A stretch of DNA of 64,000 bases from an uncultured Clostridia bacterium (GTDB lineage: Bacteria; Bacillota; Clostridia; TANB77; CAG-508). Location: positions 196-64,195 of the forward strand of contig CANRBL010000003.1 in NCBI GenBank assembly GCA_947628835.1. Direction: 5' to 3'. Positions 1 to 64,000 of the stretch are shown here, piece by piece; positions within the stretch are counted from its first letter, which is position 1; every line of letters starts with the position of its first letter. The notes beneath the pieces are model-generated. The model was not told where the DNA came from. It searched no databases and saw only the letters and a list, made by a program, of their open reading frames with translations. The position numbers were made by a program, and so were the translations under genes.

Positions 1-48
1 TTAGTGAATTATAAAAAAGTATTAGTAGAAAAAGAGGTTATATATAAT

Positions 49-1173
49 ATGGGGTTAATGGATGCAATAAAAGGACAATTTATAGATGTAATCGAATTGG
101 TAGATGATGATGGGCAATCAGTAGTAAGAAAATTTGATAGAAAATATATAAATAATAACGAAATAAAAACTGGTGCTAAAGTAATTGTTAGGCCTAGTCA
201 AGCTGCTGTGTTCTATAAAGGGGGGCAATTTGCAGATATTTTCACGGAAGGAACATATAAGTTATCAACAAATAACTTACCAATTTTATCTACACTAATG
301 GCATTGCCATATTTATTTAATTCTCCTATTAAAGCAGACTTATATTTTATTAGTTTGAAACAGTTTGTTAATAATAAATGGTATACAAAAAATCCTCTAA
401 TAATTAGAGATAAAGAATTTAAAGTTGTTAGAATAAAATCATTTGGTACATTTGCATTTAAAATTGATGATATAGAGAAATTTATAAGAGAAGTATTAGG
501 AACTCAAAAAAAATTTTTGCAAGATGATATAAATGATTATTTAAGTTCGTTTTTAGTTGAAGCATTTAGTGTAATACTTGGAGAAATAAATGTTCCTATA
601 ATAGATTTAGCAATGCAGTATAATAAACTTTCTAATCTTATACAATTAAAAGCAAATATAAAAGCTAAAGAGATAGGAATAAAATTTAGTAATGTTAATA
701 TAGAAAATATTTCATTGCCAGAAAATGTTGAAAAATTAATTGATGAACAATCAGGAATTGGAATGGCGAGTCAAGATATGGAAGGCTTTATTCAATATCA
801 ATCAGCTAGAGCAATTAGAGATGCTGCTAAACAACCAGGAGGAGTTGCAGGATTAGGAGCAAGTGTTGCAGTTGGAAAACAAATAGCAAAAACAATGGTA
901 ATAGATGGAAAAGAGAATTCTAGTAAGATAAAAGTTCGATGTTTAAAATGTGGAGCTTTAAACGAAGAAAAAGTAAAATTTTGTTCTGAATGTGGAGAGC
1001 CATTATTAATAGAAAAGAAAGAAGAAAATAAAAATTTTGAAAATCTAGAGATGGAAAAGGCCACTGATAATGACGTTATATATACAAAATTAAGAGAGTA
1101 TAAAAAACTATTAGACGAAGGAGCACTAACAGAAGAAGAGTATAATGAAATAAAAAAACAATTATTAAGTTAG
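49..1173 (+). CDS. SPFH/band-7-like protein (YdjI / 'virion core protein-like' type) with C-terminal zinc ribbon and SHOCT motif
   Basis: ORF 4..1173. Internal ATG at 49 follows AAGAGG. The N-terminus MGLMDAIKGQFIDVIE is typical of the family. VRCLKCG...FCSECG is a CxxC-CxxC ribbon. The C-terminal YKKLLDEGALTEEEYNEIKKQLL is SHOCT-like. Confidence 0.6.
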   Translation: MGLMDAIKGQFIDVIELVDDDGQSVVRKFDRKYINNNEIKTGAKVIVRPSQAAVFYKGGQFADIFTEGTYKLSTNNLPILSTLMALPYLFNSPIKADLYFISLKQFVNNKWYTKNPLIIRDKEFKVVRIKSFGTFAFKIDDIEKFIREVLGTQKKFLQDDINDYLSSFLVEAFSVILGEINVPIIDLAMQYNKLSNLIQLKANIKAKEIGIKFSNVNIENISLPENVEKLIDEQSGIGMASQDMEGFIQYQSARAIRDAAKQPGGVAGLGASVAVGKQIAKTMVIDGKENSSKIKVRCLKCGALNEEKVKFCSECGEPLLIEKKEENKNFENLEMEKATDNDVIYTKLREYKKLLDEGALTEEEYNEIKKQLLS

Positions 1174-1182
1174 GAGTAAAAA

Positions 1183-1854
1183 ATGGATAAATTAGAAGAA
1201 ATAAAAAAATTAAAGCAATTATTAGACGAAGGAATAATTGATGAAAATGACTTTCAAAGAAAAAAAACTCAAATATTAGGTTTATCCGAAAAAGAAGCAG
1301 GTAAAGTTGAAATAAAAAATGAAAATAATGAAAGTAAGACATTGGATGATTATGAAAAAGAATTATTAGAACAATCCAAAATACAATCTGAAGAATTAGA
1401 AACAAAATTAGATGATGATTATTATCAGCAAGAAAAAATTAAAGCTAGAGCACAGTTAGATGCACAAGAAGAGATTCGTCAAAAAAGAAAAAAAGAACGA
1501 AAAGTAATTGTAGATAAAGGAATAAGCAAAACAAAAAGATTATTAAAATGGATTTTTGCAGGATTTTTATGGATATTTGGTATAAGTGCAATTTGTATAG
1601 CAAAGGAAAGTGGAATAGTATATATTCCACTAGGAATTTTAACGATTATTTTAGGATGTATGGCATGTCCAAAAATTACAGATAAAACACAGAAATATCA
1701 AGCATATACAATGCATAAAACAATTATTATTTGGATTATTGTTATTATTTGGTGTGTTCTTTGTATGGTTGGTGGAAGTGAAGTGTATACAAAAACAAAT
1801 GAAGATAATTCGAATAAGGTAAATACTAATAATGAAACTACAATAAAAGAATAA
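1183..1854 (+). CDS. SHOCT-domain membrane protein
   Basis: N-terminal IKKLKQLLDEGIIDENDFQRKKTQILG is a SHOCT motif. It is followed by a charged linker and 3 hydrophobic helices (WIFAGFLWIFGISAICI, IPLGILTIILGCMAC, IIIWIIVIIWCVLCMVGG). It lies 9 nt downstream of the previous gene. Confidence 0.5.
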   Translation: MDKLEEIKKLKQLLDEGIIDENDFQRKKTQILGLSEKEAGKVEIKNENNESKTLDDYEKELLEQSKIQSEELETKLDDDYYQQEKIKARAQLDAQEEIRQKRKKERKVIVDKGISKTKRLLKWIFAGFLWIFGISAICIAKESGIVYIPLGILTIILGCMACPKITDKTQKYQAYTMHKTIIIWIIVIIWCVLCMVGGSEVYTKTNEDNSNKVNTNNETTIKE

Positions 1855-2073
1855 AAATTTTGAGTATTAAAACATATATAATAAACATAGAAAGTAAGTA
1901 GCCACAGACAATGTGTGTTAACCAAAATATTCACGAAACACAGCAAGTTATATAGCAGGATAGGTAAAGCAAAGAAAAAGGGTAAAGAAACTATTAATGA
2001 ATTAGAAGAAATAATACAGTGTTTATTAAATGATAAGTTATAAATTATTAATAAAAACAAAGGAATAAATTAT

Positions 2074-5000
2074 ATGCAATCTAAAATTATAGAAAGAATA
2101 TTAACTGAAAATACAGAAATATTACAAGAAATAATTAATATAGTACAAGATAATGATGTCTTTAATAATATAATGAGTGATGTAAAGGAGCAGTACTTTA
2201 TTGATGATGCAATTCATGGAGTATCTCATAATGAAAGAGTGGCTTTACTTGCTTGTTACATTGGAATAAAAGAAGATCTTAATAATGAAGAATTAAGGCT
2301 TATATTAGAGGCTGCTAAATATCATGATATAGGAAGAGGATTTGAGGGAAATCATGGTCAAGTTAGCACGTTACTAATAGATAGAAATAGAGATTATATT
2401 TTTCCAAATTTAAATGATGATGAAATAAATATAATAAAAGCATTGTGCCATGGACATAGTGTGGATGATAAAAAATATGAGGAAATTGCTAGATTATATG
2501 GAATTGAAAATTTTGAACAATTTAAAAAATTACTTAATATTGTAAAAGATGCAGATGCATTAGATAGAGTAAGATTACCTAAATTTGGACAACTTGATGA
2601 AAAATATTTGAGGACTGAAATATCAAAAGAAATGATTGATTCATCTAAAGAACTATATAGAAAATACAGAGAAATACAACAAGAATTAGAAAACGACAAT
2701 TCAGGAGAAAATATAGAAATAAGTAACTATGAATTTAATGAAGGATTAAGAAGAGGACTTTTATTTGATGGAGAAAATTATTATTTAATTCGTTCATTAA
2801 ATAAAGGTGATATTGAAAATTTAAATAATGGAAGTGGAGTAATACCAAAGATTGAAAGTGCGGATGAACATACAATACAAGACGTTATGGCACAAATAAG
2901 AATGCAACATAGAAAAACAAGTTTAATTTCTATGTCTGAAGACCCTAGCATTGTACTTACTTATGATAGGACAAAGTTACATATATATGCATTAATAAGA
3001 TTATCAAAAGATGAAATAAAAAATCATCAGAAAGTATTTTCAGCAGGAGAATACTTATTAGGTGTAATGGATAATAAAATAGAAAATGCTACAAAAAGTG
3101 CTCCTGAAAACATAAGAAACATATTAGAAAGAGTTGATAGTGCTAGTTCAATTGATGAAATTGTAAAAATAATTAATGGTGCAGATAGACAAGTTCCGAC
3201 AAGCTTAATTGAAGCAGAACAACAATATTTAACTACTGAAGAACAATTGGAACAAAGTAAAAAAATAGCAAAATGTAAAGTTTTAAATTATTATGGATTA
3301 ATGAGAAACATAACTGATGATGAAAAAGGAAAAGCAATAGATATAAGTAGCTTTACACAAATTATGAGAAATGGATATTCATCTTCAGAATGGTTGTATT
3401 CGGGAAAAATAGATCAAGAAAAAATTATAAATATTCCACAAATATTAGTAGATAGTTTAGCATTAATAAAACAAGCAGAATTTCAAGGTAAAGACAGAGA
3501 AATATTAAAAAGAGTTGAACAGGAAATTTTAAGACTAGCAACATCGAGAAGAGAGTTAAATCAAGATAATTATCAATTAGAATATACTTCACATGAAAAT
3601 CTGAAAAGTGATTTGACAATAGATAAGTCTTATGAAATTACAAATGGGCAAATAAGTTATAGAGATACAAATATGCAAATGACAGCAATAAGGTCACTTA
3701 CAGAAATGACTTTAAATAAAAGAAAAATAATAAAATTATTACAAGAAAGATTTCCTAATATAGATATAAATGAATTGTTATCTGATACATATTGCGTAAA
3801 TCAAGAAATGGTAACAAGGCAAAATAATAGAGGTAGTCAAATTGGTAAAAATATTAGTTTATTAATATCTGATTATGGTTATGATTTTGATGATAAAACT
3901 TCAGAACAAATATTACAAAATGTTGAAAGTTTAAGTGATGAACAGCTAGTAAATATTATAGAGCAAGGAGTAAATGCACAAGAAATTAGTGATTTGTTAA
4001 TAAAAACAAGGCAAAATGATGAAAGAATACAAATAAATAGAAGAAAAAGATTAGAATCAAAATATATTACAGAGGCAATAGTTGAAGGATATAATTGGAA
4101 ACAAACTGGAAATTCATTAACAAAACAAGAAAAAATAATGGTTGCAAATACATTACTGAAAAGTGTAATATCTAATAATGAACTTTATAAGTTATATGAA
4201 GCTATAAATAAAATTCAAATAGGAAGAAATAAATTTACTCAGAATGAAATATTTGCAATTATGATTAACATTGCAATAGATAATAAAATAGGAGATATAT
4301 CATATAGTGATTTATTAAAAAAAGATAGAAGAGAAATACAACATATCTTATTAGAAAATAAAGAAAATTTACAAACATTAGTGTTACCAGTATCAGTAGA
4401 TTTGTTAGTAGGTAGAGGAAGCGAAATTAACAAGTTAAAAAAAGAATTTATAGATTTAGGAATAGATAGAAATTTTATTGAAAAAAAAGATATAAAAAAT
4501 TTATATATGGCAAAACAAATTGTAAATGAATATAATTTTGAAAGAATACTAAATAGTAATGAAAAAAAAGCATTATTGATATCTATATTAGATAATTATC
4601 GATTAAACTCAAATAGTTTTGGATATTTAGCAACATTAGTACAAAATATGAAACAGATAGGATTAGATTACCAAGAAATATATGGTATGATTATTAATCT
4701 TGGAATAAAAGGAAAAGCATTAGAAGAAAATGGATATGGATATAGTGAATTACTGTTAAATAAATCTAAGTTGTCTCAACAAATATCACAAAGTAAAGAT
4801 AAAATTCAAACTAAGGTATCTGAATGTGCTATAGATACAGCAGTAGCAAATACTTTAGGTCAGAGAGAGCAAGAACTTTTAAAAAATGAATTAATAGATA
4901 TAGGAATAGATGACAATTTTATTGAAATTAAAGATATAAGAAATATTTATATTGCAAAACAAATAGTAGAAAAATATAATTTTAGAAATAAAATAACTCA

Positions 5001-5115
5001 AGATGAAAAAAAAGCATTAATTGTATCTATATTATCTAATAATAAATTAAATGCTAATAAGTATCAGCTTACAACATTAATACAAAATATGGAACAAATA
5101 GGATTAAATACATAA
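2074..5115 (+). CDS. Large HD-domain protein (N-terminal HD phosphohydrolase, unknown middle, tandem C-terminal modules)
   Basis: 1013-aa ORF with AAAGGA upstream. HD signature: HGVSHNERV ... AAKYHDIGR ... CHGHS ... KDADALDRVR. It ends at a TAA that interrupts a duplicated module (see findings). Confidence 0.6.
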   Translation: MQSKIIERILTENTEILQEIINIVQDNDVFNNIMSDVKEQYFIDDAIHGVSHNERVALLACYIGIKEDLNNEELRLILEAAKYHDIGRGFEGNHGQVSTLLIDRNRDYIFPNLNDDEINIIKALCHGHSVDDKKYEEIARLYGIENFEQFKKLLNIVKDADALDRVRLPKFGQLDEKYLRTEISKEMIDSSKELYRKYREIQQELENDNSGENIEISNYEFNEGLRRGLLFDGENYYLIRSLNKGDIENLNNGSGVIPKIESADEHTIQDVMAQIRMQHRKTSLISMSEDPSIVLTYDRTKLHIYALIRLSKDEIKNHQKVFSAGEYLLGVMDNKIENATKSAPENIRNILERVDSASSIDEIVKIINGADRQVPTSLIEAEQQYLTTEEQLEQSKKIAKCKVLNYYGLMRNITDDEKGKAIDISSFTQIMRNGYSSSEWLYSGKIDQEKIINIPQILVDSLALIKQAEFQGKDREILKRVEQEILRLATSRRELNQDNYQLEYTSHENLKSDLTIDKSYEITNGQISYRDTNMQMTAIRSLTEMTLNKRKIIKLLQERFPNIDINELLSDTYCVNQEMVTRQNNRGSQIGKNISLLISDYGYDFDDKTSEQILQNVESLSDEQLVNIIEQGVNAQEISDLLIKTRQNDERIQINRRKRLESKYITEAIVEGYNWKQTGNSLTKQEKIMVANTLLKSVISNNELYKLYEAINKIQIGRNKFTQNEIFAIMINIAIDNKIGDISYSDLLKKDRREIQHILLENKENLQTLVLPVSVDLLVGRGSEINKLKKEFIDLGIDRNFIEKKDIKNLYMAKQIVNEYNFERILNSNEKKALLISILDNYRLNSNSFGYLATLVQNMKQIGLDYQEIYGMIINLGIKGKALEENGYGYSELLLNKSKLSQQISQSKDKIQTKVSECAIDTAVANTLGQREQELLKNELIDIGIDDNFIEIKDIRNIYIAKQIVEKYNFRNKITQDEKKALIVSILSNNKLNANKYQLTTLIQNMEQIGLNT

Positions 5116-5127
5116 GAAATATATGGT

Positions 5128-5460
5128 ATGATTATTAATCTTGGAGTGAATGGAAATGTATTAGATGGAACAGAATATCATTACAGTTATTTACTTGCTA
5201 ATCCATATGTAGCTAAAACAATAATACAATATAAGGATGCAATTCAAACTAAAATAACAAAAGAAACACTACAAAAGGCAGTAAGAAAAATAAAAAATAG
5301 GAAAATAAAAGTACAAGATATTGCTAAATCTACTATTGAGTTGATAACTCAAGGTAGTGGTGGAAGTGAGCTATGTGATTTAGTTCAAGCAGATTATCAA
5401 AGATTGCTAGATGAAAAAATAAAGAAAAAAGAAGGAAGTGAGCAAGGTGATACAAACTAA
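5128..5460 (+). pseudogene. In-frame continuation of the HD-protein gene after a premature TAA (C-terminal remnant)
   Basis: Same frame as 2074..5115. EIYGMIINLGVNGN... aligns with EIYGMIINLGIKGK... of the preceding module. It may instead be expressed separately from ATG 5128. Confidence 0.5.
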
Positions 5461-5896
5461 ATATACAAACGCATATACAGAAGTATATAAGATATTAAGT
5501 TGTTTAAATGAAGAAGAATATTCAAAAATTCCAGAAGAATTAATAGAAGTATTTGAAGAAAATAGAAATTTAGACTACGAATATGAAATAAAGGAAGAAC
5601 AAGATTTAATGAAACAACCAATGCTAAGAGAAACTAAAGCAATTTTACTTAACATATATAGAGATTACCTTGCGACACCTGAGCAAAGCAAAAAAATAAA
5701 AATGTGGTTACAATCAGATAGAGAGTATTTAGAAAAGCAAAAACGAGAAAAATATAATACTAATATTTTTGAAAATAAATTAAATAACAATGAAGATAGT
5801 GCAGACAATTTTAATACTAACTTACCTGAAACAATAAAAAAAACATCAATTCTTCAGAAAATTATTAATAAAATAAAAAAGATTTTTAAAATATGA
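5438..5896 (+). CDS. Hypothetical acidic protein (152 aa)
   Basis: ORF overlapping the upstream ORF end by 23 nt. GTG start after AAGAAGGAAG. No recognisable motif. Confidence 0.45.
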   Translation: MSKVIQTKYTNAYTEVYKILSCLNEEEYSKIPEELIEVFEENRNLDYEYEIKEEQDLMKQPMLRETKAILLNIYRDYLATPEQSKKIKMWLQSDREYLEKQKREKYNTNIFENKLNNNEDSADNFNTNLPETIKKTSILQKIINKIKKIFKI

Positions 5897-5908
5897 GAGG
5901 TATATTTA

Positions 5909-6238
5909 ATGGATAATGAAAATAAAGAATTTACAAGATTGAAAGAATGGCAAAACTTAATGCAAGAATATGATGATTTCTTTTATGCAGATGGTGGAAT
6001 TTATACAGCTTCATTGATAGATAAAGAACTAAAAATATACAAGCTAGATTTTGATAGAATTAAAATTTTAATTCAAAAACTAAAAGACTTTGAAAAGAAA
6101 TATGGAGAATTATATAGAGATGAAAAAGAGAATCTCTTAAAAAGAAAAGATATATTGCTAGATTTAAAAACACAAACCAATGGAATAGATGGGATTTATA
6201 GAAAGATGAGTAACATGTATGAATTTATAGATGATTAA
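5909..6238 (+). CDS. Hypothetical protein (109 aa)
   Basis: ORF with GAGAGG-like SD 12 nt downstream of the previous stop. No recognisable motif. Confidence 0.45.
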   Translation: MDNENKEFTRLKEWQNLMQEYDDFFYADGGIYTASLIDKELKIYKLDFDRIKILIQKLKDFEKKYGELYRDEKENLLKRKDILLDLKTQTNGIDGIYRKMSNMYEFIDD

Positions 6239-6363
6239 AAAAAATAATTATCTCCTGCAAAACATAAAAATTTATGTTAAATAAAAAAATAATTATATTA
6301 TAGAAGAACTTGAAGATATAATTGTTTCTTTTATATTAAATTATTTAGTTTCACAACACAAAG

Positions 6364-6407
6364 TGAAATAAAATATATAATTTTTCAAAATTATATATTT
6401 TATTTCA
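6364..6407. terminator. Bidirectional AT-rich hairpin between convergent genes
   Basis: TGAAATAAAATATATAATTTT / AAAATTATATATTTTATTTCA form a perfect 21-bp inverted repeat with a 2-nt loop, flanked by A/T runs. Confidence 0.5.
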
Positions 6408-6485
6408 AAAGAAGTCATACTGACATTTACTAATATATAAAAAGATAAAAAATATTTAATGTAAATAAATATTTAATTAAACATT

Positions 6486-7163
6486 TTATTTAGATGGCAT
6501 CATACTAATAACTCTACCAGCCAAATCATTGAAATTCATAGTTTGTAAAATAATCTTTCCAGGTCCAGTAAGTTTAGTTAAAAATAAACCTTCACCGCCA
6601 AAGAAAATATTTTTAAAACCTTTAATAGTTTCAATTTCATAAGTGACTTTTTTTTCAAAAGCTACAACATTACCAGTATCAACTAAAATAGTTTCTCCAT
6701 CTGCAAGTTCTCTAATAACTTCATCTCCATCAATTTCTAGAAATACATTTCCAGAGCCAGTCATTTCTTGTAAAATAAAGCCTTCACCACCAAATAATCC
6801 AGTAGAAAGTTTCTTAGTAAAAGCAACTTTTAGAGTAACACTATTTTCTGCGCATAAAAAAGCACCTTTTTGAGCAATAATACCAGAACTATTTGTTAAA
6901 TCGTAAGGAATTATATTACCAGGAACAGTTGAAGAAAAGGCAATATTTTGATTATCCTTTTCTGCTGTATATGTATTCATAAATAAGGAATCGCCAGAAA
7001 ACATTCTGCCAATACCTTTCATTAATCCGCCTCTTGTATTTGTTTCCATTTTTATATCTTTACTTCTCCAAGCCATAGCTCCAGATTGAGTATAAATACT
7101 GTCATTTTTATTTAAATTAAACTCAACTGCAGGAACTGTACTTCCAACTATTTTAAAATCCAT
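6486..7163 (-). CDS. TIGR00266 / AIM24 (DUF124) family protein
   Basis: 225-aa ORF. MDFKIVGSTVPAVEFNL...SGAMAW...GEGLFLTKLTGPGKIILQT is characteristic of the family. AGGAGG SD upstream on the minus strand. Confidence 0.75.
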   Translation of the reverse strand: MDFKIVGSTVPAVEFNLNKNDSIYTQSGAMAWRSKDIKMETNTRGGLMKGIGRMFSGDSLFMNTYTAEKDNQNIAFSSTVPGNIIPYDLTNSSGIIAQKGAFLCAENSVTLKVAFTKKLSTGLFGGEGFILQEMTGSGNVFLEIDGDEVIRELADGETILVDTGNVVAFEKKVTYEIETIKGFKNIFFGGEGLFLTKLTGPGKIILQTMNFNDLAGRVISMMPSK

Positions 7164-7309
7164 AAAAAAATCCTCCTTTAATTAATATATTAGATTATAT
7201 TTTAAATGTCGAACAATGTCAAGTGCAGGTAAATTTCTAGAAAAAGTCAGATAAAAACATAATGAATATACAAAAAATTTAGAAAATAAGCAAAAACCCC
7301 TTGTCAAAA

Positions 7310-7564
7310 GTTACAAGTTAATGGTTTTAAAAGGATAAATTTCTAAAAGCATTGAAATATAAGATTTTCATTACATTCCTCGGCTCATTACAAAGCTTAA
7401 GAAATTCTAACTTATTTTATGGCACCCTTTCACTCAACGCGAACTATTTCCATAAAATTGCGTAGAATTTCTAAAGCTTTTCCAATCACATTCGTCATTC
7501 CATTTAAATTCTTATATTTTTATGCTTTTAAAACTATTTTTATATAAAACCATTAACTTGTAAC
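7310..7564 (-). mobile_element. MITE-like 255-bp palindromic interspersed element, copy 1 (inverted relative to copy at 29861)
   Basis: Terminal inverted repeats GTTACAAGTTAATGGTTTTA / TAAAACCATTAACTTGTAAC. Near-identical over its whole length to the reverse complement of 29861..30115. Flanked on both sides by CAAAA. Confidence 0.75.
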
Positions 7565-7667
7565 CAAAATAGTAAAAAAACAATCATATATCTAGAAAAG
7601 CATAATATTTTATGATATAATATTAAACGATATTGTAATTACCAATAGTTGTTTAGGAGTGAAAGTA

Positions 7668-9416
7668 ATGAAGAAAAATAAAAAATTTATAACCTTTGTA
7701 TTTTCTTTATATCAACCAGTAAAATTTTTAACACTAGTTATGGTATTTAGTATGATACTATCGCAAATTTTTGATTTAATAAAGCAATATATAATAAAGG
7801 GAATTATAGATTTACCTAGTAATCCAAATTTTCAAATAACAGATTTATATAAAGTTGTTGGATTATTATTAGTTGTTATTATAATAGAATTAATATTTTA
7901 TTATATTTCTAACATCACTAGGACGATTCACATGGTTAAAAAGCAAACACCATACATATCTGAAAAATTATTTAATAATTTAGATAAAAAAGGATATCCA
8001 TTTTTTGTAGATAACTTTAGTGGAAAAATATCTTCTTCTATTAATGAAGTAAATAATGAAATAATAGACTTAAATACTAGGATTACAACTGGTTTTATAT
8101 CTTTATTAACTTCTATGATTAGTAGCTTAATAATTCTGTATACTATAGATTTTAAAATTTTTATAACTGCACTTATTTTATTTGGCGGAATTATAGTTAC
8201 TAGATTAATATATTTTTCTAAAAGATATTTACCGCTTGTTCAAAAGGCACAAGAAACTAACAGAGAATATAATGGAATATTAAATGATGCAGTTTTAAAT
8301 TTTACTTCATTAAAAGTATATAGTGCTGTAGAAGATTTTTCTAAAACTTTAAAGACTACAAAAGAAAATGCAAATTTTTATAAAAATAAGGCATCTTCTA
8401 GAGAATTCACTTATGGAGCCATTGCTAATGTTATATACATAATTACTTTTGCAGTTTTACTATCATATTCTATTAATTTATTTGAAAATAATTTAATGAC
8501 ATTAGGAAATTTTATATTTTTTATAAATGCTATGATTTCATTAAAATCATCAACAACTAGTTTTACTTGGTCTTACATACGTATTGGAGAAATATTTGTA
8601 AAACTCAAAAATTGTTATGAATTATTATATAATGAAACAAATTCAAATGATGATAATAAAAATAGTATAGTAATTAATAATGGAACAATAAAATTTGATG
8701 ATGTAACTTTCAAATATACTAAAAATTATGTTTTTAAAAACTTTAATTTAGAAGTAAAAGAAAAACAAAAAGTTGGTATCATTGGTGTTAGTGGTAGTGG
8801 TAAAACTACATTGGTGAATTTACTTTTTAAATTCTATTCTCCTAAAAATGGTAAAATTTTAATTGATGGAAAAAATATTAATGATTATAGTACTAAATCT
8901 CTATATGAAAATTTAACTTATGTACCTCAAGAAACAATACTATTACATTCTACTATATATGAAAATATTAAAATTGCTAAACCAACTGCAAGTTATGAAG
9001 AAATTATAAATGCAGCTAAAAAGGCAGAGTTACATAATTTTATTGAAGGCCTTGATGATAAATATAATACTATTGTAGGAGAAAGAGGAATTAAGCTATC
9101 CGGTGGGCAACGTCAAAGAATTGCTTTAGCTAGAATTTTTCTAAGAGATTCCAAAATTGTTATATTCGATGAAGCAACAAGTAGTTTAGATAATAATACG
9201 GAATTTAAAATTCAACAGAATATTCATAAATATTTTAATAATCAAACGATAATATGTATTGCTCATAGATTATCTACACTTAAAGATATGGATTATATTA
9301 TTGTTATTGATAATGGTACTATTATTGATACGGGAACTCCGAAGGCAATTATTCCCAAATATGATAAAGTTGATTTTTTAAATTCAGAAAGTGAGGATAA
9401 AAATGTGTATTGTTAA
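7668..9416 (+). CDS. ABC transporter, fused permease/ATP-binding protein (MsbA/exporter type)
   Basis: N-terminal TM domain. Walker A GVSGSGKTT, signature LSGGQRQR, Walker B IVIFDEATS. ATG 7668 follows AGGAG. Confidence 0.85.
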   Translation: MKKNKKFITFVFSLYQPVKFLTLVMVFSMILSQIFDLIKQYIIKGIIDLPSNPNFQITDLYKVVGLLLVVIIIELIFYYISNITRTIHMVKKQTPYISEKLFNNLDKKGYPFFVDNFSGKISSSINEVNNEIIDLNTRITTGFISLLTSMISSLIILYTIDFKIFITALILFGGIIVTRLIYFSKRYLPLVQKAQETNREYNGILNDAVLNFTSLKVYSAVEDFSKTLKTTKENANFYKNKASSREFTYGAIANVIYIITFAVLLSYSINLFENNLMTLGNFIFFINAMISLKSSTTSFTWSYIRIGEIFVKLKNCYELLYNETNSNDDNKNSIVINNGTIKFDDVTFKYTKNYVFKNFNLEVKEKQKVGIIGVSGSGKTTLVNLLFKFYSPKNGKILIDGKNINDYSTKSLYENLTYVPQETILLHSTIYENIKIAKPTASYEEIINAAKKAELHNFIEGLDDKYNTIVGERGIKLSGGQRQRIALARIFLRDSKIVIFDEATSSLDNNTEFKIQQNIHKYFNNQTIICIAHRLSTLKDMDYIIVIDNGTIIDTGTPKAIIPKYDKVDFLNSESEDKNVYC

Positions 9417-9945
9417 GGAAATTGAATATTTTGATGTTTTAGATGAAAATGGTAATAAAACTGGAGAAATAAAAACAAAAGAACAAATAATTAAAGATAG
9501 AAATTTTTATAGAATAGTCAATTTATGGATTATAAATCCTAAAACGAAATATATTCTTATTCAAAAAAGATCAAGTACTAAAGATATTGATCCTAATAAA
9601 TGGGATTTAACTGCTGGTGGTCATGTGGATGCAGGAGAAACTAGTTTAGAAGCAATAATTAGAGAGACTAAAGAGGAATTAGGAATTGATATAAGTAACG
9701 ATAATATTATAAAAGCTTTCGAGGTAAAACATGATAAAGAAAAAAGAAATTTTGTTGACATTTATCTTTTAGAGAAAGAAGTGGATATTAAAGAAATTGT
9801 CTTACAAACTAGCGAGGTATCCGATATAAAATATTTTTCTATTAATAAATTAATGGATGCTCATAATTCTAAAGATCCTAATTTTGTTAATCATTCGTTT
9901 TTTCCTGATTTACTAAAATACATTAAAAAAATTTATGACATTTAA
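9403..9945 (+). CDS. NUDIX hydrolase
   Basis: Nudix box GGHVDAGETSLEAIIRETKEELGI. ATG 9403 after GAGGA, overlapping the ABC gene end. Confidence 0.7.
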   Translation: MCIVKEIEYFDVLDENGNKTGEIKTKEQIIKDRNFYRIVNLWIINPKTKYILIQKRSSTKDIDPNKWDLTAGGHVDAGETSLEAIIRETKEELGIDISNDNIIKAFEVKHDKEKRNFVDIYLLEKEVDIKEIVLQTSEVSDIKYFSINKLMDAHNSKDPNFVNHSFFPDLLKYIKKIYDI

Positions 9946-9991
9946 AAGAAATAAAAAGGAACAGTAGATTAAAATAAAGAGGGGGAGAATA

Positions 9992-11707
9992 ATGGAAAAA
10001 ATAATATCAAATAAATATATTCAAAAATTAATAAAATACAAAGAGTACATAATATTGTTAATAATAAGTATTATAATAATGTGGCCATATATGTCTAGCA
10101 ATTATATAAAAGGTGATGACACAGATATACATTTTTCAAATATATATGCAACATATACACAAATAGTTAAAGGAAGTTTGGGGTTTGACAAAATATTACC
10201 AATTGTTGCAAATAACTTAGGATATGGAACAGGAATATTTTATCCAGGATTATCACATATATTTACAGCATATATTACATTTTTGTTAAAAGGAAATATT
10301 ATATTAGCACTAAAAATAGTACATTGGTTAGTATATTTTATATCAGCAATAATGATGTATAAGTTAGTAAATAGAATATTTAAAAATAAGTATATATCAA
10401 TGGTGTCAGCAATATTTTATATAACCTTTCCGTATGCAATAACTGATGTATTTAGTAGAGATGCAATAGCAGAATCATTTGTTTTTATGTTTATGCCAAT
10501 GATAATACTAGGTTTATATGAACTATTTGAAGGAAATAAGCTAAATTTTTACATATGGTTTATAATAGGATATATAGGAATGTTAAACTCGCATTTAGTA
10601 ATGACAGTATATTTTACAGGATTAGTATTTATATATCTATTTATTAATATAAAAAAAGTGTTCAAAAAAGAAAACTTAAGAGCGCTAATTATTGCATCAA
10701 TTCTTATTTTAGCTATAACATCACCATTTACAATTTCGATAATAGAGCATAAAATAGCAGGTATTTATCATGTATTTGAAAGTAATGCTATGTCAAATAG
10801 AGATACAATGATAGGTTCAACTTTGGGAATAAATCTATTATTTATACAAAAACCTTTAGATGGATTTTCATCAGTAAGTACCTATTTAAATTTATTAGCA
10901 GTTGCTATGACAGTACTTGTAATAATAAAAAGAAAATCATTATTCAAAGAAGAAAGAGAAAAAAATATATTTAAATTTTTTATAATATTCACATTAGTTG
11001 CATTGTTTTTCATATCAAAGCTATGTCCATGGAAATATTTACCTAAAATGATGATAATGTTACAATTTGCATGGAGATTGGAAGCAATGTTAGTATTAGG
11101 ATTTAGTGTATTAGCAAGTTTGTTATTAAAAAATATAAATAGTAGAAAAGCTAAAATTATATGTTTAACTATCATATTATGTTTTAATACATTTACGGCA
11201 TATAATGCATACAATTATGAAAAAATATCAGAGAGAAACATTGATGAAATAAATATGTCATATTGGGGAATGGGATATGAAAAAGAATATTTACCTGAAA
11301 AGTCAATGGATTATACAGAATATATATTAGACAGAAGTCAAGATATAATTATAGAAGATGGAATAGGCAGTATAAAAATGATATCAAATGATATACCTAA
11401 ACTTGAAGCAGAAGTTAACTGTACAACAGAAATAACAATAGAATTGCCACGAATATATTATTTAGGTTATACAGCTAAATTTATAAATGAAAATAATGAA
11501 GAAACTAAATTAGATTTATATATGAATGACAAAGGTCTTATAGAAACAAAAATTGATTCAAATGGAACTATTTATTTAGAATATACGGGAACTATAGCAA
11601 ATAATATAGCAAATGTAATTAGTATAATTACTGTTTTAGGAATAGTAGCATATTTGGTATGTAGATATTTTAAAAAAAGAAGAATAAAATTATTAGCAGG
11701 AAAGTAA
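9992..11707 (+). CDS. Polytopic membrane protein (possible YfhO/GT-C-like glycosyl- or lipid-transfer family)
   Basis: 571-aa ORF with strong GGGGGAG SD and more than 10 hydrophobic helices. N-terminal loop has GDDTDIHF and a soluble C-terminal domain follows. Family assignment is tentative. Confidence 0.5.
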   Translation: MEKIISNKYIQKLIKYKEYIILLIISIIIMWPYMSSNYIKGDDTDIHFSNIYATYTQIVKGSLGFDKILPIVANNLGYGTGIFYPGLSHIFTAYITFLLKGNIILALKIVHWLVYFISAIMMYKLVNRIFKNKYISMVSAIFYITFPYAITDVFSRDAIAESFVFMFMPMIILGLYELFEGNKLNFYIWFIIGYIGMLNSHLVMTVYFTGLVFIYLFINIKKVFKKENLRALIIASILILAITSPFTISIIEHKIAGIYHVFESNAMSNRDTMIGSTLGINLLFIQKPLDGFSSVSTYLNLLAVAMTVLVIIKRKSLFKEEREKNIFKFFIIFTLVALFFISKLCPWKYLPKMMIMLQFAWRLEAMLVLGFSVLASLLLKNINSRKAKIICLTIILCFNTFTAYNAYNYEKISERNIDEINMSYWGMGYEKEYLPEKSMDYTEYILDRSQDIIIEDGIGSIKMISNDIPKLEAEVNCTTEITIELPRIYYLGYTAKFINENNEETKLDLYMNDKGLIETKIDSNGTIYLEYTGTIANNIANVISIITVLGIVAYLVCRYFKKRRIKLLAGK

Positions 11708-11730
11708 AATCTTGTATTAATTACAAAAAA

Positions 11731-12384
11731 ATGGAAAAAATAATATTAAAGCTTCTAAAGGAGGCGATAATATTGTTTTTTATTTTTTTGGTTATAATAA
11801 TTCTAATTACAGTATTTATCTGTAATATAAAGATAGAAATAGGATTTGAAAACATAAAATTTAATACATTAAATGATAATGGAAAATATTTAAATAAAGA
11901 TTATTCTATATGGATAGCAATATATTTAGGAGATAAAATACAATTAATAAAAAATGTTATAGATATACAAAATATGAAATTCAAAGATAAATTAAAAAAT
12001 TTTGATATAGAATCTGTTAAGAATAAAAAAATACAATTAAAAGAAATAGGTAAAACCATTAAAAATTTTAATTTTAAAATTAGAAAACTTAATTTAAAAG
12101 TAGAAGTAGGAACTGAAAATGCATTTTTTACATCAATTATGGTAGCTATTATATCAAGTATAATAGCAATAATAGTTGAAAATCGTATATATCAGGCAGA
12201 GAAAAAACAATATGTAATAAAGCCTGTTTATATAAACAAAAATTTATTAAATATTGAGATAGACTGTATATTTAATATAAAATTGATACATATTATTTAT
12301 ATAATATATATCTTAAATAAGAAAGGGAGAGATAAAAATGTCAGAACATCCAATAGAAGGTCTTATGGTTACAGCTATGAATAG
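11731..12384 (+). CDS. YtfI-like (DUF2953) sporulation-associated membrane protein
   Basis: 217-aa ORF with an N-terminal TM helix, immediately upstream of and overlapping the ytfJ-like gene, as for ytfI-ytfJ in Bacillus. Called from context and size only. Confidence 0.4.
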   Translation: MEKIILKLLKEAIILFFIFLVIIILITVFICNIKIEIGFENIKFNTLNDNGKYLNKDYSIWIAIYLGDKIQLIKNVIDIQNMKFKDKLKNFDIESVKNKKIQLKEIGKTIKNFNFKIRKLNLKVEVGTENAFFTSIMVAIISSIIAIIVENRIYQAEKKQYVIKPVYINKNLLNIEIDCIFNIKLIHIIYIIYILNKKGRDKNVRTSNRRSYGYSYE

Positions 12385-12958
12385 CATACAAGATATGATT
12401 GATGTAAATACTATAATAGGTGAACCGATAGAAACGTCTAATAATATTGTTATAATTCCAATATCAAAAGTATCTTTTGGTTTTGCAGCAGGAGGAAGTG
12501 AATTTAAAGGAGAAACTATTGATGAATACACAAAAAAAGATAAAGAGGAGGCAATCCAGTATAGATTGCCATTTGGAGGAGGAAGTGGAGCAGGTGTAAC
12601 CATAAATCCGATAGCGTTTTTAATAGTACAGTCTAATAATGTAAAATTATTGCCTGTAAATCATGCATCATCAATAGACAAATTATTAGATTATATTCCA
12701 GAATTATTAGAAAAAACAAATAATATGATGAACAAATGCATGCAAAATAAAAAAGATGAAACTCAAAAAATAATAAAAGAAATGCAAAAAGAAAATAGAA
12801 AAAATGATATGAAAAGTAAAAAAAATAAGAAAGAGGAAGCATCTGAACAATCTCAGATGGAGAAAAACGAAACTTTAAAACCAAATGATGAAAATAAAGA
12901 AGTTCAATATAATGATGTAAATATACAGGTTGAAAATGAATATTATGAAGATGAATAA
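12338..12958 (+). CDS. ytfJ: GerW/YtfJ family sporulation protein with Lys/Glu-rich C-terminal extension
   Basis: MSEHPIEGLM...VNTIIGEPIET...IIPISKVSFGFAAGGSEF...PFGGGSGAGVTINPIAFLIV is the family signature. SD GGGAGAG. Confidence 0.75.
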   Translation: MSEHPIEGLMVTAMNSIQDMIDVNTIIGEPIETSNNIVIIPISKVSFGFAAGGSEFKGETIDEYTKKDKEEAIQYRLPFGGGSGAGVTINPIAFLIVQSNNVKLLPVNHASSIDKLLDYIPELLEKTNNMMNKCMQNKKDETQKIIKEMQKENRKNDMKSKKNKKEEASEQSQMEKNETLKPNDENKEVQYNDVNIQVENEYYEDE

Positions 12959-13128
12959 AAGTTTTGATAATAGAAAGTAATTTGCTAGTATATATTAAGT
13001 GTGTTATCATGAAAGAAGAAATAAAAATAATATAATTTTAATCAAGGCTGTACAGTAACAATGTAAATAAAAAATTTTAATTTTAATGAAAAAGAATCAA
13101 TTGGTGTCAAGGAATTTCAGAAAAATAC

Positions 13129-13157
13129 TTGACGAATGAATAAAAGTAGTATAATAT
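13129..13157 (+). promoter_or_regulatory. Putative sigma-A-type promoter
   Basis: TTGACG at 13129-13134. TATAAT lies at 15-nt spacing and TAATAT at 17-nt spacing. Confidence 0.35.
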
Positions 13158-13258
13158 AATGAAAAATAAGGAAAAATAAAAACTAATAATCAATAGAAGA
13201 AAGAGGGAGGAAAAAACAAAAGATGAAGAAACTAAATGCTGAAAGCCTTGAGGCTGTA

Positions 13259-13276
13259 CACACACACACACACACA
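13259..13276. repeat. (CA)9 dinucleotide microsatellite
   Basis: CACACACACACACACACA read directly. It lies inside a 45-codon ORF (13223..13360), about 190 nt upstream of the pilin-like gene. Confidence 0.95.
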
Positions 13277-13463
13277 GATATATTATATTTATTAAATGAA
13301 AAAAATTTAAATAAAAAATATAGCAGGAGTAAAACTGTGTCAATTTTTGATACAAGTTAATACTTCTGCTTTTTGTATTATAAATTTGTAGCTAGAGATA
13401 ATTGCAAAGTCATAATGTGATTAAAAATCAAGAAATCAATAAAAAAGAATGGAGGAAAGAAAA

Positions 13464-14213
13464 ATGGAAGAGAAGAAAAAAATAAATGGTATAACGTTGA
13501 TAGCATTAGTAATAACAATAATAGTGTTATTAATTTTAGCAGGAGTAACAATAGCGACGTTAGGAGGAGACAATGGAATAATAGCAAGAGCTAAGACAGC
13601 GCAAGAAAAGAATGCATACAAAAAAGCTGAGGAAGAAGTAAAAATAGTGTTGAATGCATATCAAACAGAAAAATATCAAAAAGAAGAAACAACATTAGGA
13701 GAATATTTAGAAATAGCAAAAAATAATAATGAAATAGATGAGTATAGTACAGACGAAACTAAAGAAGGAATATATATAATAGAAAGAGATGGGTATCAAT
13801 TTGAAATAAATGAAAAAAATCTTGAAATAGAATCAAGTACAGGAGATGAAACAATAGGTAAACAAGAAGGTGCAAACCCAGGTGTAGCTAAAGGAATTCT
13901 AAAAAGGGTGGATTTAGGAACTAATAGTTTGGGTAGTGGAAATGTTACATCAACCACATTTAGTGCGAAAGATATACCAAACTATTCACAGTTAACAAAA
14001 GATAATTTCGTTGCTTATTTATCTCAGCAGACCAGTTCAGTATCAACAGCAACTACGAGTTATTGTTGGACTGCTTTTAATGGATGTTCTGTTTCAAACT
14101 ATGATAGTTCAACAGGTGTTGTTTCTGTTTATGTGAATAGAGGGTTAGATAAAAATGCAGAGCTCATTAAGTCAAGTGTATCATGCTTGTGTTATTATAT
14201 TGGTGATGAATAA
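13464..14213 (+). CDS. Prepilin-type N-terminal domain protein (orphan pseudopilin-like)
   Basis: MEEKKKING/ITLIALVITIIVLLILAGV resembles a class III (prepilin) signal plus hydrophobic helix, with Ala where the usual Glu5 sits. GGAGGA lies 7 nt before ATG 13464. The C-terminal domain is unknown. Confidence 0.55.
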   Translation: MEEKKKINGITLIALVITIIVLLILAGVTIATLGGDNGIIARAKTAQEKNAYKKAEEEVKIVLNAYQTEKYQKEETTLGEYLEIAKNNNEIDEYSTDETKEGIYIIERDGYQFEINEKNLEIESSTGDETIGKQEGANPGVAKGILKRVDLGTNSLGSGNVTSTTFSAKDIPNYSQLTKDNFVAYLSQQTSSVSTATTSYCWTAFNGCSVSNYDSSTGVVSVYVNRGLDKNAELIKSSVSCLCYYIGDE

Positions 14214-14229
14214 AAAATGGCAAATTTTA

Positions 14230-14333
14230 GTTGCAAGTTAATGGAATATAATCTAAAAAACGTTGAAATATAAGAATTTGAATGTAATGAAAACCTTATA
14301 TTTCAATGTTTTTTGAATTTGTTTTTGAAAACC
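14230..14333 (+). mobile_element. Internally deleted derivative of the MITE-like element
   Basis: GTTGCAAGTTAATGG ... TTGAAATATAAGAATTTGAATG-TAATGAAAACCTTATATTTCAATG matches the end and sub-terminal parts of the 255-bp element. The centre and right TIR are missing. Confidence 0.55.
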
Positions 14334-14373
14334 TTTATTTAGTACAAATTTAAATAAAAAAATTTAAAATCAC

Positions 14374-14402
14374 TTGATTTTTCTAGTAATATATAGTAAA
14401 AT
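14374..14402 (+). promoter_or_regulatory. Putative rpsO promoter
   Basis: TTGATT, 17 nt, TAAAAT, followed by a roughly 140-nt structured leader. Confidence 0.4.
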
Positions 14403-14542
14403 ATAGCATGTAATACAAAATGTTTTCATTTTGTAGAAATACCTAAAATTTGAATAGGTATTTTACCTTATACTTAGCCAAAAGATTGCACCTATTCTTT
14501 TAGCTCAGTTTAAGGAGAAAAATAAAAATAGGAGGTGTAGAT

Positions 14543-14806
14543 ATGACAAAAGAAAGAAAACAAGAGATTATTGCAACATATAAAAGAGAGGAAAATGATA
14601 CAGGTTCACCAGAGGTACAAATAGCCTTATTAACAGAAAGAATAAATGAATTAACAGAACACTTAAAAATTCACAAGAAAGATAATCATTCAAGAAGAGG
14701 ACTATTAAAAATGGTAGGAAAAAGAAGAAACCTATTAAATTACTTAGCAAAGAAAGACTTACAAAGATATTTAGGAATAATCGAAAAATTAGGATTAAGA
14801 AAATAA
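14543..14806 (+). CDS. rpsO: 30S ribosomal protein S15
   Basis: 87 aa. [43 protein letters not shown] is canonical S15. SD AGGAGGTG. Confidence 0.95.
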
Positions 14807-14812
14807 ACAACT

Positions 14813-14846
14813 AAGGACGTTTGGAAATCTTCAAACGTCCTTTATT
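14813..14846 (+). terminator. Rho-independent terminator after rpsO
   Basis: AAGGACGTTTG-gaaatctt-CAAACGTCCTT followed by TATT. Confidence 0.7.
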
Positions 14847-15078
14847 AAAAATAAAAATGCATTAGAAAACATATTAGTGCAAATAATAAATTAAAAATAA
14901 GGATATAAGCTTAAAATTAGAAGTAGCTTGTACAATGTATTAAAGAAATAATATATTGTAGAGGTTACAATCTAATAAATAAGCTTATAAAAAATTATAT
15001 AATTAATATGATAAAAACATATTTTTGAGAAATGTAATAAAATATAGGTGCAAGTTTAATTTAAAGGAGTGTATAAAA

Positions 15079-17205
15079 ATGTTTAAAACATATGAAACAG
15101 AATTATCAGGAAGAAAGTTAATTTTTGAAACTGGAAAAATGGCAGAACTAGCAAATGGAAGTGTATTAGTAAGATTTGGAGATACAGTAGTAATGGTAAA
15201 TGTTACTGCATCAAAAGAACCAAAAGAAGGAATAGACTTTTTCCCTTTATCAGTAGATTATGAAGAAAAATTATATTCAGTAGGAAAAATACCAGGTTCA
15301 TTTCAAAAAAGAGAAGGAAAACCAAGTGATAAAGCAATATTAACATCAAGAGCAATAGATAGACCATTAAGACCATTATTTCCAAAGGATTTTAGAAATG
15401 ATGTAGTAGTTGTTGCTACAGTATTATGTGTAGACCAAGACAATTCTCCAGAAGTAGCAGCAATGATAGGTGCTTCATGTGCATTATCAATATCAGACAT
15501 ACCATTTGGAGGACCAACAGCAGCAGTTAATGTAGGAATAGTAAATGGAGAAATAATAATAAATCCAACAGAAAGTCAAAGAGAACAAAGTGATTTAACA
15601 TTAACAGTAGCGGGTACGGAAGAAAAAATAGCAATGATAGAAGCGGGAGCAAATGAAATACCTGATGATTTAATGTTAGAAGCTATAAAAAAAGGACATG
15701 AAGAAATAAAAAAAATGTGTCAATTTATACAAAAAATAAAAGAAGAAATAGGAAAGCCAAAATTTGAATATAAATCATTTGCAGTAGATGAAGAAATATA
15801 TAATTTTGTTAAAGATAATTTTGAAAATGAAATGAAAATAGCAGTACAGGAAGTTGATAAAACAATAAGAGATAATAATGTTGAAGAATTAACAGACAAA
15901 ATATGTAATAATTATGTAGAAAAATATGGAGAAGAACTTGCAGAAACAAATAAACAAAATATAGGAGAAGCAATATACAAGTTAGAAAAAAAATGCGTAA
16001 GAGATATGATATTTTACGAGCATAAAAGAGTAGATGGTAGAAAATTAGATGAAATAAGACCACTTTCATGTGAGGTGGGATTATTACCACGAACACATGG
16101 TAGTGCATTATTTACAAGAGGGCAAACACAAGTATTATCAATTGCAACATTAGGAATGGTAAGTGAGGAACAAGTATTAGATGGAATAGACACAGAAGTA
16201 GCCAAAAGATATATGCATCAATATAATTTCCCTTCATATAGTGTAGGAGAAGCACGACCATCAAGAGGACCAGGAAGAAGAGAAATAGGACATGGAGCAT
16301 TGGCAGAAAAAGCATTAGCACCAGTAATACCATCAAAAGAAGAATTTCCATATGCAATAAGAGTAGTATCAGAAGTGTTATCTTCAAATGGTTCAACATC
16401 ACAAGCAAGCATATGTGGAAGTACATTGGCACTAATGGATGCAGGTGTACCAATAAAAGCACCAGTAGCAGGAATATCAACAGGACTTGTTACAAATCCA
16501 GAAAATCCAGACGATTATGTAATGTTAACAGATATACAAGGATTAGAAGATTTCTTTGGAGATATGGATTTTAAAGTTGGAGGAACAGAAAAAGGAATTA
16601 CAGCAATACAAGTAGATATCAAAGTTGATGGTTTATCATATAAAGTTATAGAAGAAGCATTTGCTAGAACAAGAGAGGCAAGACATTATATTTTAAATGA
16701 AATAATGTTAAAGCAAATTGATAAACCAAGAAATGAAATATCAAAATATGCTCCAAGAATTGTAAATACAAAAATAAAAGTAGAAAAAATAAAAGATGTA
16801 ATAGGAAAAGGCGGAGAAACAATAAATAAAATAATAGAACAAACAGGAGTAAAAATAGATATAGAAGAAGATGGACAAGTATTTATATATTCAGCAGATA
16901 ATCAAAAGGCACAAGAAGCTCTAGACATAATTGAAGATATAGTAAGAGATGTAGAAGTTGGTGGAATATATTTAGGTACAGTTGTTAGAATAATGCCATT
17001 TGGAGCTTTTGTAGATTTAGGTGTTGCTGGAAAAGAAGGTTTATTGCACATTTCCAGAATTTCAAAAGAAAGAATTAAACATGTAGAAGATGTATTAAGT
17101 GTAGGAGATAGAGTAACAGTAAAAGTGTACGAAATAGATGAACAAGGAAAAATTAATTTAACAATGAAAGATTTAAATGAAGAAAAAAAGGAAAGGTGTG
17201 AGTAG
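15079..17205 (+). CDS. pnp: Polyribonucleotide nucleotidyltransferase (PNPase)
   Basis: Two RNase PH domains plus KH (KIKDVIGKGGETINKI) and S1 (GGIYLGTVVRIMPFGAFVDL). ATG 15079 after AAAGGAG is preferred over the track start at 15025. Confidence 0.95.
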   Translation: MFKTYETELSGRKLIFETGKMAELANGSVLVRFGDTVVMVNVTASKEPKEGIDFFPLSVDYEEKLYSVGKIPGSFQKREGKPSDKAILTSRAIDRPLRPLFPKDFRNDVVVVATVLCVDQDNSPEVAAMIGASCALSISDIPFGGPTAAVNVGIVNGEIIINPTESQREQSDLTLTVAGTEEKIAMIEAGANEIPDDLMLEAIKKGHEEIKKMCQFIQKIKEEIGKPKFEYKSFAVDEEIYNFVKDNFENEMKIAVQEVDKTIRDNNVEELTDKICNNYVEKYGEELAETNKQNIGEAIYKLEKKCVRDMIFYEHKRVDGRKLDEIRPLSCEVGLLPRTHGSALFTRGQTQVLSIATLGMVSEEQVLDGIDTEVAKRYMHQYNFPSYSVGEARPSRGPGRREIGHGALAEKALAPVIPSKEEFPYAIRVVSEVLSSNGSTSQASICGSTLALMDAGVPIKAPVAGISTGLVTNPENPDDYVMLTDIQGLEDFFGDMDFKVGGTEKGITAIQVDIKVDGLSYKVIEEAFARTREARHYILNEIMLKQIDKPRNEISKYAPRIVNTKIKVEKIKDVIGKGGETINKIIEQTGVKIDIEEDGQVFIYSADNQKAQEALDIIEDIVRDVEVGGIYLGTVVRIMPFGAFVDLGVAGKEGLLHISRISKERIKHVEDVLSVGDRVTVKVYEIDEQGKINLTMKDLNEEKKERCE

Positions 17206-17206
17206 A

Positions 17207-19621
17207 ATGTTAGATAAAAAATATAATGCATTAGAAAAAGAAGAAAAATGGTTAAATTATTGGAAAGACAATAAAATTTATGAATTTAAAAGAAATGGAA
17301 AAGAAATATATTCAATAGATACTCCACCACCAACAGTAAATGGTAAAATTCATATTGGTCATATTTTTTCATATACGCAAACAGAAATGTTAGCAAGATA
17401 TAAGAGATTAAGAGGATATAATATATTTTATCCATTTGGATTTGATGATAATGGATTACCTAGTGAAAGACTTGTAGAAAAAGAACAAGGAAAAAGAGCT
17501 CATGAAATAGGAAGAGAAAAATTCTCAGAACTATGTTATGAAACTACTAATAAATACGAAGCAGATTTTCAAGAATTATTTAGTAAAATGGGTGTAAGTA
17601 CAGATTGGAGTATTCATTATAAAACGGTTGCACCATCAACAATAAAAATTAGTCAAAAGTCATTTTTAGATTTAATTGAAAAAGGACATTGTTATCATAA
17701 AGAAAGTCCAGCTTTATGGTGTAATGAGTGTTTAACTTCAATTGCACAAGCTGAGTTAGAAACAAAAACAATTAAAACAACATTTAATTATATAAATTTC
17801 AAAACTATAGAAGACAATGAAGAATTTACAATTGCAACAACAAGACCAGAACTTTTACCTGCTATTGTTTGCGTATTTGTTAATCCAGAAGATGAAAAAC
17901 ATAAGCATTTAATTGGTAAAACTGCACATATTCCTGTAATTGATGTAGAAGTTCCAATAATGGCTGATGAAAAAGTTGCTATTGACAAGGGTACAGGTGT
18001 AGTTATGTGTTGTACTTTTGGAGATCAAACTGATATTGAATGGTGGAAAAAATATAAATTACCATTGAAATATATATTCACAGATAATGGAAAAATAATA
18101 GATGAAGTACCAAAATATGGTGGTTTAAAAATAAAAGAAGCTAGAAAGAAAATAATAGAAGATTTACAAGCTGGTGGATATGTAGTTAAAGTTGAAGAAT
18201 TAGAACATGAAGTTCAAACACACGAAAGATGTGGAAAAGAAGTTGAATATGCAGTTATGAAACAGTGGTTTATAGACATTATGAATCATAAAGAAGATTT
18301 CTTGAAAATTGGTAATGAAATAAAATGGCATCCTGCACATATGCACTCAAGATATGATGAGTGGGTAAATAATATTGCGTGGGATTGGTGCATTTCAAGA
18401 CAAAGATATTTTGGAGTTCCTTTTCCAGTTTGGTATTGTAAAGATTGTGGAGAACCTGTATTTGCTAGAAAAGAAGATTTGCCAATAAATCCATTAGTAG
18501 ATAAACCAAAGACTGAGAAATGTTCAAAATGTGGTTGCAGAGAATTTGAAGCTGATACAGATATAATGGATACTTGGGCCACATCATCAGTTACACCACT
18601 TATAAATATGAGATATGGTGAAAAAGAAAACTTTGAAGATATTTTAAAACCTATGAGTTTAAGAACAAATGCAAGTGAAATAATTAGAACTTGGGATTTT
18701 TATACAATAGTTAAGAGTTTCTATCATTTTGGACAAAGACCTTGGGATAATGTTATGATTTCAGGTTTTGTTATGGCAAATAAAGGAGAAAAAATTAGCA
18801 AAAGTAAAGGAAATAGCAAACATGAACCAATGGATTTAATAAAACAATATTCAGCAGATGTTCTTAGATATTGGGCAGGAACTGGAAGATTAGGAACAGA
18901 TATTGTATTTAGTGAGGAAACATTGCTTCGTGGAAAGAAATTAATAAATAAAATATGGAATGTATCTAAATTTATTGAAATGCATTTATCAGATTACGAA
19001 GATAAAGAGTTTGAAGATTTTGAATTTATTGATAAATGGATTTTAGGACGTTTTCAAGAAATGGAAAAGCAGTTTATTAATTATTTAGATGAGTATGAAG
19101 TGGGATTAGCATTAAATATTTTAGAAAAATTCTTTTGGGAATTTTGTGATAATTACATAGAAATAGTAAAACATAGATTATATAGACCAGAAGAATTTGG
19201 AGATATACCAAGATATAGTGGCCAAAAGACAGTTTATACGTTATTGTATAAATTATTGCAAGATTTTAGTATATATTTTCCATTTATAACAGAAGAAATA
19301 TTCCAAGAATTATATCATAATAATTCTTCTATTCATCTTACAAAAATTGAACAATTAACTTATGATTTTAATAAAGAAATTGAATTAGGTAATCAAATAA
19401 TTGAAATTATAAGTCAATCAAGAGGAGCAAAAACGAATAATAATGTTTCATTAAAGACACCTATAAAAAATTTATCAATAGGAGTTAATAAAGAACTAAA
19501 AGAAGCTATTGACAAATCAATAAAGGATTTTAAAGCAACTTTGTTTATACAAAATTTAGAATGCAAAATTATTGATAAGGATTATGAAGTATATAATATT
19601 GAGTTAGATTTAGAAGAATAA
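17207..19621 (+). CDS. valS: Valine--tRNA ligase (archaeal/actinobacterial-like class I type)
   Basis: HIGH motif (PPPTVNGKIHIGHIFSY), FGFDDNGLPSE, KMSKS-like KISKSKGN, CxxC zinc knuckles. ATG 17207 lies 1 nt after the pnp stop. The Val rather than Ile/Leu assignment comes from N-terminal motif resemblance. Confidence 0.75.
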   Translation: MLDKKYNALEKEEKWLNYWKDNKIYEFKRNGKEIYSIDTPPPTVNGKIHIGHIFSYTQTEMLARYKRLRGYNIFYPFGFDDNGLPSERLVEKEQGKRAHEIGREKFSELCYETTNKYEADFQELFSKMGVSTDWSIHYKTVAPSTIKISQKSFLDLIEKGHCYHKESPALWCNECLTSIAQAELETKTIKTTFNYINFKTIEDNEEFTIATTRPELLPAIVCVFVNPEDEKHKHLIGKTAHIPVIDVEVPIMADEKVAIDKGTGVVMCCTFGDQTDIEWWKKYKLPLKYIFTDNGKIIDEVPKYGGLKIKEARKKIIEDLQAGGYVVKVEELEHEVQTHERCGKEVEYAVMKQWFIDIMNHKEDFLKIGNEIKWHPAHMHSRYDEWVNNIAWDWCISRQRYFGVPFPVWYCKDCGEPVFARKEDLPINPLVDKPKTEKCSKCGCREFEADTDIMDTWATSSVTPLINMRYGEKENFEDILKPMSLRTNASEIIRTWDFYTIVKSFYHFGQRPWDNVMISGFVMANKGEKISKSKGNSKHEPMDLIKQYSADVLRYWAGTGRLGTDIVFSEETLLRGKKLINKIWNVSKFIEMHLSDYEDKEFEDFEFIDKWILGRFQEMEKQFINYLDEYEVGLALNILEKFFWEFCDNYIEIVKHRLYRPEEFGDIPRYSGQKTVYTLLYKLLQDFSIYFPFITEEIFQELYHNNSSIHLTKIEQLTYDFNKEIELGNQIIEIISQSRGAKTNNNVSLKTPIKNLSIGVNKELKEAIDKSIKDFKATLFIQNLECKIIDKDYEVYNIELDLEE

Positions 19622-19822
19622 AAGATAAAGTTATTAAATATTTAGAATGAATAAAAAATGAGACATACATTTTAAAGTTAATCCTTTCAAAATGTAAAAA
19701 ATAAAAAATACCTAAAGAAAAAAGTAAAGAGGAAAAAGCGAAGCTAGAAAAATATCAGTAAATGTTAAAAAATATCGAAAAAACTTTAGGTTATAAAATA
19801 TATAAGTGAATTATATTATTGT

Positions 19823-19858
19823 AAATAAAGCCAAAGTTTAACTTTGGCTTTATTTATA
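19823..19858 (+). terminator. Rho-independent terminator
   Basis: AAATAAAGCCAAAGT-tta-ACTTTGGCTTTATTT. Confidence 0.6.
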
Positions 19859-19889
19859 TCATAATAGGGTAAGAAAGGATGTTTAAGTA

Positions 19890-22507
19890 ATGGAATTAAA
19901 ATTATCAAATAAAAAAGAAAAAAAATATATAAATAAAAATGATTTTAATAAAATGAAGATGTTAAGTAAGCAAATGAAAGATTTACTAAAAAGAGGAGAA
20001 AATAAACAGGCAATACGAATATGTGAAGAATTTGAAAAAGAAAATCCTAAAATAAATATATATGAAAATGAATATATAGTAAGTCAATTAATGTCAGCAT
20101 ATAATAGGCAGGCTAAAAAAGAAAAGTTAAATAAAAATATTTTATGTTTAAAAGCAATAGAAGTAGGAAATAGGTTTAAAGGAATAGCTGAGACAGTAGC
20201 AAGTCAAAAAATGATGGCATTAAACGAATTAGAAAGATACGAAGAAATAGAGCAAGAAGCAGAAAAATGGAAAGATGAGAAAGGAAAAATAAAAGATGAG
20301 TTTATAGCAAGTCAGTTATTAATAGCATTAAATAAACAAGGAAAGTATGAAGAAGTAAAAAGAAAAGTAGAAAATTGGAGAGAAAATGGAAAAATAATAG
20401 ATGAATTTATAGAAAGTCATTTATTAGTAGCTTTAAATGGACAAGGAAAGTATGAAAAGGTAATAAAAGAGGTAGAAAGTTGGAAAAATGAGAATAGAAA
20501 AATAACAGATGAATTTATGGAAAGTCAATTGTTAGTGGCATTAAATAAACAAGGTAAATATGAAGAAGTAGAAAAAGAAGTAGAAAATTGGAGAGATGAG
20601 AAAGGAAAAATAATAGATGAATTTATAATGAGCCAGTTGTTAGTAGCATTAAATGGACAAGGAAAATATGAAGAAGTAGAAAAAAAAGTAGAAATTTTGA
20701 GAGATGAGAATGGAAAAATAAAAGATGAAAGTATAACAAGTCAATTGTTAGTAGCATTAAATGGACAAGGGAAGTATGAAAAAGTAGAAAAAGAAGTTAA
20801 AAATTTGATAGATGAGAATGGAAAAATAATAGATGAAGTTATAGCAAGTCAGTGGTTAGTAGCATTAAATGGACAAGAAAAATATGAAGAAGTAGAAAAA
20901 GAAGTAGAAAATTGGAGAAAAGCAGATGGAAAAATAACAAATGAGTTTATAGCAAATCAGTTGTTAGTAGCGTTAAATGGACAAGGAAAATATGAAAAAG
21001 TAGAAAAAGAAGTAGAAAATTGGAGAGAGGAGAATGGAAAAATAAAAAGTTCATTTATAGCAAGTCAATTGTTAGTGGCATTAAATAAACAAGGAAAGTA
21101 TGGACAAGCAATAAAAGAAACGGAAAAATGGAGAGATGAAAATGGAAAAATAACAAAAGAAAGTATAGAAAGTCAATTGATAGTAACATTAAATAAAAAA
21201 GGAAAATATGAAAATGTAAGAGAAATAATATATAAAATAAGAGCAAAAGTATTAGAAAATAAACTAACACAAGAAGATATAAAAAAATTAGAAAGCAAAA
21301 AAGAACAAATAGGAGAATATGAATATGGAATAATATTAATAGAAATAGAGATGAGAAATAGAAGAAAGGAAAATGCAGAAAAAATAGTAAAGGAAATGTT
21401 AAAAAGGGAAAGTAGAAATGAGAAAGAAATAAAAGAATTGAAAAAAGTAAGAGAAGAAATAAAAAAGAAGAAGAGTATATTTAATATAGGAATGTATGAC
21501 GATATATTAGGAATAGATGTAGAAAAAGGAAGAGAATACATAGAAAAAATGAAAAAAGAAGAAATAGAACAAAAGCAAGGGGAAATAAGGAGAGAAAAAG
21601 AGAATGATAAAAGAAAGAAAACATAAGCAAAGAAAGAAGAGAGGGTATTAAAGAAAAAAATAATAGACAAGATATTATAGTAGATGATAGCAAAGAAGTT
21701 AAAAAAGAAAACAAAGAGATAAAACAAAAAGAAAAAATAAAAAGTCAAGAAAAAACAAAGAAAAAACGAAAAGAATTAAAAGAAAATAAAAAGAAACATA
21801 TAGGAAAATTAGAAGAAATAAAGGAAAAAATAGAAGTTAAGGTAGCAATACATAATATAAAAAGATACATAGAAAGAAGAAAAGAGGAGCAAATAAAGCA
21901 AGAAAAAAAAGTAAATGAAATTATAGAAGAAAATAAAGAAAAAGAAGAAAAAAATAAAATAAAAGACCAAAAACAATCAAATAAAGAAATACAAGAGCAA
22001 GCAAAAGAACTGTTAAAGAAAGTAATATTAGACAAATATAAAGAAATATCTAAATATATAGAAATATCTAACAGTAAAGAAAAAAGTAAAAATAAAGAAA
22101 TAATAAATAGAATTGACCAAATGGAAGAAATATTAGAAAGAAAAGAAGTCGGAGGAAAACAAATAATACAAATAGTATCATATTTAATAGCAGAAGGAAA
22201 AAAGGAAGAAATAGAAAAAATATATCCAGAAGAAACAGAGATGGTAGACCAATTAACAAGAATCACAAATTGTAAAATGGTAATAAATAAACAAGAGTTA
22301 AGAGAAAAAATATCTGCAATAAAAGAAAAATATAAAGATGATGAGCAAATGCAAGAAACGATAGAAAAATTAATAGAAAATGCTAAAAGAATAAGAAAAG
22401 AGCAAATTGAGGAAAGTGTTAAATTTAACAATAAAAGAAAAGTTAAAGAAATAAGAAAAAATAAGATACAAGAAAAAACAATAACAAAGATTAATAGAGA
22501 AAGATAG
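19890..22507 (+). pseudogene. 36-aa helical-repeat protein, paralogue 1, reading frame broken
   Basis: ORF 19890..21626 holds the N-terminus and repeats. The C-terminal region homologous to paralogue 2 continues in another frame, open 21611..22507. The two frames overlap only at 21611-21623. Confidence 0.6.
20190..21255 (+). repeat. Tandem 108-bp (36-codon) coding repeats, about 10 units
   Basis: Units such as EFIESQLLVALNGQGKYEEVEKEVENWRDEKGKIID are repeated head to tail. Boundaries are approximate. Confidence 0.85.
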
Positions 22508-22574
22508 AGGAACAACAATGTAGAATTACAAAAAAGAAGGAGAAAATATGTCTTAGAAAGGTAGGATAGTAAAA

Positions 22575-24749
22575 ATGGAATTAAAATTATCAAATAAACA
22601 AGAAAAAAAATATATAAATAAAAATTACTTTAATAAAATAAAGATGTTAAGTAAGCAAATGAAAGAGTTACTAAAAAGAGGAAAAAATAGACAGGCAATA
22701 CGAATATGTGAAGAATTTGAAAAAGAAAATCCTAAAATAAATATATATGAAAATGAATATATAGTAAGTCAATTAATGTCAGCATATAATAGGCAGGCTA
22801 AAAAAGAAAAGTTAAATAAAAATATTTTATGTTTAAAAGCAATAGAAGTAGGAAATAGGTTTAAAGGAATAGCTGAGACAGTAGCAAGTCAAAAAATGAT
22901 GGCATTAAACGAATTAGAAAGATACGAAGAAATAGAGCAAGAAGCAGAAAAATGGAAAGATGAGAAAGGAAAAATAATAGGAAAATTTATAGCAAGTCAG
23001 TTTTTAGTAGCATTAAATAAACAAGGAAAATATGGAGAGATGATAGAAGAAACAGAAGAATTGATGGGTAGAGAAGGAAAAATAATAGATGAATTTATAG
23101 AAAGTCAAAGATTAGTAGCATTAAATGGATTAAAAAGATATGAAGAAGTGATAAAAGAAACAGAAGAATGGAAAAATAGAGAAGGAAAAATAACAGTAGA
23201 AAGTATAGCAAGCCAGAGGCTAGTAGCATTAAATAAACAAGAAAAATATGAAGAAGTGGAAAAAGAAGTAGAAAATTGGAGAGATGAGAAAGGAAAAATA
23301 ACGAGTGCAACTATAGTAAGTCAGTGGTTGGTAGCATTAAATGGATTAAAAAGATATGAAGAAATGATAGAAGAAACAGAAGAATGGCGAGATAAAGAAG
23401 GAAAAATAATAAATGATTTTATAGAAAGTCAGTTATTAGTAGCATTAAATGGATTAAAAAGATATGAAGAAGTAAAAGAAGAAACAGAAGAATGGCAAGA
23501 TAGAGAAGGAAAAATAACAAATGAATTTATAGGAATTCAAAGATTAGTAGCATTAAATGGATTAAAAAGATATGAAGAAGTAATAGAAGAAACAGAAAAA
23601 TGGAAAAATAGTGAAGAAAAGATAACGATAGAAAGTATAGCAAGCCAGAGGCTAGTAGCATTAAATAAACAAGAAAAATATGAAGAAGTAGAAAAAGAAA
23701 TAGAAAATTGGAGAGATGAGAAAGGAAAAATAACGAGTGCAACTATAGAAAGTCAGTGGTTGGTAGCATTAAATGGATTAAAAAGGTATAAAGAAGTAAT
23801 AGAAGAAACTAAAGAATGGAGAAATAGAGAGGGAAAAATAACAGATAAATTTATAGAAAGCCAGTTGAAAGTAGCATTAAATGGACAAGAAGAGTGTAAA
23901 AAATCAGAAAAAGAAGGATTTGGAGTAGAGGCAGAAAAGGCAAAACAAAAAAGAAAGATATTAGAGAGAAAATTAAAAAGTCAAGAAAAACCAGAGAAAA
24001 AACAAAAAGATTTAGAAGAATTAAAAAAGAAAAATATAAGAAAATTAGAAGAAAAAATAGAAATTAAAGTAGCAATAAATAATATAAAAAGATACATAGA
24101 AAGAAGAAAAGAGGAGCAAATAAAGCAAGAAAAAAATGAAAATGTTATAGAAGAAAATAAAGAAAAAGAAGAAAAAAATAAAACAAAAGAGAAAAGAGTA
24201 GAAAATAAAGTAAAATACCAAAAACAATCAAATAAAGAAATACAAGAGCAAGCAAAAGAAATGTTAAAAAAAGTAATAGTAGACAAACAAATATTTAACA
24301 GTAAAGAAATAAGTAAAAATAAAGAAATATTAAATAGAATTGACCAAATGGAAGAAATATTAGAAAGAAAAGAAGTCGGAGGAAAACAAATAATACAAAT
24401 AGTATCATATTTAATAGCAGAAGGAAAAAAGGAAGAAATAGAAAAAATATATCCAGAAGAAACAGAGATGGTAGACCAATTAACAAGAATCACAAATTGT
24501 AAAATGGTAATAAATAAACAAGAGTTAAGAGAAAAAATATCTGCAATAAAAGAAAAATATAAAGATGATGAGCAAATGCAAGAAACGATAGAAAAATTAA
24601 TAGAAAATGCTAAAAAAATAAGAAAAGAGCAAATTGAGAAAAAAACGATATACAAAAATGAAAAGGAGATAAAAGGAATAGTTTCAAAAGGATTAAAACA
24701 AGAACCAGCAAAAATAAAATCAGTAATAAGAAAAGAAGCAGGCAGATAA
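22575..24749 (+). CDS. 36-aa helical-repeat (TPR/PPR-like) protein, paralogue 2, intact (724 aa)
   Basis: Single ORF. The N-terminal ~135 aa are nearly identical to paralogue 1. Then come about 10 repeats, a Lys/Glu-rich region and a conserved C-terminal domain MEEILERKEVGGKQIIQIVSYLIAEGKK... Confidence 0.7.
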   Translation: MELKLSNKQEKKYINKNYFNKIKMLSKQMKELLKRGKNRQAIRICEEFEKENPKINIYENEYIVSQLMSAYNRQAKKEKLNKNILCLKAIEVGNRFKGIAETVASQKMMALNELERYEEIEQEAEKWKDEKGKIIGKFIASQFLVALNKQGKYGEMIEETEELMGREGKIIDEFIESQRLVALNGLKRYEEVIKETEEWKNREGKITVESIASQRLVALNKQEKYEEVEKEVENWRDEKGKITSATIVSQWLVALNGLKRYEEMIEETEEWRDKEGKIINDFIESQLLVALNGLKRYEEVKEETEEWQDREGKITNEFIGIQRLVALNGLKRYEEVIEETEKWKNSEEKITIESIASQRLVALNKQEKYEEVEKEIENWRDEKGKITSATIESQWLVALNGLKRYKEVIEETKEWRNREGKITDKFIESQLKVALNGQEECKKSEKEGFGVEAEKAKQKRKILERKLKSQEKPEKKQKDLEELKKKNIRKLEEKIEIKVAINNIKRYIERRKEEQIKQEKNENVIEENKEKEEKNKTKEKRVENKVKYQKQSNKEIQEQAKEMLKKVIVDKQIFNSKEISKNKEILNRIDQMEEILERKEVGGKQIIQIVSYLIAEGKKEEIEKIYPEETEMVDQLTRITNCKMVINKQELREKISAIKEKYKDDEQMQETIEKLIENAKKIRKEQIEKKTIYKNEKEIKGIVSKGLKQEPAKIKSVIRKEAGR
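22875..23910 (+). repeat. Tandem 108-bp coding repeats with a 432-bp higher-order repeat
   Basis: 23199.. and 23631.. are near-identical over more than 160 nt (offset 432 = 4 units). Boundaries are approximate. Confidence 0.85.
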
Positions 24750-24769
24750 AGAACAAATATCTTAAATAG

Positions 24770-24823
24770 CGGAATTAATATTTAAAAAGCAAACAATTGC
24801 TATAAATATTAATTCCGTTTTTT
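24770..24823 (+). terminator. Hairpin plus T-run after repeat-protein gene
   Basis: CGGAATTAATATTT ... AAATATTAATTCCG followed by TTTTTT. Confidence 0.55.
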
Positions 24824-24848
24824 GTCGAACTTTTCTTAGTATTCGACA
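24823..24848. promoter_or_regulatory. Inverted pair of Spo0A-box heptamers upstream of spoIIAA
   Basis: TGTCGAA (24823-24829) and TTCGACA (24842-24848), about 125 nt upstream of the spoIIAA start. Confidence 0.45.
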
Positions 24849-24970
24849 AAAGTTCTATAGTTTTGCTATTGGAAAAAATTACCAATTAATATATAATTAT
24901 TAACAATAAAGGTTTGAAAATTAAGTAAAAAAAATGGACAAGCCAAAATAAAAATAAAGGAGGACAAGTA

Positions 24971-25294
24971 TTGGAAAGCGAGTTTATACAAGAAAGCAAG
25001 CTTCTAATTTTCAGAATTACAGAAGAAATTGATGAATGTAGTGTACAAAAAATAAGGAGGAAAGCAGATTATGAAATTGAAAGATATATGCCTAAAAAAG
25101 TTATATTTGATTTTAATCGTGTTACTTTCATGGATAGTGCAGGAATAGGATTAGTAATTGGTAGGTATAAAATTGTTAATATGATAGGTGGTAAAGTCGA
25201 AATGGCAAATTTAAACAAAAGTGTAGAGAAAATTTTTGAAATGTGTGGAGTATTAAAATTGATACCAATAACCAAATTAGAAGAAGCGGTGTAA
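24971..25294 (+). CDS. spoIIAA: Anti-sigma-F factor antagonist (STAS domain)
   Basis: TTG start after AAAGGAGG. VIFDFNRVTFMDSAGIGLVIGRYK is the STAS/SpoIIAA signature including the phosphorylatable Ser. It sits directly upstream of spoIIAB-sigF. Confidence 0.85.
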   Translation: MESEFIQESKLLIFRITEEIDECSVQKIRRKADYEIERYMPKKVIFDFNRVTFMDSAGIGLVIGRYKIVNMIGGKVEMANLNKSVEKIFEMCGVLKLIPITKLEEAV

Positions 25295-25318
25295 AAAAAT
25301 TAAGATAAAAGTATTAAA

Positions 25319-25360
25319 TTCATCTGTATTGTGAGTAAAGCGAGAAATGAATGAATTTTA
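25319..25360 (+). repeat. Short interspersed repeat (family B), copy in the spoIIAA-spoIIAB spacer
   Basis: TTCATCTGTATTGTGAGTAAAGCGAGAAATGAATGAATTTTA resembles copies at 33722, 33790, 46617 and 52027 (reverse complement). Confidence 0.6.
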
Positions 25361-25381
25361 ATGTGGAAGGAAGAAATAAAA

Positions 25382-25852
25382 ATGTTTGATAATGAAATGA
25401 AATTAGAATTTTTAAGTAAATCAAATAATGAAGCATTTGCAAGAATTACAGTAGCTGCATTTGCTTCACAATTAGACCCAACTATAGAAGAACTTGCAGA
25501 CATAAAAACAGCTGTATCAGAAGCTGTTACAAATGCTATTATACATGGATACGAAGACAAAACAGGAGTGGTAAAAATAGTATGTAAAATTAAAGAAAAT
25601 GAATTAGAAATACAAATCTCAGATAATGGAAAGGGAATAGAAAATGTAGAAATGGCAAAACAGCCATTATATACTACAAGACCAAACTTAGAGAGGTCAG
25701 GAATGGGATTTACAATAATGGAAAGTTTTATGGATAGCATAGAAATTGAATCTATATTAGGTATTGGAACAAAAATAACAATGAGAAAAACAATAAAAAA
25801 GATGGAAGAAAATTTAGAAGAAGATGATTTTGCTAATTCCTTAAGGGGGTAG
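25382..25852 (+). CDS. spoIIAB: Anti-sigma-F factor (serine kinase, GHKL)
   Basis: [30 protein letters not shown] are the N, G1 and G2 boxes. ATG 25382 is preferred. Confidence 0.9.
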
Positions 25853-25856
25853 TAAG

Positions 25857-26585
25857 TTGGATGAAAAAGATATAAAAAGTATAAGAGAAGCTCAAAAAGG
25901 TAATAAAGAAGAATTAGGAATTTTAATCGAAAAAAATAATGGGTTAATATGGAGTATAGTAAAAAGATTTATGGGGAGAGGTTACGAAAAAGAAGATTTA
26001 TATCAAATAGGCTGTATGGGATTTATAAAATCAATAAAAAAATTTAATACCGATTATGATGTAAAATTATCAACGTATGCAGTACCATACATATTAGGAG
26101 AAATAAAAAGATTTATAAGAGATGATGGGCCGATAAAAGTTAGTAGAAGTTTAAAAGAGTTGAATGCAAAAATAGTAGAAACCCAGAGACAATATCTAAA
26201 CAGAACAGGAAAAGAAATGTCATTAAAATTATTATCAGAAACATTAAAAATATCTAGGGAAGATATAACAATGGCAATGGATTCAGCAAAACCTGTAGAT
26301 TCAATAGAAGAATCTACATATAGAGATAATAAAACTGATAGTACGGTTAGCATATTAGATAAAATTTCTACGGGAAAAGATGAAGCAACTCTAATATCAA
26401 ATAAATTAACAATAAAAAAGCTAATAGAAGGATTACAAAGTAAAGAAAAAGAAGTGATATTGCTTAGATTTTATAAGGAAAAAACACAAATGCAAGTGGC
26501 GAAGATACTAGGAATAACACAAGTTCAAGTTTCAAGAATAGAAAGAAAAGTATTAGAAAGCATGAAAATAAAACTAATATCGTAG
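25857..26585 (+). CDS. sigF: Sporulation sigma factor F
   Basis: Sigma-70 regions 2-4 (DLYQIGCMGFIKSIKKFN, STYAVPYILGEIKRFIRD, QMQVAKILGITQVQVSRIERK). Position after spoIIAB. Confidence 0.85.
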   Translation: MDEKDIKSIREAQKGNKEELGILIEKNNGLIWSIVKRFMGRGYEKEDLYQIGCMGFIKSIKKFNTDYDVKLSTYAVPYILGEIKRFIRDDGPIKVSRSLKELNAKIVETQRQYLNRTGKEMSLKLLSETLKISREDITMAMDSAKPVDSIEESTYRDNKTDSTVSILDKISTGKDEATLISNKLTIKKLIEGLQSKEKEVILLRFYKEKTQMQVAKILGITQVQVSRIERKVLESMKIKLIS

Positions 26586-26650
26586 AAGGTTAACATTTAA
26601 CCATATAAGATAGTTACTGATTAGTAACAAAAAATAAAAGAGGTGATAAA

Positions 26651-27727
26651 GTGAAAAAAATTTGCATTTACTTTATAGCATTTATTTTCATTTGCTTTAT
26701 ATTACCAGCCATATTAACAATAAATCAAGAAAAAAAAGAAGTAATGGCAACAATTTCAGAAAATAGCCAGAAAGATAATGAAGAAGATACTAGAGAAGAA
26801 ACTCAGGAAAATACAAATATGAAAGAAACAAACAATGAACAGATAGCAGATATAACATATAATTATACGCAATATGGAACAATTAAAGTATTACATACAC
26901 AAACACAAGAAATTGAAGAGATGAAATTAGATGAATATTTGTATGGTGTAGTATCAGCAGAAATGCCAGCAGATTATGAAATAGAAGCATTAAAAGCTCA
27001 AGCAGTTGTTGCGAGAACATATACTATTTATCAAATAATGAATAGTAAGGGAAAACATGGAGAGGCAAGCATATGTGATAATTCAACATGTTGTCAAGCG
27101 TGGATTTCAAAAGAGGACAGATTAGCAAGATGGGAAGATAGTAAAAAAGAAAGTAATTGGAATAAAATTGTGAATGCTGTAAATCAAACAGCAGGCCAAA
27201 TTATCACATATAATGGAGCTCCTATTGACGCTTTTTTTCACTCAAATAGTGGAGGAATAACAGAAACGGCAACAAATGTATGGGGAGGAACTAATTTTCC
27301 ATATTTGCAAAGCGTTGAAACATCAGGAGAAGACGCATATTCTCAATATGCGTCGCAGGTTGAATTAACTAAAGATGAATTATTGAATAAATTAAAAGAA
27401 AGCTATCCTAATATACAAATAGATTTTAATAACAATTCTGATATACAAATTACAGAATATACAGAAAGTAAGAGAGTAAGAACAGTAAAGTTTGGAAATA
27501 TTCAAATTGCAGGAACTAAAGTTAGGTCGATTTTTGGATTAAAATCAACAAATTTTAATATTACAAGAAATGGAGATAATTTTATTTTTTCAGTAATTGG
27601 ATATGGACATGGTGTTGGAATGAGTCAAACTGGTGCTGATACATTGGCAAAACAAGGTCAAAAATATGAGGATATAATTAAACATTACTATACAGGAGTT
27701 GAAATAAGTGAAATAAATTATGTATAA
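26651..27727 (+). CDS. spoIID: Stage II sporulation protein D (SpoIID/LytB domain)
   Basis: YLYGVVSAEMPADYEIEALKAQAVVARTYT, CDNSTCCQAW, FHSNSGGITE, GHGVGMSQTGA. Confidence 0.85.
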   Translation: MKKICIYFIAFIFICFILPAILTINQEKKEVMATISENSQKDNEEDTREETQENTNMKETNNEQIADITYNYTQYGTIKVLHTQTQEIEEMKLDEYLYGVVSAEMPADYEIEALKAQAVVARTYTIYQIMNSKGKHGEASICDNSTCCQAWISKEDRLARWEDSKKESNWNKIVNAVNQTAGQIITYNGAPIDAFFHSNSGGITETATNVWGGTNFPYLQSVETSGEDAYSQYASQVELTKDELLNKLKESYPNIQIDFNNNSDIQITEYTESKRVRTVKFGNIQIAGTKVRSIFGLKSTNFNITRNGDNFIFSVIGYGHGVGMSQTGADTLAKQGQKYEDIIKHYYTGVEISEINYV

Positions 27728-27777
27728 ATCCCTAAAATATGGAAATACTTGTATTATAAAAGTTAAAGGAGGAAGTT

Positions 27778-28707
27778 ATGGGAAGGGATTCAACACAAAA
27801 AAACAATATAACAAGTAATAAAACACTTTATATAGTAGGAGGTATTTTATTAGTAATAATTGCTGTTTTGATAAGTTTAGCAATATATTATGGACAAATG
27901 AATGATTTATCAGAAAAGTCAGAGCAATTGGCTAATATGGTTTCAAATGAAACTAATAATCAGACTGAAAGTGCAAGTAGTTCCATAGGAAAATCTATAG
28001 AGGAGGAAGAAGCAAAAAATAATACTATAAATACTATTTCTGAGAAGACAACAAATACTCAAACTAATAATACTAATACAAGTAATACTACAAAAAGTAC
28101 GAAAAATACAACTAATTCAAATACTAAAAGTACATCTAATAATACAAAAACAAATACATCAACTAATGTTTCAACAAATAGTAATATAACAAACAAAAAT
28201 GCTGAAGAAAATACAAATAACAATGAAAATAAAAGCAATACATCTGTAACAAATGATACTGTTGCACAAGATAGTAATGAAACGAATGAAAAAGAAGTAA
28301 TATTTATAAAACCAGTAGATGGGGAAATTGTTAAAGAGTTTGCAAAAGAAAATTTAACATATTCTGAAACTTTAAAAGAGTGGATTACACATACTGCAAT
28401 CGATATAAAAGCAGATGAAACAACAATTGTTAAAGCATCAGCAGATGGAGTTGTAAAATCTATAAAAAATGATCCTAGATATGGATTAACAATAGTTATA
28501 GAGCATAATGAAGAATATCAAACAGTATATTCTAATTTACTAACATCAGAATTTGTTGTTGAAGGAGAAACAGTAACTCAAGGTCAAACAATTGGAACAG
28601 TTGGAAACACATCTGCTTTTGAGATAGTAGATGACCCACATTTGCATTTTGCAATGATAAAAAATTCTGAATATGTTGACCCTACAATATATTTAAAAGA
28701 ACAATAA
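27778..28707 (+). CDS. Membrane-anchored LytM/M23 peptidase-domain protein (SpoIIQ-like by position)
   Basis: N-terminal TM helix, Asn/Thr-rich low-complexity linker, and a C-terminal M23 domain (HTAIDIKA...YGLTIVIEHN...GQTIGTVGNT...PHLHFAM). It follows spoIID as spoIIQ does in some Clostridia. Confidence 0.6.
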   Translation: MGRDSTQKNNITSNKTLYIVGGILLVIIAVLISLAIYYGQMNDLSEKSEQLANMVSNETNNQTESASSSIGKSIEEEEAKNNTINTISEKTTNTQTNNTNTSNTTKSTKNTTNSNTKSTSNNTKTNTSTNVSTNSNITNKNAEENTNNNENKSNTSVTNDTVAQDSNETNEKEVIFIKPVDGEIVKEFAKENLTYSETLKEWITHTAIDIKADETTIVKASADGVVKSIKNDPRYGLTIVIEHNEEYQTVYSNLLTSEFVVEGETVTQGQTIGTVGNTSAFEIVDDPHLHFAMIKNSEYVDPTIYLKEQ

Positions 28708-28768
28708 GTTAATATATTAACATAGTACTTAAATAGAGGTTGACTAATACCAAATAAAGTTCAGATGT

Positions 28769-28810
28769 CGAATTTTGCGATGAAAAAATATTGCAAAATT
28801 CGGCATTTTA
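28769..28810 (+). terminator. Hairpin after the M23 gene
   Basis: CGAATTTTGC-13 nt-GCAAAATTCG followed by GCATTTTAT. The T-run is weak. Confidence 0.4.
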
Positions 28811-28943
28811 TGTTATCTTATAAATAGATTATAATCTAAAATTAAAAATCAAAAATTAAATTAAATCAAATTAAAAAGTTTTATTCAATAATTTTTTATC
28901 ATTAAATAGAAAATCAAATTCACAAAATTTGTAAAAAGGAGTG

Positions 28944-29852
28944 ATGATTTTGTTAATTCATAAACAAGAAATACCAGAGTATATGTATCCAAAAAATGAC
29001 TTTATATTTAAACGTTTATTTGGATATGAGGGTAATGAAGATATTACAAAACATTTAGTTAGTAATATAATTGGAGAAAAAATAAAAACATTGGAATTTA
29101 AAAATCCATATTTATTAAGAGAAACAAAAGATGATAAAGAAGAAATTCTAGATATAAAAGCTTCTTTAAATAATAATATTCAGTGTGATATTGAAATACA
29201 AGTAGGAAATAAACATGATGTAGAAAAAAGAATATTAAATTCATGGGCAAAAATGTATAGACAATCAATAGGAAGAAACAAAAAATATAAAAATATGAAA
29301 AGAACGATAGTAATATTCATAACAATGTTTGACATTGATAATTTAAAGAATATAGAGCAATATAAAACTAAATGGCAGATACAAGAAGAAAAACTAAAAA
29401 TCAAATTGACGGACGTTTTTGAAATTGATATAATAGAGTTATCAAAAGCGAAAAGGCAATTAATGCAAGGTACATTTGAAGAACCAAAAGATATAAAAGA
29501 TTGGGTAACGTTTTTGATTAATCCAAAAGAACTGGAGGAATCTGAAATGGAAGAAATGAGTGAAGAAGTAAAAAAAGCATATGAATTATGGCAAAGTTTA
29601 AATTTAAATCAAGAAGAAAGGGAAAGAGCGGAAGAGAGATTTATGGAAATAGCATCTACTGAAGATGCAATAAAATATGAATGTAAATTAGCAAGAAAAA
29701 AAGCATTGAAAGAAGGTAGAAAAAAAGGCATAGAAGAAGGAAAAAATAAAAAACAAAAAGAAATTGCTAAAAAATTATTGAAGATAGGAATAGATATAGA
29801 TAAAATTATGGAAGCAACGGGATTAAATGAAGAAGAAATAAAAAAATTATAG
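28944..29852 (+). CDS. Rpn family recombination-promoting nuclease / putative transposase (PD-(D/E)XK)
   Basis: YPKNDFIFKRLFG...EILDIKASLNNNIQCDIEIQV...EKRILNSWAKMY matches the YhgA/Rpn (TIGR01784-type) pattern. The start is uncertain (GTG 28941, ATG 28944 or TTG 28950). Confidence 0.75.
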   Translation: MILLIHKQEIPEYMYPKNDFIFKRLFGYEGNEDITKHLVSNIIGEKIKTLEFKNPYLLRETKDDKEEILDIKASLNNNIQCDIEIQVGNKHDVEKRILNSWAKMYRQSIGRNKKYKNMKRTIVIFITMFDIDNLKNIEQYKTKWQIQEEKLKIKLTDVFEIDIIELSKAKRQLMQGTFEEPKDIKDWVTFLINPKELEESEMEEMSEEVKKAYELWQSLNLNQEERERAEERFMEIASTEDAIKYECKLARKKALKEGRKKGIEEGKNKKQKEIAKKLLKIGIDIDKIMEATGLNEEEIKKL

Positions 29853-29860
29853 TTTTTAGC

Positions 29861-30115
29861 GTTACAAGTTAATGGTTTTATATAAAAATAGTTTTAAAAC
29901 CATTGAAATATAAGAATTTGAATGGAATGACGAATGTGATTGGAAAAGCTTTAGAAATTCTACGCAATTTTATGGAAATAGTTCGCGTTGAGTGAAAGGG
30001 TGCCATAAAATAAGTTAGAATTTCTTAAGCTTTGTAATGAGCCAAGGAATGTAATGAAAATCTTATATTTCAATGCTTTTAGAAATTTATCCTTTTAAAA
30101 CCATTAGCTTGTAAC
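29861..30115 (+). mobile_element. MITE-like 255-bp palindromic interspersed element, copy 2
   Basis: TIRs GTTACAAGTTAATGGTTTTA / TAAAACCATTAGCTTGTAAC. Nested internal inverted repeats (ATTGAAATATAAGA/TCTTATATTTCAAT; AAAGCTTTAGAAATTCTA/TAGAATTTCTTAAGCTTT) predict one long hairpin. It starts 9 nt after the Rpn stop. Confidence 0.8.
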
Positions 30116-30143
30116 TTTTTTGCAAATACAAATTCAGATGTTA

Positions 30144-30172
30144 TTGAAAATATCAAAAAAATGTGGTAAAAT
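30144..30172 (+). promoter_or_regulatory. Strong sigma-A-type promoter with extended -10
   Basis: TTGAAA, 17 nt, (TGg)TAAAAT. Confidence 0.5.
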
Positions 30173-30179
30173 ATAAGTA

Positions 30180-30449
30180 TGCGTAGCGCTGAAGTATAGA
30201 AAGGAGGTGAGCGCGATGTATGTCACTGATGATATGTATCTGCAGTTTTATGCAGATACACATACAATAACACACATGGTGTGGGATAAAAAGCAGAAAT
30301 GCTTTTTATACTACATTGTTCCGCGGGAATAATCTGTGTTCAGATTATTCCCGGTAAGAGAGAGCAACTAATTGCTGGGTGGCAAAATTTCAAGCGCCCA
30401 CCTGAAACCAAGTGGTTTCAACAGCTAATTAGCTGTTCTTTCTTTTTTT
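30180..30449 (+). ncRNA. Candidate ~270-nt structured transcript containing a 38-codon ORF (30216..30332)
   Basis: Promoter upstream. AGGAGGTG SD plus ATG 30216. Hairpins at 30289-30306 (GAAA loop), 30324-30353 (13 bp) and 30403-30420. Terminator at 30420-30449. Hand-counted about 41% G+C. Its identity is unknown. Confidence 0.35.
30420..30449 (+). terminator. Rho-independent terminator
   Basis: AACAGCTAATTAGCTGTT palindrome followed by CTTTCTTTTTTT. Confidence 0.6.
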
Positions 30450-30464
30450 ATATAGAATAAAAAA

Positions 30465-30665
30465 TGTTACTATTCACAGCTAGAAAAACAAGTAACCATA
30501 TAATTTTTGTATTCCGTTCTCCAAGGCGTTAAAGTTTCGTTGGTTTCATATATGTAGAAACACACTAAACTATATTGCCAGCATTATATATGTAGGTCGA
30601 ACTCATTTAAAAATTATATGGTTACTTGTTTTGATTATAATTAATGTTAGCTGTGAATTGTAATA
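30465..30665. repeat. Long inverted repeat enclosing ~100 nt (structured RNA or MITE-like remnant)
   Basis: ATTCACAGCTA..AAAACAAGTAACCATATAATTTTT (30473-30508) pairs with AAAAATTATATGGTTACTTGTTTT..TAGCTGTGAAT (30609-30658). That is 24 perfect bp plus 11 bp across a bulge. Confidence 0.6.
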
Positions 30666-30772
30666 AAAAAATTAATAAAAAAGCTAATGAATAGTAGACA
30701 AATTAACAAAAAATTGATATACTTGTAATACGAAAGAAATCAAAACAAAAATTTAATTAAGGAGGTTTTTAT

Positions 30773-31213
30773 ATGGAAGAAAATAATATTAATGATGGAG
30801 ATATTTTAGAAGAAGTAACAACTGAAAATTCAGGAATAAAAATAGCAAATGAAGTAATAGCAATAATAGCAGGAGTAGCTGTATCAGAGGTACAGGGAGT
30901 TGCAAGTATGGCAGGAAGATTTGCAGGAGGAATAACAGAAGTATTAAGTGGAAAAAAGAATTTAGCCAAAGGAATAAAAGTAGAAGCAGGAGAAAAAGAA
31001 GCAAAAATAGATGTAAATATAATTGTAGAATATGGAACAAGAATACCAGATGTAGCATTTGAAATACAAAATAGAGTAAAAAAAGCAGTTGAAAATATGA
31101 CAGGGTTAAAAGTAGAAGAAGTAAATGTACATGTTCAAGGAGTAAATACAAGTACAAGTTTAGGACAAGAAGAAAGTAATGAAGAAGAAAAAGCAGAAGA
31201 AACAGAAGTATAA
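30773..31213 (+). CDS. asp23: Asp23/Gls24 family envelope stress protein
   Basis: IANEVIAIIAGVAVSEVQGVASM...AKGIKVE...VNIIVEYGTRIPDVAFEIQNRVKKAVENMTGLKVEEVNVHVQGV. SD AAGGAGG. Confidence 0.85.
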   Translation: MEENNINDGDILEEVTTENSGIKIANEVIAIIAGVAVSEVQGVASMAGRFAGGITEVLSGKKNLAKGIKVEAGEKEAKIDVNIIVEYGTRIPDVAFEIQNRVKKAVENMTGLKVEEVNVHVQGVNTSTSLGQEESNEEEKAEETEV

Positions 31214-31251
31214 TAATAAATAAAAAAACTGTAAGAAATGGAGAAGTAATT

Positions 31252-31806
31252 ATGAGAATTTTAGAAAAAATCGCATTAATAATATATTCATATATTATGC
31301 TAATATTAGCAGTTGTACTAAGTTTATTAATATTTGGTTGGTTAGACTTTAGCACTTGTTCAAATATTGTTCATAAATTTATAGTAGGAGAAACATCATC
31401 ACATATAATACTTGCAATAAATGTTATATTTATTTTATTATCAATAAAATGTATCTTTTTTGATACAACATCAAAAAAAGATATACAAGAAAGACAAGGT
31501 GTATTATTGGAAAATGACAATGGAAGACTTATGATTTCTCAAGACACAATTGAAAATTTAGTTAATTCTGTTGTTGCAAATTTTGGAAATGTAGAAAAAT
31601 TTACAACAGATGTTACATTAGATAAAGAAAAAAATGTTAATGTATCTGTCAATGTAGAAGTAAAACCAGATGTTATAATCAAAGAATTATCAACAAATTT
31701 ACAAGCTAAGATAAAAGACACTGTAAAATCAACCACAGATTTAGATGTAAAAACGGTAAATATAAGAATAAAAAATATCATCAATAAAGAAGAAACAAAC
31801 GCATAA
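31252..31806 (+). CDS. amaP: Alkaline shock response membrane anchor protein AmaP-like
   Basis: Two N-terminal TM helices followed by an Asp23-like soluble region. Position next to asp23 and the DUF2273 gene. Confidence 0.6.
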   Translation: MRILEKIALIIYSYIMLILAVVLSLLIFGWLDFSTCSNIVHKFIVGETSSHIILAINVIFILLSIKCIFFDTTSKKDIQERQGVLLENDNGRLMISQDTIENLVNSVVANFGNVEKFTTDVTLDKEKNVNVSVNVEVKPDVIIKELSTNLQAKIKDTVKSTTDLDVKTVNIRIKNIINKEETNA

Positions 31807-31837
31807 TAGCGTTATATCTTAGAAAGGGTGGTTATAA

Positions 31838-32041
31838 ATGGACGGATTTAAGGAATTTTTTAGTAATTACAAAGGAGCTATAATAGGAATAATAATTGCA
31901 ATAATAATATTATTAACACATCTATATAAGTTAATAATAGCAGTAATTCTAATATTTATAGGTGCATTTATAGGAAATTATATCCAACAAAATAAAAGTG
32001 ATGTAAAAGACAAATTAAAAAGTTTTATAGATAGATTATAG
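31838..32041 (+). CDS. DUF2273 small membrane protein
   Basis: 67 aa with two TM helices (GAIIGIIIAIIILL..., VILIFIGAFIGNYI). Conserved partner of asp23/amaP. Confidence 0.6.
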   Translation: MDGFKEFFSNYKGAIIGIIIAIIILLTHLYKLIIAVILIFIGAFIGNYIQQNKSDVKDKLKSFIDRL

Positions 32042-32102
32042 TAGTAGAAAGGAGAATGTTATCCATTGTAATATACATTATAATGGATAACATAAATATA
32101 AA

Positions 32103-32504
32103 ATGAACAGGTCAACAATAAGAGAACTAACATTTAAATTTATATATAGTATAGAAATGCAAAAATGCGAAGATATAGATGAGCAAATATCTTTATATAT
32201 TGAAGATAATGAAATACAATCACAGGAAGCTATAAAATATTTAAATGATGTTGTAAAGGGAATAAAAAATAATATAGAAGAAATAGAAAGCTTAATAAAG
32301 AAACATTTAAAAACAGGTTGGAATATTTCTAGAATTTCTAAAATTGACTTAAGTATATTAAAACTAGCTATATACGAAATAAAATATACAAATATACCAT
32401 ATAAAGTAGCAATTAATGAGGCAGTAGAACTTGCAAAAAATTATGGAGAGGACAGTTCAAAAAATTTTATAAATGGGATTTTAGCAAGTATCGTAAAGGA
32501 GTAG
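32103..32504 (+). CDS. nusB: Transcription antitermination factor NusB
   Basis: 133 aa. ...[21 protein letters not shown]...[18 protein letters not shown]...[12 protein letters not shown]. Confidence 0.85.
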
Positions 32505-32510
32505 ATACAA

Positions 32511-33710
32511 ATGATGTATAATGCAATATCAGTTACAGAATTAAATAAATATATAAAAGATAAGTTCACTGAAGATGAGATGTTAAACAATATATTAGTA
32601 AAAGGTGAAATATCTAATTTTAAAAACCATTACACAGGACATCTATATTTTACATTAAAAGACGAAAATTGTTTAATAAAATGCGTAATGTTTAAAAGTT
32701 ATGCTGAAAGATTAAATTTTTCGCCTAAAGATGGAATGAAAGTAATGGTTTTTGGCAGTGTATCTGTTTTTGAAAGAGATGGTGTATATCAAATATATGC
32801 CAAAGCAATGCAAGAAGATGGAATGGGAAATCTGCATATAAAGTATGAAGAATTAAAAAGAAAATTAGAACAAGAAGGATTATTTGATAATCAATACAAA
32901 CAAGAAATACCGCAAATACCAAAAATAATAGGAGTATTAACATCACAAACAGGAGCTGTTATTAGAGATATTATAAATGTATCAACAAGAAGAAATCCAA
33001 ATGTCTATATACGCTTATTGCCAGTACCAGTTCAGGGAAGTGGAGCTGCAGAAAAAATAAGTGAAGGGCTACAATTAATGAATAAAAAAAATTTAGCAGA
33101 TGTAATAATATTAGCGCGAGGAGGGGGTTCTTTAGAAGATTTATGGCCATTTAATGAAGAAATTGTAGCAAGAGAGATTTTTAATTCTAAAATACCAATA
33201 ATATCAGCAGTAGGACATGAAACAGATTTTACTATAGCTGACTTTGTTGCTGATTTAAGAGCGCCAACTCCATCTGCTGCTGCAGAACTTGCAGTTCCTG
33301 ATATATATGAATTAAATCAAAAAATAGAAACATATGAAAATAGATTACGAATATCATTAAAAAAGAAAATAGAACTTATGAGATTACAATATGAAAAATG
33401 TATGAATAGTAGAGTATTTACAGCACCAATGCAAAAAATAGAAGATAATTATTTGAAGGTAGATTCATACATAAAGAAAATGGAACATAGTATAAAATCC
33501 AAAATAAATGATAAAAAGAATAATTATATAGAATTAGTATCAAAATTAGATGCACTAAGTCCATTAAAAACATTAACAAGAGGATATTGTATTGCAGAAA
33601 ATAATGGAGTAGTTATAAAAAGTGTAAAGCAAATTAGTAAAGATGATGAGATAGAATTAAAATTTAATGATGGAAAAGTAAATGCAAAAGTAAGGAAAAT
33701 TATAATATGA
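32511..33710 (+). CDS. xseA: Exodeoxyribonuclease VII large subunit
   Basis: SVTELNKYIKD...ISNFKNHYTGHLYFTLKD (OB fold), GVLTSQTGAVIRDI, ARGGGSLEDLWPFNEE, SAVGHETDFTIADFVADLRAPTPSAAAE. Confidence 0.9.
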   Translation: MMYNAISVTELNKYIKDKFTEDEMLNNILVKGEISNFKNHYTGHLYFTLKDENCLIKCVMFKSYAERLNFSPKDGMKVMVFGSVSVFERDGVYQIYAKAMQEDGMGNLHIKYEELKRKLEQEGLFDNQYKQEIPQIPKIIGVLTSQTGAVIRDIINVSTRRNPNVYIRLLPVPVQGSGAAEKISEGLQLMNKKNLADVIILARGGGSLEDLWPFNEEIVAREIFNSKIPIISAVGHETDFTIADFVADLRAPTPSAAAELAVPDIYELNQKIETYENRLRISLKKKIELMRLQYEKCMNSRVFTAPMQKIEDNYLKVDSYIKKMEHSIKSKINDKKNNYIELVSKLDALSPLKTLTRGYCIAENNGVVIKSVKQISKDDEIELKFNDGKVNAKVRKIII

Positions 33711-33721
33711 AAGTAATTAAA

Positions 33722-33838
33722 CTTTCATACCAATGTGTGCCTTGCGAGCGAAGCGAGAAAGAAATGAAATTTAGTTTGAAAGATATAGGTTTTCATTTCT
33801 ATGTGTGCTTTTAAATAAAGCAGGAAAGGAATGGAATT
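33722..33838 (+). repeat. Two tandem copies of interspersed repeat family B between xseA and the inserted gene
   Basis: 33722-33772 and 33790-33838 share (T)TTCAT..ATGTGTGC..AAGC.(A/G)GAAAG(A/G)AATG(A/G)AATT. The second copy ends in AGGAAAGGA-ATG, the start of ORF 33831. Confidence 0.65.
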
Positions 33839-34376
33839 AAAAATGAAAAAAATAATAATAGCATTAATTTGTATAATTTTAATAGGAGTAATTGCAATAG
33901 TAGTATATTATCAAAATGCTTCAAATACTACATATCAAGTAGGAAATATAAATTCTGGTGTTAACAAAATAGAAAATATAATAGATACAATTAATAAGAC
34001 AGAAAGTGAAATTCAAAATGCAGAAAAAATAGAAGCTATGGAAAAAGAAGATGATGAAGTTGTAGAAACAACAAATGAAGAAAATACAAATATAGAAAGT
34101 AATAATGAAACAGAAACAGATAATAATTCCACAACATCAAATAGTCAAACATATATAGGAGAAGAAGAAACATCAGTTGAAAATACCAGTATATCAAATG
34201 ATGAAAAAGCAATAAATTTAGTAAAAAAAGAATGGGGCGAAGATGATACAGTATATTATAATATTGCATATATAAATGGAAAAATATATAATATATCAGT
34301 AAATAGTAAGGATACAACAGGCGTATTAGCGTGGTATAGTGTAAATATAGAAACAGAAGAAGTTGTTGAAAATTAA
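33831..34376 (+). CDS. Hypothetical membrane-anchored/secreted protein inserted between xseA and xseB
   Basis: N-terminal hydrophobic helix KKIIIALICIILIGVIAIVVYY followed by an Asn/Glu/Thr-rich region. The start is ATG 33831 or 33843. Confidence 0.5.
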   Translation: MELKMKKIIIALICIILIGVIAIVVYYQNASNTTYQVGNINSGVNKIENIIDTINKTESEIQNAEKIEAMEKEDDEVVETTNEENTNIESNNETETDNNSTTSNSQTYIGEEETSVENTSISNDEKAINLVKKEWGEDDTVYYNIAYINGKIYNISVNSKDTTGVLAWYSVNIETEEVVEN

Positions 34377-34394
34377 GAAAGGAAAGATATATTT

Positions 34395-34613
34395 ATGGCA
34401 AAAGAAAATTTTGAAAATTCAATAAATATGTTAGAAGAAATTGTACAAGAATTAGAAAAAGGTAATTTAAGTTTAGATGATTCTGTAAAAAAATTTGAAG
34501 AAGGAATGAAAAGAGCAAAAGAATGCAATAAAATTTTAGAAAATGCTGAAAAGAAAATTACAATTTTATTAGAAAAAGATGGAGAAATTGAAGAAGAAGA
34601 TTTTAACTCATAA
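34395..34613 (+). CDS. xseB: Exodeoxyribonuclease VII small subunit
   Basis: 72 aa. FENSINMLEEIVQELEKGNLSLDDSVKKFEEGMKRAKECNKIL is typical XseB. Confidence 0.85.
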   Translation: MAKENFENSINMLEEIVQELEKGNLSLDDSVKKFEEGMKRAKECNKILENAEKKITILLEKDGEIEEEDFNS

Positions 34614-34697
34614 TAAAGTTTGTTAATAGATAGAAAGATAAATATAAAATGAATTTTGAAAATTATATGAAAGCATTAGAAAGGAATATGATTAAAA

Positions 34698-35138
34698 ATG
34701 AACAATTTTTTGCAATTTGTACAAAATAAATACATATATATTCCCCTGCTTGTGTGGTTTGGAATACAATGTTTTAAATTTTTTTGGGATTTAATAAAAG
34801 AAAAAAAAATAAATTTTAAAAGAATTTTAGGTGCAGGAGGAATGCCAAGTTCACATACAGCAGTTGTAATGACATTAACCACAATGGTAGGTAAGGAACA
34901 AGGAGTAGGTAGTTCAATATTTGCAATGTGTTTGATTTTTTCATTTGTTGTAATGTATGATGCAGCAGGAGTAAGGAGAGCAGCAGGTAAACAAGCTCAA
35001 TTATTAAATAAATTAATTGAAACACCAGGTCTAACATCAATGCAAGTATCGGAAAAATTAGTTGAAGTATTAGGTCATACACCATTACAAGTTTTTGTAG
35101 GTGCAATGATTGGTATTATAGTTGGCATTATAGTATAA
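34698..35138 (+). CDS. Divergent PAP2 family (DUF212, acid phosphatase/vanadium haloperoxidase-related) membrane protein
   Basis: GGMPSSHTAVVMTLTT...VMYDAAGVRRAAGKQAQLLN...LGHTPLQVFVGAMIG. Confidence 0.75.
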   Translation: MNNFLQFVQNKYIYIPLLVWFGIQCFKFFWDLIKEKKINFKRILGAGGMPSSHTAVVMTLTTMVGKEQGVGSSIFAMCLIFSFVVMYDAAGVRRAAGKQAQLLNKLIETPGLTSMQVSEKLVEVLGHTPLQVFVGAMIGIIVGIIV

Positions 35139-35173
35139 AAAATAAAAAATAGAAAGAGAGGAATGTAGAAAAA

Positions 35174-36835
35174 ATGACAGATATTGAAATTGCAAAAAAT
35201 ACAAAGTTAGAGCCAATTGTAAATATAGCAAAAAAAATAGGAATAGAAGAGGAAGAATTAGAAAATTATGGAATGTATAAAGCTAAAATTTCAGAAAATG
35301 CAATAAAGAAAATTGAGAATAAAAAAAATGGAAAATTAATTTTAGTAACAGCAATGAGTCCAACACCTTTAGGTGAAGGAAAAACAACTATTTCAATAGC
35401 AGTAGCAGATGGATTATCAAAAATAGGGAAAAAATCTATACTTGCTTTAAGAGAGCCATCTTTAGGTCCTGTATTTGGAATAAAAGGAGGTGCAACAGGA
35501 GGAGGAAAATCACAAGTTGCACCAATGGAAGAAATTAATTTACATTTTACAGGAGATATACATGCAATAACAAGTGCAAATAATTTATTATCAGCTTTAA
35601 TTGATAATCATATATATTTTGGAAATGAATTAGGATTTTCTAAGGTAGTATGGAAAAGATGTGTAGATTTAAATGACAGGCAATTAAGAGAGGTAAATAC
35701 AGGATTATCAGGAGAAAGTAAAATAGTGCCAAGACAAGATGGGTTTGATATAACTGTTGCATCAGAAATTATGGCAATATTATGCTTGTCAAAAGATATA
35801 AAAGATTTAAAAAATCGTTTAGGAAATATATTGATAGGATATAATAAGCAAAATTTACCAATATATGCTAAAGATTTAAAAGCAGAAGGAAGCTTAGCTG
35901 TTTTATTAAAAGATGCAATAAAACCTAATTTAGTACAAACACTAGAACATACTCCTTGTATAATTCATGGAGGACCATTTGCAAATATAGCACATGGTTG
36001 TAATAGTATAAGAGCAACTAAACTTGCTTTAAAGTTAGGAGAATATACTGTTACAGAAGCAGGATTTGGTTCAGATTTAGGTGCAGAGAAATTTTTAAAT
36101 ATAAAATGTAGACAAACAAATTTAAATCCAGATGTAGTTGTATGTGTAGCTACAATAAAAGCTATAAAATATCATGGAGGAGTAGAAAAAGAAAAAATAC
36201 TTGAAAAAAATATAGAGGCTATAAAAAATGGAATGCATAATTTATATAAACATATTGATAATTTAAAAAATAAATTCGGTTTAAATGTAATAGTTGCTTT
36301 AAATAAATATAGTACAGATACAGCTGAAGAAATTAACTATATAAAAGAAAAATTACAAGAAAAAGATGTAAAATTATGTATTGTAGAAGGCTGGGAAAAA
36401 GGCGGAGATGGAGCAACAGAAATAGCACAAGAAATAGTAAAATTAGCGGAGAAAGAAAATAATTTTAAATATACATATGATTTACAAGATAGCATACAAA
36501 GCAAAATTGTAAAAGTAGCCAAACAGATATATGGTGCAAAAAATGTTGAATTTTCTGAACAAGCATTAGATGAAATAAAAAGAATAGAAGAAATGGGATT
36601 CAAAAATTTACCAATATGTATTGCAAAAACCCAATATTCTTTTTCTGATAATCCTAAAAATTTAATGTGTAATGAAGATTTTAGTATTAATATAAGAAGA
36701 GTTAGTTTAAAATCTGGAGCAGGATTTATTGTTGCTTTAGCAGGAAAAATAATGACAATGCCAGGGTTGCCAAAAATACCTGCAGCAGAATCAATTGATA
36801 TTGATGATGAAGGAAATATAGAAGGAATTTTTTAG
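35174..36835 (+). CDS. fhs: Formate--tetrahydrofolate ligase
   Basis: 553 aa. SPTPLGEGKTTISIA, EPSLGPVFGIKGGATGGG, GGPFANIAHGCNS, KTQYSFSD. Confidence 0.95.
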   Translation: MTDIEIAKNTKLEPIVNIAKKIGIEEEELENYGMYKAKISENAIKKIENKKNGKLILVTAMSPTPLGEGKTTISIAVADGLSKIGKKSILALREPSLGPVFGIKGGATGGGKSQVAPMEEINLHFTGDIHAITSANNLLSALIDNHIYFGNELGFSKVVWKRCVDLNDRQLREVNTGLSGESKIVPRQDGFDITVASEIMAILCLSKDIKDLKNRLGNILIGYNKQNLPIYAKDLKAEGSLAVLLKDAIKPNLVQTLEHTPCIIHGGPFANIAHGCNSIRATKLALKLGEYTVTEAGFGSDLGAEKFLNIKCRQTNLNPDVVVCVATIKAIKYHGGVEKEKILEKNIEAIKNGMHNLYKHIDNLKNKFGLNVIVALNKYSTDTAEEINYIKEKLQEKDVKLCIVEGWEKGGDGATEIAQEIVKLAEKENNFKYTYDLQDSIQSKIVKVAKQIYGAKNVEFSEQALDEIKRIEEMGFKNLPICIAKTQYSFSDNPKNLMCNEDFSINIRRVSLKSGAGFIVALAGKIMTMPGLPKIPAAESIDIDDEGNIEGIF

Positions 36836-36902
36836 TATAAGGATAAAGAAAATGATTAAAAATTTATGTTATTAAAATTTCTAAAAATGGAGGGAAAAGT
36901 AA

Positions 36903-37985
36903 ATGAAAATAATACATTGTAGTGATTTGCATCTAGATTCAAAAATGGAAACGAATTTATCCAAAGAGCAAGCACGAGAAAGAAAAGATGAAATACTAAT
37001 AACATTCAAAAATATGATACAATATGCCAATGACAATGAAGTACAAATTATTATAATAGCTGGAGATTTATTTGATAATAGTAGAGTGTCAGCAAAGGCT
37101 AAGAATATAGTAAAAGACGCAATATTAACTAATAAGGATATAGACTTTATATATTTAAAAGGAAACCATGATGTATCAAATTTGTTTGAAGAAGATGAAG
37201 AAATTCCAGAAAATTTAAAACTATTTTCAAGTACAGAATGGAAAGAATATATTTATGGCAATGTGGTCATAACAGGAATAGAACTGACAAAAGAAGATAA
37301 CTACGACAAATATAATACGTTAATGTTATCAAAAAACAATGTAAACATAGTAGTAATGCATGGACAAGAAGTAACAAGTGATAGTAGTGATGATCCAGAA
37401 GCAATAAATATAAATAAATTAAAGAGAAAAAATATAAATTATTTAGCATTAGGCCATATTCATAGTTACAAAATGGAAAAATTAGGAACAAAGGGAAAAT
37501 ATTGTTACCCTGGTTGCTTAGAGGGAAGAGGATTTGATGAATGTGGAAAAAAAGGATTTGTATTATTAGATATACAAGATGATAAAATAAAAACAGAATT
37601 TATAGAATTTGCCAAAAGAACATTGTATGAAATTGAAGTAGACATAACAGATTTAGATACTACAAGTGATGTAGAGAAAAAAATAGATAAAGAAATAAAA
37701 GAAATACCAAAAGAAAGTTTAATAAAAATTGTACTAACAGGAAAGGTAAAAATAGGTTCAGAAAGAGATATTGATTATTTATTAAAAATATATAATGAAA
37801 TTTACTATTTTGTAAAAATATATGATAAAACTACACTTGCAATAAATTATTTAGACTATGAACATGATGCATCATTAAAGGGAGAATTTATTAGATTAAT
37901 TTTAAGTCAAGAAAACATATCAGAAGAAGAGAAAAAACAAATAATAGAAGCAGGTATAAAAGCTCTATCAGGAGAAGAAGTTTAA
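36903..37985 (+). CDS. Metallophosphoesterase, SbcD/YhaO-like DNA repair exonuclease
   Basis: IIHCSDLHLD, IIAGDLFD, LKGNHD, VVMHGQ, ALGHIH motifs. Confidence 0.75.
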   Translation: MKIIHCSDLHLDSKMETNLSKEQARERKDEILITFKNMIQYANDNEVQIIIIAGDLFDNSRVSAKAKNIVKDAILTNKDIDFIYLKGNHDVSNLFEEDEEIPENLKLFSSTEWKEYIYGNVVITGIELTKEDNYDKYNTLMLSKNNVNIVVMHGQEVTSDSSDDPEAININKLKRKNINYLALGHIHSYKMEKLGTKGKYCYPGCLEGRGFDECGKKGFVLLDIQDDKIKTEFIEFAKRTLYEIEVDITDLDTTSDVEKKIDKEIKEIPKESLIKIVLTGKVKIGSERDIDYLLKIYNEIYYFVKIYDKTTLAINYLDYEHDASLKGEFIRLILSQENISEEEKKQIIEAGIKALSGEEV

Positions 37986-38086
37986 GAGTTTACAACTAAT
38001 TTAGCTTGTGGAAAAGAATAAAAAAAGCTCAAAAAGTTAATTCTTTTCCAAGCAGATTTGTGCATAAGGAAGGAATGTGATAAAAA

Positions 38087-40732
38087 ATGAAATTAATTAG
38101 ATGTTACATAGAAAACTTTGGAAAAATAAAGGAATTTTCATATGAATTTAAAGATGGACTAAATATTGTAAATGAACAAAATGGGTGGGGAAAAACAACA
38201 TTTGCGACATTTATAAAAGCAATGTTTTATGGATTAGAATATACTACTAGACGCTCTCTTGATAAAAATGAAAGAAAGAAATTTTTGCCATGGCAAGGGG
38301 GAAAATTTGGTGGAAACTTAGAATTTGAAATAAATGGCAATATATATAAAATAGAAAGATTTTTTGGTGCAAAGGAAAAAGATGATACATTTAAATTATA
38401 TAATCAAAAGACTCACTTAAAATCAAAAGATTATTCTGAAAATATAGGAGAAGAAATTTTCAAGATTGATAAAGCCTCATTCGAAAGAAGTACATATATT
38501 CCTCAAGAAAATATCCAAGTTGAAATTAATGATAGTATAAGTGCAAAATTAAGTAATATATTAGAAAGTAATAATGATATAGAAAGCTCTGATGGTGCAA
38601 TAAAAATATTAGATGACAAAATTAAAGAATACAAAAAGAAAGGCGACAAAGGTAAAATATATGATACAGCAGATAAAATTAGAGAATTAATGACAAAATT
38701 AGAGCATAGTAAATCAGATGAGGAAAAGTTAAGTTTATTGAAAAACAAAATATCAGAAATAAATAATATAATAGAACAGATAAATGTGCAAAAAACAGGA
38801 AAACAGAAAGAATTGAAGCAATTGCTAGAAAGTCAAGGAAAAGTAGCAAAATATAATATGTATGAGCAATTATGTGATGATTATAATCAAAATATAAAAA
38901 AATTTGAACCAATAAATGATTTTTTCCATAATGAAATTCCAGAAATAGAAGACTTAGATAACTATACAAGACAATGTATTGAAATAGAAAGGTTAAGAAA
39001 TGAGATAAAGTCATATGGAATGATAGATAATGACTTAATAAAGTTAAACAATTTAAAACAATTATTTGATGAAGGTATTCCAAAAATAGAAGATATTGAT
39101 AAGTGTATTGAATTATTAAATGAAGCTGAACAATATGATGTAAGAATTGCAGAATGTTATTTAACACCAGAGGATAAGGAAAATTATGAAAGATTAAATG
39201 TATTTTTTGGAAAAGAGATGCTTACAGAAGAAAAAATTGATTCATATTTTAACGAAGCTAATGAAATAGAAGAATTAAAAAGAAAAATTGATGTAAATGA
39301 CAATAGACTAAAAATGTTAGAAGAATTTGAAACAAATCAAAAAAAATTAGAAAATAAAGATAAAGGAAATGTTATTTTTTTCTTAATATCAGCAATATGT
39401 ATACTTTTAGGAATACTATTAAGTAGAAGTGTACAAACAAAAATAGGTTTGCCAGTTATAGTAATAGGAATTGCAGTATTGGTTATGGGAGTATTTCAAA
39501 AAATAAAAATAAAGAAATCTCCAAAAAAAGATATAAGCTTAATGTCTAAAGAAGATATAATGAAAGAAAAAAATGAATTAATGCAAAAAAAGAATGAGTT
39601 AGAAGATGATTTAACTGATTTTGTTGATAAATTTGCAGAAGAATATAGATTAGATAATATTGTGAAATGTTTAACTCAAATAAAAACAAGTTTTAATAGA
39701 TATAATGATTTAGCAAGAATGGTATATATGAATCATATAAAAATAAATGATTATAAAGAAAGAAAAAATACTATAAGTTTAGAAATTGATCAAATATTAG
39801 GAAAATATTATAAATATTTTGAAAATCAGCAAATAACGCAATATGAAATGTGTAAAAAAATTGAAGATAAAGTAAGAGAGTATGAAGATACAAACATAAA
39901 ATTACAAAAACTAGAAAAATATAATCAAACATTAAAGACTTTAGAAAATGAAATAAAATTATTTTTGAATAAATATTATGATAATATTTCTGATGACTTT
40001 TATAACAATTATATTGAAGATATAAAATTAAAAAGAAATGATTTCTATAATTTGAAAGAACAGGTAGAGCAAATAAAAAATAAGAAACAAGTATTTGAAA
40101 AAGAAAATGATATAAAAGATATTCAGAATTTAAGTTTGTCATCAGCTAAAAGTGAGGATATAGAAAATATCATAAACGAGTTAGATACTCAGTTAAATAA
40201 TTATAATGATGAGAAAAATTATTTAAAAAATCAATTAGAACTTGCAGAAAGTGAAATAGAAAATATTTCAGATATAGAGAGTGAAATTGAATATTTACAA
40301 GATGATTTAGAAGTTTATATAGAAAAGTGTAACATATTAGAAAAAACAAAAAAATACTTAGAACAAGCAAAACAAGATTTTTCATCTCATTATTTAACAA
40401 CAATGAGTAATGGATTTCAAAAATATGTAAATATGATAAACGGAGAAGAATTACAAACAGATATAGATGTTAATTTAAATGTTAAGATAGAACAATTAGG
40501 CTCAAAAATGCCAATAGAATATTTTAGTACAGGTTATAAAGATTTAGTAGGAATATGTATGAGATTTGCATTAGTAGAGGCTTTATTTGAAAATGAAACA
40601 CCATTTATAATGCTAGATGATCCTTTTGTAAATTTAGATGAAGATAAACTAAGAAATGCGTTAGATTTAATTGAACAAATAGGTCAAAAATACCAAATTA
40701 TATATTTTATATGTCATTCAAGTCGAGCATAA
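38087..40732 (+). CDS. SMC/SbcC-like AAA ATPase (YhaN-like) with central transmembrane hairpin
   Basis: Walker A NEQNGWGKTT. Long coiled coils. Two hydrophobic helices at about aa 428-470. C-terminal FSTGYKD signature-like motif and Walker B FIMLDDPFVNLD. Confidence 0.7.
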   Translation: MKLIRCYIENFGKIKEFSYEFKDGLNIVNEQNGWGKTTFATFIKAMFYGLEYTTRRSLDKNERKKFLPWQGGKFGGNLEFEINGNIYKIERFFGAKEKDDTFKLYNQKTHLKSKDYSENIGEEIFKIDKASFERSTYIPQENIQVEINDSISAKLSNILESNNDIESSDGAIKILDDKIKEYKKKGDKGKIYDTADKIRELMTKLEHSKSDEEKLSLLKNKISEINNIIEQINVQKTGKQKELKQLLESQGKVAKYNMYEQLCDDYNQNIKKFEPINDFFHNEIPEIEDLDNYTRQCIEIERLRNEIKSYGMIDNDLIKLNNLKQLFDEGIPKIEDIDKCIELLNEAEQYDVRIAECYLTPEDKENYERLNVFFGKEMLTEEKIDSYFNEANEIEELKRKIDVNDNRLKMLEEFETNQKKLENKDKGNVIFFLISAICILLGILLSRSVQTKIGLPVIVIGIAVLVMGVFQKIKIKKSPKKDISLMSKEDIMKEKNELMQKKNELEDDLTDFVDKFAEEYRLDNIVKCLTQIKTSFNRYNDLARMVYMNHIKINDYKERKNTISLEIDQILGKYYKYFENQQITQYEMCKKIEDKVREYEDTNIKLQKLEKYNQTLKTLENEIKLFLNKYYDNISDDFYNNYIEDIKLKRNDFYNLKEQVEQIKNKKQVFEKENDIKDIQNLSLSSAKSEDIENIINELDTQLNNYNDEKNYLKNQLELAESEIENISDIESEIEYLQDDLEVYIEKCNILEKTKKYLEQAKQDFSSHYLTTMSNGFQKYVNMINGEELQTDIDVNLNVKIEQLGSKMPIEYFSTGYKDLVGICMRFALVEALFENETPFIMLDDPFVNLDEDKLRNALDLIEQIGQKYQIIYFICHSSRA

Positions 40733-40784
40733 AATTTTTATATAATATTTATTTACGTTATGCATATTAATGAGGTAAACTGGT

Positions 40785-41546
40785 ATGGGAAGAAAAAAGA
40801 AAAATAAAAAAATAAATATTTGGCAATATATTTTTACAGTGGTCATATTAATTTGTATTTCAATGTATGCATATATAGAAAAAAATGCTACATATAGTAA
40901 TACAGAAGATGATTATAATGAAAATGATAAAAATGCAATATTTGATTTGGACACAATTCCGGAATATTTATCAAGTCCTTATGTCGAAATTAACAATAAT
41001 ATTCCCTATTTTTCAGAAAATGATTTGACAGTGCAGGCATTTGAAAGATATAGTAATTGGGATAATTTAGGAAGAAGTGGAGTAGCATTTGCTAATATTT
41101 GCAAAGAAATAATGCCAAAAGAAGGAGAAGAACGTGGTGAAATAGGAAGTATAAAAAATCTTTCTGGTTGGGTACAAAAAAGATATGATAATTTAATTAA
41201 GGATAAATATTTATATAATCGTTGTCATCTAATTGGCTGGCAACTTGCAGGTGAAAATGCAAATAAAAATAATTTGATAACTGGTACAAGATATTTAAAT
41301 ACAGAAGGAATGTTACCATTTGAAAATGAGGTTGCTGAATATATAAAGAAAAATGAAAATAATCATGTACTATACAGAGTAACTCCTATTTTCAAAGGTA
41401 ATAATCTTCTAGCAAGTGGAGTAGAAATGGAAGCATTGTCAGTTGAAGATTTAGGTAAAGGAGTTCAGTTTAATGTTTATTGCTATAATGTTGAGCCCGG
41501 AATAGTTATTGATTATGCTACTGGAGAAAGTTATGAGCAAAAATAA
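40785..41546 (+). CDS. Membrane-anchored DNA/RNA non-specific endonuclease (Endonuclease_NS_2-like)
   Basis: N-terminal TM helix. NRCHLIGWQLAGENANKNNLITGTRYLN...YRVTPIF...FNVYCYNVEPGIVIDYATG. Confidence 0.7.
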   Translation: MGRKKKNKKINIWQYIFTVVILICISMYAYIEKNATYSNTEDDYNENDKNAIFDLDTIPEYLSSPYVEINNNIPYFSENDLTVQAFERYSNWDNLGRSGVAFANICKEIMPKEGEERGEIGSIKNLSGWVQKRYDNLIKDKYLYNRCHLIGWQLAGENANKNNLITGTRYLNTEGMLPFENEVAEYIKKNENNHVLYRVTPIFKGNNLLASGVEMEALSVEDLGKGVQFNVYCYNVEPGIVIDYATGESYEQK

Positions 41547-41672
41547 ATGTGATAAATTACAATAAAACTATTGTAAAATTATGGAAAAAAATATATAATT
41601 ACTCTTAATTTTAGTTCTTAATACTATTAAATCAGATAGTATATTCCATTATTAAAACAAAAAAACGAAGGA

Positions 41673-42395
41673 GTGATTATATTATTGAATTTAGACTTAG
41701 TAAATGATTTATTTAATAATTTAAAGGAGAATAAATTTGTGCAAAATTTTATAAAAGAGTTATCAAATTATTTGGAAAGAAATGTAATAAACAATACGAA
41801 AATATCTGAATTAGATAATACGTGGAATAATTTATTGGCAGATGATTTGGAAATAGATGACAAGAAAATAATTTCCAAATATAAGAGTGAAATGCTACTA
41901 GAAAGAACAAATATCTTGCAAAATTATGCTTTAAAAACTAAAGAAAAAGGAGAAATGTACTATATATATGACATAAATGAGGAAAATTCATATAATTTAT
42001 GTATTTGCAAGCAAAGTGAAAGTCATAAAGTAATTACAAAGAAAATAGAAGATTTACCAGAAGGGACAAGTTTAGGAAGTGTTTTAAGAAAAAAAGGTGA
42101 AGACTTTATTTTAGAAAAAGAAGATACCAAGATTATAGAAAATCAAATAAATAATATGATTAAGGAAAAGATTAAAGAGCAAAATAATTATTTAGATAGT
42201 AAAAGAATAGAAGGACATATTTATGAAGCAGATGAAAAATATTTAGGAAGAATTTGGCTATATGATTTAAATAATAAAGTTGGTGGTGAAATAGAAGGAA
42301 TTGAAGAAATAGAATTTCCAAAAAATTTGTATGAAACAGCTAAAAGTGGGGACAAATTTATTTATATAAATGGAGAATATCAAAAGTATGAATAA
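41673..42395 (+). CDS. Hypothetical protein (240 aa)
   Basis: ORF after a GAAGGAG SD. The start codon is uncertain (GTG 41673 or TTG 41685). No motif recognised. Confidence 0.45.
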   Translation: MIILLNLDLVNDLFNNLKENKFVQNFIKELSNYLERNVINNTKISELDNTWNNLLADDLEIDDKKIISKYKSEMLLERTNILQNYALKTKEKGEMYYIYDINEENSYNLCICKQSESHKVITKKIEDLPEGTSLGSVLRKKGEDFILEKEDTKIIENQINNMIKEKIKEQNNYLDSKRIEGHIYEADEKYLGRIWLYDLNNKVGGEIEGIEEIEFPKNLYETAKSGDKFIYINGEYQKYE

Positions 42396-42590
42396 AAAAG
42401 CAAGCCTAAGATTTTTCTAATACATAACTTATCCGTAATTTGCCTACACTCATACGGCTAAGAAATCTATCAAATTCAAATTTTAAGAAAATTTAAAGAA
42501 CAAAAGCGGACATTATGAACATTTTTACTATTAAAAACATTTTAAAGTCCGCGTCTTTGTTCGCCATATTTTTCTAGTACGATTAGTGTT

Positions 42591-43751
42591 TTAGGAAAGT
42601 ATTAAAGAATTAATTAGAATACCTAAATTTTTTCTATAAATTTCATCAAATTGAGAAATTGGAAGAGGATTAGTGCCAAGTCCGGCTTCAATAGTGTATC
42701 CAGGTTTATTATAATTTTGTATAAACCAATCTTTATATCCAGCGAAACTTGAATTATATGGTGTACTTTCTAAACTATATCCACTGACATTGGATAATTT
42801 TTTTCCAATATATAAACTATTTGGAGGATTGTAATTTTGAAATTGCCAAAATATGACTTCTCCTTGTGTATGATAAGATAATATAAGGCTAAAGTTATGA
42901 TTAAGTGTAAAATTGTAAATGGCCAAAGATTCAGGTTCAGTTAATGGACCATATCCAACAAAATCACGAGGTGCAGGTTTTGTAAATCCTTGTGCGTATT
43001 TGATTTCACGAGCATTGTACCATCCAGCTGGAAATTGCAAATTTAAATCTACACCTTTTATATTTGCTTTCCAACCATTAGGATAAGGAATATTAGGATA
43101 ATTATTGGCTATTAATTTAGTATTATAATATAAAGAAGAATTAGAACTAATTTCTCCTGTAACTAAGTCAACCCCATCGGGATTAACCATAGGCATTATA
43201 TAAAGAGAAACAGAATTAAACAGTTCACGAGAATTATATCCATATATAGTAAGGTTTTTAGAATAGCAATAACAAAAATCAGCTACAAAGTTCATTAATA
43301 AAGGAGCGGTAATCCATTCATTAGCGTGAATAGCAGAAGAATAAAAGACTTCTTTAGAGCCAACTCCAATTTTAATAACAGGAATTTTTTTTCCCAAGAC
43401 ACTAGTTCCAGAAGAAAATATTTCAAGAAAAGGATAAATATTTTTTAAAGAATTGATATTAATGTATAAAATATTAGAACTATAACTGATATTAGTAGGA
43501 ACAATAAAATTCAAACCGCCATTTATATAAGGCATTAATGCATTCCAGGTATTATTTCCAACAATACCATCTGGAATCAATCCAAAATTGGTTTGAAGCA
43601 TAATAACAGAATTTTGTGTATTATAACCGAAGATACCATCAATTTTTCCATTATAAAAACCAAGTTTTTGCAAAATATTTTGTAAAAATTCAGTTAAAGG
43701 ACCTTTAGAACCTAATTTTAAAGTATAAAACATAAAAATCACCTTATACAT
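42591..43751 (-). CDS. M14 family gamma-D-glutamyl-(L)-diamino acid peptidase with N-terminal peptidoglycan-binding domain
   Basis: PG_binding_1-like [43 protein letters not shown]. Zinc motif HANEWIT. One of only two credible minus-strand genes. Confidence 0.8.
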
Positions 43752-43851
43752 AATATGAAAAAAATAACATAATTGTTAAAAATTTTATGTAAAGTATTGA
43801 ATTGAAGAAATTTTTATGTTAAAATATATTATGTAAATAAGGAGGTAAAAA

Positions 43852-45639
43852 ATGTCAATATTTGAAAATAACAATGTTAGAAAAATGTTAAATGATGGTA
43901 TAATAATTACAGTAAATGTAGAACAAGAAAAATGTACAATTAAAAGTAAAATTTATCAAGATAGAGAGGTAGAAAACAATAAAGAAGGATATTATTCGAG
44001 AAAAGGCATTAAAGAGGGCGTTATGAGATTAACAAAAAAGAAGATAAAAAGAGAACATGCAATCAATATAGATAAATTAGTATTAGATACTATAATAAAA
44101 TATGATAAAAAGTACGATACAAAATTTACAAATAAATTTTTAATGATGTCTTCAAAAGAAAGAAGATTTGCAAAGGAAAGTAAAAAACAATATGAAAAAA
44201 GATGTGTAGAAAACAGAAACAGTATTTTAGCATCAAATGATATGGAAATTAAATATGATATATCTAATATAAAAAATAAGAATAATTTAAAGAAAATAAA
44301 ACATGCGTTAAAATTTATTAATCAATATACTGATATACATTCATATTTTAACATAAATATAAACGGTGAACAAAATGAAACTGAATACTCGAATGATGAA
44401 GTAGAAACTATAAATTCATTAATAAAGGATATAAATAATGATAAACTAAATACAGAAAAAATTGAACAAAAGAAAATAGAAAACAAAGAAACTGTAATGC
44501 AAATGTTGCAAGAAATAAAAAAAGAAAAACAAGGTGAAATTATATCAAACGAATTAACAAAAAAAGAAATACAATCAAATAAAGAATTAGAAGAAAACAT
44601 AAGTAAGTCAATGGAAACAATGACAAATTCAAAAGAAAGAAAAGTAAAATTGGAAACATTAAATGAAGAAGAAAGACAAATGTTAGAGGATATATCAAAA
44701 TCAATGCCTATCAAAGAAAATAATTTATTTTCAGTAATAATTGAAAAAATAACTAATATAAAATATAGAATTAGTAAATCAATAGAAGAAAGAAAAATAA
44801 CAAAAGTTTTAAAAAAATCAAAAAAACATGTAAATCATAATCAAAAATCAGAAAATCATACAAAAAAATTAGGATATGTAGGGCAAACTGGTCTATTAGT
44901 TGGATTAGGTATATTTTTAGGAATATCAAATCATCATGTACCAACTAGTACATTTGCAGATAAGCAGATTGAAGAGAGTGCAGATAAAGGAAAGGATAAG
45001 TTAAAAGCGGCTAAACAAAATAATTTTAAAAAGAATATTCAAATGGAGAATAGTGTATTTTATAAAGAATTTCAAAATGGAGATAAGCAATGGAATGACT
45101 TTACAGTAAATCAATCTCAAAACAATGAGATAGAAAGTAATACTGATAAAGAAGATAAAAAAGAAAATGATAGTAAGGAAAATATTGATAAAAAAGATAA
45201 AGATAAAAATAAAAAAGAAAAAGATAATAAAGAAAAAAATAGAAAATCAAATGTTATTACAGCTAAAGAAATATTATCTACAATTGAACCAGGAATAAGT
45301 CTTAAAGAGTTAAAAAAAGGTACATTTTATGCTAGTTCAGAAGGAGAAGGACCAACAGGAACATTTGAAAAACACATAAAAGAAGATAAAATAGTAGAAA
45401 TGATTAAAGTTACATTTGAAGATGGTACATATAAAATAAAAAATGTTGAAGATGATACGAACTTATATAAATTAAAGAAAAAATATCCAGGGGCAGAATT
45501 TTCATGTCATATAAAAGATTTAGGCTGGGTAAATGCTAGAACAGTCATAGATGCTAGAATGAAAGAATTGAAAAAAGAAAAAAATAGAAAAATGGTAAAT
45601 AAAGGACAAGTTGTAGAAAGCACAAATAGTGAAAGATAA
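43852..45639 (+). CDS. Hypothetical Lys/Glu/Asn-rich protein with one central TM helix (595 aa)
   Basis: Long ORF with AAGGAGG SD. TM segment GQTGLLVGLGIFLGI. No catalytic motif recognised. Confidence 0.5.
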   Translation: MSIFENNNVRKMLNDGIIITVNVEQEKCTIKSKIYQDREVENNKEGYYSRKGIKEGVMRLTKKKIKREHAINIDKLVLDTIIKYDKKYDTKFTNKFLMMSSKERRFAKESKKQYEKRCVENRNSILASNDMEIKYDISNIKNKNNLKKIKHALKFINQYTDIHSYFNININGEQNETEYSNDEVETINSLIKDINNDKLNTEKIEQKKIENKETVMQMLQEIKKEKQGEIISNELTKKEIQSNKELEENISKSMETMTNSKERKVKLETLNEEERQMLEDISKSMPIKENNLFSVIIEKITNIKYRISKSIEERKITKVLKKSKKHVNHNQKSENHTKKLGYVGQTGLLVGLGIFLGISNHHVPTSTFADKQIEESADKGKDKLKAAKQNNFKKNIQMENSVFYKEFQNGDKQWNDFTVNQSQNNEIESNTDKEDKKENDSKENIDKKDKDKNKKEKDNKEKNRKSNVITAKEILSTIEPGISLKELKKGTFYASSEGEGPTGTFEKHIKEDKIVEMIKVTFEDGTYKIKNVEDDTNLYKLKKKYPGAEFSCHIKDLGWVNARTVIDARMKELKKEKNRKMVNKGQVVESTNSER

Positions 45640-45677
45640 TATTAATAGAATAAATTGAAAGGTCTTAAAAACAATAG

Positions 45678-45721
45678 AAAAGCCTTGTACGTAGAATAAA
45701 TCTATAGTACAAGGCTTTTTA
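45678..45721 (+). terminator. Rho-independent terminator
   Basis: AAAGCCTTGTAC-16 nt-GTACAAGGCTTT followed by TT. Confidence 0.7.
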
Positions 45722-45821
45722 AGTTAATTACAATATATTTAATTATTGATAAATCAAAAGCACTGTGATAAAATACTAGAAAAAAAAGAAAGGAGAGTTA
45801 GTAAAACTAACAGTAGAAAAA

Positions 45822-46607
45822 ATGGAAAAAAAGAAAATAACAATATTTGGAATAAGTATATGGAGAATAATGGCATATTTTATAATTTATAGTGTGGCAG
45901 GATATGTAATAGAAACAATATTTGGGGTAATGACAAAAGGAAGATTAGAAAGTAGACAAAGTTTTTTATATGGACCATTTTGTGCTATATATGGATTAGG
46001 AGCAACAATATTAATCGTATCGTTAAAAAAATTTGAAGGAAAACCAAATATTATATTTATAGGGGGATATATAATTGGTTCAATAACAGAATACTTAGTA
46101 AGTTTATTAGGTGAACTGATATTAAATGTTAAATGGTGGGATTATTCACATATGCCACTTAATATAGATGGAAGAATATGTGTATATTACTCTTTATTTT
46201 GGGGATTTTTATCATTATATTTAATGTTATCATTAAATCCTAAAATTGATAGACTAATAAATTGGATAAAATTAAAAATGTCAAAAAAGGCAGGAAAAAT
46301 ATTGCTAGCAATAATAACTATCTTTATGTTTATAGACTGTGTTATTACTGCAAAAGCATTGCAATTCTTTTATATAAGAATGATAGCAGAAAATGATTTA
46401 GATGTAAAAAATAAGCAAGTAATAGAGCAAAAATATGAAGAAATATATTCAAATGAAAAATTAAGTAAATTTATAGATAAATACTGGGGAAATAAGAAAA
46501 TGATACGAACTTTTCCAAATTTAAAAATTGAAAGTGAGCAAGGAGAAATAATATATTTTGACTCATTACTTCCAGATATTCAAGCATATTATTATGATTT
46601 TAAGTAA
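45822..46607 (+). CDS. Putative ABC-transporter type IV (PF06541/DUF1113-like) membrane protein
   Basis: YFIIYSVAGYVIETIFG...SFLYGPFCAIYGLGA...WWDYS pattern and multiple TM helices. Confidence 0.6.
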   Translation: MEKKKITIFGISIWRIMAYFIIYSVAGYVIETIFGVMTKGRLESRQSFLYGPFCAIYGLGATILIVSLKKFEGKPNIIFIGGYIIGSITEYLVSLLGELILNVKWWDYSHMPLNIDGRICVYYSLFWGFLSLYLMLSLNPKIDRLINWIKLKMSKKAGKILLAIITIFMFIDCVITAKALQFFYIRMIAENDLDVKNKQVIEQKYEEIYSNEKLSKFIDKYWGNKKMIRTFPNLKIESEQGEIIYFDSLLPDIQAYYYDFK

Positions 46608-46616
46608 AAATTGTAA

Positions 46617-46658
46617 CTATGTGTGCATTGTGAGCAAAGCAAGAAAGGAATGGAATTT
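46617..46658 (+). repeat. Interspersed repeat family B copy overlapping the start of the DUF4116-like gene
   Basis: CTATGTGTGCATTGTGAGCAAAGCAAGAAAGGAATGGAATTT. Confidence 0.6.
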
Positions 46659-47186
46659 ACAATGGAAAGAAAAGAAGTAACAGAAATGAAAAAAAATAAA
46701 GATAATAGGCAATATGTATTAGAAGCTGTACAGCAGGAAGGAAAATTACTAGAATTTGCAAAAGACGAATTTAGAGATGATGAAGAAATTGTAAAAGAAG
46801 CATTAAAGCAAGATGGAGAAGCATTAGAATTTGTAAGTAACAGACTAAAAGATAATAAAGAAATAATATTATTAGGAATAAAAGGAGCTCCATGGACAGC
46901 GTGTTATGCTTCAGAAAAACTAAAAGCTGATAAAGAAGTAATAATGGAAAGTGTAAAAACATATGGTCAAAGTTTGTATTATGCTAGTGAAGAGTTAAGA
47001 AATGATAAAGATGTTGTAAAGCTTGCAGTACAGAATAAAGGAATAATAATAAAATATGCAAGTTATGAATTAAGAAATGATGTAGAAATTGCAACAATAG
47101 CAATGAAACAAGATAAAAGAGCATATAATTTTATATCACAAAGACTAAAAAATGATGATGAAATAAAAAAATTATTAGAAAACTAA
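46650..47186 (+). CDS. DUF4116-like repeat protein
   Basis: Repeated ~30-aa units (EAVQQEGKLLEFAKDEFRDDEEIVKEALKQDGEALEFVSNRLKDNKEI...). The start is uncertain (46623, 46650 or 46662). Confidence 0.55.
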   Translation: MEFTMERKEVTEMKKNKDNRQYVLEAVQQEGKLLEFAKDEFRDDEEIVKEALKQDGEALEFVSNRLKDNKEIILLGIKGAPWTACYASEKLKADKEVIMESVKTYGQSLYYASEELRNDKDVVKLAVQNKGIIIKYASYELRNDVEIATIAMKQDKRAYNFISQRLKNDDEIKKLLEN

Positions 47187-47203
47187 AAAATAAGGAGAAA
47201 TAG

Positions 47204-50200
47204 ATGAGCAATGTAAAATGGACGGAAGAGCAGGAGCAAGCAATATATGAAAAAAATTCAAATATACTTGTAGCAGCAGCAGCAGGAAGTGGAAAAACAG
47301 CAGTATTAGTTGAAAGAATAATAAATAAAATTGTAAATGAAAATATAGACATAGACAAGTTATTAGTAGTAACATTTACAAATGCAGCTGCTTCAGAAAT
47401 GAGAGAAAGAATATTAGATGCAATATATAAAAAAATAGAGGAAACGGAAGATAATCAAAGATTAGAAAAACAGATATTATTATTAAATAAAGCAAGTATA
47501 TGTACAATAGATTCATTTTGTTTAGATGTGATAAAAAATAATTTTTTTGAATTAGATATATCACATAATTTTAGAATTGCAGATTCTTCTGAAATTGAAT
47601 TAATCAAACAAGAAACATTAGAAGAATTATTTGAACAAAAATATGAAGCAGATGATGAAGAATTTACAAAATTAATACAAACATATACAAGCTATAAAGA
47701 CGACGGACCTTTAAAAGAGTTAATATTAAAAATATATACATATATACAAAGTAGTCCTTTTCCAAAAAAATGGTTAGAAGAAAAAATTGAAAAATTTAAT
47801 TTAAAAGATAATATAGAAAGAGATTTTTCACAAACAATATGGGGCAAAATATTGCTTCAAGATTTAGAGGAAGAGTTAGTTGATGGTATTTCAATATTAG
47901 AAGAAGTAAAGAATAAATTAAAAAAAGATGAACAATTAGAGAAATATTATAAAACAATATGTAATGATATAGTAATTATGGAGAATTTACTAAAAAGCTT
48001 GGATTTATGGGATAAAGCATATATGGTAGCACAAAGCTTTAAATTTGAAACATGGCCAAAATCAACGAAAATAACATCAGAGGAAAAAGAAAAGGCAAAA
48101 GTAATTAGAGATAATATCAAGAAAAAAATTACTAATAAAATAAACAAGATATTAGTATATAACTCAGAAGAAGCAAATCAAGATATATATAATATGTATG
48201 TAATACTAAAAAAATTAAAAAATTTAATTTTAGAATTTGATGAGCAATTTAGTAATATAAAAAGAGAAAAAAATATATTAGACTTTTCTGATGTAGAACA
48301 TTTTGCGTTAGAAATATTATTAAAAATAGATGATAATGGAAATATTATAACAACAGATGTAGCAAAGAAATATCAAGAAAAATTTGAGGAAATAGCAATA
48401 GATGAATACCAAGATAGCAATTTGGTACAAGAATATATATTAACAGCAATCTCAAGAGGAAATAATATATTTATGGTAGGAGATGTAAAGCAAAGTATAT
48501 ATAAATTTAGACAGGCTCGTCCAGAATTATTTTTAGAAAAATATAAAAAATATAGATTAAAAAGCCAAAAACAAGATACAGAAGATTTAAAAATACAATT
48601 ATTTAAAAATTTTAGAAGTAGAAGTAATATTTTAGACTTTACAAATATAATATTTGAAAATATTATGAGCAGTTTGGTAGGAGATATAGAATATAATCAA
48701 ACGGAATTTTTAAATTTAGGTGCAAATTATAAAGAAACAAATGAAGATTTAAAAACAGAAATTGATATAATAAATTTAGATGAACAAGTATTAGAAGATA
48801 CAAAATATGAAGTATATGAAGAGCAAGATGAAGATGACGAAGAAATAGAAAATAAAACACAAGAAAGAATAGAAGATGTAGAAGTAGAGGCTAAATTTGT
48901 AGCCAAAAGGATAAAAGAAATAATAAAAAATAACTATCAAGTATATGATATAAAAAAAGAAGAATTTAGAAACATACAATATAAAGATATTGTAATTCTA
49001 TTACGTTCAACAAAAGATACTGCTGAAGTTTATGAAAAGGAATTGGTAAATTTAGAAATTCCAGTATATTCAGATAGTTCATCAGAATATTTAAATTCTA
49101 TGGAAATACAAACTATAATGTCAGTTTTAAAAATAATAGATAATCCAATGCAAGATATACCATTAGTAACAGTATTAAGGTCAATAATAGGTGGATTTAC
49201 AGACAATGAACTTATAGAAATAAGATTAGCAGATAAATATGATAATTTTTATAATACTATGATAAAATCAAAAATGAGTGTAAGTAAAGAATTAAGAGAA
49301 AAAATAGAAAATTTTTTAAAACAGATAGATATATGGAGAAAGCAAAAAGAATATTTATCATTAGATGAATTAATATGGCAAATATATGTAGATACAGGAT
49401 TTTTAAATTTAGTTGGGCTAATGCCAAATGGTGCTTTAAGACAAGCCAATTTAAAAATGCTATTTGAAAGGGCAAAACAGTATGAAACAGCAAGTTTTAA
49501 AGGCTTATTTAATTTTATAAATTTTATAGAAAAATTACATTTAGGTAATAATGATTTAAGTTCAGCAAAGTTAATTGGAGAAAATGAAAATGTAGTAAGA
49601 ATTATGAGTATTCATAAAAGTAAAGGATTAGAATTTCCAATAGTTTTTTTATGTAATACAGGAAAACAATTTAATTTAATGGATTTAAATAAAAAGGTAT
49701 TATTACATCAAGATATTGGAATAGGAACAAAATTTGTAGATTATGATAGATGTATAGAATATGACACTTTATCAAAAATAGCTATAAAAAGTAAATTATT
49801 TGTAGAAACTTTATCAGAAGAAATGAGAATTTTATATGTAGCATTAACTAGAGCAAAAGAGAAGTTAATAATAACAGGAAGAAGTAAAAATTATAATAAT
49901 GAAAAAGAAATTATGCAAGAATTAGTAAAGCAAAATGAAAGAAAAGAAAATAAAATTAACTATATTTTAGTAAAAAAATATAAAAGATATTTAGATTGGA
50001 TACAATTAGTATATCTATATGATGAAAGATTAAAAGATATAACTAATTTAAATATATATAATAAAAATGATATAATAAAGAAAAGTACATCACAAGAAAA
50101 CAGTAAAGAAATAGATGTAATAAAAATAATGCAAAATATAGAAGATGATGATGAACAATATGAAAAGATAAAACAAATATTAGAATATAAATATAAAAAT

Positions 50201-50854
50201 GAAAAAGCTACATCTATTCCTACAAAAACATCAATAACACAAATAAAAGAAGTAATATCAAAAGAAGAAACAGACAAAATAACAGTAACAACAGAACTTC
50301 CAAAATTTATAAAGGGTACAGAGCAAGAAAAAATAACATCAGCAAGAAGAGGTAGCTTAGTTCACTTGTGTATGCAAAGATTAGATGAAAAGAAAGATTA
50401 TAAATTAAAAGATGTAGAAGAATTAATAATGGATTTAAAGCAAAGAAAGATTATTACAGAGTTAGAAGCGGAAAGCATGCCAGTAAACAAAATATTAGAA
50501 TTTACTAAATCAATAATTTGGAATGAATTAAAAACAGCAAAAGAAGTGTATAAAGAAAAACCATTTTATATAAGTGTGCCTGCAAAGGAAATATATGGAG
50601 AAGATATTGAAGAAAATGTATTGGTTCAAGGTGTAATAGACTTGTATTATGTAGATAAAAATGACAAATTAGTATTGTTAGATTATAAAACAGATTATGT
50701 TGAAAAAGGAAAGGAAAATCAGCTAATAGAAAAATATAAAACACAACTTAAATGGTATAAAAGAGCATTAGAAAGTGCACTTAATAGAAAAGTTGATAAA
50801 GTGTATATTTACTCAGTTTATTTGCAAAAAAGTTGTGAAGTAGAGAATATATAA
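47204..50854 (+). CDS. addA: ATP-dependent helicase/nuclease subunit A
   Basis: WTEEQEQAI...ILVAAAAGSGKTAVLVERI (UvrD helicase motif I), IDEYQDSN, VRIMSIHKSKGLEFP, LYVALTRAKEKL. C-terminal nuclease GVIDLYY...LLDYKTD. Confidence 0.9.
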   Translation: MSNVKWTEEQEQAIYEKNSNILVAAAAGSGKTAVLVERIINKIVNENIDIDKLLVVTFTNAAASEMRERILDAIYKKIEETEDNQRLEKQILLLNKASICTIDSFCLDVIKNNFFELDISHNFRIADSSEIELIKQETLEELFEQKYEADDEEFTKLIQTYTSYKDDGPLKELILKIYTYIQSSPFPKKWLEEKIEKFNLKDNIERDFSQTIWGKILLQDLEEELVDGISILEEVKNKLKKDEQLEKYYKTICNDIVIMENLLKSLDLWDKAYMVAQSFKFETWPKSTKITSEEKEKAKVIRDNIKKKITNKINKILVYNSEEANQDIYNMYVILKKLKNLILEFDEQFSNIKREKNILDFSDVEHFALEILLKIDDNGNIITTDVAKKYQEKFEEIAIDEYQDSNLVQEYILTAISRGNNIFMVGDVKQSIYKFRQARPELFLEKYKKYRLKSQKQDTEDLKIQLFKNFRSRSNILDFTNIIFENIMSSLVGDIEYNQTEFLNLGANYKETNEDLKTEIDIINLDEQVLEDTKYEVYEEQDEDDEEIENKTQERIEDVEVEAKFVAKRIKEIIKNNYQVYDIKKEEFRNIQYKDIVILLRSTKDTAEVYEKELVNLEIPVYSDSSSEYLNSMEIQTIMSVLKIIDNPMQDIPLVTVLRSIIGGFTDNELIEIRLADKYDNFYNTMIKSKMSVSKELREKIENFLKQIDIWRKQKEYLSLDELIWQIYVDTGFLNLVGLMPNGALRQANLKMLFERAKQYETASFKGLFNFINFIEKLHLGNNDLSSAKLIGENENVVRIMSIHKSKGLEFPIVFLCNTGKQFNLMDLNKKVLLHQDIGIGTKFVDYDRCIEYDTLSKIAIKSKLFVETLSEEMRILYVALTRAKEKLIITGRSKNYNNEKEIMQELVKQNERKENKINYILVKKYKRYLDWIQLVYLYDERLKDITNLNIYNKNDIIKKSTSQENSKEIDVIKIMQNIEDDDEQYEKIKQILEYKYKNEKATSIPTKTSITQIKEVISKEETDKITVTTELPKFIKGTEQEKITSARRGSLVHLCMQRLDEKKDYKLKDVEELIMDLKQRKIITELEAESMPVNKILEFTKSIIWNELKTAKEVYKEKPFYISVPAKEIYGEDIEENVLVQGVIDLYYVDKNDKLVLLDYKTDYVEKGKENQLIEKYKTQLKWYKRALESALNRKVDKVYIYSVYLQKSCEVENI

Positions 50855-50900
50855 ACTATACTAAAATGTGGTAAGTATAAAACAAAGAGGGAGTAATATA

Positions 50901-51062
50901 ATGTATGGAAAAATTAAAGATATGAGATTACTTGAAATTACTGTTGTACAAGATGGAAATGTAATATATCAGGGAAAAGTTGAAGATGCTCCAGAAGAAA
51001 TTGCAAATTCTACATATAAAAAGATAGAGTTTGTCGGAGTAGATGTAAAAATTGAAATTTAA
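50901..51062 (+). CDS. Small hypothetical protein (53 aa)
   Basis: ATG 50901 after AGAGGGAG. No motif recognised. Confidence 0.35.
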   Translation: MYGKIKDMRLLEITVVQDGNVIYQGKVEDAPEEIANSTYKKIEFVGVDVKIEI

Positions 51063-51129
51063 TAAATTTTCATATTTTTCTATAATAAACATATATTGTA
51101 ATTATATAATAGTGAAAGGATATGGTTAA

Positions 51130-52002
51130 ATGCAGAATTATTTTATTTACGAGAATGACAAGCCTTCAAGGTTACAATATATGTTTAATATTGTGCAAAA
51201 TGTAGAAAATAAAATTATAATTCCGTCTGATTTAAATGTAGATAAAGTAGACAAGAAAATAAAAATTGCAGAGAAAGTTGTTAAAATATTAAAAAAAAGT
51301 CAAGTACAAAATGTGGTAATATCTAAAATTCTTCACGAGAGTGAAGAATTTAAAAATATATTATTTCAAAATGATATCAATATTTTTGATGGTAGATGGC
51401 TTTTTACATATCTTTTAAATGATATTATTAAATATTTAGAAAAAGAAAATAACATAAAAGAAGAAGATACTGAAATTGCTATAATGACAAATTTTGTAAC
51501 AGATGTAATTATACAGAATATTTTAGATTTGTCAAAAAAGTTTAAAAGACTTAATATTATTACAAATCATATAGAGTATTTTAGAAGAATAGAAGAGGAT
51601 TTGTATAATAATTTAGGAATTATGATTACTATATCAAATAATAAGAAAAAGAGTTTACTAAAATCTAATATAATTTTAAATATGGATTTTCCACAGGAGT
51701 TAATACAAAAATTTAATATAAATGAAAATGCAATTATAATAAATTTTGATGATGATATTAAAATTACAAAAAAGCGTTTTAATGGTATTAATATTATTAA
51801 TTATGAATTAGAAAATAATCTAAATATGAAGGAGCTAGGAATAAATAATATTGAAAAATTTTATATTAGAGATATTTATGAGGCTATGTTATATAAAAAG
51901 TCAAGCTATAAAAATATTATAAAAGCAATTGATGACTTACATATTAATATAAAGGAATTAATTGGTAACCATGGAAAGGTTTTTGTAAATAGGCGGTATT
52001 GA
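51130..52002 (+). CDS. Hypothetical protein (290 aa)
   Basis: ORF with AAAGGA SD. No motif recognised. Confidence 0.45.
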   Translation: MQNYFIYENDKPSRLQYMFNIVQNVENKIIIPSDLNVDKVDKKIKIAEKVVKILKKSQVQNVVISKILHESEEFKNILFQNDINIFDGRWLFTYLLNDIIKYLEKENNIKEEDTEIAIMTNFVTDVIIQNILDLSKKFKRLNIITNHIEYFRRIEEDLYNNLGIMITISNNKKKSLLKSNIILNMDFPQELIQKFNINENAIIINFDDDIKITKKRFNGINIINYELENNLNMKELGINNIEKFYIRDIYEAMLYKKSSYKNIIKAIDDLHINIKELIGNHGKVFVNRRY

Positions 52003-52004
52003 AA

Positions 52005-52095
52005 TATGAGATTTTCATTTCATTTTAAATTTCATTCCTTTCCTGCTTTATTCAAAGGCACATATAGAAATGAAAGCCTATATCTTTCAAACTAA
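52005..52095 (-). repeat. Interspersed repeat family B copy (reverse orientation)
   Basis: The reverse complement TTAGTTTGAAAGATATAGGCTTTCATTTCTATATGTGCCTTTGAATAAAGCAGGAAAGGAATGAAATTTAAAATG matches 33771-33845 closely. Confidence 0.7.
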
Positions 52096-52391
52096 TTCTT
52101 TTTAGATTGTATTGCACAGAAATTATTATATAGTAATGTTAAGTTCAAAAAAGTCATAAATGGAATAGATTTTTTTGAACTTATAAGGTATTATATAAGA
52201 AGAAACAATTTGTATTATGTGAAAAAATTATTATAGGGATTTAGCAAGACATTTTGAGTATTGATATAATTTGGAAAATATAGTAAAATTATGTAAAAAA
52301 TTTTAGGCAAAATATAATAGAGTAAGATATGAAATAAGTAGTATTTTTACTACATACTCTTTAGCTAATTGAGAAAGGAATGAATTAAAAG

Positions 52392-55001
52392 ATGGCAGAA
52401 TTATCACCCATGATGCAAAAATATTTAGAAACCAAAAAACAATATGAAGATTGTATATTATTTTACAGATTAGGAGACTTTTATGAAATGTTTTTTGAAG
52501 ATGCAATAACGGCATCAAGAGAATTAGAAATAACATTAACTGGAAAAGAATGTGGATTAGAAGAAAGAGCTCCAATGGCGGGAGTACCTTATCATGCAGC
52601 AGACAATTACATTTCAAAATTAATAGATAAAGGATATAAAGTTGCAATATGTGAACAATTAACAGATCCAAAAGAAACCAAAGGTATGGTAGAAAGAGGA
52701 GTTGTAAGAATAGTAACACCAGGAACTATAGTAGAAACAAATATGCTTGAAGAAAGAAAGAATAATTATATAATGAGTATATACAAAAATGGAATATACT
52801 TTGGAATAAGTGTATGTGATGTATCTACAGGAGAGTTTTATAGTAGTGAAATAAAAAATACAAATAATTTTCCATTACTTTTAGATGAAATTGCAAGATA
52901 TACTCCATCTGAAATAGTTGTAAATAGTATGATGAGTAATTGCGAAGAAGAAATGAGTAAGATAAAAGAGAGATTTGAAGTATATATTACAAAATTTAAT
53001 GATAGTTTCTTTAAAGAGGATTATGAAACAATAAAAGCAAAATTTAGCATTACAGATAATAAACAACAAGAAATAGAAAATATAGAAGAAAAAACTTTAG
53101 CAGTATGTTCAATAAATGCATTAGTAGAATACTTACAACAAACACAAATGACTAATTTAGAACATATAAACAAAATACAAATTTATAATATATCTAAATA
53201 TATGTGTTTAGATATTAATGCAAGAAGAAATCTTGAAATAACAGAAAAATTAAGAGATAAAACTAAAAAAGGTACTTTATTATGGGTATTAGATAAAACG
53301 TCAACATCAATGGGAGGAAGGTTATTACGTAGATGGATAAATGATCCTCTTATAGATACAACTGAAATACAAGATAGACTAAATGCGGTAGAAGAATTAA
53401 AAAACAATATAATGTTAAGAGGAGATATCATAGAAGCACTAAAAAAAGTCTATGATATAGAAAGATTAACAGGAAAAATGACATATGGAAATGCAAATGC
53501 ACGAGATATGATAGCATTAAGAAATTCATTAGAAAAATTGCCAGAAGTAAAATCAATATTATCAAATTGTGAAAGTAAATTAATAAAAGAATTATACAAT
53601 AATTTAGATGAATTGCAAGATATCCATCAATTAATAGATAAGGCAATAGTTGAAGAACCTCCAATAGCTATAAAAGAAGGAGGAATTATAAAATTAGGTT
53701 ATGACGAAGAAATAGATAAATTAAAATTAGCAACAACTGAAGGAAAAAATTGGATATTAAAGTTAGAAAATGAGGAAAAAGAAAAAACAGGAATAAAAAA
53801 TTTAAAAATAGGTTTTAATAAAGTATTCGGATATTATATTGAAATTACAAAATCATTTTTCTCTCAAGTACCAACAGATAGATACATTAGAAAACAAACA
53901 TTAACAAATGCAGAAAGATATATAACTGAAGAATTAAAACAATTAGAAAATCAAATTTTAGGTGCAGAAGAAAAAGTTATAACATTAGAATATAATGTAT
54001 TTATAGAGATAAGAGAAGAAATAGCTAAAAATGTAAAACGATTACAACAAACAGCACTAGTAATATCTACACTAGATGTTATAACATCATTTGCACAGGT
54101 TGCTGAAGATATGAATTATTGCAAGCCAATAGTAAATAATGAAGGTAAAATAGATATAAAGGCAGGAAGACACCCTGTAATAGAAAAAATGTTAGGAGCA
54201 GGAAGTTTTGTCGATAACGATACATATTTAGATAAAGATGAAAATAGATTATCAATAATAACTGGTCCAAATATGGCAGGAAAGTCAACATATATGAGAC
54301 AAGTTGCACTAATTACATTGATGGCACAAATAGGAAGTTTTGTTCCTGCAACAGAAGCAAAAATAGGTGTAGTAGATAAAATTTTTACAAGAGTTGGAGC
54401 ATCAGATGATTTGAGTATGGGACAAAGTACATTTATGGTAGAGATGATGGAAGTGGCAACAATTTTAAGAGAAGCAACTCAGAATAGCTTAATTGTATTA
54501 GATGAAATAGGAAGAGGTACTTCAACATATGATGGTTTATCTATAGCATGGGCAGTAGCTGAATATATAGCAGATAAAAAGACTTGTGGAGCTAAAACAT
54601 TATTTGCAACGCATTATCATGAATTAACAGAATTAGAAGAAAAGAAAGAAGGAATAAAAAATTATTCTATAGCAGTAAAAGAAAAAGGAGAAGATATTAT
54701 ATTTTTAAGAAAAATAGTAAAAGGTGGAACAGATGAAAGCTATGGAATACATGTAGCAAGACTTGCGGGAGTACCCAAAATTGTTACACAAAATGCAAAT
54801 AATATTTTAAGAACACTAGAAAGAAAAAGCGTAATAAGTAATAAAAAACCAGAAAATAAAAATGTTGTAGAAGGCCAATTTGATATGTTTAATTATAAAA
54901 TTGCTGAAGTAGCTCATGAAATAGATAAGATAGATTTAAATGGATTAACTCCAATAGAAGCATTAAATATTCTTGTAAAAATAAAAGACAAATTAAAATG
55001 A
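52392..55001 (+). CDS. mutS: DNA mismatch repair protein MutS
   Basis: SPMMQKYLETKKQYEDCILFYRLGDFYEMFFEDA, ITGPNMAGKSTYMRQVAL, STFMVEMME, LDEIGRGTSTYDG, THYHEL. Confidence 0.95.
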   Translation: MAELSPMMQKYLETKKQYEDCILFYRLGDFYEMFFEDAITASRELEITLTGKECGLEERAPMAGVPYHAADNYISKLIDKGYKVAICEQLTDPKETKGMVERGVVRIVTPGTIVETNMLEERKNNYIMSIYKNGIYFGISVCDVSTGEFYSSEIKNTNNFPLLLDEIARYTPSEIVVNSMMSNCEEEMSKIKERFEVYITKFNDSFFKEDYETIKAKFSITDNKQQEIENIEEKTLAVCSINALVEYLQQTQMTNLEHINKIQIYNISKYMCLDINARRNLEITEKLRDKTKKGTLLWVLDKTSTSMGGRLLRRWINDPLIDTTEIQDRLNAVEELKNNIMLRGDIIEALKKVYDIERLTGKMTYGNANARDMIALRNSLEKLPEVKSILSNCESKLIKELYNNLDELQDIHQLIDKAIVEEPPIAIKEGGIIKLGYDEEIDKLKLATTEGKNWILKLENEEKEKTGIKNLKIGFNKVFGYYIEITKSFFSQVPTDRYIRKQTLTNAERYITEELKQLENQILGAEEKVITLEYNVFIEIREEIAKNVKRLQQTALVISTLDVITSFAQVAEDMNYCKPIVNNEGKIDIKAGRHPVIEKMLGAGSFVDNDTYLDKDENRLSIITGPNMAGKSTYMRQVALITLMAQIGSFVPATEAKIGVVDKIFTRVGASDDLSMGQSTFMVEMMEVATILREATQNSLIVLDEIGRGTSTYDGLSIAWAVAEYIADKKTCGAKTLFATHYHELTELEEKKEGIKNYSIAVKEKGEDIIFLRKIVKGGTDESYGIHVARLAGVPKIVTQNANNILRTLERKSVISNKKPENKNVVEGQFDMFNYKIAEVAHEIDKIDLNGLTPIEALNILVKIKDKLK

Positions 55002-55020
55002 TTTTATAAAATAAATAAGG

Positions 55021-56733
55021 ATGGTAAAAATAATGGAAGAAATAGAAGAAATATTATGGAATAAAACTTCAGATGAATTAACAAGATTGTGTAAAATAGC
55101 GCAAATAAAAGGAAGAAGTGGATATAAAAAACATAAAATAGAATTGTTGTGTAAATTTTATAGTAATGAGAATTGGGTAAAAGAAGTGTTTGATAATCTT
55201 TCAGAATATGAAAAAGAGATTATGACATGCATTATTCAAAACAAATACCATCCAGAAGAAGAACAAATACTTAAAATATTAAAAAAATACAAAAAAAATA
55301 GTTATTTATATAGTTCATCATACTTTGACCAAGATTCAAAAGTTGATTTATTTAGAATAGATAAGGGTTATATTCCTGATCAATTTAAGAAAAAATTAGA
55401 CAAACTTGTGGAACCATTAAAATTAGAAATAAAACCTACTAAAACACCAATAAATGAAGAAGACTTTTATGCTAATATAGTTGGGAGAGATAAAAGAATA
55501 CAAGATTTTGATGAATTTATAAAATTTATAAATGTTTCTAAAATTAAAGTGACAAAAGCCAAAAAACAAATGCCAAAATCTAGTTTATTAAAGATATATA
55601 GTAAATTGCAATATCCAGATGTATTAAAAGATGATGAAATAGAATTTGAAAAAATAAGAAGTATTGAAGATACAACTGTTTCATATGGAATAATGAGTTT
55701 ATTAACACAAAGCTTAATTATAAATGTAAAAAAAGATGAATTGATAATTGAAGAATTGTTTTGTGAGGATTATCAAAAATTAAATAAAGTTGAAAAAGTA
55801 AAATATCTTTTAGAAGGATATTGTAAAGAAGATAGCATTAGAATTAATGAATGTGAAAGAATTGAAAAAAAACATTTTTATATAGAAAATAAAATACCAG
55901 AATTTGGAAAAGCAAGAAAAATGATTTTAAAGTATTTAAAAGAATGTCCAATTAATGAATGGATTGAAATGAAAGATTTTAAAAGAATTATACGATTAAA
56001 TGAATATTATTTTTTGCGTAAATATACAGGCCAAGTATTGATAAAAAATGAATATTATGGGGAATATTACCAAGATGCATCATATGAAGAATTGGAGAAT
56101 TCTTTTATAGATGTGGTATTTATGGAATATTTAGCAACATTAGGAATAGTAGATGTGGTTATGACAAAAAAATATGGCTATTATGATGACAGTGAGTTTT
56201 TAGAAATAGAATATTTTAGATTAACACAATTTGGAAGTTATGTTCTTGGAATGGCAAAAAATGATGAAATTATAGAGAGTGAAGAAGACGAAATAGTTGT
56301 TACCAAAAATTTTGAAATTATTATAGGTGAAACAAATAAAAAATTAGAATATGAATTATATTTTGATAGATTTTTGGATAAAAAATCAAATATGCCTCTA
56401 ATATATAAATTGGATTTTAATGGTATGGCAAAAGCATTAGAATTAGGGATAAATTTTAAAGAAATATTGAAATATTTACAGTTAAACTGTAAAGGAGATA
56501 TACCTACAAATGTTCAGGCTCAATTTGAAGATTGGATAAGAGATTCGAAAAAAATAAAGATAAAAAAAGTAACAATTTTAGAAGTTGATCAAACTAGCTT
56601 TGAACAAATTATTCAAAATGAAAAATTCGAGAATTATATAGAATCGATAAGAGATAGTGTAATTGTGTTAAAGAATAGCAAAATAGAAAATGTAAAAGAA
56701 GAGTTAAAAAGAAATAAAAAATTTTGTATTTAA
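55021..56733 (+). CDS. Hypothetical protein (about 566-570 aa) occupying the position usually held by mutL
   Basis: Long ORF 20 nt after mutS. No GHKL/MutL motifs and no other motif recognised. Confidence 0.5.
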   Translation: MVKIMEEIEEILWNKTSDELTRLCKIAQIKGRSGYKKHKIELLCKFYSNENWVKEVFDNLSEYEKEIMTCIIQNKYHPEEEQILKILKKYKKNSYLYSSSYFDQDSKVDLFRIDKGYIPDQFKKKLDKLVEPLKLEIKPTKTPINEEDFYANIVGRDKRIQDFDEFIKFINVSKIKVTKAKKQMPKSSLLKIYSKLQYPDVLKDDEIEFEKIRSIEDTTVSYGIMSLLTQSLIINVKKDELIIEELFCEDYQKLNKVEKVKYLLEGYCKEDSIRINECERIEKKHFYIENKIPEFGKARKMILKYLKECPINEWIEMKDFKRIIRLNEYYFLRKYTGQVLIKNEYYGEYYQDASYEELENSFIDVVFMEYLATLGIVDVVMTKKYGYYDDSEFLEIEYFRLTQFGSYVLGMAKNDEIIESEEDEIVVTKNFEIIIGETNKKLEYELYFDRFLDKKSNMPLIYKLDFNGMAKALELGINFKEILKYLQLNCKGDIPTNVQAQFEDWIRDSKKIKIKKVTILEVDQTSFEQIIQNEKFENYIESIRDSVIVLKNSKIENVKEELKRNKKFCI

Positions 56734-56751
56734 AAACTTAGAAAAATATTA

Positions 56752-56805
56752 GTTACAGGTTAATGGTTTTATATAAAAATAGTTTTAAAACCATTAACCT
56801 GTAAC
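56752..56805. mobile_element. 54-bp 'solo hairpin' derivative of the MITE-like element
   Basis: GTTACAGGTTAATGGTTTTATATAAAAATAGTTTTAAAACCATTAACCTGTAAC has the same termini and first 45 nt as the 255-bp element. Confidence 0.7.
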
Positions 56806-56829
56806 TAATATTAAGGTTTTCCGAATAGA

Positions 56830-58143
56830 TATTTAAGTTTCGGTTTTTTTCTAAAAAATTCGAAGTGTTATCCACAGAATTATGAAATTTATGTGAAAAT
56901 GAAGAAAAACCACCGTTGTTTTAGTATAATTAACTTAAATCAAAAAAAAAGATACTAAACAAAACGCGGAGGTTTTTTCTATGGATAATTTTACCACAAA
57001 TAATTTCGAAATGAAAAGAGATATTGTAAATTTTTTTAAAAAAATTTCAAATGGGTGTGATAAATCAGAAAGCAAATTCATTATGGATATGATTTATGGA
57101 ATTGCAAAATCAAAAGATATTCTTTTATCAAGTATTGCAGAAGCTTTAGATGAAAAAACAAAAAAGGCTTATACAATAGATAGATTAAGTGATAACTTAA
57201 CAAATGATTTATCGTCTGCAGTAGATAATAATTATTGCGATTTAGTAATGGATTCTTTAGGAGAAAATCCAGTATTTTTGATAGATGACAGCGATATAAT
57301 TAAGCCATTAGGGGAAAAATTTGAAGATTTAGGAATAGTAAGAGATGGTTCAAGCAGAAATAAAAGTTTTGAAAAAGGATACCATCATACAGAAATAGTA
57401 GGTTTAACAAAGAATATGAAACAACCAATAAGTGTATTTTCAAAAATACATTCATCAACGCAAAAAGAGATTATGTATCAGCAAATGCGATAACGTTTGA
57501 AGGAATAGATAAAGTAGTAGAAATGTTAGACAAAAGAAAAATAAAATGGATATTTGTAAATGATAGAGGGTACGATAGTAATGAAATATTCAAGTATTAC
57601 TGGAAAAAGAAACAATATTTTGTAATAAGGCTAACGGAGAAAAGAAAGATATATAAAGACCACAAATGGTATAAAATAACAACAATAAGAGATGCATACA
57701 AAGGAAAGATCAAAATGAATATAATGTTTCAAGGAGAAAAAAAAGAATGTATGGTAAGTGCAATAAAAGTACAAATAACAGCAGAAAAGAAATGGATAAA
57801 TTTAATATTTGTGTATGGACTTTCAGAAAAGCCAATGATGGTTGCAAGTAATATGCCAATAAAAGAAAAAGAAGATGTAATAAAGATAGTAAGATGTTAT
57901 ATAGATAGATGGAGAATAGAAGAATATTTTAAATTCAAGAAACAAGAATATAAATTTGAAAATACAACTTTCTCTGCTTTGACAGACACACTTTACATAA
58001 TGCATAAACCTATATTAAATAGGTTTATTAAAAGATGTCAAAAAAAAATGGAATTGATAAAACTTGTAAATAAATATACATATTTTACCAATTCTGTTTA
58101 GTTTTTTAAATTATTTTTGCAAAAAACCGAAACTTAAATAGAT
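56830..58143 (+). mobile_element. IS4-family-like insertion sequence (~1.3 kb) with defective transposase
   Basis: Terminal inverted repeats TATTTAAGTTTCGGTTTTTT (56830-56849) and AAAAAACCGAAACTTAAATA (58121-58140). The exact ends are uncertain by a few nt. Confidence 0.6.
56981..58101 (+). pseudogene. DDE transposase (IS4-like) split into two frames
   Basis: LIDDSDIIKP (D), FVNDRGYD (D), YIDRWRIEEYFKFKKQEY (Y-2-R-3-E-6-K type). ORFs 56981..57493 and 57523..58101 overlap as open frames at 57373-57493, and an A5 run lies at 57462-57466. Confidence 0.65.
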
Positions 58144-58217
58144 ACTATATTGACAAATTTATGATTTTGAATTAATATAGATAAGTAAATTTTACAAAAG
58201 GAAGGAGACAAAAGGTT

Positions 58218-58694
58218 ATGGAAGAAAAAGAAGTACTATTAACACAAGAAGGGTTTAATAATTTAGAAAAAGAGTTAGAATATCTAAAGACAGAAAAGAG
58301 AGGAGAAATAGCTGAAAGAATAAAAATTGCTTTAGGATTTGGAGATTTATCTGAAAATTCTGAATATGATGAGGCAAAAAATGCACAAGCAGAGAATGAA
58401 GCAAAGATAGCGGAATTAGAAAATAAAGTAAGATATGCGAAAATTATTGATGAATCTGAAATAGATACAAAAACTGTTCAAGTAGGTAATTCAGTAAAGG
58501 TATATGATGAAGAATTTGATGAAGAAGTAGTGTATACTATTGTAGGGTCTACTGAAGTAAATTTAGTAGAAAATAAAATTTCCAATGAATCACCACTAGG
58601 TAAAGCATTAATAGGAGCTAAAAAGGGAGCTGTAATTGAAGTAGAAGCACCTGGAGGAGTGTCAAAATACAAAATATTATCAATAAAAAAATAA
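58218..58694 (+). CDS. greA: Transcription elongation factor GreA
   Basis: [17 protein letters not shown]...[29 protein letters not shown]...[12 protein letters not shown]. Confidence 0.9.
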
Positions 58695-58765
58695 TAATAT
58701 AATAGAATTTTTTTTTAGTTACTACATATAATTTAACTACTTAAGTGTTGTAGGAGGATATAAAT

Positions 58766-59002
58766 ATGGGAGATAAAGGACTGGATTTTAGGCATAAAGA
58801 AGTAGTTAATATAAATGATGGTAAAAGATTAGGCTATGTACAAGATGTATGTGCTGATTTGGAAAGTGGAACAATAACATCTATAATAGTTCCAGGAGGA
58901 AATAATAAGTTACTTAGTATTTTTGCTTCTAATAATGATATTGTTATTCCATGGCAAAATATAAAATGTATAGGTGATGATATTATTTTAGTAGAAATAT
59001 AA
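58766..59002 (+). CDS. ylmC: YlmC/YmxH family PRC-barrel sporulation protein
   Basis: 78 aa. EVVNINDGKRLGYVQDVCADLESGTITSIIVPG...IPWQNIKCIGDDIILV. Confidence 0.7.
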   Translation: MGDKGLDFRHKEVVNINDGKRLGYVQDVCADLESGTITSIIVPGGNNKLLSIFASNNDIVIPWQNIKCIGDDIILVEI

Positions 59003-59111
59003 ATTACATTCATACATATAAATAAAAAAATTCATAAAAAATATTGTCAAAAAGCGATTTTAGTGATATAGTATCACTGTTAAAAAATAAACATTTAAGG
59101 AGAAGATACGA

Positions 59112-61877
59112 ATGAGTGTATTGAACAAAATTTTTAAATCTTATAGTGAAAAAGAAGTAAAGAGAATAATGCCAATTGTTGAAAAAATAAATGGGCTAGA
59201 AGGAGAAATGTCAAAATTAAGCGATGAACAATTAAGAGGTAAAACGGAATATTTCAAAAAAGAATTAGAAAATGGAAAAACTTTAGATGATATTTTACCA
59301 GAGGCATTTGCAGTTGTAAGAGAATCTGCTAAAAGAGTGTTAGGAATGAGGCATTTTGATGTGCAATTAATAGGTGGAATAATTTTACATCAAGGAAGAA
59401 TTGCAGAAATGAAAACAGGAGAAGGAAAAACATTAGTTGCAACATTGCCAGTGTATTTAAATGCACTTACAGGAAAAGGAGTACATGTAATTACAGTTAA
59501 TGATTACTTAGCAAAAAGAGATAGTGAATGGATGGGAAAATTATATAAATTTTTAGGGTTAACAGTAGGATTGGTTATAGCAGGAATGGAACCAGATGCT
59601 AAGCAAAAAGCTTATAACTGTGATGTAACATATGGAACAAATAATGAATTTGGTTTTGATTATTTAAGAGATAATATGGTTATATATAAAAATCAATTAG
59701 TTCAAAGAGGATTACATTATGCAATAGTTGATGAGATAGATAGTATTTTAGTTGATGAAGCAAGAACACCACTTATAATATCAGGTAGAGCAAATGAATC
59801 ATCAGATTTATACAAAAAAGCAAATAGTTTTGTTAGAAAATTAGAGGCTAAAGTTATAGTAGAAGAAGATGTAAAAGATTTTGACCAAGCTGAAGATAAT
59901 GAAAAATATGATTATATAGTAGACTTAAAAGCAAAATCTGCATCATTAACACAAAAAGGTATAGCAAAGGCAGAAGAGGAATTTGGATTAGAAAATTACA
60001 GTGATTTAGAAAATTCAACACTTGTACATCATGTAACACAAGCTTTGCGTGCACATGGTGTAATGAAAAAAGATATAGATTATATAGTAAAAGATGGGCA
60101 AGTATTAATTGTAGATGAATTTACAGGACGTATTATGTATGGTAGAAGATATAATAATGGATTACACCAAGCAATAGAAGCAAAAGAACACGTAAAAATA
60201 GCAGGAGAATCAAAAACGCTTGCAACAATAACATTCCAAAATTTCTTTAGAATGTATGAAAAATTATCAGGAATGACTGGTACAGCTATGACAGAGGCAT
60301 CAGAATTTGAGGAAATATATGGATTAGATGTTGTTGCTATACCAACAAATAAACCAGTAGCAAGAAAAGATGAAAATGATGTAATATATAAAAATGAAGA
60401 TGCAAAATTCAGAGCAATTGTAAAAAGTATAAAAGAAAGTAATGCAAAAGGACAACCAGTATTAGTTGGTACTGTATCAATTGAAAAATCAGAAAAATTA
60501 AGTAAAATACTTAATAAAGAAGGAATAAAACATGAAGTATTAAATGCTAAATATCACGAAAAGGAAGCTGAAATAATAGCACAAGCTGGTAAATTTGGAG
60601 CAGTTACAATTGCAACAAATATGGCAGGACGTGGTACAGATATTATGCTAGGAGGAAATAGTGAATTTTTAGCAAAACAAGAAATGAGAAGAAATAGAGT
60701 ACCAGAAGTATTAATAGAAGAATCAAACACATATTATGAAACTGATGACCAAGATATAATTAGAGCAAGGCAACAATTTAAGGAATTAGAAGAAAAATAT
60801 GAAAATGAAATAAAAGAAGAAAAGAAAAAAGTAGAAGAAGCTGGAGGTCTAAAAATAATAGGAACTGAAAGACACGAGTCAAGAAGAATTGACAATCAGT
60901 TACGTGGACGTAGTGGACGTCAAGGGGATATTGGAGAATCTAAATTTTATATTGGTCTTGATGATGATTTAATGAAAATATTTGGTGGAGAAGTTATTAC
61001 AAAAATGTTCGATAGATTAGGTGCAGATGAAGATATGCCAATAACTGCAAAACCAATATCACATGCAGTTGAAAATGCACAGAAAAAAGTAGAGAGTAGA
61101 AACTTTACAACGAGAAAAAATGTATTAAAATATGATGATGTAATGAATGTACAAAGAGAAGTTATTTATGGTCAAAGAAGACAAGTATTAGATGGAGAAG
61201 ATTTACATGAAAGTATATTAGGAATGATAGATTCAGTTGCAGAGAATGTTGTTTTGTCTTATTATGAACAGGATGAAAAAGGTAAAGCTACTTTAGATGT
61301 AGAGGCATTGACAACAGAAATATTAAATATATTTGCAATTGATATGACAAACTTTATAAAAGATAATACAAACGATTCAGCTAAAGTAATAGAAGAATTG
61401 AAGAAATTGGCACATGAAAAATATATTGAAAAAGAAGGAGAAATAGGAGAAGAAATAAGAGAACTTGAAAGAGTCGTAATGTTAAAAGTTGTTGATCAAA
61501 AATGGATGGATCATATTGATAATATGGAAGAATTAAAAGATGGTATAGGTCTTAGAGCATATGGTCAAAAAGATCCTGTACAACAGTACAGACAAGAAGG
61601 TTCAGAAATGTTTGATGATATGATTGCTGATATACAGACAGATGTAGTAAAAATATTAATGAATATTCGTAAACAAAAAGAGGTAAGAAGAGAAGAAACT
61701 GCTAAAATTACAGGTGCTGCATTACAAGCTATAAATAGTGTAGATAGTGGTAAAACGATTAAAGATACTGAAGCCAATAAGACTGTTATAAATGAAGAGC
61801 CAAAAATAGGAAGAAATGATCCTTGTCCATGTGGTTCGGGCTTGAAGTATAAGAATTGTCATGGAAAGAATGCTTAA
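59112..61877 (+). CDS. secA: Preprotein translocase ATPase SecA
   Basis: [65 protein letters not shown]-terminal zinc motif [14 protein letters not shown]. Confidence 0.95.
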
Positions 61878-62084
61878 ATAATGAATTACAAGATATTTTC
61901 AAAACTTGAAAAATAATGGAAAAATTCAGTTTGTTAGAAAAAATATAATATGCGAACAAAAAGTATTGAAAATAAAGGAATGTAGACATAGTATATATGT
62001 TGACATTCCTTTTTTGCTGTATAAGAATATAAAAAAGATTGTAATATATTGACTATATTGTTATAATAAAAAAGAAAAAGTGGG

Positions 62085-62499
62085 GTGAACAAAGTGAAAG
62101 ATACAATAATATATTTAGTTAGACATGCTGAAACTGTTAAGGAAAATGGCATTAGAAATACAAATGAAAATTCTCAAATGATTAATGAAAAAGAAATCTT
62201 ATCAGTAGAAGGAGAAGAACAAGCAAGAAAGTTAAGTGAAAATAATGAATTGAAAAATTTAGATATTATATGGTCAAAATAAATTTTTTGACAAAATACT
62301 TAAAGAGTATGAAGGAAAAAGAATTGCAGTAATTAGTCATGGAGGTTCAATAAAGTTCTTTTTGTTAAATTGGTGTACGGTAAATGAAAATGTAAAACTT
62401 GTTTATAAAGAAGATACAGTATTAAATATAAAATCACCATGTTTATTAAAATTAACTTTTAGAAAAAATGAATTGATTAATTTAGAACAAATAGATTAA
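62085..62499 (+). pseudogene. Histidine phosphatase (phosphoglycerate mutase family) remnant, internally deleted and frameshifted
   Basis: N-terminal IIYLVRHAET (RHG motif) ORF stops at 62280-62282. The C-terminal part ...KRIAVISHGGSIKFF... continues in another frame from 62284 to stop 62497-62499. The central ~70 aa expected for the family are absent. Confidence 0.55.
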
Positions 62500-62860
62500 T
62501 TGAAAGCCATAAAATGTATGTTTATTATATTTATGTAAAGCATACAATTAAAATAAGAAAGTTTAATCTTTATTACTGGACTATAATTTAGAAATTGTAA
62601 ATAAATTAGAATAATAGAACATTTTATGACCAAGCTTGTTGAAAAAATAAAAAAGTTATATTATTATTATATTAGAAAAAGGAAGTGTATTTTTTGCAAA
62701 AAAAATTTATAGTGCAAACTAGACTTAGCAAAGCTAATTTTATAAAAAGAGAAGATTTGGTATGGTGCCAAAATTTTTAATGAAAAAAAACTTTGGTGTG
62801 TTTTTTTATTTGTTGGAGGTGGCAAGTCTGGAAGTGTTAAAATAGTAAAGGAGAGATTAT

Positions 62861-63391
62861 ATGAACGAAAAAACAATAACTTTTGAACAAATCGAACAAC
62901 GATTAAAAAATAAACCTCAAGAGCAATGGACAAAAGATGATGTATTTGATAGATATGTTGGGTACGGAAGTCCAGAAGAAGTAGAAAATCCAGAAGTGCA
63001 AAAACTTTTTATAAAACATGTTTTTTTTGATGAACTAATTAATTTAGTAAATAATGTTATTACAGATAAAGAAGTTATAGAAAAGATACTTAACAGCAAT
63101 ATATTTGAAAAAAAAGAATTAAAAAAAATAAGAGGGAAAATAAAAGAAATAAAAATTTTTGATATAGAAGATGACAATATTGATGAGCTAAAAGAAGTAT
63201 CAATTATATTTGAGGAAAAAGATACTTCAAAACAGATAAAGATAAAAGATTTTGTTCTTACATCTGATACAGATAACTATTTAAAAGATAGAAAAAAATA
63301 TAATAACACAAATATAACAGCAATTGTTGAAAAAAAAGATGATAATTTAATTTTAAAATGTTTGTGTACGAAAGATAATAGTGAGGATTGA
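62861..63391 (+). CDS. Hypothetical protein (176 aa)
   Basis: ORF with AAAGGAGAG SD. No motif recognised. Confidence 0.45.
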   Translation: MNEKTITFEQIEQRLKNKPQEQWTKDDVFDRYVGYGSPEEVENPEVQKLFIKHVFFDELINLVNNVITDKEVIEKILNSNIFEKKELKKIRGKIKEIKIFDIEDDNIDELKEVSIIFEEKDTSKQIKIKDFVLTSDTDNYLKDRKKYNNTNITAIVEKKDDNLILKCLCTKDNSED

Positions 63392-63397
63392 TAAATA

Positions 63398-64000
63398 ATG
63401 AATTTATATGAAAAATCAGTAAAAATTGATAAAGAGAAAAGAATGTGGTTACATAGAAATAAACATTATGGAGATATAGGATGGAAAGTTTTAGGATTTG
63501 ATAAGAATGATTTTAGTGACAAAAATGGATGCTATATTTCTGTAGGTTGTTGTTCTGGAAAATTAGAATTAGAATCTTTTCAAAAAATTCAAAAATCTGA
63601 AAACAAGAAAAAAATGTTTGAAGATATATATTATAATGAGGTTTCAAGAGAAAAACCAAGAGTTAGGCATTTCTTATATAAATTTTTATTTGAATTTGAA
63701 AAAGGTGATTATATTGTAATTCCAAGTGAATTTTCAAGTACATTTAGTGTCTTTCAAATTGAATCAGATGTATTGGATTATAATAATAATCAAGTAAAAA
63801 GAAGTATAAAAATAGCAGGAGAAAATATTGAAAAAATAATTTCTGAAAAAAGAGATTTTAAATATTTTAGAAAATTAAAACCTATAAGAATAAATATTTC
63901 ACGTAGAGATTATGCTCGTGGAGCATTAAGCTCTGAATTAAAGTTTCAAGGAACAACAAAAGAATTATCAGAAGAAGCAAAAGAAAATTTGATAAATGCA
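63398..64000 (+). CDS. Hypothetical protein, 5' partial (runs off window end)
   Basis: ATG 63398 lies 7 nt after the previous stop. The frame is open for 201 codons to the end of the window. It is absent from the ORF track because no stop is present. Confidence 0.45.
   Translation, partial: MNLYEKSVKIDKEKRMWLHRNKHYGDIGWKVLGFDKNDFSDKNGCYISVGCCSGKLELESFQKIQKSENKKKMFEDIYYNEVSREKPRVRHFLYKFLFEFEKGDYIVIPSEFSSTFSVFQIESDVLDYNNNQVKRSIKIAGENIEKIISEKRDFKYFRKLKPIRINISRRDYARGALSSELKFQGTTKELSEEAKENLINA

Follow-up and report, generated by a model that had tools for sequence, protein, structure and literature searches.

A tandem pair of genes with 36-residue repeats and a predicted alpha-solenoid fold at the valS–spoIIA junction of an uncultured gut Clostridia bacterium

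Organization of the locus

Here, we report two tandem genes, copy 1 and copy 2, from an uncultured gut Clostridia bacterium with a genome of 25% GC; the window, i.e., the whole stretch of DNA analysed, is 64,000 nucleotides long. A terminator hairpin lies upstream of copy 1 and the spoIIA operon downstream of copy 2, and the GC content of the pair agrees with that of the host. The features are listed below.

19708..19788, + strand: remnant of a second valS of bacterial type, corresponding to its 3′ end (coiled-coil tail), with an internal stop; upstream edge of the variable junction
19820..19858, + strand: terminator hairpin 5′ of copy 1 (RNAfold, 18-bp stem, -21.1 kcal/mol, then a T-rich run)
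19838..19865, + strand: sigma-70-like promoter candidate before copy 1, TTAACT-16-CATAAT (consensus scan, 9/12 matches)
19890..21626, + strand: copy 1 ORF of 578 aa, with degenerate hairpins at the N-terminus, nine repeats of 36 aa, a tail of 123 aa specific to copy 1 and a stop
20286..21254, + strand: repeats of copy 1, nine units of 36 aa each except for unit 1 (35 aa), of the type ...SQLLVALNGQGKYEEVEKEVENW...
21611..22507, + strand: remaining 3′ part of copy 1, readable in the -1 frame (linker rich in lysine and glutamate, C-terminal domain)
22575..24749, + strand: copy 2, an intact 724-aa gene; frame 0 stop-free, against 133 and 65 stops in the other frames
22620..22970, + strand: copy 2 N-terminal degenerate helical hairpins, aa 16–132 (AlphaFold2, pLDDT above 90)
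22971..23942, + strand: repeats of copy 2, nine units of 36 aa in two subtypes, NKQEKYEEVEKEVENW and NGLKRYEEVIEETEEW
23934..24287, + strand: basic lysine/glutamate-rich segment, aa 454–571, predicted by AlphaFold2 as a single helix of ~118 residues
24309..24686, + strand: small helical C-terminal domain, aa 579–704, MEEILERKEVGGKQ...IENAK, conserved between the copies and in P0030/L083
24768..24823, + strand: intrinsic terminator 3′ of copy 2 (RNAfold, -24.2 kcal/mol, long AT-rich stem, then TTTTTT)

The starts of the two genes (19890 and 22575) are 2685 bp apart, as expected from a previous sequence-only reading of this DNA that described a 2685-bp unit duplicated head to tail, but copy 1 falls short of a complete copy, its ORF stopping at 21626. 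The coding frame of copy 1 has no stops over 578 codons, the remaining frames containing 113 and 57, and its counterpart in L083, a second assembly of the same species, is 579 aa long. Further downstream, the -1 frame (21611–22507) has one stop in 293 codons against 35–40 in the other frames, and its translation aligns to aa 453–724 of copy 2 with a score of 916; the same frame break is present in L083. This region also contains a 128-aa ATG ORF (22121–22507), with no Shine-Dalgarno sequence found before 22121. About 430 bp in copy 1 are missing from copy 2, and the junction between the copies is crossed by two independent contigs, L083 and L084.

Each gene has an upstream ribosome-binding site (GAAAGGTAGGA in the case of copy 2), terminators flank the pair, and no terminator was found between copy 1 and copy 2; these predicted signals show the pair as a putative two-gene transcription unit of its own, which the downstream terminator ends before the spoIIA control region. 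The upstream terminator is also kept in L002. The promoter candidate is a weak match of a kind found in the region as often as expected by chance; its -10 element is TATAAT at the same place in L002. The locus had been placed between the valS terminator and spoIIA, and the position is right, but the terminator belongs to the second-valS relic and not to the intact valS (17177–19621, a complete PRK13208-type ValS of 814 aa). The relic translates as IPKEKSKEEKAKLEKYQ*MLKNIEKTL; it aligns to the tail that is still intact in L002 and to the C-terminal ends of ValS in L003 and L015.

Eight related genomes lack the pair and have spoIIAA directly after valS, at a distance of 159–446 bp; the pair is therefore an insertion at a variable valS–spoIIA junction. 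Three other relatives, also without the pair, have unrelated cargo at this junction, e.g., L015 has a Schlafen/AlbA_2-HATPase_c_4-HTH gene and L003 an HTH_36 gene. We saw neither an integrase nor repeat boundaries at the insertion, and no partner genes, enzymatic domains or effectors in the proteins or adjacent to them. Among billions of proteins searched, and in reference genomes, JGI metagenomes and viral contigs scanned with pattern seeds, we found no homologues except for four short sibling-sample contigs; within the searches made, the gene pair is known only from this species and one close relative.

Repeat anatomy and variability

The DNA contains two 108-bp tandem arrays, at 20232–21218 and 22902–23885. 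Each protein has nine clear 36-aa units (aa 133–455 in copy 1 and aa 133–456 in copy 2) after about three degenerate hairpins; the 36-aa repeats had been recognized earlier, but their number, given as about ten per copy, is better described as nine clear and three degenerate. To call them near-identical was an overstatement, as protein identity among units is 56–78% in copy 1 and 50–94% in copy 2, with a mean of 57% between the copies. At the DNA level, the units of copy 1 are 75–87% identical, and the copy 2 array holds a four-unit (432-bp) internal duplication or higher-order period, with 95% identity between units 3 and 7, 92% between 2 and 6, and 90% between 4 and 8.

Variability is unevenly distributed over the repeat (dispersion 2.6, reached by none of 20,000 uniform simulations), in line with the sequence-only reading, but it is not restricted to a few positions: 15 of the 36 columns are highly variable and 10 are nearly invariant. 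Such a core-versus-surface pattern is what solenoids usually show, and it is not a two- or three-residue code. The core positions are under strong purifying selection; the structural columns 9, 10, 12, and 14 have 174 synonymous versus 44 non-synonymous pairwise differences, while non-synonymous differences exceed synonymous ones at columns 4, 6, 8, 17, 25, 28, and 30. The proteins have no signal peptide or transmembrane segment, as previously noted; the maximum Kyte-Doolittle mean over 19 residues is 0.66–0.88.

Predicted fold and sequence class

AlphaFold2, run on an input alignment of effectively two sequences, produced an all-helical hairpin solenoid (pLDDT 86.5, pTM 0.74) with regular 13- and 10-residue helices in each unit. 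All Foldseek matches are alpha-solenoids, designed and natural PPR proteins coming first and APC/C-type TPRs next, and the solenoid layout proposed as PPR/TPR-like is thus borne out. In the PDB, PPR proteins take the first 14 places, several with bound RNA or ssDNA (5orq, 5i9g, 6een, and 4m59 have E values of 3e-7 to 8e-4 and TM scores up to 0.67), and the best in the viral library are Pithovirus proteins, two of them named PPR. It speaks against a protein ligand that the highest-ranking structures are PPRs that bind RNA or ssDNA and not protein-binding TPRs.

In copy 2, the N-terminal helices of the model span residues 16–34, 38–51, 61–77, 82–95, 101–113, and 117–125. The long helix occupies residues 2–119 of the C-terminal model (pLDDT about 60–79), and aa 453–590 have a net charge of +16 and a pI of 9.8. 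The C-terminal domain, 83% identical to that of P0030/L083, has a low-confidence model (pLDDT 35–60) and no Pfam or PDB sequence match.

At the sequence level, neither the Pfam PPR models (even at E up to 10) nor TPR_1/2/8 match the repeats. The sole matching Pfam model is the generic TPR-S (PF20308), with 42.9 bits on the copy 1 repeats versus a cut-off of 27.6, and this model also matches generic TPRs. hhalign aligned the unit with the bacterial 34-aa TPR at 88.7% probability (E 2.6e-6) versus 22% for the consensus PPR. The best database matches are the TPR arrays of nSTAND, SIR2, and restriction-endonuclease fusion proteins (E 5e-11 to 1e-6), and these similarities are weak, 25–42% identity over 12–44% of the query.

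Both hhalign and Smith-Waterman alignment put the unit in register with the consensus PPR (column = PPR position + 4), in which Ser9 is equivalent to position 5 of the PPR code, Asp/Asn/Ser4 to position 35, and Phe/Ser/Thr/Val6 to position 2. The position-5 equivalent is Ser in 16 of the 18 units, therefore almost no code is left there, and helix A varies most at columns 8 and 11, which are outside the PPR code positions. By TPR numbering, the classical positions of the concave face (5, 9, and 12) are the conserved Ser, Val, and Asn and not the variable residues, another point against a protein-binding scaffold. The modular code-like binder of the earlier proposal finds no support in this nearly invariant Ser, in the Pfam PPR searches or in the 15 variable columns. 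Since the results gave no match to a characterised scaffold TPR, no even variability and no non-solenoid fold, the idea is weakened rather than excluded.

Divergence and exchange between copies and strains

The gene pair is real, coding and fast-evolving, and the divergence between its copies appears as a mosaic, the repeats having a dS of 0.42 (omega 0.63) and the ends of the genes one of 0 to 0.06. Codons 41–132 are 100% identical in DNA (dS = 0), which extends to the nucleotide level the identity noted before for residues 41–133, and the C-terminal domain (MEEILERK...IENAK), rightly described as common to both, has a dS of 0.016. Differences between the window and L083 are confined to a few tracts, one of which equates copy 1 unit 1 with copy 2 unit 1; the contigs of this strain comparison have 1.8–3.6x coverage, and seeming conversion tracts could be assembly path-switching between paralogues. 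These divergence data would fit an exchange between copy 1 and copy 2.

In comparison with L002, the first 42 codons have 15 non-synonymous and 1 synonymous change, and omega is 0.37 for N-terminal codons 60–131. Omega for the first 40 codons is about 1 or higher. L002 also has a 39-nt deletion leaving an in-frame TAA TAA, and L084 has a TAA at codon 87, both disruptions being based on 1.8–2.7x coverage. Because several sequences are disrupted (copy 1 by its frameshift, L002 and L084 by stops), the genes may be dispensable.

Interpretation

We consider it about evenly balanced that the pair is a species-restricted two-gene insertion encoding cytoplasmic alpha-solenoid binding scaffolds, likely for a protein ligand, that diversify by repeat blocks, copy 1 being frameshifted. 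Each gene would encode a solenoid with a PPR-like predicted superhelix, in which a divergent TPR-class repeat of 36 residues makes up about twelve helical hairpins. What we infer beyond the predicted fold is the kind of ligand, most likely a protein or peptide, the role of the long basic helix and C-terminal domain of copy 2, possibly a spacer and an oligomerisation or tethering module, and any cellular pathway. The binding surface may diversify through repeat-block duplication and possibly exchange between the copies, and a frameshift probably cut the in-frame link of copy 1 to its C-terminal module.

A PPR-like sequence reader of single-stranded RNA or DNA, with each 36-aa unit recognizing one base via the equivalents of PPR positions 2, 5, and 35 and the basic N-terminus and linker adding backbone affinity, would agree with the PPR and Pithovirus structural matches, with the polar residues that the shared register puts at the position 5 and 35 equivalents, and with the charge of the protein (pI 8.8 versus about 5.2 for the neighbours; N-terminus +8, linker +16). 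The repeat domains themselves, however, are acidic (-6 and -17), several position-35 equivalents are non-canonical (Val, Ile, Lys, Gly), and the near-invariant Ser, the hhalign preference for TPR and the two-sequence alignment behind the model all argue against it, as does the failure of the Pfam PPR models, which do cross-match an ordinary TPR protein, P0022. PPR-like RNA binders are also rare in bacteria, and we regard such a reader as quite improbable. A part of a conflict system (phage or mobile-element defence or counter-defence), i.e., cargo in a variable spot whose variable solenoid senses or masks a foreign protein, is in our view unlikely. It is favored by the nearest repeat relatives, fused to nSTAND NTPases, SIR2, and a restriction-endonuclease-like domain, by TPR-S being a "sensor" model, by the L015 and L003 cargo genes, by the species-restricted, tandemly duplicated, mosaic family with fast change in its first 42 codons, and by a mode of evolution like that of the TPR, ANK, and WD repeats with high internal conservation in fungal NLRs (PMC4986451). 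Nevertheless, no NTPase, nuclease, TIR, SIR2 or other effector is in or beside the proteins, PADLOC gave 0 matches, the viral contigs scanned held no relatives, integrase and repeat boundaries were not seen and the GC content is that of the host; TPR-S matches generic TPRs as well, the TPR similarity is weak, and the repeat identity of 63–70% is under the 85% that defines the fungal class (PMC4986451).

The disruptions can also be read as those of a recently expanded orphan, its repeats amplified by slippage and unequal crossing-over and now dispensable, drifting to pseudogenes. The copy 1 frameshift in two assemblies, the stops in L002 and L084, the omega values of the repeats and the first 40 codons, and the lack of homologues beyond one species and one close relative fit such decay, which is rather improbable given that copy 2 stays open over 724 codons despite frequent stops in the other frames, that core columns are under strong purifying selection in units at a dS of about 0.4, that omega is low for codons 60–131, that the fold model is confident, and that the L002 and L084 stops come from low coverage. 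Very improbable, in our judgment, is a programmed -1 ribosomal frameshift at A-AAG (21614–21617) in copy 1, yielding a 578-aa short isoform and one of ~870 aa with the linker and C-terminal domain. The frames overlap by just 16 nt (21611–21626, stop included) containing an A AAG for tRNA-Lys -1 re-pairing, the -1 frame is open for 293 codons and L083 has the identical arrangement; on the other hand, inspection of 21580–21680 found no canonical X XXY YYZ heptamer, well-placed SD-like stimulator or stable downstream structure, L083 (same species, 99% identity) is not an independent evolutionary sample, and a recent 1-nt indel, with the 3′ part kept copy-2-like by exchange, explains the same facts.

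Comparison with known systems

The scaffolds proposed here are closest to the bacterial 34-residue TPR arrays of the "ALNxLGRYEEA" subtype (sensor regions of STAND, SIR2, and restriction-endonuclease fusions, e.g., P0001, P0019, and P0022; TPR-S PF20308). They share the helix-turn-helix hairpin, the core motif ALN..G.YEE[AV] in the same register and tandem units similar to one another, and the best sequence matches found are to these arrays (E 5e-11 to 1e-6; hhalign 88.7%). In contrast to them, the period is 36 aa rather than 34, the model shows the 9-residue loop forming a beta-bridge, the Pro32 signature is missing, TPR_1/2/8 and related models fail (E 1e-55 to 1e-62 on those proteins), and a long basic helix and C-terminal domain take the place of the NTPase or effector.

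PPR proteins (cPPR-Telo1, 5orm/5orq; dPPR, 5i9g; maize PPR10, 4m59) match the AlphaFold2 model best in structure. Their period of 35 is near the 36 aa found here, the loop/helix-A segment EKGKITD...SQ.L.AL resembles EKGIVPD...YNTLISGL of PPR, and the position 5 and 35 equivalents are polar. Unlike PPR, the repeats match no PPR HMM, have a nearly invariant Ser at the position-5 equivalent and variable helix-A columns off the code positions, and belong to a bacterial host that shows no eukaryotic signature in its sequence.

Highly internally conserved TPR, ANK, and WD repeats were described in fungal (and bacterial) NLR-type receptors by Dyrka et al. 2014 (PMC4986451), 85% internal repeat identity defining the fungal class. 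The internal protein identity here is 63–70%, and there is no NOD or STAND domain; what is shared with those repeats is the DNA-level similarity of the tandem units, block duplication, apparent exchange within and between paralogues, and conserved flanks around a divergent repeat core whose variability lies in a subset of columns.

Gene neighborhood of the repeat pair

The two tandem paralogous genes begin at 19890 (copy 1) and 22575 (copy 2), precisely where a reading of the sequence alone had placed them, in a window with a GC content of 25.3%. The surrounding features are as follows.

15025-17205, + strand, pnp, upstream of the pair
17177-19621, + strand, valS, upstream of the pair
24768-24823, + strand, strong terminator that ends the pair, with the spoIIA promoter and its conserved Spo0A boxes just beyond
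24971 (start), + strand, spoIIAA, downstream of the pair
25361 (start), + strand, spoIIAB, downstream of the pair
25857 (start), + strand, sigF, downstream of the pair
26651 (start), + strand, spoIID, downstream of the pair

The tandem feature is real. Each copy has a single open frame, and the other two frames carry 57-133 stops. The GC content of the pair matches that of its host, and its codon use has an A-bias exceeding that of the neighboring genes. There is no signature of a diversity-generating retroelement, and features of RRNPP/Rap-type regulators are absent, with no HTH and no peptide gene downstream. Across the 64-kb window every Rfam family stayed below its gathering score, and tRNA and tmRNA genes were not found. 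Upstream of spoIIAA lies a pair of inverted Spo0A boxes (TGTCGAA at 24823 and TTCGACA at 24842), together with a promoter-like TTGGAA-17-TATAAT at 24869-24897, and about 55 bp of the region 24823-24897 is kept at 76-81% in four related loci (L003, L004, L006, and L015). A sporulation role, considered because the spoIIA operon adjoins the pair, was rejected, as between the two units lie the strong terminator and the promoter region with its conserved Spo0A boxes; sporulation-sigma promoter motifs 5' of copy 1 were unconvincing on inspection.

The annotation of valS itself deserves a comment. Its listed start (ATG 17177) overlaps the 3' end of pnp by 29 nt (17177-17205), and the true start is probably about ten codons downstream, judging from relatives, which begin at the equivalent of MLDKKYN. 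A T-box leader ahead of valS was not detected in the window (1-64000). Between valS and copy 1, positions 19708-19788 hold the tail relic of a second, bacterial-type valS followed by its terminator. An earlier view that the window valS is truncated was withdrawn, since NCBIfam shows a complete PRK13208-type ValS and the remnant belongs to the second gene. The intact valS (814 aa) is of this PRK13208 type, without a coiled coil; the second valS, of PRK05729 type and with a coiled coil at its C-terminus, is in decay in this group. In the window it is reduced to about 27 codons interrupted by a stop, C-terminal halves of 532 aa and 579 aa persist in L003 (10701-12299) and L015 (15200-16939), and its tail is still in frame in L002 (1-123), a contig related to the repeat genes. 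It looks like one ValS type has been displaced by another. In L003 (5941-9281), L010-L013, L015, L036, and L038, the tblastn ValS match spans about 3.3 kb for the 814-aa query, about 900 bp over the gene length; in L003 the valS ORF starts at 6861 and the match at 5941. The excess points to a duplicated piece of valS further upstream, or to an insertion, in those relatives.

Distribution and insertion at a variable junction

Word-indexed searches of 5.8 billion proteins returned no real homologue: the full copy 2 gave weak TPR matches only, from a candidate list saturated by lysine/glutamate-rich sequences, the two-copy alignment A2 gave nothing, and the C-terminal domain retrieved only the window's own ORF and one database protein that shares this domain (P0030). 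Exhaustive phmmer over 1.84 billion representatives retrieved two short family fragments and weak TPR matches, and nothing else; GTDB genomes, JGI metagenomes, and IMG/VR, scanned with pattern seeds, yielded no relatives, and exact look-ups in the protein collection did not find the long proteins. Relatives occur only on four short ENA contigs, all of them from sibling samples; the family is essentially restricted to a single species.

Contigs carrying relatives of the repeat genes
L001: identical to the window
L083: same species, 99% identity
L084 (1-1492, ENA ERZ27249370): copy-2-type N-terminus and units 1-2 joined to copy-1-type units
L002 (ENA ERZ27249265): 83% DNA identity

For the junction between valS and spoIIAA, a ValS scan gave 80 loci, which derive from gut MAGs of uncultured Clostridia and Bacilli, many of them named 'Lapin', and from chicken, human, and ruminant sources. 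Eleven of these also hold spoIIAA, and in 8/11 the valS-spoIIAA distance is only 159-446 bp. The longer junctions carry other cargo.

Long valS-spoIIAA junctions
L003, 9285-12459: 3.2-kb gap with an HTH_36 protein and half of the second valS
L015, 13358-18621: 5.3-kb gap with a Schlafen/AlbA_2-HATPase_c_4-HTH gene, half of the second valS, and three small ORFs
L016, 4431-11808: 7.4-kb gap with metG, GNAT, two radical-SAM/SPASM-like genes, and an amidohydrolase-like gene
Window, 19622-24970: the repeat gene pair

The repeat genes are in none of the 11 loci; therefore, with most junctions short and the rest filled by other cargo, the pair is an insertion at a variable junction. The cargo of L003, L015, and L016 is unrelated, and two of the three small ORFs in L015 are apparently paralogous.

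Copy 1 is interrupted

The pair had been taken as two full copies sharing a C-terminal domain, which does not hold for copy 1: its ORF ends at 21626 (578 aa), and the linker and C-terminal domain are readable only in the -1 frame. This frame (21611-22507) has one stop in 293 codons and encodes the lysine/glutamate-rich linker and the MEEILERK...IENAK domain; within it, the internal ATG ORF at 22121-22507 is preceded by no Shine-Dalgarno sequence. About 430 bp (roughly 21203-21640) are present in copy 1 and absent from copy 2. The break is not a private error of the window's assembly, because L083, a 5.2-kb contig from another sample that is 99.07% identical to window positions 17949-23114, is split in the same way (579 aa and 128 aa). 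One of the two genes is thus broken. Programmed -1 frameshifting at A-AAG 21614-21617 would join the two frames of copy 1, and the nearly open -1 frame fits such a scheme; we consider it highly improbable, a judgment made independently of the other readings weighed below.

Repeat units and their variability

Tandem Repeats Finder detected a 108-bp array at 20232-21218 (9.2 copies, 82% matches) and another at 22902-23885 (9.1 copies, 77%), the latter also with 216-bp and 432-bp periods. At the protein level, nine clear 36-aa units can be counted per copy (aa 133-455 and aa 133-456), preceded by about three degenerate hairpins. The units are not near-identical as first described: protein identity is 56-78% within copy 1 (mean 70%), 50-94% within copy 2 (mean 63%), and 57% on average between copies. 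The sequence-only reading further noted that differences cluster at a few positions. The unevenness is genuine, with a per-column dispersion index of 2.6 that was reached by 0/20,000 uniform simulations, but the variability is not confined to few sites, as 15 of the 36 columns are strongly variable (3, 4, 6, 8, 11, 17, 19, 25, 26, 28, 30, and 32-35) and ten are almost fixed (1, 2, 7, 10, 12-16, and 21); columns 9, 10, and 16 are polar and conserved. In the fixed columns synonymous differences are numerous and non-synonymous ones rare; columns 9, 10, 12, and 14 summed have 174 synonymous versus 44 non-synonymous differences (Sd versus Nd), and the variable columns have the reverse pattern, non-synonymous exceeding synonymous differences. 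The column pattern is one of core versus surface, as expected for any solenoid selected for its fold, and the codon-level pattern indicates that the genes truly code for protein, or did so until recently.

Predicted fold and family assignment

The proposal of a TPR/PPR-like solenoid fared well. For aa 1-470 of copy 2, with the paralogue as its sole further input, AlphaFold2 returned a solenoid of 12 hairpins (pLDDT 86.5, pTM 0.74), in which each predicted unit has helix A at columns 5-17, helix B at columns 21-31, and then a nine-residue loop, closed by a beta-bridge from column 32 to column 2 of the next unit. By this model copy 2 would belong to the TPR-like alpha-solenoid superfamily in the sense of Pfam clan CL0020, i.e., stacked hairpins in an open superhelix. 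The significant Foldseek matches are all PPR or TPR proteins. Against the PDB, ranks 1-14 are all PPR proteins (E 3e-7 to 8e-4, target-normalised TM up to 0.67), with cPPR-Telo1 (5orm, E 3e-7, 20% identity) as the best match and dPPR, PPR10, and mitoribosomal PPRs among the others, followed by APC/C and other TPRs; the superhelical geometry is thus predicted to be of PPR type, as far as a model can be compared with solved structures. In the viral library, four Pithovirus proteins are on top, two of them named PPR, and Sel1 proteins appear only low in the list, with E above 0.1.

Sequence profiles give a different picture of the unit. A canonical TPR has a 34-residue period and the signature W4-L7-G8-Y11-A20-F24-A27-P32. 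Our unit has a period of 36 aa and no Pro at the position-32 equivalent, and it has no match to TPR_1/2/8/11/12/16 at E up to 10 (Pfam), where true TPR proteins reach E 1e-55 to 1e-62 with the same library; partial similarity to the TPR motif remains despite these failed HMMs. The PPR models PF01535, PF13041, PF12854, PF13812, and PF17177 also gave no match at E up to 10, which leaves the unit outside the 35-residue PPR-HMM families, and the Pfam scans gave no match to Sel1 (PF08238), the model for Sel1-like repeats of 36-44 residues. With hhalign, the profile of all 18 units aligned to a bacterial TPR unit from the TPR protein P0022 at a probability of 88.7% (E 2.6e-6), to consensus CTPR3 at 31%, and to consensus PPR (cPPR, sequence verified against PDB entry 5orq) at 22% (E 1e-3). 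The sole Pfam match of TPR/PPR type is TPR-S (PF20308, 'Tetratricopeptide Repeats-Sensor', gathering threshold 27.6 bits), with scores that are inflated by repetition: 37.3 bits for whole copy 1, 42.9 bits for its repeat domain, and 26.1 bits, slightly under the cut-off, for the repeat domain of copy 2. TPR-S is not specific, because it also matches two ordinary TPR proteins (P0020 and P0022), and our literature searches found no paper defining it. A Pfam match to 'Phage_lysozyme' (up to 41.5 bits) was rejected as a repeat-amplified single helix-turn match, covering profile positions 82-115 only, once per unit. No meaningful match came from NCBIfam, PADLOC, or the PDB sequences. Taken together, the family falls within a well-known fold class with a unit that is missed by all standard TPR and PPR profiles.

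Outside the repeats, the C-terminal half is modeled at pLDDT 56.7, with aa 454-571 as one predicted helix (about 118 residues) followed by a helical domain of poor definition, and this model is too weak for a fold search. Both repeat domains are acidic, at -17 for copy 2 and -6 for copy 1, and the N-terminus and linker carry positive charge, +8 and +16; the whole protein has a pI of 8.8 versus about 5.2 for neighboring proteins. The proteins had been described as lacking a signal peptide and transmembrane helix, and indeed neither has a hydrophobic segment (maximum 19-residue Kyte-Doolittle mean 0.66-0.88).

The PPR code

The established PPR code is combinatorial and uses two residues: the base is set by position 5 (N/S/T) together with position 35 (D/N/S), both of which differ from repeat to repeat. 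All three hhalign alignments share one register, in which the column equals the TPR or PPR position plus 4, so that position 5 corresponds to column 9, position 35 to column 4, and position 2 to column 6. The resemblance in this register is suggestive: column 4 holds D in eight units, N in three, and S in three, with K, G, V, and I in the others. Column 9, however, is Ser in 16/18 units, with one Asn and one Ile, and variation within helix A peaks at columns 8 and 11, neither of which is a code position. With near-zero variation at the position-5 equivalent the units do not show the pattern of a combinatorial two-residue code, and the suggestion of a modular, code-like binder is not supported.

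Divergence and possible exchange between the copies

Synonymous divergence between the copies is very uneven: codons 41-132 are identical (dS 0), the C-terminal domain has a dS of 0.016, and the flanks range from 0 to 0.06, whereas the repeats have a dS of 0.42 (omega 0.63). Copy 2 contains a four-unit block duplication, with units 2, 3, and 4 matching units 6, 7, and 8 at 90-95% DNA identity, and its type-A units are nearer to copy 1 units than to their own neighbors. Between the window and L083 there are 44 differences, clustered in five tracts; in one of them unit 1 of copy 1 has been made identical to unit 1 of copy 2, and in another the copy 1 C-terminal domain is diverged in L083 and converted in the window. 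These patterns are compatible with gene conversion between the copies. Please note that the strain differences, although clustered in tracts matching the paralogue, come from comparison contigs of only 1.8-3.6x coverage, which makes assembler path-switching a serious alternative.

The first 40 or so codons (19890-20015 and 22575-22700) are the fastest-changing part outside the repeats, with six non-synonymous and one synonymous difference between the copies. Window versus L002, the first 42 codons have 15 non-synonymous and one synonymous, and codons 60-131 have an omega of 0.37. The L002 orthologue (229-579) has a GTG start. Flanked by ATATAT microhomologies, a 39-nt deletion has taken out CEEFEKENPKINIYE and put TAA TAA in frame; this orthologue may have become a pseudogene, or the deletion may be an error of low coverage (1.8x). 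L084 has a TAA stop at codon 87, which is Leu in the window, and is possibly a natural paralogue recombinant or an assembly chimera (2.7x coverage).

Interpretation and comparison with known systems

Of the readings weighed here, the one with the best support, to which we give about even credence, is that the pair encodes a lineage-specific cytoplasmic TPR-class solenoid with PPR-like geometry, i.e., a binding scaffold, most likely for protein, that diversifies by repeat duplication and possibly by paralogue exchange; its ligand and pathway we infer. A sensor or decoy of a conflict system is unlikely: in the TPR arrays that the repeats weakly match, the fusion partners are nSTAND NTPases, SIR2, or a restriction-endonuclease-like domain, and TPR-S is named for a sensor, but a TPR-S/NLR-type sensor array would be linked to a STAND NTPase, a vWA-MoxR system, or an effector domain, and none of these is present in copy 1, copy 2, or the neighbors pnp, valS, spoIIAA, spoIIAB, sigF, and spoIID. 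That the pair is a decaying orphan seems rather unlikely; the broken copy 1 and the in-frame stops of L002 and L084 would fit it, and the codon-level selection seen in the repeats speaks for genes that are coding or were so until recently.

A PPR-like reader of nucleic acid, which the Foldseek ranking would favor and the nearly invariant column 9 disfavors, we regard as quite unlikely. Its most specific form appears more doubtful yet: an independently evolved bacterial PPR-like family whose 36-residue unit would bind ssRNA or ssDNA at one base per unit via Ser9 and Asp/Asn/Ser4 (code positions 5 and 35), with paralogues reading different, probably purine-rich, targets and a -1 frameshift in copy 1 that might add a second isoform.

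If the pair is simply a TPR-class scaffold, it is one further lineage-specific repeat protein, and its main value would be as a clean example of tandem repeat gene diversification in a small AT-rich gut genome, in which repeat blocks duplicate, the ends stay conserved, the core diverges, and the insertion spot beside the spoIIA operon is variable. If the PPR-like geometry reflects nucleic-acid binding, it would be a compact bacterial version of interest to RNA biologists and protein designers, as modular PPR-type RNA readers are, to our knowledge, essentially an invention of eukaryotic organelles. In either case, the 36-aa unit with its beta-bridged loop goes unseen by every standard TPR and PPR profile and could therefore be the starting point of a new one that finds similar hidden solenoids.

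Unlike fungal NLRs, neither copy has a NOD domain. The fungal NLR-type class of highly internally conserved repeats has at least 85% unit identity over at least 100 aa (PMC4986451); the means of our pair, 70% and 63%, are lower, and no unit pairs other than those of the block duplication attain 90-95% (DNA). With these differences, the TPR, ANK, and WD repeats of fungal NLRs are the closest conceptual parallel to the repeat pair (PMC4986451).
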